Shown here: positions 1-31,156 of the stretch, one piece after another
Position numbering within the stretch: position 1 is the stretch's first letter
Layout: the number at the start of each line of letters is the position of its first letter
DNA from: Vulcanimicrobiota bacterium
GTDB lineage: Bacteria > Vulcanimicrobiota > Vulcanimicrobiia > Vulcanimicrobiales > Vulcanimicrobiaceae
DNA length: 31,156 nucleotides
NCBI GenBank assembly: GCA_003135555.1
Contig: PLCF01000054.1
Location: 96,049 to 127,204, forward strand
Reading direction: 5' to 3'
The notes under the pieces: generated by a model
The model's input: the letters and a program-made list of their open reading frames with translations, nothing else
The model's database searches: none
Told to the model about the DNA's origin: nothing
Made by a program: the position numbers and the translations under genes

Positions 1-851
1 CCCGCACCGGCGCCGCCGCCGCCGTGCGGGATAGTGAACGTCTTGTGCAAGTTGAGGTGCATGAGATCGAAGCCCATGTCACCGGGCCGGGTATTCCCCA
101 TCAGCGCGTTGGCGTTGGCGCCGTCGTAGTACATCAAGCCGCCGGCTTCGTGCACGACGTCGGAGACTTCGTGGATGCGCGGTTCGAACAGCCCCAGGGT
201 GTTGGGGTTGGTCATCATGCAGACCGCGGTGTCGGGCCCGACCACCGCGCGCAAATCGTCGGGGTCGACGCGGCCGGCAGCATCAGATTTGAGCGACACC
301 ACCTTGAACCCGACCATCGCGGCGGACGCCGGATTGGTGCCGTGGGCCGTGTCGGGGACGACGACGACGTTGCGGCCGGTCTCGCCGCGCGCCTTGAAAT
401 ACGCTTTCGCGATGAGGAGCGCGGTCAGCTCCGCGTGCGCGCCGGCCGCGGGGTTGAGCGAGAACGCCGCCATGCCGAACAGCGAGGCCAGGCTGCGCTC
501 GAGCTCCCACATCAGCGCGAGCGCACCCTGCGCCGCCGCGTCGGGAGCAAACGGGTGCAGATCGCGTAACGCCGGGATGTTCGCCATCGCGTCGTTGATG
601 CGCGGGTTGTACTTCATGGTGCACGAGCCGAGCGGATAGAACGCGGTGTCGATCCCGAACGTCTTTTGCGAGAGCCGGGTGAAATGGCGCACCACGTCGA
701 GCTCGCTGTTGTCGGGCAGCGGCAACTCGTCGCGCAACGTCTCGCGCGGCAGCAGCGTGTCGAGCGCCGGCGCGTCGGGCAAGTAGCGGTTCGCCCGGCC
801 GTCCTGGCCGGTCTCGAAGATCAGCGGAGTATCAAACGCGGGCAGCGGCAC
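1..851 (-). CDS. gcvPB: Glycine dehydrogenase (decarboxylating) subunit 2, 3'-truncated by window edge
   Basis: Manual translation from GTG at 851: PLIFE...SELDVVRHFTRLSQKTFGIDTAFYPLGSCTMKYNP...AHGTNPASA...YYDGAN...HLNLHKTF (PLP lysine motif); start overlaps the gcvPA stop. Confidence 0.95.
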   Translation of the reverse strand, partial: MPLPAFDTPLIFETGQDGRANRYLPDAPALDTLLPRETLRDELPLPDNSELDVVRHFTRLSQKTFGIDTAFYPLGSCTMKYNPRINDAMANIPALRDLHPFAPDAAAQGALALMWELERSLASLFGMAAFSLNPAAGAHAELTALLIAKAYFKARGETGRNVVVVPDTAHGTNPASAAMVGFKVVSLKSDAAGRVDPDDLRAVVGPDTAVCMMTNPNTLGLFEPRIHEVSDVVHEAGGLMYYDGANANALMGNTRPGDMGFDLMHLNLHKTFTIPHGGGGAGA

Positions 852-2196
852 GGACCGGGATCTCCGAGAGGGCGGCGACGAGGCGATCGACGTCGGCGCT
901 CGAGGTGAGCTCCGTCGCCGTCATGAGGATGCAATCGTCGAGCTCGGGGTAGAAGCGCCCCAGATCCAGCCCGCCGTGGATCTTCTTGCGCTCGAGCGCC
1001 GCGAGCACGCCGGCCGCGCGGCCCGGAACGCGAATGGCGGCCTCGTTGAACGTCGGCGCTTCGAAACGCAGCGAGAATCCGTCGAGCGCCGTGACCTTGC
1101 GCTTGAGCTCGTTGGTGCGCGCGACGTTGAGCGCAGCGCAATTGCGCAGGCCGGCTTGGCCCATCGCAGCGAGGTACACCGTCGCGCACAACGCGCAGTG
1201 CGCCTGGTTGGTGCAGATGTTCGAGGTCGCTTTCTCGCGCCGGATGTGCTGTTCGCGCGCCTGGAGTGTCAGTACGTAGGCGGTCTTCCCGGCTGTGTCG
1301 ACCGAACGGCCGACCAGCCGTCCCGGAATGCGCCGCAGATGCGCGGTGGTCGCGGCGATGAATCCCACGTGCGGGCCGCCGTAGGCGATCGCGTTGCCGA
1401 AGGACTGCGCCTCGCCGACGCAGATCTCGACGCCCCACGTTGCGGGCGCCGCCAGCACCGCGAGCGAGAGTGCCTCCGCGACGACGCCGATCACGACGGT
1501 TTTCGTCGCCCGGATTCGCTCGACCGCCGCCGGCGGCAGCGCGTCGATCGCCCCGAAGACGTTGGGCGATTGCACGACGACCGCGGCATAGCGCTGGTCG
1601 GCCAGCGCGGCCTCGAGCGTGGCGCCGGCAGTGCGGCCGTCGGGGCCGTACGGCAGCTCGTCGACGACGAGATCGAGCCCCTCGGCGTAGGTGCGCAGCA
1701 CCGCCCGGTAGTTGGGATGAACGGCGCTCGAAACGAGGACCGCTTTGCGGCCCGTCGCGTTGACCGCCATGATAACGCCCTCGGCCAGCGCGGTTGCGCC
1801 GTCGTACACCGACGCGTTCGCGACGTCGAGACCGGTCAGCAGCGCGATGTAGGTCTGCCACTCGTAGATCGCTTGCAGGTACCCCTGCGAGACCTCGGCT
1901 TGATAGGGCGTGTACGACGTGAGAAACTCGCCCCGCATCGCGATCGCCGCGACGACGGGCGGGATGTAGTGGCGGTAGGCGCCGGCACCGAGAAACGAGG
2001 TGTACTCGCCGGCACTCGTGCGCGCGGCAAATTGCGCAAAGCGCTGGGCGATCTCGATCTCGCTGAGCTGCGGCGTGACTTCGACCGGCGCGCGCAGCGC
2101 GACCGCATCGGGGACGCGGACGAGGTCGTCGAGCGCGTCGACGCCGATCACCCGCAGCATCGCTGCGATATCCCCGGCGGTATGCGGCGTGTACAC
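832..2196 (-). CDS. gcvPA: Glycine dehydrogenase (decarboxylating) subunit 1
   Basis: YTPHT N-terminus (GTG at 2196), FLGAGAYRH, FLTSYTPYQAEVSQG, ANASVYDG, LQAREQHIRREKATSNICTNQ. Confidence 0.95.
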   Translation of the reverse strand: MYTPHTAGDIAAMLRVIGVDALDDLVRVPDAVALRAPVEVTPQLSEIEIAQRFAQFAARTSAGEYTSFLGAGAYRHYIPPVVAAIAMRGEFLTSYTPYQAEVSQGYLQAIYEWQTYIALLTGLDVANASVYDGATALAEGVIMAVNATGRKAVLVSSAVHPNYRAVLRTYAEGLDLVVDELPYGPDGRTAGATLEAALADQRYAAVVVQSPNVFGAIDALPPAAVERIRATKTVVIGVVAEALSLAVLAAPATWGVEICVGEAQSFGNAIAYGGPHVGFIAATTAHLRRIPGRLVGRSVDTAGKTAYVLTLQAREQHIRREKATSNICTNQAHCALCATVYLAAMGQAGLRNCAALNVARTNELKRKVTALDGFSLRFEAPTFNEAAIRVPGRAAGVLAALERKKIHGGLDLGRFYPELDDCILMTATELTSSADVDRLVAALSEIPVRAAARV

Positions 2197-2204
2197 GACC
2201 GCTG

Positions 2205-2588
2205 CTACGCTTGGCTGACGAGCTGGTCGTAGGCCTCGGGAGACATGAGCGCGTCGGTTTGGCTCACGTCCGCGAGCTGCACCTTGAAGAGCCAGCCGCC
2301 GCCGAAGGGGTCGCGATTGACGAGCGCCGGGTCGGCTTCGATCGCGTCGTTGACCGCCGTGACCTCGCCTCCGACCGGCGTGAAGATGTCGGAGACCGCC
2401 TTGACCGACTCGACGACGCCGATGCCGCCGAACTGTTCCAGCGTCGCGCCGACGCGGGGCAGCTCCACGTAGACGATGTCGCCCAACGCGGCCTGCGCGT
2501 AGTCGGTGATGCCGACGGTCGCGACGTCGCCGTCGAGCTTGACCCATTCGTGTTCTTTGCTGTAGAGCAGTCCTGCGGGTTGTGCCAT
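2205..2588 (-). CDS. gcvH: Glycine cleavage system H protein
   Basis: YSKEHEWV, GITDYAQ, lipoyl-lysine motif VESVKAVSD, NRDPFGGGW. Confidence 0.97.
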   Translation of the reverse strand: MAQPAGLLYSKEHEWVKLDGDVATVGITDYAQAALGDIVYVELPRVGATLEQFGGIGVVESVKAVSDIFTPVGGEVTAVNDAIEADPALVNRDPFGGGWLFKVQLADVSQTDALMSPEAYDQLVSQA

Positions 2589-2632
2589 GTCGGTCCCTTA
2601 CCTAGTCTGGGCGGCGGCCCGGAACCTCCCGG

Positions 2633-3754
2633 TCACGATGCCTTGGGGCGCCGGTAGAACGGCAGCGGCGTCACGACCGCGGCGTGGCGTACGCCGCGGA
2701 CCTCGACCTCCAGCGCCGTCCCGTCGGGCGCGGCGAGCGGCTCGACCAGCGCGGTCGCGATGTTCTTTCCAACCGCCGGCCCGAACGAACCGCTACGGAC
2801 CTCGCCCGCTTGCGTCGCGCCCGCGAATACGGGGTAGCCGGCGCGGGCCGGAACGCGGCCCTCCATGGTGAGCCCGACGATGCGCGCGTAGTCGCCGGCG
2901 TCGCGCTGCGCGAGCAGCGCTTCCTTGCCGCAAAACGCCGGCTTGTCGAACTTGATCGCCCATGCGAGGCCGGCTTGCAGCGGGGTGATCTCCTCGGTCA
3001 TCTCGTGTCCGTACAGCGGCATTCCGGCTTCGAGCCGCAAGACGTCGCGCGCGCCGAGCCCGCACGGCGCCAAGCCGCGCTCGCGATTCTCGGCCAGCAG
3101 CAGATCCCACACGCCGGTCGCCTCGTCCGACGGGAGAAACAGCTCGAAGCCGTCTTCACCGGTATAGCCGGTGCGCGCGATGAGGATCGGCGCGCGCGTA
3201 CCTTTGACGCGCGTCTCGGCGCACGAGTAGTATTTCATCGCGGCGAGCTCGGCCTCGACGTACGGCTGCAGCCACTCGACCGCGCGCGGTCCCTGGATCG
3301 CGACGAGCGCGCGCTCGCCGTGCAGGTTCTCGAGCTCGACGTCGCCGGCGCGCTCGGCACTCACGTGGGCCCACATCTTGTCGGCGTTCCCGGCGTTGAC
3401 GACCAGCAACCAGCGCTCGTCGCCGAGCCGGTAGAAGATCACGTCGTCGTGCGCACCGCCGCGCTCGTTGGTGAAGATGTTGTAGCGCGCTTGACCGCCC
3501 TTCATGTTCTCGACGTTGTTCACGGTCAGCGTCTCGGCCCAGGCACCGACGCCGGCGCCGCGCAGCGCGAACTGCGCCATGTGCGACAGGTCGAACAAGC
3601 CGGCGCGTTTGCGCACCGCCTCGTGCTCGGCCAGGATGCTCGTGTACTGGACCGGCATCTCGAAGCCGCCGAAGGGGACGATCCGCGCACCGAGCGCTCG
3701 GTGCGCGTCGTAGAGCGCGGTGCGGCGCAGCGTGCCGCCGATCTCGGTCGTCAT
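2633..3754 (-). CDS. gcvT: Glycine cleavage system aminomethyltransferase T
   Basis: RTALYDAH, FGGFEMPVQY, GLFDLSHM, ARTGYTGEDGFE, CGLGARDVLRLEAG. Confidence 0.97.
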   Translation of the reverse strand: MTTEIGGTLRRTALYDAHRALGARIVPFGGFEMPVQYTSILAEHEAVRKRAGLFDLSHMAQFALRGAGVGAWAETLTVNNVENMKGGQARYNIFTNERGGAHDDVIFYRLGDERWLLVVNAGNADKMWAHVSAERAGDVELENLHGERALVAIQGPRAVEWLQPYVEAELAAMKYYSCAETRVKGTRAPILIARTGYTGEDGFELFLPSDEATGVWDLLLAENRERGLAPCGLGARDVLRLEAGMPLYGHEMTEEITPLQAGLAWAIKFDKPAFCGKEALLAQRDAGDYARIVGLTMEGRVPARAGYPVFAGATQAGEVRSGSFGPAVGKNIATALVEPLAAPDGTALEVEVRGVRHAAVVTPLPFYRRPKAS

Positions 3755-3766
3755 ACTCGGAGCCTG

Positions 3767-4657
3767 CTACGCGAACACGTCCCCGTCCTTCGCCAGTTCG
3801 CGCCGCAGATACAACGGGAGGGCGAACAGTCGCCGGTGGGTCTCCGCGTCGTAGAAGAAATTCTCGCCGCGCAGGCCGCCGACGTACGTATCGATACGCG
3901 CCGGATCGGTCGCGGCGACGTCGACGTCGTCGCTGCAGGCGATGAACGCCCAGTCGTTGTCGAAGGCCGGGACGTGCGCGTAAAAGCTGCGCACGTGACC
4001 GAAGAACCGCAGCAGCGAACGCGCCATCTTGGCGTGGAGCGCCATGTTGTGGAAGCCCGCGGTCGAGGCTTGCAGCACGTATACCCCGCGCGGAGCGAGC
4101 CGCAATTTGACGTCGGCGAAGACCTCGCCGTTGAAGAGCGGGAACGACGGCGAGTCGGCCAGCGGCTCGGTGAGATCGCTGATCACCACGTCGTAGCGGT
4201 CGCGGTCCTCCTTGAGGAACGTGAGCGCGTCGCCGATGATCACGCGGGCTCGCGGGTCGTCGAAGGCGCCGTCGGACCATTCGGGCAGAAACCGCTTCGC
4301 TAGCTCGACCACCTGTCCGTCGATGTCGACCATGGTGCAGCGGCGCACGCCCGGCGCGCGCAAGACCTCGCGCAGCGTGGCGCCCTCGCCGCCGCCCAGA
4401 ATGAGCACCTCGGAGCGCCTGTCGACCGACGCCAGCGCGGGGTGAACCAGCGACTCGTGATAGATCTTCTCATCGGCCTGGGACGACTGCGTGTCGCCGT
4501 CGAGAACGAGCATCTTGCCGAAGACCGCGGTACGCAACACCGCGACCGACTGGAACTGCGTCCTCCCGGCGAAGTACGTTTCGTCGATCGCATGCGCGTG
4601 CAGCTCCGTTGGAGCGAACTGCTCGGTGTACCACTGATAGTGCTCGGTTTTCGGCAT
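3767..4657 (-). CDS. speE: Polyamine aminopropyltransferase (spermidine synthase family, GGGEG type)
   Basis: LDGDTQS, YHESLVHPA, VLILGGGEGATLREVL, MVDIDG, YDVVISDLTEP; ATG at 4657. Confidence 0.92.
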   Translation of the reverse strand: MPKTEHYQWYTEQFAPTELHAHAIDETYFAGRTQFQSVAVLRTAVFGKMLVLDGDTQSSQADEKIYHESLVHPALASVDRRSEVLILGGGEGATLREVLRAPGVRRCTMVDIDGQVVELAKRFLPEWSDGAFDDPRARVIIGDALTFLKEDRDRYDVVISDLTEPLADSPSFPLFNGEVFADVKLRLAPRGVYVLQASTAGFHNMALHAKMARSLLRFFGHVRSFYAHVPAFDNDWAFIACSDDVDVAATDPARIDTYVGGLRGENFFYDAETHRRLFALPLYLRRELAKDGDVFA

Positions 4658-4712
4658 CGCGTTCGTCGCGTTGAACGGTCGCAGGCCAGGCCCTGCCGGA
4701 CCGCAGCCAACG

Positions 4713-4742
4713 AAAAAGCCCGCTGCCGAAGCAGCGGGCTTT
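4713..4742 (-). terminator. Intrinsic terminator between speH and speE
   Basis: Minus strand reads AAAGCCCGCTGC-TTCG-GCAGCGGGCTTTTT: perfect GC-rich stem, UUCG loop, U tract. Confidence 0.85.
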
Positions 4743-4791
4743 GGTTCTCCCCGGGCTCCCGGGCCCTTCGACGAGCTCAGGGTGACAAGGC

Positions 4792-5208
4792 CTAGGCCGT
4801 CGCCATCAGCTCGCGGGTGTCGTTCTCGGTGGTGACGACGTGGGTGAAGCGGTGGTGGCCTGATTCGACCCCGCGTTTCACCTCGGTGGTCAGCATGGTC
4901 TTGGCGTCGAGCGCCTCCGCGGCGTACTCGCACGCCGCCCACGGATCGGTGTGGTCGCCGCACGTGTAGAAGTCCATCGCGGCATAACCGGTCTCCGGCC
5001 ACGTATGAATCGACAGGTGCGACTCCTCGATCACCACCACTCCGGAAACCCCTTGGGGTTGGAAGCGGTGGAAGGCCGTCGTGACGATGGTCGCGTTAGC
5101 CGCTCTCGCGGCGTTCTCCATCATCGCACGGACCGCGTCGACGTCCGTGAGCTTCGCGGCATCGCAGCCGGAGAGCTCACAGACGATATGCGTACCGAGT
5201 GCTTTCAA
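4792..5208 (-). CDS. speH: S-adenosylmethionine decarboxylase proenzyme (short SpeH/class 1B type), TTG start
   Basis: GTHIVCELSGC, HRFQPQGVSGVVVIEESHLSIHTWPE (E-S self-cleavage site), DFYTCG. Confidence 0.92.
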   Translation of the reverse strand: MKALGTHIVCELSGCDAAKLTDVDAVRAMMENAARAANATIVTTAFHRFQPQGVSGVVVIEESHLSIHTWPETGYAAMDFYTCGDHTDPWAACEYAAEALDAKTMLTTEVKRGVESGHHRFTHVVTTENDTRELMATA

Positions 5209-5443
5209 TTCTTTTTCCTGACTCCTCGGGAGCTTTCGGTTGGGAGAATCCCACCTCCAGGCGCGTCGTCCAGCGTGTGCGGTACACCGTCTCGCTGTCG
5301 ACCTATCAGCAGACTCTTGCCGGCACGGTCTCCTTTGGACCGAACGGACGTTCCGCTGCGAAGGCGCGTTGGGCGCGCCGTCCCCTGACCGACTGCCGTG
5401 ATCCCAGGGCTCATAAATGCGCTCCGGGGTCCGTGAAGTCCGT
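5209..5443 (-). promoter_or_regulatory. Long structured 5' leader of speH (candidate cis-regulatory RNA; contains putative uORF 5414-5205)
   Basis: Lies between a clear promoter and the TTG start; several nested helices found by eye; no match to a riboswitch consensus I can recognise. Confidence 0.5.
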
Positions 5444-5448
5444 CGCCA

Positions 5449-5477
5449 ATGGTACCCCCCACGGGGGGCCTTGTAAA
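5449..5477 (-). promoter_or_regulatory. Sigma70-type promoter for speH
   Basis: TTTACA (5477-5472), 17 bp spacer, TACCAT (5454-5449). Confidence 0.75.
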
Positions 5478-5537
5478 TAGCCGCGATTTTGACGAGCGAG
5501 CGGGCCGTCCGCGGCTGCCTCGGCGAAGCCGTCGGCG

Positions 5538-6446
5538 ATGCCCTCCGCGCACGACCGTTCCGTGATCTCCAGCGCCGGCGTGCGCGAGCAGGCGGCCCGT
5601 GCCGGCTCGACGGTCGAGCAGCTCATGGTCGACTTGCTGCCCGCCGCGCAGGCGCTGGCGCGGCCGGCGATCTCGGGGTTCCGGGTCGGCGCGATCGCCC
5701 ACGGCCTCTCGGGGGCGCTGTACTTCGGCGCCAACCTCGAGTTCGTCGGCCAGGCCCTGAGTTGCAGCGTCCACGCCGAGCAAGCCGCCGTCACCAACGC
5801 TTGGCTCCACGGCGAAGCGGGGGTCACGACGATCGCGGTGACCACCGGCCCGTGCGGCTACTGCCGCCAGTTCCTCAACGAGCTGGTTACGGCCGACCGG
5901 TTGAGCATCATCCGCCCGGGGATCGCGAGCGAACCGCTGGCCGCGCTGCTGCCCGCGGCGTTCGGTCCGCACGACCTGGGCGTGCACGGCGGGCTCATGG
6001 AGCGCAGCGCGCACGGCTTGGCGCTCGAGCACCCGCCGGCCGGCGACGAGCCCGATCCCGTCTACGCGGCCGCACTCGAAGCCGCCAACGCGTCCTACGC
6101 GCCCTACAGCCTGACCTACGCCGGGGTCGCCCTGGGGCTCGCGGACGGCTCGGTCGCCGCCGGCCGCTACGCGGAGAATGCCGCCTTTAGCCCCAGCCTG
6201 TCGCCGCTGCAGGCGGCGCTCGCGCGCCTGGCCATTACGGCCGTCCCGTACCGCGAGATCCGCCGGGCCGTCCTGGTGGAGTCGGACGGCGCGGCCAGCC
6301 AGCGAGGGGTCACTGAGACGCTGTTGGCGGGGGTCGCGCCGGGAATCCGGCTGGCGTACGCCCGGGCGGTGCCGGGACCCGTCGGGAGCGCCACGGTGCA
6401 GGCTCCGGCCGGGTTAGATAGTACAGATACGCCTGCACTATCTTGA
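5538..6446 (+). CDS. cdd: Cytidine deaminase (long, E. coli-like two-domain type)
   Basis: [16 protein letters not shown], zinc motifs HAEQ and PCGYCRQF, second domain SYAPYS...[17 protein letters not shown]. Confidence 0.92.
6416..6443. promoter_or_regulatory. Inverted repeat, candidate operator upstream of sufB
   Basis: AGATAGT-A-CAG-N6-CTG-C-ACTATCT; AT-rich in GC-rich DNA; abuts the -35 box. Confidence 0.6.
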
Positions 6447-6471
6447 CCGAACTGGTGCGGACCGATACGCT
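6443..6471 (+). promoter_or_regulatory. Sigma70-type promoter for sufB
   Basis: TTGACC (6443-6448), 17 bp spacer, TACGCT (6466-6471). Confidence 0.7.
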
Positions 6472-6480
6472 GGGAGACTC

Positions 6481-7890
6481 ATGGCCGCCACGACCGATGC
6501 CCTGATCGAGGAATACCGACACGGCTTCCACGATTCCGAGGAAAACTACGCGTTCAAGTCCGACAAGGGCCTGAACCGCGAGATCGTCGAGCGCATCTCG
6601 TCGATGAAGAACGAGCCGGCCTGGATGCTCGAGTTCCGGCTGCGCGCCTACGACGTCTTCCGCGCCAAGCCGATGCCGACGTGGGGCGACACCGCGTTGC
6701 TCAACGAGATCGACTTCGACAACATCCGCTACTTCGTCAAAGCCGGAGAGCGGACCGAGCAGAACTGGGACGACGTCCCGGACGACATCAAGCGGACGTT
6801 CGACCGGCTCGGGATCCCCGAGGCGGAGCGCAAGTTCCTCAGCGGCGTCTCGGCCCAGTACGAATCAGAGGTCGTCTACCACTCCGTCATCGAGGAGCTC
6901 GAAAGAGACGGCGTGATCTTCTGCGACATGGACACGGCGCTGCGCGAGCATCCGGAGATCGTCAAGAAGTACCTCTCGACGGTCATCCCGATCCAAGACA
7001 ACAAGTTCGCCGCGCTCAACTCCGCGGTGTGGTCGGGTGGGTCGTTCGTATATGTCCCCAAGGGCGTCGAAGTCAAGATGCCGCTCCAGGCCTACTTCCG
7101 GATCAACACCGAGAACATGGGCCAGTTCGAGCGCACGCTGATCATCGCCGACGAGGGTTCGAAAGTGCACTACATCGAGGGCTGCACGGCGCCGCAGTTC
7201 TCGACGTCGTCGCTGCACTCCGCGGTGGTCGAACTGATCGCTATGGACGGCGCGTCGATCCGCTACACGACGATCCAGAACTGGTACCGCAACATCTACA
7301 ACCTCGTCACCAAGCGCGCCGTCGCGTACAAAAACGCGACGGTCGAGTGGGTCGATGGCAACATCGGCAGCAAGCTGACGATGAAGTACCCCGCGATCTA
7401 CTTGATGGGCGAGGGTGCGCGCGGCGAGATCCTCTCGGCAGCGTTCGCCGGCGAAGGCCAGCATCAAGACGCGGGCGCGAAGGTCATCCACGCCGCCCCC
7501 AACACGACCTCGGTCGTCACCAACAAGTCGGTCGTCGCGCACGGCGGCAAGACGACGTACCGCGGCCTGGTCGAGATCCACGCCGGCGCCGTCGGCGCCA
7601 AGACGCGCGTGAAGTGCGATGCGCTCATCATGGACGACAAGTCGGCGTCGGACACCAAGCCGACGATGAAGATCGACGAGCAGCGCTCGACGGTCGAGCA
7701 CGAAGCTTCGGTGTCCAAGATCGGCGAAGAGCAGCTCTTCTACGCGATGAGCCGCGGGCTGAGCGAGGCTGACGCGACCGCGATGATCGTCAACGGCTTC
7801 TTCGACTTCTTCGTCAAGGAGCTGCCGATGGAGTATGCCGTCGAGCTCAACCGCCTCATCAAGATGGAGATGGAAGGCTCGGTCGGCTAA
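6481..7890 (+). CDS. sufB: Fe-S cluster assembly protein SufB
   Basis: [63 protein letters not shown]-terminus. Confidence 0.97.
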
Positions 7891-7917
7891 GAGGTCGACC
7901 GCAGCCGCCCACCCAGC

Positions 7918-7949
7918 GCGCCGTCCCGGTGGACGGCGCCTTCATTTTT
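7918..7949 (+). terminator. Intrinsic terminator after sufB
   Basis: GCGCCGTCC-CGGT-GGACGGCGC hairpin followed by CTTCATTTTT. Confidence 0.75.
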
Positions 7950-7964
7950 GGGGATGATTCTGGG

Positions 7965-8510
7965 GTGACCGCCCGATCGATCCTCGTCGTGGCCGGCGTC
8001 GCGGCCGCTACGGCGCTGGCGTCGGCGCCGGCCGGCGCGACGAAGATCTGCGCCTACGCCATGCCTTCGGAGATGCTCGACAAGGTCTATTCGGGCACCG
8101 CCCGGGCCGGCCAGCCGTTTCGGTTCAAGATCGTCGCACCGGTGCAGCTCGACGACGGGACCAAGGTGCCGGCCGGAACGCTCGGCTACGGCGTGATTCG
8201 CGCCGCGAGCGCAGCGGGGCGCCACAACCACGACGGAATGCTGTCGCTCGAGCCGCGCTACCTGGTGGTCACCAAGGCCGCCGGCGGCGCCGAGCGGGTC
8301 CCGGTCACCATGAACCCCACGCTGCCGGTCGCGTGGACACCCAGCGAACCGCTGCTCAACAAAGCGGCCTCGCACGTTCCGCTGCCCGTCCCCGGAATCA
8401 TCATGACCGGTGTGAACACCGTGCGTTGGGGCCGCAACATCACGCTCGGTCCGGGCTTTACCTTCACGGTGCTGCCGGTCGACAATCTGGCGCACGGGCC
8501 CATCTGCTGA
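7965..8510 (+). CDS. Secreted hypothetical protein, TrbI/VirB10-like beta domain
   Basis: Signal-peptide-like N-terminus from GTG 7965; pattern SGTARAGQPF...PV.L..G..VPAGT..YGVI...G.LSL and terminal GRNITLGPG resembles VirB10-like domains (recognition only). Confidence 0.55.
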   Translation: MTARSILVVAGVAAATALASAPAGATKICAYAMPSEMLDKVYSGTARAGQPFRFKIVAPVQLDDGTKVPAGTLGYGVIRAASAAGRHNHDGMLSLEPRYLVVTKAAGGAERVPVTMNPTLPVAWTPSEPLLNKAASHVPLPVPGIIMTGVNTVRWGRNITLGPGFTFTVLPVDNLAHGPIC

Positions 8511-8521
8511 CGCTGCGGCGG

Positions 8522-9364
8522 GTGGTGAAGTTTGCCGCCCTCGCGCTCGCGTCGATCGCGGTGCTCGCGTTTCTCGCGCTCGCCATCGGTGCGCCGGTAC
8601 CGATCGGTGAAGCGCAACTGCTCCAGCCGCCAATGCGACCGCCGCTGTCGGCCTGGCAGCGGTCCGGCGTCGAGACGTTCCAAGTACGCGCCGCAGATGG
8701 GACCCCGCTGCGCGGCTGGATTCTGCGCGAGGGGCGAGCCGCGCCCTGGCTGCTGATGAACTACGGCAACGCCGGCAGCATGCCGAGCATGCTAGGCCTG
8801 GCACGCTGGTTCGCGCACCGGCTGGGCGCGAACGTCGTGCTCTGGGACTATCGCGGTTACGGTTTCTCGGGCGGACGGACCGACGCGCTTGCGGCGCGCG
8901 ACGACGCCCTCGTGCTGTACGATGCGGTGCGTGCGCGCAGCCGCCGTGCACCGTTCGTGTACGGCCTCTCGTACGGCACGACGCTGGCTGTGCACATCGC
9001 GGCCCAGCGCCCGGTGCGCGGCCTGATCTTGCAGGCGCCGCCTTCGGACGCAACCACGGCGATGCTCGCGATCCGCGATCGTTCCGTGCCCTGGCCGCTT
9101 AACCGGCTGCGGCCGGTTGCGTCACGCTCGGTGCGCGTCGCGCTCGACGAAGCGCGCGAAATCGTGAACGTTCGCGCGCCCCTGCTCGTGCTGCATGGCG
9201 ATGCCGACACGCTGATCCCGATCGCGCAAGGGCGGGCGGTCGAACGCGCCGCCGCTTCACGCGACAAAACGTTCGTGGTGATCCGCGGAGCGCGTCATAC
9301 CGACGTGTTCTACGCCGGCACGCCGGCCGGCGCTGCGATCGCTACGTTCGTGCGCTCACACTGA
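8522..9364 (+). CDS. Alpha/beta hydrolase with N-terminal signal or anchor
   Basis: DYRGYGFSGG, nucleophile elbow GLSYG, LHGDADTLIP, GARH; start at 8522 or 8525 uncertain. Confidence 0.85.
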   Translation: MVKFAALALASIAVLAFLALAIGAPVPIGEAQLLQPPMRPPLSAWQRSGVETFQVRAADGTPLRGWILREGRAAPWLLMNYGNAGSMPSMLGLARWFAHRLGANVVLWDYRGYGFSGGRTDALAARDDALVLYDAVRARSRRAPFVYGLSYGTTLAVHIAAQRPVRGLILQAPPSDATTAMLAIRDRSVPWPLNRLRPVASRSVRVALDEAREIVNVRAPLLVLHGDADTLIPIAQGRAVERAAASRDKTFVVIRGARHTDVFYAGTPAGAAIATFVRSH

Positions 9365-9370
9365 CGCGCG

Positions 9371-9820
9371 CTATTTGATCCCGAGCAGCTCGACGTCGAA
9401 GTTCAGCGTCGCGTTGGGTGGGATTGCGCCCGGGTAGCCTTTCGCGCCGTAGGCGAGTTGCGGCGGACAGACCAGCTTGCGGCGGCCGCCGACGCGCATC
9501 GTCGCGACGGCCTCGTTCCAACAGCGGATGACCTTGCCGCCGAGCACGAACTCGAACGGCTTGCCGCGGTCGCGCGAGCTGTCGAACTTCTTGCCGCCGG
9601 GAAACGTCCCGGTGTAGTGCACGACCGCGGTCTGGCCGATTCTGGGGCGGGCTCCCGTTCCGACTCTAAGATCGGTGTATTTCAAGCCGTCGGGCAGGGT
9701 GACGGTCTTGGGCGCGACGGTCTTCATCGCGGACGTTTTGTACGACACGTCCGTCGCGGCGACTGCTGGGAGCGGCGCGGCAAACAGCAGCGCGAGGGTG
9801 AGCGGGAGAGGACGAAGCAT
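9371..9820 (-). CDS. Secreted FKBP-type peptidyl-prolyl isomerase
   Basis: Signal peptide, [42 protein letters not shown]. Confidence 0.93.
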
Positions 9821-9874
9821 GGCGTCGACTTCGGCGGCGCAAGGCGGAAGCCGTTCTCGCACGAACCACGCGCC

Positions 9875-10180
9875 GTGGAGCACACGGTCGCGAAAAAAGA
9901 CGAGATCCCGCCTGGGACGACCAAGCGGGTCGAACTCGACGGCCTGGCGGTCCTGGTCTGCAACGTCGAGGGCACGTTCTACGCAATCGAGGACGTGTGC
10001 ACCCACGACGGCGGCCCGCTCGATCAAGGCGAGCTCGAAGGCTGCCGGATCATGTGCCCCCGGCACGGCGCGATATTCGACGTGACGACGGGAGCGGCGC
10101 TGACCCTTCCGGCCGTCGTGCCGCTGGTAACCTATGCCGTGCGGGCCGCCGGCGACGAGGTCCTCGTCGACCCCGCCTGA
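9875..10180 (+). CDS. Rieske [2Fe-2S] ferredoxin
   Basis: CTH...CPRHGAIFD motifs; GTG start at 9875. Confidence 0.92.
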
Positions 10181-10276
10181 CGCCCCCGCTAGCCACGAGG
10201 GGCGTACGCCACGTCCCCTCGGCGCACCGTTTGTCGAACGACACGGCTGGGGCGGGCAGCGTACGATCGCTCCATC

Positions 10277-11077
10277 ATGCCGACGAGGTTCCTGGTCTGC
10301 CCGCCCCCACACGACGATCCGGTATCGGACGCGCCGCGTCAATGGGACCGCTTCATCGAGCTCGTCGGCTGCCTCGGTGACGTCGAGCTCGTCCGCGTCG
10401 ACCCGCCGGCGCGCAGCGAGCAGATCGCTTTTACCGCCAACGCCGCGCTGATGGTCGGCAACCTGGCGATCGTGGCGAGCTTCCGCCGCGCCGAACGGCG
10501 CCGCGAGCAGCCGGTCTACCGCGCCGCCCTGGCACGCGCCGGCTACGCCACGACGTTCTTGCGCCAAACCTACTTCGAAGGCGCCGGCGACGCGCTCTTC
10601 GACCGCGTGCGGCCGTTGTTGTACGCGGGATACGGCTGGCGCACCGAGCGCGGCGCAACGATGCAGCTCCAAGAGATCGTCGGCTGCCGCGTCCTGCCGC
10701 TGTTGCTGGCCGACGAACGGTTCTCCCATCTCGACGGCGCGCTGTGTCCGCTCTCGAGCGGGCACGTCATGGCCTACATGGAGGCCTTCTCACCGCACGC
10801 GCAGACGCTGCTGCGCCGCGCGATCGAGCCCGGTTATCTGATCGAAGTCTCGGTCGACGACGCGCTGCGCTTCGCGTGCAACGCGCTCGAGATCGGCGAC
10901 GCAGTGGTAATGCACGACTGCTCGCGGCGGTTGCGCGATCGCCTCCACGACGCCGGCTACCGCGTGTTCTGCACCGAGCTCACCGAGTTCATCAAGTCCG
11001 GCGCGAGCGCGAAGTGCCTGACCTTGCGTCTTGACGACGGACCCGTCGCCGTGATGCCGGCGGCCGCAACCGCCTAA
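10277..11077 (+). CDS. Amidinotransferase / dimethylarginine dimethylaminohydrolase (pentein) family protein
   Basis: RFLVCPP, FTANAA, FEGAGD, HLD, FACN, terminal SAKCLTL with catalytic Cys. Confidence 0.85.
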
Positions 11078-11655
11078 GCGCCGCGAGCGCGCGCTTCGGC
11101 CGCCGACCACGCCTCCGGCGTGTCGACGTCGCTGACGTACGCACCGTCGTCGGCGTCGAGCGCGACGGTGCGCAGCGCCGGATCGCGGCGGACGCGCAGC
11201 GGCGGCTCGCCGGCGCGCAGCGACGCGATCAGCGCACGCGCTTTCGGCGACCAGATGACCGGGTGCCCCGGCGTATCGTTCACGACCGGCCAGGCGAGGT
11301 CGGCATCGTCCGGGACGCGCGCGACGAACGCGCGCACCAGCCGCGCATCCAAAAACGGCAAGTCGCACGGCAGCACCGCGAGGTAGGCCGCCGGCGGGAT
11401 CGCGGCGTGGGCGAGTGCGAGCGTCACGCTGGGTCCGGCGGTCGGTTCGGTCACGACGACCTGCACGCCGCGCTGATCGGAGACGACGCCGGCGACGCTC
11501 GGGGTGGCGACGAACAGCGGCTCGAGCTCGCCCAGCGCGCGTGCAACCCGCCGCGCGAGCGGCTCGCCGTCGAACAATGCGGTCAGCTTGTCGAAACCCA
11601 TGCGCTGCGAGCGGCCGCCTGCGAGGACGACCGTTCGCACGCGTCCGATCTCCAC
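11074..11655 (-). CDS. Molybdenum cofactor nucleotidyltransferase (MocA/MobA family)
   Basis: LAGGRSQRMGFDK, PCDLPF, GHPV, DVDTPE; last gene of the Mo-enzyme operon. Confidence 0.85.
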   Translation of the reverse strand: MEIGRVRTVVLAGGRSQRMGFDKLTALFDGEPLARRVARALGELEPLFVATPSVAGVVSDQRGVQVVVTEPTAGPSVTLALAHAAIPPAAYLAVLPCDLPFLDARLVRAFVARVPDDADLAWPVVNDTPGHPVIWSPKARALIASLRAGEPPLRVRRDPALRTVALDADDGAYVSDVDTPEAWSAAEARARGA

Positions 11656-11658
11656 CCG

Positions 11659-13911
11659 CTAGCCGGCCGCCGGCCCCGCGCCCAGCAGCTTCTCGGGGAC
11701 GATCGGCAAGTCTCGCACTCGGACCCCGGTCGCATGGTAGACCGCGTTGGCGATCGCGGCCGCGACGCCGGTGATCCCGATCTCGCCGACGCCGCGCGCG
11801 CCCAACGAGTTGAACGCCAGGTCGGGCTCTTCGACGAAGAGCACGTCGATGTCGGGAACGTCCGCGTTGACCGGAACGTGGTAGTCGGCGAGGTTGTTGG
11901 TAACGACCGCGCCGTAGCGCGGATCGCGAACCGTCTCCTCGAGCATCGCCATCCCGATCCCCCAGACGATCCCGCCGATCATCTGCGAGCGCGCCGTCTT
12001 CGGATTGAGGATCCGACCGCAATCGAACACGCCCAACGCGCGCGACACGCGCAGGCGCGCCAGCTCCTCATCAAATCGCACTTCGACGAACTGCGCTCCG
12101 AAGGAGTAGAACGAGAGCCGCTCGTCCTCGTCGCCCGGCGCCGCGCTGCCCAGCGCTTCGATCGCTCCGCTCCCGCCCAGCCGCACGAGGTCCGCGTACG
12201 TCACTGCGCGCGACGGATCGGCTTTGGAACGCAGGGCTCCGTCGCGCGCTTCGACGTCGCGCTCGGGCAAACCGTGCAGCGCCGACTCTCCGCTCGAGGT
12301 GGCGATCGCGACGGCCTCGTGATACGCCCGACGCGCGGCATCCTGCACCGCGGGCCCGACGCTGGCGGAACTCATCGAGCCGCCGGCGACCGGGGCGACC
12401 GGAAATGAGGAGTCCCCGATGCGTACCCGAATTGCGCGCGGGTCGACGCCCAGTTCATCGGCCGCGATCTGGGCGAGAATCGTGTACATTCCCGTGCCGA
12501 GATCGTGCGTCGCGCTGGCCACGTCGACCAGTCCGTCGGTGCTCAGCGTTACGCGCGCTTGCGCAGGCGACCGCAGCGCCGGATAGGTAGCAGTCGCGAC
12601 GCCCCAACCGACGAGCTCGCCGCCCTCGCGCCACGCGCGCGGCGCTTTTGGCCGCGCGCTCCAACCGAACGCCTCCGCGCCGCGTTCGTAACACGCGAGC
12701 AGCTGCTTCGAAGAGAACGGCAAACCGCTGGATCGGTCGACGGCGGCATCATTGCGGCGCAACACGTCGAGCGGATCCAGGCCGCACGCGTAGGCGAGCT
12801 CGTCGAGCGCGGAGCCCAAGGCGTACGTCCCCGGCGCTTTGCCGGGTGCGCGCATCGCGGTCGGCGTGGGAACGTCGAGCCGCGCGACGCGGTGCGTCAC
12901 CGCGATGTTCGGGACGTCGTACAGCATTGTCGTCACGGCGCCGGCGGATTCGACGAACATCCCGACTCGCGACGACTCGGCGAGCACGTCATGGAGGATC
13001 GCCCGCAACCGGCCCTCGCGCGAAGCGCCGATGCGCACGCGCTGCCGCGTTTCACTGCGGTACCCGCACGAGGTGAACATCTGCTCGCGGGTGAGCACCA
13101 GCTTCACCGGCCGGTTCGTTACCTTCGCCGCCATCGCCGCGATCAGCGGATGCGGCCAGAAAAAGCCCTTGCAACCGAAGCCGCCGCCGAGGTACGGCGA
13201 GATGACGCGCACCTTCTCTTCGTCGAGCTCGAAGCTCTTGGCCAGTACGGCTCGCGTCCCGCGCACCCACTGCGTCGCGTCGTACACGGTCAGCTCGCCG
13301 TCGCGCCACTCCGCGACCGTCACCGACGGCTCGAGCGGGTTGTGGGTCTCCGCGGGCGTGGTGTAGGTCGCGTCGACCCGCACGGCGGCAGCGTTGTACG
13401 CGCGCTCGGGATCGCCGCGGCGCGGCTGCGCGTCGTCGCCGAACCACTGCTCGGGATGTTCGATCGTGCGCGCCGTATCGAGCGAGACCTCCGCTTCGCG
13501 GCGTTCGTATCCGATGCGCAACAGCGTCGCGCCGGCGCGCGCCGCCTCGAAGGTCTCGGCGATCACCACCGCCACGTGCTGCCCGTCGTAGGCAATCGCA
13601 TCGCTTTGCAGCGGCGCCAGCTCTTCGGTGACGGGTGTGGTAAAGTCAAACGACAGCACGGGCACGCGCGGCGCGTTGCGATAGGTGAGCACTTCGACGA
13701 CGCCCGCCAGGTTGCGCGCGGCGCTCTCGTCGATGGCGGCGATGCGCCCGCACGGAATCGTCGACTGGACGATCGCCGCGTGCAGCGGCGCGGCGATCGG
13801 CGCGTCGGCGGCGTAGCGCGCAGCGCCGGTGACCTTGGCGTGGCCGTCGATGCGGTCGAGCGGCTGTCCGACCGCGCGCAGCGCGGCAACTGCTTCGATG
13901 ACCGTGCTCAT
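11659..13911 (-). CDS. Xanthine dehydrogenase family molybdopterin-binding subunit (PaoC/YagR-like)
   Basis: RIDGHAKVTGAARY, HNPLEP, GGGFGCK, MRAPG, HDLGTG, SQMIGG, GARGVGEIG; ATG at 13911 overlaps upstream stop. Confidence 0.93.
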   Translation of the reverse strand: MSTVIEAVAALRAVGQPLDRIDGHAKVTGAARYAADAPIAAPLHAAIVQSTIPCGRIAAIDESAARNLAGVVEVLTYRNAPRVPVLSFDFTTPVTEELAPLQSDAIAYDGQHVAVVIAETFEAARAGATLLRIGYERREAEVSLDTARTIEHPEQWFGDDAQPRRGDPERAYNAAAVRVDATYTTPAETHNPLEPSVTVAEWRDGELTVYDATQWVRGTRAVLAKSFELDEEKVRVISPYLGGGFGCKGFFWPHPLIAAMAAKVTNRPVKLVLTREQMFTSCGYRSETRQRVRIGASREGRLRAILHDVLAESSRVGMFVESAGAVTTMLYDVPNIAVTHRVARLDVPTPTAMRAPGKAPGTYALGSALDELAYACGLDPLDVLRRNDAAVDRSSGLPFSSKQLLACYERGAEAFGWSARPKAPRAWREGGELVGWGVATATYPALRSPAQARVTLSTDGLVDVASATHDLGTGMYTILAQIAADELGVDPRAIRVRIGDSSFPVAPVAGGSMSSASVGPAVQDAARRAYHEAVAIATSSGESALHGLPERDVEARDGALRSKADPSRAVTYADLVRLGGSGAIEALGSAAPGDEDERLSFYSFGAQFVEVRFDEELARLRVSRALGVFDCGRILNPKTARSQMIGGIVWGIGMAMLEETVRDPRYGAVVTNNLADYHVPVNADVPDIDVLFVEEPDLAFNSLGARGVGEIGITGVAAAIANAVYHATGVRVRDLPIVPEKLLGAGPAAG

Positions 13912-14894
13912 GCGCCGGTACCGCACGCGCTGCGCAGGGCGCGCACGATCGCACGCTGCGCGAGCTCGACTTTGTAGGCGTTGTGCGCGCGGGTGCGCGC
14001 GCCCGTCAGCGCCGTTTCGGCGGCGCGGCGAAACGCGGCCTCGCCGGGCGGCGCACCGGTGAGCGCAGCTTCGGCCTCGCGCGCACGCCACGGGACGGTT
14101 CCGACCCCGCCGAGCGCGAGCCGTGCCTGCGCGATGTTCTTGCCGTCGAGCTCCACGGCGCACGCGACGGAGACCAACGCGAACTCGAACGAGGCGCGGT
14201 CACGAATCTTGAGGTAGTGCGACCGCTCGTGCAACCGCTCCGCGCGCAGCTCGACGGCGATGATCAACTCACCCGGGCCGAGCGTGGTCTCGCGTTCGGG
14301 GTGCTCGCCGGGGAGAACGTACAGGTCGTCGAGCGCGATGGTTCGCTCGCCGTCATTGCCCTCGACGACGACGCGCGCCGACAGCGCGCACAGCGCGACG
14401 GCCAGGTCACCGGGGTAGGACGCGATGCAGGAGTCGCTCGTGCCCAAGACGGCGTGACCGCGGTTGAAACCGTCGAGGGCGTCGCAGCCGCTGCCCGGCT
14501 CGCGTTTGTTGCAACGCCAGCGCGTCTCCCGAAAGTAGCTGCAACGCGTGCGCTGCAAGAGGTTCCCGCCGATCGACGCGGCGTTGCGGATCTGCCCCGA
14601 CGCACCGCTGAGCAGCGCTTCGGACACGGCCGGAAAGTGCAGCACGATCCGGGCGTCGTAGGCGACGTCGCTGTTGCGCGCGAGCGCGCCGATCCGCACC
14701 ACGTCGCCGCGCTGTTCGATCGCGGCGAGCGGCAGGCGCGAGATATCGATCACGCGCCGCGGCCGCTCGACGTCGGCTTTCATCAGATCGACCAGCGTCG
14801 TTCCGCCGGCGTAAAAGCGCGCGCCGTCGACCTCGCGCGCTAGCGTCCGCGCCGCCGCGGACGATGCTGCCACCACGTACTCGAACGCACGCAT
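13908..14894 (-). CDS. Xanthine dehydrogenase family FAD-binding subunit (PaoB/YagS-like, 4-Cys insert)
   Basis: AGGTTLVDLMK, ASGQIRNAASIGGNLLQRTRC.YF...CNKR..GSGC...CIA, KIRDRASFEFA. Confidence 0.93.
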   Translation of the reverse strand: MRAFEYVVAASSAAARTLAREVDGARFYAGGTTLVDLMKADVERPRRVIDISRLPLAAIEQRGDVVRIGALARNSDVAYDARIVLHFPAVSEALLSGASGQIRNAASIGGNLLQRTRCSYFRETRWRCNKREPGSGCDALDGFNRGHAVLGTSDSCIASYPGDLAVALCALSARVVVEGNDGERTIALDDLYVLPGEHPERETTLGPGELIIAVELRAERLHERSHYLKIRDRASFEFALVSVACAVELDGKNIAQARLALGGVGTVPWRAREAEAALTGAPPGEAAFRRAAETALTGARTRAHNAYKVELAQRAIVRALRSACGTGA

Positions 14895-15394
14895 CAGCGC
14901 GCCCGCTGCACGGCGGCGATCGCCGCGACGATGTTCGGGTACGCGCCGCAGCGGCAGAGGTTGCCGCTCATGGCCTCGCGGATCTCGTCGCCCGTGCGCG
15001 CGTGGCCTTCGGAGATCGCGCCGACCGCCGACAGGATCTGTCCCGGGGTGCAGAAGCCGCACTGAAAGGCGTCGTGCTCGACGAAAGCCGCTTGCACCGG
15101 GTGGAGCTCGCTGCCGGCTGCCAACCCCTCGATCGTCGTGATCGCGTCGCCCGCGTGCGCCAGGGCGAGGGCAAGGCATGAGAGCGTCCGGCGCCCGTTC
15201 ACGAGCACCGTGCACGTTCCGCACTGTCCGCGATCGCAGCCCTTCTTGCTCCCCGTCAACCCGGCGCGCTCGCGAAGCAAGTCGAGCAGCGTCACGTCGG
15301 GTTCGACGGCGAAGGTCGCTTCGCGGCCGTTCAGGCGCAGGGTCAGCTGCACGGCGGGCTGCGCCGGTGCAGCCGGTCGTTCGGTGGTCGGCAC
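14894..15394 (-). CDS. 2x[2Fe-2S] subunit (PaoA/YagT-like, no Tat signal)
   Basis: KKGCDRGQCGTCTV, QCGFCTPG, GNLCRCGAY. Confidence 0.93.
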   Translation of the reverse strand: MPTTERPAAPAQPAVQLTLRLNGREATFAVEPDVTLLDLLRERAGLTGSKKGCDRGQCGTCTVLVNGRRTLSCLALALAHAGDAITTIEGLAAGSELHPVQAAFVEHDAFQCGFCTPGQILSAVGAISEGHARTGDEIREAMSGNLCRCGAYPNIVAAIAAVQRAR

Positions 15395-15457
15395 GGTGGT
15401 TCACCCTCGGGCGCGTTGGACGAGGGTCCTACGGCCTCAAAGAGGCGACATCCCGCG

Positions 15458-15487
15458 TTGACGGTCCGCCCGAGGGCGTGATAAGGT
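15458..15487 (+). promoter_or_regulatory. Promoter for rplU
   Basis: TTGACG (15458-15463), 18 bp spacer, TG-extended TAAGGT (15482-15487). Confidence 0.55.
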
Positions 15488-15496
15488 TCCCAGGTT

Positions 15497-15811
15497 ATGT
15501 ACGCGATCGTTGAGACCGGCGGCAAGCAGTTCCGCGTGTCCGAAGGCGACATCATCCGGACCGATCTCATCGAGACCGAGGTCGGTGCCTCGGTGACGTT
15601 CGACCGTATCGTGCTGGCCGCCAATGGCGACGCTGTGAGCATCGGGACCCCGGTGGTGAGCGGCGCGACCGTGACCGGGACCGTGCTGCGTCAGGCCAAG
15701 GACAAGAAGATCCTGGTCTTCCGGTACAAGTCCAAGAAGCGCATTCGCACGCTCAACGGGCACCGCCAGCGGTTCGCCGAGGTCCGGATCGACAAGATCT
15801 CGCTCGCCTGA
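15497..15811 (+). CDS. rplU: 50S ribosomal protein L21
   Basis: MYAIVETGGKQFRV...KKILVFRYK.KK...GHRQ. Confidence 0.97.
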   Translation: MYAIVETGGKQFRVSEGDIIRTDLIETEVGASVTFDRIVLAANGDAVSIGTPVVSGATVTGTVLRQAKDKKILVFRYKSKKRIRTLNGHRQRFAEVRIDKISLA

Positions 15812-15822
15812 ACGGCGACGCG

Positions 15823-16149
15823 GTGCTGGAGGTTCGATTCCGACGAGACAGCCGCGAGCGGCTGTCTTCTGTTTTGTGCAGCGGTCACGCCGGGCACGCC
15901 GCGAAGATGGAAGACGTCATCTGCGGCTCCGTTTCGGCGCTGCTCCAAGCGGCCTGGGTCGGCCTGACCGATGTCGCAGGCGTCGAGGTCACGGGGCGGC
16001 GGCGCAGCGGCGACTTCGAGATGCGCTGGCCCGAAGCGGCGCGCGACCGCGACGACGTCCACGCGATCGTCGCCACCGCGGAGCTCGCGGTCGAGCAGAT
16101 CGCGAAACAATATGGAACTTGGGTGCGGTACGTTCGCGAACCGGAGTAA
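15823..16149 (+). CDS. prp: Ribosomal-processing cysteine protease Prp
   Basis: SGHAG...DVICGSVSAL His/Cys dyad, IAKQY near C-terminus, canonical position after rplU. Confidence 0.88.
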   Translation: MLEVRFRRDSRERLSSVLCSGHAGHAAKMEDVICGSVSALLQAAWVGLTDVAGVEVTGRRRSGDFEMRWPEAARDRDDVHAIVATAELAVEQIAKQYGTWVRYVREPE

Positions 16150-16191
16150 TTGGGAGAATCCGGGTACACCGGCGACGAAAGGAACCCCACG

Positions 16192-16437
16192 ATGACGGAT
16201 ACCACCAAACCCATCAACGGCGAGATCCTCAGCGACAAGACGCCCCGTCCCAGCGAAGCGGGGTCGCCCGAGGCCGGCCGCACCGTCCTCGTGGGCGTGC
16301 TGGGCGGGATCATCTCGGCCGCCGGTTACTTGGTCTACCAGCGCCTGCCCGACGAGCAGAAAGAGCGCCTCCACCGCCAAGTGCGCGGCGTCCTCGAACA
16401 GCGCATCAACGAGCTCCGCAGCAACTTTAATCTATAG
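16192..16437 (+). CDS. Small single-TM hypothetical protein
   Basis: RBS AAGGA before ATG 16192; hydrophobic VLVGVLGGIISAAGYLVY followed by a charged helix. Confidence 0.75.
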   Translation: MTDTTKPINGEILSDKTPRPSEAGSPEAGRTVLVGVLGGIISAAGYLVYQRLPDEQKERLHRQVRGVLEQRINELRSNFNL

Positions 16438-16460
16438 CCCCGGCGGGCACCGCCAGCTAC

Positions 16461-16946
16461 GTGCTGGGCCCGGTTGCTGCTTCGATCGTTCTGGCGTACG
16501 CCTCGGCACTTCGGGCCTTTGATCCCGGCTTGGACGGCGCGACCGCGGCCCGGCTCGCGGCGCGGGTCATCGCCGAGGCCGATGCCGCGCAGGTCGATGC
16601 CCGGCTGGTCGTAGCGCTCGTCGCCGTCGAATCCGCCTGGAACCCGCGCGCCATCTCGAAAGCCGGCGCACGGGGCCTGGGCCAGCTCATGCCGGCGACG
16701 GCGGCCGGGCTGGGCGTCGACCCGAACGACCCCGGCGCGAACCTGCACGGAACCGTAGTCCACCTGCGGGGGCTGATCGCGCGCTATGCCGCCTTGCCGC
16801 CGCAGCAGCGCTACGCCCGCGCGATCGCGGCCTACAACGCCGGTGCCGGCGCGGTCGAGCGGTACGGCGGGGTACCGCCCTACGCCGAGACCCAGCTAGA
16901 GGTGCGGCGCGTGATCGGCCTGTGGCGCCGGCTCTGCGGCACGTGA
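16461..16946 (+). CDS. Lytic transglycosylase (SLT domain)
   Basis: Motifs VES, GARGLGQLMPAT, AAYNAG, VPPYAET. Confidence 0.9.
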   Translation: MLGPVAASIVLAYASALRAFDPGLDGATAARLAARVIAEADAAQVDARLVVALVAVESAWNPRAISKAGARGLGQLMPATAAGLGVDPNDPGANLHGTVVHLRGLIARYAALPPQQRYARAIAAYNAGAGAVERYGGVPPYAETQLEVRRVIGLWRRLCGT

Positions 16947-17306
16947 GGGCTCGGCACCGAGCGCGGGCCGCGGCTCGGCGAGCTTCTCGGCGACCGTCGG
17001 CGCCGCTTGGGGCTCGTGCTCCCCGACCGGCACCTCGCCGTCGAACGGCAACATCGGATCGTCCACCGCAGCGGCGTGCGCCTCGTACGGTACGGGATCG
17101 TACGGGGTCACCTCCGACGCTTTTGTGACGGCCGCCTCATCCTGCAAGTCGGCGGCGCGCTCCATCTCGCGGATGAAGGATTGCGAGGTGTTCTGGATCT
17201 CGCGCATCACGTTCCCGGCCTTCCGCGCGACGCGGGGAAGCTGTTCGGGGCCGAAAAGCATGAGGGCGGCGACGCCGAGGAGCGCCATGTCCGGTATGGA
17301 GAGCAT
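16896..17306 (-). CDS. Twin-arginine translocase TatA/TatB family subunit
   Basis: N-terminal TM then FGPEQLP, amphipathic helix, acidic Pro/Ala-rich tail. Confidence 0.85.
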   Translation of the reverse strand: MLSIPDMALLGVAALMLFGPEQLPRVARKAGNVMREIQNTSQSFIREMERAADLQDEAAVTKASEVTPYDPVPYEAHAAAVDDPMLPFDGEVPVGEHEPQAAPTVAEKLAEPRPALGAEPSRAAEPAPQADHAPHL

Positions 17307-17364
17307 AGGTCGGAGGGTTTCTTCCCGGTCGCGTGCAACGCGTCATGCCCCGCCGAGCGCAAGG

Positions 17365-17883
17365 ATGGTACTCGCGGAGATCAACAAAGGCCGGCCGGAC
17401 GCCCTGAAGATCATCTACACCCGCGGCAATCGGACCGAGACCCTGGCGTCGATCGCGACGCTCCGGAAGATTCTCAACCGTTTCGTCGCGCACCGCGTGT
17501 TCTACGAGGTCAGCTCGCGCAACAAGCGCGGGCATGAATTTTTCTCTGCCAAGAATACCTTTGTGGTCGGCTCGATCGAGATCGTCAACCGTGACTATCT
17601 CACCATCACGATCTTCGACGCGCACAATGCATCGCACTCGATCGAGATCCTCAATCCGGCGGCGATGCGCATCTACGACGATACGCTGGGCAAGGGCTTT
17701 GCCGTGTCGTTCCTGAGCGAAGGCGCGGGCGGCGTTGAATCGCGTTGCTATTTGCGCGACGAAGGCGAAGATGGCGACACGATCAAGGAACGCAGCGAGC
17801 TCGAGAAGATCACGCTGCCGCAACTCTTCGAATACCTCGACGACATCACGTCGACCGACGTCATCGGCACCCAGACGCCGTAG
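17365..17883 (+). CDS. Hypothetical protein (172 aa)
   Basis: Strong GC3 codon bias and globular composition; family not recognised; start uncertain. Confidence 0.75.
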   Translation: MVLAEINKGRPDALKIIYTRGNRTETLASIATLRKILNRFVAHRVFYEVSSRNKRGHEFFSAKNTFVVGSIEIVNRDYLTITIFDAHNASHSIEILNPAAMRIYDDTLGKGFAVSFLSEGAGGVESRCYLRDEGEDGDTIKERSELEKITLPQLFEYLDDITSTDVIGTQTP

Positions 17884-17898
17884 CTCCGGGGACGCGCG

Positions 17899-18369
17899 TC
17901 AGCGTTTGCTGCGCGCGTCGAGCTGCGCCGCCTTGCGCAGCATCCGCACCGCCTCGGAGCGCCGGCCGCTGCGATGCAGGGCGACGCCGAGATTGTGATA
18001 CGCCGGACCGTACGCATCGTCGACGAGGATCGCGTACTCGTAGTGCGCGACGGCATCCTCGACCGCGCCGTCCTCGAGCAGCAGGTTTGCAATCGTCGTG
18101 AGCGCGGCGGCGCAGCGCGGGTTTGCTTCGAGCGCCGCGATCAGCTCCTCGATCGCCCGGTCGCGGTCGCCGCGGCGGATCGCGATGACGGCGCGCTTGT
18201 TGCGCACGGCCGCGACCTCGGCGGCCGTGGCGGCAAGCGCGAAGGCTGTTTCGAAGGCGGCTTCCGCGGCGTCGAGCCGGCCGCGCTCGAGCTCGTGCGT
18301 CCCGCGCGCGAAGGGCTCTAACGGGCGGCCGCCCGGGAGCAGCCGACGCAGACGGTCGAAGAACGCCAC
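17899..18369 (-). CDS. Tetratricopeptide repeat protein
   Basis: Repeated TPR-like helices (AVAHYEYAILVD..YGPAYHNLGVAL...EAVRMLRKA); GTG start at 18369 inferred. Confidence 0.8.
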   Translation of the reverse strand: MAFFDRLRRLLPGGRPLEPFARGTHELERGRLDAAEAAFETAFALAATAAEVAAVRNKRAVIAIRRGDRDRAIEELIAALEANPRCAAALTTIANLLLEDGAVEDAVAHYEYAILVDDAYGPAYHNLGVALHRSGRRSEAVRMLRKAAQLDARSKR

Positions 18370-19053
18370 GTGGGGGTCTTGCACGTCGACGTCGTCTCGC
18401 TCTTCCCCGAGATGTTCGCCCCGGTCATCGGCCTCTCGATCGTCGGGCGCGCGGTCGAGCGGGGCCTCGTCGCGGTGCGGATGCATCACGTGCTCGATGC
18501 GCTCGACGGCCGCGAGCGCGCCGACGAGCGGCCCTATGGCGGGGGGCCCGGGATGGTGCTGCGCCTCGAGCCGCTGGCGCGAACGCTCGATGCGATCGTC
18601 GCCGGTGCGCCACCCGGCGAGCGCCGGCGCATCGTTCTGACCTCGGCCAGCGGCCCGGTATTCCGGCAAGCCGATGCCGTCGCGTGGGCTGCGCTCGAGC
18701 GCCTGGTGCTCATCTGCGGCCACTACGAAGGCGTCGACGAGCGCCTCGCCGAGCTGTATCCGGTCGAGGAGGTCTCGCTGGGCGAGTTCGTCCTGACCGG
18801 CGGCGAGGTCGCTGCGATGGCGTTCCTCGACGCGACCGTTCGCCTCGTTCCCGGAGTCATCGACGCCGGCTCAGCCGCGGCGGACTCGTGGGGTGACACC
18901 GGGTTCGACCATCCCGCGTACACGCGTCCGCCCAGCTTCCGCGGCGTCGACGTCCCCGAGGTACTGCTCAGTGGCGATCACGCCAAGATCGCCGAGTGGC
19001 GGCGCGAGCAGTCGCGACTGCGCGCCGCAGCCCGCAACCGCTCAGATCCCTAG
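18370..19053 (+). CDS. trmD: tRNA (guanine-N1)-methyltransferase
   Basis: LFPEMF, DERPYGGGPGMV, CGHYEGVDER, SLGEFVLTGGE, YTRP, LLSGDHAKI; true start may be TTG 18379. Confidence 0.95.
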   Translation: MGVLHVDVVSLFPEMFAPVIGLSIVGRAVERGLVAVRMHHVLDALDGRERADERPYGGGPGMVLRLEPLARTLDAIVAGAPPGERRRIVLTSASGPVFRQADAVAWAALERLVLICGHYEGVDERLAELYPVEEVSLGEFVLTGGEVAAMAFLDATVRLVPGVIDAGSAAADSWGDTGFDHPAYTRPPSFRGVDVPEVLLSGDHAKIAEWRREQSRLRAAARNRSDP

Positions 19054-19081
19054 CGCTCGCCGCTGCCGGAGCTGCAATCGA

Positions 19082-19738
19082 TCATTGCGGCGTCTCGCCG
19101 GTGGCGCTCGCGGCGTGCAACTTCTCGCTCACCGCGCGGCGCGTCAGCCCCGAGCGGACCGCCGAGACGGACGCCGACGCCGCATCGTACATGACGTTCG
19201 TTCCGGAAGCGGTCGGCGCGTACGTCACCGCCAGGTTCGCGTCGAAGCGCAGCGTCGTCGCCACCCGTTTCGCGTCCTGGTTCGCGCCGAGGTACATGAG
19301 CGTCCAGCCGTCACGTTCCTTCTGCTCGATCTTCGCCGCGATCGAATCGTGCGTGTACTCCACCGACGCGTTCTCGAGCCCATCGGTCATCACCACCACG
19401 ACCACGCTGCGATCCGCGGCGCGCGGATCGGCTTCGATGCGCGAGATCGTCGAACCGACTGCATCGAACAGCGGCGTCCCGCCGTCGGGGTTGTAGTCGG
19501 CGAGCGTGAGATCGGCGACTTCTTTGAGCGGCACGCCGGCATACAACGCCCGCACCCGCGGCTTGTGCGGGTCCTGCGGCGCGTCGAAGGTCACTAGCGT
19601 GAAGAGGTCTTCGGGTCCGTCCTTGCGCTGGTCGGCGAGCCACGCGTTCGCGCCGTCGAGCGTCGACTGGCGCAGTCCGCTCATCGATCCGGATTCGTCG
19701 AGCACGAGGGCGCAGTAGAGTCGTTTCGGGTTCGTCAC
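19082..19738 (-). CDS. von Willebrand factor A domain protein
   Basis: MIDAS motifs LDESGSM, GGTPLFDA, MTDGLENAS; YLGANQDA. Confidence 0.9.
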   Translation of the reverse strand: MTNPKRLYCALVLDESGSMSGLRQSTLDGANAWLADQRKDGPEDLFTLVTFDAPQDPHKPRVRALYAGVPLKEVADLTLADYNPDGGTPLFDAVGSTISRIEADPRAADRSVVVVVMTDGLENASVEYTHDSIAAKIEQKERDGWTLMYLGANQDAKRVATTLRFDANLAVTYAPTASGTNVMYDAASASVSAVRSGLTRRAVSEKLHAASATGETPQ

Positions 19739-20019
19739 GCTTTCTTGGGGCCTTTCAGCAGCTCGCGCAGCGGCCGGAGCCGCGGCTCGGCCGCGGGGGT
19801 AGGGGCGTAGCTGATACGGGGCGCGCCTCCCGGGGTGGTCGTACGCGTCTCTTCGACGAGCCCTTGTTCCGAGAGGCTATTGAGCGCGGCGTACGCGGTA
19901 CTGCGCGCGATGCCCATCTCGCCCAGCGTCGAGGCCACGTCGGCCGGGCTGGCCTGGCCTGCTTGGTGAACCTTCCAGAGCGCCAGCATCTCGGAGAACC
20001 GCTTCGTCTCGCGTCCCAT
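19735..20019 (-). CDS. Winged helix-turn-helix transcriptional regulator
   Basis: [19 protein letters not shown]...R.SY..T wHTH pattern; stop overlaps vWA start; ATG at 20019 lies downstream of the promoter. Confidence 0.8.
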
Positions 20020-20050
20020 ATTCGGACACAATCGTATCCGGTATACGGAC
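20013..20050. promoter_or_regulatory. Two candidate operator palindromes RTCC-N7-GGAC
   Basis: GTCCcatattcGGAC (20013-20027) and ATCCggtatacGGAC (20036-20050). Confidence 0.6.
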
Positions 20051-20059
20051 GACTGTCAA
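20031..20059 (-). promoter_or_regulatory. Near-consensus promoter of the wHTH-vWA operon
   Basis: TTGACA (20059-20054), 17 bp spacer, TACGAT (20036-20031). Confidence 0.85.
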
Positions 20060-20200
20060 GCTGTTGACGCGCACCCTGCGGGGTCCGCACGATCGATCAG
20101 GCCCGCATCGTCAAACGTCTGGGATCGCTGCCGGCGCCGTCATGGACGCGGTCGGCGCCCGGCCTGCGAGCGATCCTCGACCTCGAAATGTAAGCCCGCC

Positions 20201-20229
20201 TTGCCGTGGCTGGGGGGCGATGGTACACT
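20201..20229 (+). promoter_or_regulatory. rplS copy 1 promoter
   Basis: TTGCCG, 17 bp spacer, TG-extended TACACT; both boxes identical in copy 2. Confidence 0.75.
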
Positions 20230-20287
20230 ACCCGGGTTGTCCGCCACCGCGCCCTGGGCGCGGGTTCGCCTTCGTCAGAAAGCTGTC

Positions 20288-20650
20288 ATGAACGTACTCG
20301 ACCTGATCCAGAAGGAACAGGAGAAGCCGTCGGTCCCGGAGTTCCGCCCGGGCGACACCGTCAAGGTCTACTCCAAGGTCGTCGAGGGCGGCAAAGAGCG
20401 CATCCAGATGTTCGAAGGCGTGGTGACGGTCCGCAAAGGCGGCGGTCTGGCCGAGTCGATCACCGTCCGCCGCGTGGCGCACGGCGTCGGCGTCGAACGC
20501 TCGTTCTTGCTGCACAGTCCGCGCCTCGACCGCGTCGAGGTCACCAAGCGCGGGATCGTGCGACGTTCGCGGCTCTACTACCTCAGCGAGAAGGTCGGTA
20601 AAGCGGCGCGCATCAAGGAGCGCAAAGTGGAGCGCAAGACCGCCAAGTAA
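20288..20650 (+). CDS. rplS: 50S ribosomal protein L19 (copy 1)
   Basis: FRPGDTVKV...[12 protein letters not shown]...GVGVERSF...RRSRLYYL. Confidence 0.96.
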
Positions 20651-20662
20651 GGCGGTCTACCC

Positions 20663-21415
20663 GTGACCCCGCTCGAACTGCTGGCGCTCATCGCGGTCTT
20701 CGCGATCGTGCGCGTGGCGATCAGCATCCGTCCCACGCCCGTCACTGCCGGCGCCGACGCCGACGCGGCGGCCGCGCCGCCGTCGAAGCGCACGGTCGTT
20801 CGCGAGTATCTCGACGCCTTCATCGTCGCCGGGCTCGTCGCGCTGTTCCTCATCACCTTCGTGATGCGCACGTTCTTCATCCCCAGCGGCTCGATGGAAC
20901 CGACGCTGCAGATTCACGACGTGCTGCTGGTCAACGAGTTCGAGTACCGTTTTACCACGCCGCACGAAGGCGACATCGTCGTCTTCCCGCCGCCGATCAT
21001 CAGCCCCAACGACTTCATCAAGCGTACGATCGGCCTGCCCGGGGACACTATCCGCGTGCACGCGGGGACGGTCTACCGTAACGGCACCGCGCTGAGCGAA
21101 CCGTACATCGCGGAAACGCCCAACTACGAGCTCGAGATCAAGAACTACGGCATTTACGTCGACGGGACGCCGCTCGATCCCACCCTGGCGAACGTTCCGC
21201 CCAGAGCGCGCTGGAGCGCCCCGGACCGCATCCCCGACGGCTGCTACCTGATGTTCGGCGACAACCGCCGGTACTCCGAAGACTCGCACATCTGGGGTTT
21301 TGCGCAGCCCGGCGGCGCCTTCGAGGCCGGCCCGCGCAAGGGTGAGAAGGCCTCGTTCACCGGCCACGCGTTCCTGCTGTTCTGGCCGCTCAACCGAATC
21401 CGGGTCCTCAAGTAA
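20663..21415 (+). CDS. lepB: Signal peptidase I (copy 1)
   Basis: IPSGSMEPTL (Ser), FIKR (Lys), GDNR..S.DS, FWPLNR. Confidence 0.95.
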   Translation: MTPLELLALIAVFAIVRVAISIRPTPVTAGADADAAAAPPSKRTVVREYLDAFIVAGLVALFLITFVMRTFFIPSGSMEPTLQIHDVLLVNEFEYRFTTPHEGDIVVFPPPIISPNDFIKRTIGLPGDTIRVHAGTVYRNGTALSEPYIAETPNYELEIKNYGIYVDGTPLDPTLANVPPRARWSAPDRIPDGCYLMFGDNRRYSEDSHIWGFAQPGGAFEAGPRKGEKASFTGHAFLLFWPLNRIRVLK

Positions 21416-21445
21416 CGAGGACTCGCTAGCTGCATCGGGGGCGCC

Positions 21446-21474
21446 TTGCCGGGGTAGGGGGGCCATGGTACACT
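21446..21474 (+). promoter_or_regulatory. rplS copy 2 promoter
   Basis: TTGCCG, 17 bp spacer, TG-extended TACACT. Confidence 0.75.
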
Positions 21475-21534
21475 ACCGGGGTTGCCCGCCGCCGCGCCCA
21501 GGCGCGGCGTCTTCGCCGTTCGCAGAGAGCTGTC

Positions 21535-21909
21535 ATGAACGTACTCGACCTGATCCAGAAGGAACAGGAGAAGCCGTCCGTCCCGGAGTTCCGCCCGGGC
21601 GACACCGTCAAGGTCTACTCCAAGGTCGTCGAAGGCGGCAAAGAGCGCATTCAGATGTTCGAAGGCGTGGTGACGGTCCGCAAAGGCGGCGGCCTGGCCG
21701 AGTCGATCACCGTCCGGCGCGTGGCGCACGGCGTCGGCGTCGAACGCTCGTTCTTGCTGCACAGCCCCCGCCTCGACCGCGTTGAGGTCACCAAGCGCGG
21801 GATCGTGCGACGCTCGCGCCTGTACTACCTCAGCGAGAAGGTCGGCAAGGCGGCACGCATCAAGGAGCGCAAAGTCGACCGCAAAGTGGAGCGCAAGACC
21901 GCCACGTAA
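21535..21909 (+). CDS. rplS: 50S ribosomal protein L19 (copy 2)
   Basis: Same protein as copy 1 except the C-terminal tail ([13 protein letters not shown]). Confidence 0.96.
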
Positions 21910-21921
21910 GGCGGTCTACCC

Positions 21922-22671
21922 GTGACCCCGCTCGAGCTGCTGGCGCTCATCGCGGTCTTCGCGATCGTGCGCGTGGCGATCAGCATCCGTCCCGAGACGA
22001 CCGTCGTACTTGCCGAGGGCGAGGTGCGCACAGCGCCGACACTGCGCACGGTCGTGCGCGAGTATCTCGACGCCTTCATCGTCGCCGGGCTGGTTGCGCT
22101 GTTCCTCATTACCTTCGTGGTGCGGACGTTCTTCATCCCCAGCGGCTCGATGGAGCCGACGCTCCAAATCTACGACGTGCTGCTGGTCAACGAGTTCGAG
22201 TACCGTTTCACCAAGCCGCACGAAGGCGACATCGTCGTCTTTCCGCCGCCGATCATCAGCCCCAACGACTTCATCAAGCGTACGATCGGCCTGCCCGGGG
22301 ACACTATCCGCGTGCACGCGGGGACGGTGTACCGCAACGGGGTCGCCCTCACCGAGCCGTACATCGCGGAAAAACCCAACTACGAGCTCGAGATCAAGAA
22401 CTACGGCATCTACGTCGACGGGACGCCGCTCGATCCCGCGCTGTCGAACGTTCCGCCCAGAGCGCGCTGGAGCGCGCCCGACCGCATCCCCGACGGCTGC
22501 TACCTGATGTTCGGCGACAACCGCACCAACTCGCAAGACTCGCACGCCTGGGGCTTTGCGCAGCCCGGCGGCGTCTTCGAGGCCGGCCCGCGCAAGGGTG
22601 AGAAGGCCTCGTTCACCGGCCACGCGTTCCTGCTGTTCTGGCCGCTCAACCGAATCCGGATCCTCAAGTAA
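21922..22671 (+). CDS. lepB: Signal peptidase I (copy 2)
   Basis: IPSGSMEPTL, FIKR, GDNRTNSQDS. Confidence 0.95.
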   Translation: MTPLELLALIAVFAIVRVAISIRPETTVVLAEGEVRTAPTLRTVVREYLDAFIVAGLVALFLITFVVRTFFIPSGSMEPTLQIYDVLLVNEFEYRFTKPHEGDIVVFPPPIISPNDFIKRTIGLPGDTIRVHAGTVYRNGVALTEPYIAEKPNYELEIKNYGIYVDGTPLDPALSNVPPRARWSAPDRIPDGCYLMFGDNRTNSQDSHAWGFAQPGGVFEAGPRKGEKASFTGHAFLLFWPLNRIRILK

Positions 22672-22711
22672 CGACAGGCCGCTGCGTAGGAGCGGCCGAA
22701 AGAGTCCCTCC

Positions 22712-23203
22712 GTGGTGAAGGCGCGAACGGTCGTGTCGCTCTCCGCGCAGCTGGTCGTGCTCGCGCTCATCGCGACCGCATTTTTCATGCGCACGTCGCC
22801 GGTGGACGGATTGTCGATGGAACCGCGGGTCCATGCCGGCGAGCTCGTCCTCATCAACACGTTGGCGTATCGCTTCGGCCCGCTGCGTCGCGGCGACGTC
22901 GTCGCCTTCCGCCACGACGCCGCGACGACCGAGACGTACATCAAACGCATCGTCGGGCTGCCGGGGGAGCGCGTTGCGGTGCGCGACGGCATCGTGACGA
23001 TCGACGGCCGGCAGCTCGCCGAACCGTACGTGCGCTTTCGCGACCGGCGCAGCGCCGCCGCCGTGCTCGTCCCGCAGCGCGCGTACTACGTGCTGGGCGA
23101 CAATCGCGCCGAGAGCGACGACTCGCGCAACTGGGGCGTGCTGCGCGAAGACGACGTCGTCGGCAAAGCGCTCGTCGGCATCTGGCCGCCGCGTGGGCTC
23201 TGA
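22712..23203 (+). CDS. lepB: Signal peptidase I (third, divergent short paralog)
   Basis: VDGLSMEP, YIKRIVGLPGE, LGDNRAESDDSR.WG; start at 22712 or 22715. Confidence 0.9.
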   Translation: MVKARTVVSLSAQLVVLALIATAFFMRTSPVDGLSMEPRVHAGELVLINTLAYRFGPLRRGDVVAFRHDAATTETYIKRIVGLPGERVAVRDGIVTIDGRQLAEPYVRFRDRRSAAAVLVPQRAYYVLGDNRAESDDSRNWGVLREDDVVGKALVGIWPPRGL

Positions 23204-24006
23204 TGGCGCCCGACGCCCTCAACGTCCAGATCCAGTGGTACCCCGGCCACATGGTGACGGCCATGCGCAAGCTGGGCGAACGCCTGCGCATCGTCGACGT
23301 CCTCATCGAGGTGCTCGACGCGCGGGTGCCGCGCAGCTCGTCGAATCCGGCGCTGGACCGGTTGGCTCCGCACAAGCCGCGATTGGTCATTTTAGGCCGG
23401 GAGGATCTCGCCGAACCGCGCGCGACGCGTGAATGGCTGGCGTGGTACCGCCGGCGCGGCCGAACCGCACTCGCGGTCAACGGCAAGGATCAGGGCTCGG
23501 TGAAGCGCGTCGCGGCGGCGCTCGCTGCGCTCGAGCTCGGCGGCGGGACGACGCGGGCGATGGTGGTGGGCATCCCGAACACCGGCAAATCATCGCTCAT
23601 CAACGGCCTTCTCCGTCGCATCGCGGCGAAGGCCGCCGACAAGGCCGGGGTCACCCGGTCGCTGCAATGGTTCCGCGTCGGGCCCAACCTCGAGGTAATG
23701 GACACTCCCGGAATCCTCGTTCCAAAGATCGCCACCCCGGAAGCGCAGTGGCAGCTCGCTTTGACCGGCGCGCTGCCGCGCGAGCGCTTCGATCCCGAGG
23801 AGGTCATCGCGCGCTACGTCGGCTGGTCACGCGACCACCGTCCGCGGGCGAACGTCCCCGATCTCGAGACGTATGCGCGTGCGCGCGGTTTTGCGCGCCG
23901 CGGCGGCGAGGTCGACTTGCATAACGCCGCCGGCGCGTTCATCAAAGATTTCGGTGAGGGAAAGTTCGGACGCGTGACCTTCGAAGCCGCGGAGCCCGCG
24001 GCGTGA
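23203..24006 (+). CDS. rbgA: Ribosome biogenesis GTPase RbgA/YlqF
   Basis: IQWYPGHM, EVLDARVP.SS.NP, GIPNTGKSSLIN, GVTR, DTPG. Confidence 0.93.
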   Translation: MAPDALNVQIQWYPGHMVTAMRKLGERLRIVDVLIEVLDARVPRSSSNPALDRLAPHKPRLVILGREDLAEPRATREWLAWYRRRGRTALAVNGKDQGSVKRVAAALAALELGGGTTRAMVVGIPNTGKSSLINGLLRRIAAKAADKAGVTRSLQWFRVGPNLEVMDTPGILVPKIATPEAQWQLALTGALPRERFDPEEVIARYVGWSRDHRPRANVPDLETYARARGFARRGGEVDLHNAAGAFIKDFGEGKFGRVTFEAAEPAA

Positions 24007-24758
24007 CGGCTGCCGAGGCGACGCGCCGCAAGAAGCAGCGCAATGCCACCCAGCGCGAAGGACGCCGCCTCGTTCGCTTGCACGTGTTCGAGGATCGCGC
24101 GTGGGCGTCGGGATACCGGCTCATCGGCGGGATCGACGAGGTCGGCCGCGGGCCGCTCGCCGGCCCGGTCGTCGCCGCCTGCGTCGTGACCGAGGGACCG
24201 CTCAAGCTGCGCGGTCTCAACGACTCCAAGCAGGTCGCGCCGGAGGTGCGCGAGTCCCTCGCGCTCGAGATCAAGAGCCGCTGCGTGGCCTGGGCGGTCG
24301 GCGAAGCGACGGTCGACGAGATCGACCGGTACAACATCTACTGGGCCAGCATCCTGGCGATGGAACGCGCGCTGGCCGCGCTGCACGTGCCGCCGGACTA
24401 CCTCATCACCGATGCTGTCCGCATCAAGTCCTGGAGCGGGCCGCAGGAGCCGGTCATTAAAGGCGACGCCAAGTGCGCGACCGTGGCCGCCGCTTCGATC
24501 GTGGCCAAAGTGCATCGCGACGCTTTGCTCGTCGCCTTGCACGACCGCTATCCGAACTACGGCTTCGCGCAGCACAAAGGGTACGCGTCGCCGCAGCACA
24601 TCGCGGCCCTGGCGGCTCACGGTCCCTGCGCCGAGCATCGGCGCGCGTTTTGGCGCGTGCGCGCAGCCTGGGACGCGCTGCCGGGGATGGAGCAGTTCAT
24701 CGCCGACGAGCTCGCGCTCGCCGCCGGGCCGGTAGACGCGGAGTCCGTGCCGACGTGA
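24003..24758 (+). CDS. rnhB: Ribonuclease HII
   Basis: GIDEVGRGPLAGPV, LNDSK, IKGD, AASIVAKV.RD, HKGY. Confidence 0.96.
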   Translation: MTAAEATRRKKQRNATQREGRRLVRLHVFEDRAWASGYRLIGGIDEVGRGPLAGPVVAACVVTEGPLKLRGLNDSKQVAPEVRESLALEIKSRCVAWAVGEATVDEIDRYNIYWASILAMERALAALHVPPDYLITDAVRIKSWSGPQEPVIKGDAKCATVAAASIVAKVHRDALLVALHDRYPNYGFAQHKGYASPQHIAALAAHGPCAEHRRAFWRVRAAWDALPGMEQFIADELALAAGPVDAESVPT

Positions 24759-25093
24759 CGCGGGCCGAGCGCGGTCGCGCCGGCGAGGACGCCGCGGCCG
24801 CGCTGTTGCAAGAACAGGGCTACCGCATCGTCGCGCGCAACGTGCGCGGCCCCGGCGGCGAGATCGACATCATCGCTCGCGACGGCGACACAATCGTCTT
24901 CGTCGAGGTGAAGGCGCGCTTGGGACGTACGTTCGGGAGCGCCGTGGGCGCCGTCGATGCCGGCAAGCGCGCGACCCTGCGCGCGATCGCAGGCGACTGG
25001 CTGCAGATCGCTGCCCCGCGCGCGCGGTCGCGTTTCGACGTCGTCACCTTCGAGGCCGGCCGGCCGACGCTGCACCGGGACGCCTTCGCATGA
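24755..25093 (+). CDS. YraN family (UPF0102) putative nuclease
   Basis: G..GED.A, GYRIVARN, GEIDIIA, VFVEVK, RFDVV; GTG overlaps rnhB stop. Confidence 0.9.
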   Translation: MTRAERGRAGEDAAAALLQEQGYRIVARNVRGPGGEIDIIARDGDTIVFVEVKARLGRTFGSAVGAVDAGKRATLRAIAGDWLQIAAPRARSRFDVVTFEAGRPTLHRDAFA

Positions 25094-26421
25094 CCAGCCT
25101 CACCGGCAAGACCCTAGCGGGGCGGTACCGCGTCAACGCGGAGATCGGGCGCGGCGGGATGGCCGACGTCTACCGCGGCATCGACGTCGTGCTCGATCGC
25201 GCGGTGGCGATCAAAGTGCTCACCGAGCGTGACGACGGCGAGCGCGATCGCTTCCTGCGTGAGGCCCGCTCCATGGCGCGCTTGAATCACCGCAACGTGG
25301 TGGCCGTCTACGACGCGGGCCGCGACGAGGGGTGGTCCTTCATCATCATGGAGCTGGTGGAAGGGCGCACGCTGGGATCGGTGCCGGCGCACGAGCTCAC
25401 CGTACACACCGCGATCCGCCACTACGTCGAGATCCTCGAGGCGCTGGCGTACGCGCACGGCAACGGCGTCATCCACCGTGACGTCAAGCCTGCCAACGTG
25501 ATGGTGCTGCCCAGCGGCGCCGTGAAGGTCATGGATTTCGGGCTAGCGCGGCGCACCAGCGACATGTCCGGCGCGACAAGCGCCGGCGAGATCGTCGGGA
25601 CGATCGCCTACCTTCCCCCGGAGCGGTTCTTGGGCAAAGTCGCGGACGCCCGCAGCGACCTCTACTCGGTCGGTGTGATGCTCTTCGAGACGTTTACCGG
25701 GACGCTGCCCTTCAAGAGCGAGAGCGACGACCTCGTCGCGGTCATCTACGGTCACGTCAACGAGCCGCCGCCGCCGCCGCGCAGCGTGAACCGTGCCGTG
25801 CCCGCGCAGATCGAGCGCATCATCCTCAAGCTGCTCGAAAAAGAACCCGAGCGGCGCTATCAAACGGCGCAGGATGCAGCGGCCGATCTGCGCGCGCTCG
25901 TTACCGGGCCGGCCGACGTGAGCGACCCCGGTATGGAGCAACCGCCCTCGCCTGCGACCGCCGCGCAGTCGCGCAAGGGAGCGCCGCCGCCGCCGGGTCA
26001 GGCGGCGGCGCGAACGAGCAGCGTCGAGGCCGACGCGCGCGAGATGCTGGCACGCACGTTCGGATCATCGAAGGCCGTCGACGTCGGCTACTCCGAAACG
26101 CTGGCCGGGATGCTGGCGACGCGCAAGCGCGACTATCCCGAGGCGTCGCGCGCGTATCGCGCCGCGCTGACGGCGTTCAGCGAGGCCAAGAACGAACTCG
26201 AGTACGCCAAGACCGCGTTGAAGTTCGGCACGATGGTGCTGCAGAAGCACAACGAGGGCGAAAGCCGGAGCGGGGCCTCCAACCGCCGCGAACTTTCCGA
26301 CGCGGTCGACATCCTCACCGAAGCGCTACCGAGCTTCCGCGGGCGCGCGATGCTCAAAGAGCTCGAGGAAGGCGAACGCCTCCTCTACGCGCTGCAGCGG
26401 ACGCTGATCCGGATACGCTGA
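25090..26421 (+). CDS. Hanks-type Ser/Thr protein kinase, soluble, with helical C-terminal domain
   Basis: GRGGMADV, VAIK, HRDVKPAN, DFG, GTIAYLPPE, DLYSVG; Pro-rich linker; no TM segment seen. Confidence 0.93.
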   Translation: MTSLTGKTLAGRYRVNAEIGRGGMADVYRGIDVVLDRAVAIKVLTERDDGERDRFLREARSMARLNHRNVVAVYDAGRDEGWSFIIMELVEGRTLGSVPAHELTVHTAIRHYVEILEALAYAHGNGVIHRDVKPANVMVLPSGAVKVMDFGLARRTSDMSGATSAGEIVGTIAYLPPERFLGKVADARSDLYSVGVMLFETFTGTLPFKSESDDLVAVIYGHVNEPPPPPRSVNRAVPAQIERIILKLLEKEPERRYQTAQDAAADLRALVTGPADVSDPGMEQPPSPATAAQSRKGAPPPPGQAAARTSSVEADAREMLARTFGSSKAVDVGYSETLAGMLATRKRDYPEASRAYRAALTAFSEAKNELEYAKTALKFGTMVLQKHNEGESRSGASNRRELSDAVDILTEALPSFRGRAMLKELEEGERLLYALQRTLIRIR

Positions 26422-26429
26422 CCGCGCCG

Positions 26430-27779
26430 ATGCGCGCGATCGATGCCGTCGAGCACCGCGATGCCGGCGCGGCGCTGCGCCGTCTCGCCACCCCCAACGC
26501 GCTCGCCATGGTCGGCGATCAGCTGCTCGGGATCGTCGACACGATCGCAATCGGCGTGCTGGGCACCGCAGCGCTGGCGGGGATCACCGGCGCGGTCGGC
26601 GTCTTCATGGTCCTGGGCATCGGTTTGTTCGCCTTCGGCAGCGGCGTGCGCATCATCGGGGCGCAAGCGATCGGCGCCGGACAGAGCGAACGCTTCGGTG
26701 CGATCGTCCGCGCCGCGGTCGTCGTCCCGCTCGCGATCGCCGCGCTCGCGACGCTGGCGTCGGTGGTCACGGCGCGGCCGCTGATGCACGCCATCCTCCC
26801 TGCCGGCGCGCCGCTCGACGCGGCTTCGCGGTATCTGGTGCTGCGCTGCTGCTGCCTCATTCCGATGGTGTGCAGCGGGATGCTGGCCGTCGCGTTCGCG
26901 ACCGCGGGCGACTCCAAGCTCACCCTGCGGCTGCTCATCGTCATCAACGTGGTGCACGTTCCGCTCGTCTTCGTGCTGGCGTTGGGCGCCGTGACCCATC
27001 ATGCCTTCGGCATGACGGGGGCCGGCATCTCGTCGCTGATCGCCGAGTTCGTCGGGCTCGCTTACGCGGTTTATGCGACGATGAAGCGGCCCGAGTTGGG
27101 AATCTTTGCTGCGCGCACCATCGACCGTGCGCTGGTGCGGCTGACCGCGGCGATCAGCTGGCCGGAGTTCGTCTTCCTCGTATTGCAGATCGTGCCCGAG
27201 CCGGTCACCATCGCACTGCTGGCTCCGTACGGCACGGAATCCGTGGCGGCGTTTCGCGCGCTGTCGCTGGTGAGCGACGTGACGTGGTCGCTGCCGGGCG
27301 CGCTAGGCGATGCATCGGAGATCGTTGTCGGTCAGCGCATCGGCGCGCGCGACTACGACGGCGCCCTGACATTCCAACGCAGCGCGACCCGGTTGAGCGT
27401 GCTCGTCTGCGGCTTGGTCGGGGTGACGTTTGCATGTCTGGCGTGGCCGCTCGCCGCGCTGTGCACCCTCAGCCCGGCGCTGGCGTCGCTCGCAGCGGCG
27501 CCACTCGCGCTGCATGTCGGCGTGACGCTGCCGCTCAAAGGCTACGCGATGACGGTGCTCGCGCCGATTCGCGGCGCCGGCGACACGCGCTTCGTGATGA
27601 TGATGGGGATCGTCACGACGCTTGTCGCGGTCGGCACCGTCTATGCCGGGATCAGGCTGCTGCATCTCGGGCTCTGGTCGGTCCCCATCGGCTGGACCGC
27701 CGGTTGGCTCGTGCGCAGCGCGATCACCACCGTGCGTTTGGACGGCGGCGACTGGCGGCGGCGCACCCTGGCGGCATGA
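26430..27779 (+). CDS. MATE family efflux transporter
   Basis: 449 aa polytopic; VDTIAIGVLGTAALAG, AGDSK, GQRIGA, RGAGDTR. Confidence 0.88.
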   Translation: MRAIDAVEHRDAGAALRRLATPNALAMVGDQLLGIVDTIAIGVLGTAALAGITGAVGVFMVLGIGLFAFGSGVRIIGAQAIGAGQSERFGAIVRAAVVVPLAIAALATLASVVTARPLMHAILPAGAPLDAASRYLVLRCCCLIPMVCSGMLAVAFATAGDSKLTLRLLIVINVVHVPLVFVLALGAVTHHAFGMTGAGISSLIAEFVGLAYAVYATMKRPELGIFAARTIDRALVRLTAAISWPEFVFLVLQIVPEPVTIALLAPYGTESVAAFRALSLVSDVTWSLPGALGDASEIVVGQRIGARDYDGALTFQRSATRLSVLVCGLVGVTFACLAWPLAALCTLSPALASLAAAPLALHVGVTLPLKGYAMTVLAPIRGAGDTRFVMMMGIVTTLVAVGTVYAGIRLLHLGLWSVPIGWTAGWLVRSAITTVRLDGGDWRRRTLAA

Positions 27780-27983
27780 CCGAAAATGGTCTTCGGGGGC
27801 ACGCCGAGAAAGGGTCGCGCTCGGCCGAGGGAGCGGCCGACGTTCGGTGCTGCAACTGCGGTTTCTTTAGGGGAACTGCGAGCGCACCGTTTGACGCCGG
27901 CGGCTCGTCCGTCACACCGAGGATCGTCCGGTACCGCGCAATTCGGCACTTTCTAGCGTCATAGATGTCCGCGGGGAGACACG

Positions 27984-28286
27984 ATGACCGACGATGACTC
28001 GCCCCTTCAACCACCTGACGTCCGGAGCGTGAAATCAGGCGCTTCGGTGACCGACCTTGCGACGCGCCGCTGCCGCCGGGACATCCTGCGCTCGATCACC
28101 GTCGTGTTCGGCGGCGTCCACTACGGCACGATCACCATCGATGCGCCGTACGCCACGGGCAAACCGATGGCGCTGTACCTCGTGTCGGCGCGCGGCGACG
28201 CCGAGGCGGGCGACCTGGCGGGGCCGCTCGACTGCCTCATCACCGACGACGCGTCGCTCGTGACGCGCCACCACGCCGTGCGCTAA
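27984..28286 (+). CDS. Small hypothetical protein
   Basis: GGAG RBS before ATG 27984; GC3-biased 3' portion; family not recognised. Confidence 0.55.
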   Translation: MTDDDSPLQPPDVRSVKSGASVTDLATRRCRRDILRSITVVFGGVHYGTITIDAPYATGKPMALYLVSARGDAEAGDLAGPLDCLITDDASLVTRHHAVR

Positions 28287-28301
28287 CCCGGGTACGCGGG
28301 G

Positions 28302-28739
28302 CTAGGGGTCGGCGTACGCCTCGGCGTCGTCGGCCTCGAAGATCTCGAAAAAGGTGGTCAACTCAGGACGCCGTTCCATGACGGGGTGGTTTTGCCGCAC
28401 GCGTTCCTGGAACTCGGGCGGCAGCCGGTCGACGGTCATGAGCGCGAGCTTCGCGCTCGTCTCCGCGGCCAGCGCAGCGTCAACGCGCGCTTGCAACCAC
28501 GCCGCAACCTCGTCTTCGTCTTCCGCGCCGGCGACGACGCCGCGCAGCTCCTCCATGTCGACGCCGATGCGCTTGCACATGAACGCGCTCAAGCCGTCGG
28601 GGCGGTTGAGGTATTTGGCCATCTTCCCGCCCGGCATCTCGGCGCGCAGCTTGTCGATCGTGCGCGGCATGAAGGCCAGCCCGGCGAGGGTCTCCCGCGG
28701 GCCCCGCGGGGGCCGCATGGTGAGGTCGAGCGGTTGCAT
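28302..28739 (-). CDS. DUF5069-like protein
   Basis: DLT..PPR.PRE.LAGL...PR.IDK.RA N-terminus and terminal ..ADD pattern typical of this family (recognition only). Confidence 0.75.
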   Translation of the reverse strand: MQPLDLTMRPPRGPRETLAGLAFMPRTIDKLRAEMPGGKMAKYLNRPDGLSAFMCKRIGVDMEELRGVVAGAEDEDEVAAWLQARVDAALAAETSAKLALMTVDRLPPEFQERVRQNHPVMERRPELTTFFEIFEADDAEAYADP

Positions 28740-28749
28740 CGGGCTCTCT

Positions 28750-29796
28750 TCAGCGCTCGGCCAAATAACGCTTGCGCAATGCGTCCAGGACCAGGGCCAA
28801 CAGGATCACCGCACCTAGGACGATCAGCTGCGTGTACGGGTCGACATGGGTCAGGTTCATCACGTTGTAGAGCACGCCGATCAGCAACGCGCCCAAGAAC
28901 GTCCCCACGATCGTCCCGCGGCCGCCCATGAGCGACGTTCCGCCGACGACCACGGCGGCGATCGCCTGCAACTCGTAACCGTTCCCGTTCTGGGGCGCGC
29001 CCGAGCCGAAGCGCGCCAACAGCAAGAGCCCTGCGAGCGCGGCGCAGCTGCCCGAGATCATGTAGACCAGCGTCTTGACGCGACCGGTGTCGATGCCCGC
29101 CAAGCGCGCCGCCTCCTCGTTGCCGCCGACCGCGAGGACGTAGCGCCCAAACGCGGTTCGTCCCAACAGCAGCGCCAAGGCGATTGCGACCACGCCCATG
29201 ACCAACACCGCGTACGGAATCCCGGGCAGGCCGAAAAGCCCGGGCAGGAGATAGCCGCTCCCCAACCAGTCGAAGGGGACGCTCGAGTGCAGCACGATCG
29301 GCTGGCCGTGCGCGATGGTGAAAGCCAGACCGCGTGCGACCTGCATCATCGCCAGCGTGGTGATGAACGGCGGCAGGTTGAGCCGCACGACCGGCCACGC
29401 GTTGATCCATCCCGCCGCGCATCCGATCGCCACGCCCGCGAGCAGCGTGACGACGAAGTTCGCCGGACCGCCGAACGGCAACGCATTCGAAACCTGGGCC
29501 AGCGCCACGCCGCTCAGCGCCACCAACGAGCCGACCGACAGATCGATCCCCGCGGTGATGATCACAAACGTCTGGCCGGCCGCCATGATCGCGTTCACGG
29601 TGATCTGGCGCAGGACGTTGGTGATGTTTGCGGGCTCGAGAAAATAGCCGTGGGCGAGCGCGTTGACGGCCAGCACGAGCACCACGAATCCGATCGCGAT
29701 CCCGCCGGTGCGCACCGCCGCGTTGCGGCGCTTCTTGGCCGCGACGTCGCCGGCACGGGCGTCCATGACGGCCTTGACGTCCACGTCGGGCGTCAC
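28750..29796 (-). CDS. Monosaccharide ABC transporter permease (RbsC-like)
   Basis: TFVIITAGIDLSVG, PPFITTL, FGRYVLAVGGNEEAARLAG, YELQAIAAVVVGG; GTG overlaps ATPase stop. Confidence 0.93.
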   Translation of the reverse strand: MTPDVDVKAVMDARAGDVAAKKRRNAAVRTGGIAIGFVVLVLAVNALAHGYFLEPANITNVLRQITVNAIMAAGQTFVIITAGIDLSVGSLVALSGVALAQVSNALPFGGPANFVVTLLAGVAIGCAAGWINAWPVVRLNLPPFITTLAMMQVARGLAFTIAHGQPIVLHSSVPFDWLGSGYLLPGLFGLPGIPYAVLVMGVVAIALALLLGRTAFGRYVLAVGGNEEAARLAGIDTGRVKTLVYMISGSCAALAGLLLLARFGSGAPQNGNGYELQAIAAVVVGGTSLMGGRGTIVGTFLGALLIGVLYNVMNLTHVDPYTQLIVLGAVILLALVLDALRKRYLAER

Positions 29797-31156
29797 GCCG
29801 CCGCGCTCCCCAGCGCGACCGCGATCACCTTGTCGGGGGTGGCTTGAGCGCGCGCGAACTCGGCGCGGATCTCGCCGCCGCGCACGACCAGGACGCGGTG
29901 CGACATGCCGAGCACCTCGGGCAGATCGCTCGACACCATCACGATCGCGGCACCCTGCCGCAGCAACTCGACCATGAGCGCATAGACCTCGGCCTTCGCG
30001 CCCACGTCGATCCCGCGCGTCGGCTCGTCGAAGAGAAACACGCGCGCGCGGCCGATGAGCCATTTGCCGAGCACGACCTTTTGCTGATTGCCGCCGGAGA
30101 GGTTGCGGACGGTCTGCTCGGCGGACGGCGTGCGAATCCGCAGCTCCGCGATCTTGGCATTGGTCGCCTCGGTCTCGGCAGCGCGGTCCACGAAGATCCC
30201 GCGCACGAACGCGCCCAGATGCGCCAGCGTCGTGTTCTCGCGCACGGTCATGCCCAGCACCAGTCCTTGGGCCTTGCGGTCCTCGGTGATGAGCGCGATC
30301 CCCGCCCGAATCGCGCTGCGCGGCGAGCGCACGACCACCCGCGCGCCGCCGACGCGAATCTCACCCTCGGTCGGCACGTCGGCGCCGGCGATGGCACGCA
30401 CGATCTCGGTCCGCCCCGCACCCACGAGCCCGGCTAGGCCGACGATCTCGCCGGCGTGCACTTGGAAGGAGACGTCGCTCACGCGCACCCCGCTCGCCGC
30501 GCTGATGCCGCGGACGTCGAGCACGACCGGCGCGTCGGCGCCGACCTCCGGCAGGTCGGGGAAATGATTCTCCAGCTCGCGCCCGACCATGAGCCTGATC
30601 ACGTCCGCCTGCGGCATCTGCGCGATGGGCCGCGTGTCGATCGCCTTCCCGTCGCGCAAGACCGTGACCCGATCGGCGATCCGCGGCAGCTCTTCGAGGC
30701 GGTGCGAGATGTAGACGAAAGCGACGTTTTGCGCCTTGAGCGTGGCGATGAGCGCGAAGAGGGCATCGATCTCGCGCTCCGTCAGTGCCGCCGTGGGCTC
30801 GTCCATGACGATCAGGCGTGCTTTGCGCACCAAGCACTTCGCGATCTCGGTCAGCTGCTGCTCGGCGACGGAGAGCCGCCGCGCAGGGCGGTCGAGCGGC
30901 AGCGCGATCCCGAGCTCGCCCAACACCTTGGCGGCTTCGCTCGCTGCGGCGCCGCGGTCGAGGAACGCCCCGCGCCGGGGCTCCACGCCGAGCACGATGT
31001 TCTCGATCACCCCCAGATCGGGGACCAGGTTGAACTCCTGATAGATCATCCCGATCCCCAGCTGCTCGGCCGCCCGGGGACCGTCGATGAGCACGCGTTT
31101 GCCGTCGACGTCGATCTCGCCCGAGTCGGCGGGCTGCGCGCCGGACAGGATCTTCA
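29793..31156 (-). CDS. Monosaccharide ABC transporter ATP-binding protein (RbsA-like), 5'-truncated
   Basis: Two NBDs: IVMDEPT, ISHRL, GLVGAGRTE, LSGGNQQK, DEPTRGIDVGAK. Confidence 0.93.
   Translation of the reverse strand, partial: KILSGAQPADSGEIDVDGKRVLIDGPRAAEQLGIGMIYQEFNLVPDLGVIENIVLGVEPRRGAFLDRGAAASEAAKVLGELGIALPLDRPARRLSVAEQQLTEIAKCLVRKARLIVMDEPTAALTEREIDALFALIATLKAQNVAFVYISHRLEELPRIADRVTVLRDGKAIDTRPIAQMPQADVIRLMVGRELENHFPDLPEVGADAPVVLDVRGISAASGVRVSDVSFQVHAGEIVGLAGLVGAGRTEIVRAIAGADVPTEGEIRVGGARVVVRSPRSAIRAGIALITEDRKAQGLVLGMTVRENTTLAHLGAFVRGIFVDRAAETEATNAKIAELRIRTPSAEQTVRNLSGGNQQKVVLGKWLIGRARVFLFDEPTRGIDVGAKAEVYALMVELLRQGAAIVMVSSDLPEVLGMSHRVLVVRGGEIRAEFARAQATPDKVIAVALGSAAA

Follow-up and report, generated by a model that had tools for sequence, protein, structure and literature searches.

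Polyamine-sensing riboswitches had long been predicted and were confirmed only in 2023, as rare variants of SAM-I (PMC10853860). The spermidine riboswitch adopts the four-stem-junction SAM-I fold, is represented by 13 examples in Gram-positive genera and acts through transcription termination (PMC10853860). In the literature searched, this SAM-I variant is the only validated polyamine riboswitch that we found. It resembles the speH leader considered here in being a cis-acting 5' leader RNA before polyamine-synthesis genes, including that of SAM decarboxylase, and it works as a feedback OFF switch for its pathway, a logic that is probably similar in the speH leader (PMC10853860). The two differ in taxon, the speH leader belonging to Eremiobacterota and the spermidine riboswitch to Gram-positive genera (PMC10853860). 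The speH leader also differs in that it has neither a SAM-I match nor a four-way junction, and in that its 3' end adjoins the ribosome-binding site and leaves no space for a terminator.

SAM-II, SAM-V, SAM/SAH, preQ1-II and SAM-III (the SMK box) are pseudoknot translational riboswitches that mask the Shine-Dalgarno (SD) sequence; in these, the aptamer measures only about 35-120 nt and includes the SD. Like them, the speH leader contains an H-type pseudoknot and has the regulated SD region directly 3' of the conserved RNA, an arrangement that points to control of initiation and not of termination. Unlike them, its pseudoknot is one module of a ~150-nt three-domain core, and this core adjoins an SD mimic, whereas in the small riboswitches the SD itself belongs to the aptamer. 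The Rfam models of all five matched neither the window nor 10 relatives. A different kind of sensing, through a nascent peptide in the ribosome, is used by the uORF of eukaryotic SAM decarboxylase mRNA (MAGDIS peptide) and by E. coli SpeFL. These systems share with the speH leader the enzyme or the pathway, and they regulate translation via a 5' leader in response to polyamines; the speH leader differs from them in that no conserved small ORF was found in it.

The window, that is the whole stretch of 31,156 nucleotides of an uncultured soil bacterium analysed here, carries on its minus strand speH (4792..5208), which encodes a small-type S-adenosylmethionine decarboxylase proenzyme (Pfam PF02675 AdoMet_dc, E = 7.1e-43). 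The speH leader covers 5442-5209 of the same strand, within the intergenic stretch 5209-5443 flagged by the original prediction, and the divergent cytidine deaminase gene that lies upstream of it starts at 5538. On the 3' side of speH, the minus strand holds a terminator-like hairpin (4734-4720), a spermidine synthase gene (3767-4657) and gcvT (2633-3754). More than 300 speH loci were found in all, and the closest of them are labelled Candidatus Elarobacter, Baltobacteraceae, Eremiobacteraeota/WPS-2 or Vulcanimicrobiota; a few near-identical contigs are labelled Acidoferrum, Limnocylindria or Alphaproteobacteria and appear to be mislabelled bins.

Of 36 genomes of the same genus, 32 carry the leader, at 77-91% identity, and the four that lack it are 72-83% complete. 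Conservation spans the leader and continues into speH; the upstream sequence varies from genome to genome, and no conserved upstream neighbour of the leader was seen across the genus comparison. In the genus alignment (A1, 30 sequences, one of them from an unpublished genome) several blocks of the leader, such as 26 nt around GGAGGUGGGA, are invariant in 30/30; the same comparison shows variation at synonymous sites of speH. Whole genomes were then searched with R1, a covariance model of the core that has 152 positions (window 5387-5236). It should be noted that R1 and the alignments A1 and A2 contain one sequence from an unpublished genome, and that unpublished genomes are included in the raw tallies, namely those of the leader among the 36 genus genomes, of R1 in the family, class and phylum samples and of speH in the phylum sample.

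In the family sample, R1 found one full-length copy in 136 of 151 genomes, representing 70 of 78 genera (126/141 genomes when the 10 unpublished ones are left aside). In the class sample, the core was present in 114/115 genomes of the family (f1), in 3/3 of a sister family (f2) and in 0/32 of a third family (f3). Outside f1 and f2, the phylum sample (79 genomes of 19 families, f3 to f21) gave a single, weak match (E 0.036), in spite of the presence of speH in 65 of these 79 genomes; overall, speH was detected in 136/151 genomes of the phylum sample, including 9/9 of f3. When R1 was run with filters off on the speH loci of 10 genomes from other families, only noise was returned (best E 0.043). 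The single near-complete, high-quality f1 genome that lacks the core RNA also lacks speH. All of the 92 representatives fetched match R1 over its full length, and in 92/92 the speH start lies 10-29 nt 3' of the core, while speE comes next after speH in only 25 of 51 loci. The RNA is therefore associated with a gene of one pathway, as riboswitches in general are: speH is directly downstream in every fetched case and the RNA is absent where speH is absent. Since speH alone is always associated, the effector, if there is one, would most plausibly be tied to the decarboxylase step (decarboxylated SAM (dcSAM), spermidine or a related polyamine, or SAM). The leader is almost certainly a conserved, structured cis-regulatory RNA of speH.

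A consensus scan placed a promoter-like site at 5449..5477 of the minus strand, composed of a -35 element TTTACA (5477-5472), a 17-nt G/C-rich spacer and a -10 element TACCAT (5454-5449); one such site was found versus 0.1 expected by chance. The motif TT[TG]ACA-N16-18-TANNNT occurs in 88 of the 92 family members, G making up 67% of its spacer, and the sharp onset of conservation within the genus coincides with the -35 box (5481). The transcript start predicted from TTTACA-17-TACCAT falls at ~5443-5441, matching the start near 5442 that had been proposed. Transcription of the speH leader can be assigned to this strong, conserved predicted promoter. In soil metatranscriptomes, the leader occurs in contigs of three of four runs, which cover parts of 5116-5406, and one contig is identical to the leader over 159 nt; 5476-5560 is uncovered in the four runs, and one contig extends into promoter sequence. 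As contigs cannot give ends, no transcript start was derived from them, and as DNA carry-over is possible in metatranscriptomes, they weakly hint at transcription of the leader.

The original prediction folded the leader into two multi-junction domains built from eight helices. All eight pairs of complementary segments lie where they had been placed, and their base pairs, as listed, are all canonical in the window. On A1, however, the covariation of this two-domain fold was 0.070 versus 0.069 for shuffled alignments, and 102/500 shuffles reached it (30 sequences). Two of the eight helices, GGCGCG/CGCGCC and GGGA/UCCC, were 100% paired and were retained, and the other six failed the comparison. 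The pairing CGGACU/AGUCUG, which was to close the first domain, clashes with the strongly covarying helix P2 described below: AGUCUG is part of the P2 3' strand, where 6/7 pairs are compensated, and CGGACU pairs locally with AGUC(G/C)G (5394-5389), closing the hairpin P0. In the stem CGGCA-GU-CGGUC/GACCGUGCCG, CGGCA/UGCCG was 80.5% paired and CGGUC (5391-5387)/GACCG 69.3% (the fifth pair, taken separately, 63.3%); the supported partner of GACCG is the neighbouring CGGUC (5342-5338), a pairing for which the genus alone supplies 9 compensatory cases. GGACG/CGUCC left 10 unpaired cells over two of its GGAC/GUCC pairs (6 and 4 of 30). In the second domain, the closing stem CCUG/CAGG, 77.8% paired with many gaps, is not conserved, and the hairpin GCUCC/GGAGU (5233-5229/5225-5221) is optional, being missing in 8 of the 30 genus sequences. 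A likeness to the glycine riboswitch (RF00504) had also been perceived in this second domain, on the basis of the loose words GGAG...CCGAA...CAGG; gcvT does lie further downstream on the same strand. This candidate was rejected, as RF00504 was unmatched at E <= 10, its supposed P3 hairpin is the GCUCC/GGAGU hairpin deleted in 8/30 and its closing stem is the non-conserved CCUG/CAGG.

Covariation and conservation in homologs were both found, with a different fold. RNAalifold on A1 (30 sequences) gave a structure unlike the one first drawn, and the fold that we consider supported comprises, from 5' to 3', the hairpin P0, a small H-type pseudoknot, two branched stem domains, the hairpin of an SD-like element termed Box1, the true SD and the UUG start. 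P0, the variable 5' terminal hairpin (5389..5442, minus strand), consists of GACU 5440-5437/AGUC 5394-5391 and an inner stem at ~5430-5403 (RNAalifold A1 pairs 13-16/65-69 and 26-30/53-57). Its length varies, the distance from the -10 box to the core ranging from 10 to 99 nt, and the sister family has no P0, its -10 box being 10 nt from the core. P0 is dispensable and is the least conserved part of the leader.

The pseudoknot (5363..5384, minus strand) is formed by S1, GGG 5384-5382 with the loop CCC 5373-5371, and S2, GGCGCG 5379-5374/CGCGCC 5368-5363. In A3, an alignment of the 92 fetched family representatives, for which all statistics were computed without unpublished genomes, helix 1, which contains S2, shows double changes at 6/8 pairs and 97.8% of its cells are paired. 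The GGG of S1 sits 1-2 nt 5' of the GGCGCG hairpin, and its three pairs are canonical in 92/92 sequences, the register (linker of 1 or 2 nt) being picked per sequence, which favours pairing somewhat. S1 is also compensated: the four sequences with a CCU loop carry AGG upstream and one with an ACC loop carries GGU, and four independent switches from G-C to A-U or U-A were counted on the tree, with no exception in 92. An extension of the GGCGCG hairpin by GA/UC was rejected because five sequences reading AUAG for AUCG, inspected by eye, have no matching upstream change. The junction after the pseudoknot is AUCGC, which reads UUCGC in the window.

The P2 domain (5307..5358, minus strand) is closed by P2, CAGCGGA 5358-5352/UCUGCUG 5313-5307, and contains P2a (5349-5347/5321-5319 and 5345-5344/5324-5323), the P2b hairpin CGGUC 5342-5338/GACCG 5330-5326 and the conserved internal-loop strand GGCAAGAG (5321-5314). 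Its helices 2-4 changed on both sides at 16/17 pairs in A3, with 91-98% of cells paired, and several positions underwent 8-12 Watson-Crick switches per pair on the tree. The junction J2/3, AUAG (5306-5303), leads into the P3 domain (5265..5306 including J2/3, minus strand), which is made of P3, GUCG 5302-5299/CGAC 5268-5265, P3a, CAGCG 5297-5293/CGCUG 5275-5271, and P3b, CGG-UGUA-CCG 5289-5280. Helix 5 of this domain shows double changes at 8/9 pairs, and the pair 162-212 is canonical in 91/91 with 10 switches. Outside the genus, P3a has two conserved non-canonical positions, G.A (59/91) and A.C (50/91). A linker of 3-5 nt connects the P3 domain to Box1.

Taken over the whole supported fold, both sides changed in 31 of 44 pairs in A3. 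In this alignment 93.1% of cells were paired versus 85.2% in shuffled alignments, a value that 0/500 shuffles reached, and versus 28-54% with the partners slid, although the percentage is inflated since A3 was fitted to the structure of the model. As a check that takes relatedness into account, we counted changes by parsimony on an independent tree built from the speH coding sequences, which yielded ~139 replacements of one Watson-Crick pair by another, with a maximum of 12 at a single pair. The many G.U pairs establish that the RNA strand is the speH strand. Conservation is not limited to the helices: of the 148 consensus positions, 35 reach >=97% conservation, and many of these are unpaired or in junctions; AUCGC, GGCAAGAG and AUAGG are near-invariant junction nucleotides of the core. 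The leader thus holds a covariation-supported structured 5' UTR domain, as expected of riboswitches in general, and the original claim of an undescribed, conserved multi-helix RNA tied to speH is borne out.

Neither RNAalifold on A1 nor covariation on A3 supported a closing P1 helix. Naive all-against-all column covariation was too noisy because of clade-specific changes, and in it no long-range partner was seen for Box1, AUCGC or CACGG. Several candidate helices were discarded. Among those picked by eye, a pairing of 5' CCGGAC with GUCCGG before Box1 is lacking both in the window's genus and in several others, a long-range UCGGU(U)/AACCGA helix is confined to the genus, and a helix between the P2b loop (CACC) and Box1 (GGUG) is absent in the genus. 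Several MFE folds show a P1 between a 5' GGGG and the 3' C-tract, but the AGG variants have their compensating changes in the loop of the pseudoknot, while the C-tract shows none.

The folding energy did not set the leader apart from dinucleotide-shuffled sequence, an outcome that the original prediction had named as refuting it: the MFE of 5460-5195 was -102.9 kcal/mol, the shuffles averaged -100.7 (z = -0.43), and 65 of the 200 did equally well. For the core of 12 family members, z ranged from -2.78 to +0.47 with a mean of about -0.9, and fell below -2 in only 2/12. This result is not decisive, since a GC-rich sequence folds well however its letters are arranged, and the evidence from the comparison of relatives is strong.

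The Rfam search suggested with the original prediction was run and gave no relevant family: cmscan at the gathering threshold returned 0 matches over the whole window, at E <= 10 only two junk snoRNA matches were obtained in 5100-5600, and at E <= 1 nothing relevant was found in 10 diverse relatives. The SAM-I model (RF00162) was unmatched, in agreement with the first reading of the sequence, which saw no SAM-I core; instead of a four-helix junction with P1 and a pseudoknot between the P2 loop and J3/4, the speH leader has a 5' pseudoknot and two tandem branched domains. No literature on this RNA was found by a search whose coverage excluded most subscription journals. We regard the leader as a new, widely conserved family of cis-acting regulatory RNA before speH in Eremiobacterota, most likely with the role of a translational switch.

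Between the core and the gene lies Box1 (5238..5261, minus strand), whose SD-like word GGAGGUGGGA (5258-5249) is preceded by CCU and is invariant. Its GGUGGGA (5255-5249) forms a hairpin with UCCCAACC (5245-5238), a C-rich tract that is a candidate anti-SD; this hairpin is 95-97% paired in A3. The word GGAGGTGGGA occurs in 92/92 sequences, 35-52 nt 5' of the start codon. Box1 contains a 7-nt Shine-Dalgarno word, GGAGGUG, which we take to be a perfect complement of the usual anti-SD at the 16S 3' end, and no start codon lies at a usable distance from it in all members. The 3.57-Mb genome has three copies of GGAGGTGGGA, of which a single one precedes a gene start, so the word does not mark a general leader. 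Other families of the phylum also have a Box1-like word followed by a complementary pyrimidine tract, 25-95 nt upstream of speH: it was found in 38 of 50 genomes, which belong to 13 of 16 families and all lack the core; one match, at -87, is possibly due to chance. In one other family, the Box1 hairpin is compensated in a different register, GGUGAG/CUCACC. By this distribution, Box1 is older than the large core domain.

The true ribosome-binding region (5206..5233, minus strand), located by tblastn alignment of speH starts, comprises the SD GAGGAG (5227-5222) and the UUG start (5208-5206). Among the 92 sequences the start codon is TTG in 82, GTG in 5 and ATG in 5; an SD-like word is present at -20..-4 in 91/92, and the true SD is GAGGAG or AAGGAG. 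Folds near the SD vary between genera. The 3' end of the leader runs into the ribosome-binding region, which is consistent with the translational control originally proposed, and since a terminator would not fit, control has to be exerted on initiation or on stability. The SD mimic, the C-rich tract and the true SD are all present, and a conserved alternative pairing among them was not demonstrable.

We propose that these three elements, the SD mimic of Box1, the C-rich anti-SD tract and the true SD, could constitute a switch whose state would be set by the upstream core. In the ON state, Box1 would hold the C-rich tract, leaving the true SD free, and speH would be translated. Upon binding of an effector, the core would capture or rearrange Box1, and in the resulting OFF state the freed C-rich tract, or another local element, would mask the SD/UUG region so that translation falls. 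The effector would most plausibly be a feedback metabolite, namely spermidine, a related polyamine or dcSAM; SAM acting in the opposite sense may also be considered. We infer the direction of the switch, the binding of a ligand and its identity, and the coupling of the core to Box1 is conjecture: no conserved pairing between the two was found by column covariation or among the candidate helices chosen by eye. On the basis of sequence comparison, we give slightly better than even chances to the speH leader being a metabolite-responsive translational switch, that is, a riboswitch candidate. The more specific reading, for which the same comparisons make a possible but not a favoured case, is that of a new riboswitch class confined to one order of Eremiobacterota, in which a ~150-nt aptamer for dcSAM or spermidine, built of a pseudoknot and two domains, would have been grafted onto an older, phylum-wide switch made of the GGAGGUGGGA SD mimic, the anti-SD and the SD. 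To our knowledge, no riboswitch is known for decarboxylated SAM.

The main rival is a protein- or ribosome-binding operator. Here the leader would be read in trans by a macromolecule, either a translational repressor protein that binds the junctions or Box1, or the 30S subunit itself; in the latter version, Box1 would be a decoy or standby site whose exposure, through its hairpin and the upstream domain, sets access to the weak UUG. This explanation agrees with the invariance of Box1 in all 92 sequences at a constrained distance from the start and for its presence in other families that lack the big domain. Moreover, that GGAGGUG is unchanged while its hairpin partner shifts register suggests recognition in trans, and the occurrence of Box1 and its hairpin before speH in families without the large domain means that the switch may answer to the ribosome, to a protein or to bulk polyamines. 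We nevertheless regard such an operator as unlikely, since no conserved neighbouring regulator gene was seen in the genus comparison and a 150-nt pseudoknotted multi-helix core with 35 near-invariant positions, standing before one enzyme gene, is what would rather be expected of a metabolite aptamer.

The leader might also be a constitutive structural element that does not switch, either a stabilising 5' structure or a translation enhancer of a highly expressed mRNA, as the strong consensus-like promoter, the 5'-terminal hairpin P0 and the lack of an established thermodynamic signature of alternative folds would suggest. Yet P0 is the least conserved part and is absent in the sister family; what is conserved is a complex core with invariant unpaired nucleotides. 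Stability alone hardly accounts for the conservation of this core alongside an SD mimic, an anti-SD-like tract and a weak start codon, which makes a constitutive element improbable. Regulation by a leader peptide, with the RNA structure secondary, is far less probable still. It takes its support from the uORF noted in the original prediction, an ORF of the window that runs from an ATG at 5414 to a TGA overlapping the TTG start. However, of the 30 genus sequences 20 have an ATG near 5414 and 10 do not, and the site belongs to P0, a hairpin that varies and carries indels; core lengths differ by numbers not divisible by 3 and fall into all residue classes modulo 3 (37/27/28); the TGA overlap is lost where the gene begins with TTGG; and frames and lengths read from the AUY after Box1 differ, by inspection, between families. 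A leader-peptide mechanism is nearly excluded.

If the reading of the speH leader as a new riboswitch class is true, just one natural RNA sensor for polyamine synthesis, of unrelated structure, would have been known before it, and the leader would also illustrate, in compact and natural form, how an aptamer can be coupled to an SD mimic. The core RNA would offer a directly testable candidate for a new ligand-RNA pair, with spermidine or dcSAM, if such an unrelated second sensor is confirmed. Even if control proves to depend on a protein or on the ribosome, a phylum-wide, invariant SD look-alike before speH constitutes an unexplained translational control element. The core RNA is present in ~90% of the sampled genomes of one family, in a phylum known almost only from metagenomes, and a riboswitch of this kind would show how uncultured lineages regulate polyamine synthesis.

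The speH promoter (window 5449-5477, minus strand), which is found at the same place in the relatives' speH loci L036-L118, combines a near-consensus -35 box, TTTACA, and a -10 box TAnnAT, with a spacer of 16-18 nt between them. This arrangement was kept in 88 of the 92 family members, that is, the aligned representatives carrying the leader RNA, in which the spacer has a mean G content of 67% and contains runs of 5-8 G. This make-up is unusual. In the whole genome to which the window belongs, the strict pattern occurs only four times, and just one of these occurrences has a G-rich spacer. The -35 box of speH was retained even in the AT-rich families of the phylum.

Several of the public MAG contigs holding a speH gene 73-93% identical to that of the window are titled Limnocylindria, Binatia, Acidoferrum/Acidiferrales or Alphaproteobacteria (loci L178, L199, L202, L227, L233, L235, L247 and L248, as judged from the record titles). 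These contigs are probably mislabelled or mis-binned Eremiobacterota.

Within the family, speH predominantly carries the weak start codon UUG (82/92 at the position corresponding to window 5206-5208, with GUG and AUG accounting for five each), and outside the order the start is mostly AUG. Many other families of the phylum show conservation of the true ribosome-binding region of speH itself, which forms a block reading approximately AAAGGGGUGGCUUGCC with AUG after it. Blocks of this type were located about 20 nt upstream of the speH ATG at loci L133, L136-L138, L144, L146, L153, L155, L157, L158 and L161. Since they resemble Box1 (GG-GGUGG), the invariant Shine-Dalgarno-like block of the window's leader (5258-5249), the speH leader there has two purine boxes of similar sequence, separated by a CUCC tract.

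In minimum-energy folds of the window's leader and of L001-L118, a CCGAG segment overlapping the SD is often paired with CUCGG of speH codons 4-5 (window 5209-5235 with 5190-5200), and in relatives encoding Arg-Gly at these codons, CCCG is paired with CGGG instead. The predicted pairing would place the SD and the start codon inside a loop and may represent a further candidate masking helix.

Regarding the genes downstream, gcvT, encoding the glycine-cleavage T protein, lies beyond speE on the same strand (window 2633-3754, minus strand). Its presence there may have prompted the glycine-aptamer echo of the original prediction; Rfam scans of the window and of the leader region revealed no glycine riboswitch. 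A terminator-like hairpin with a U-run (window 4720-4734, minus strand) separates speH from speE, and only 25 of the 51 related loci have speE 3' of speH. The leader therefore probably governs speH alone.
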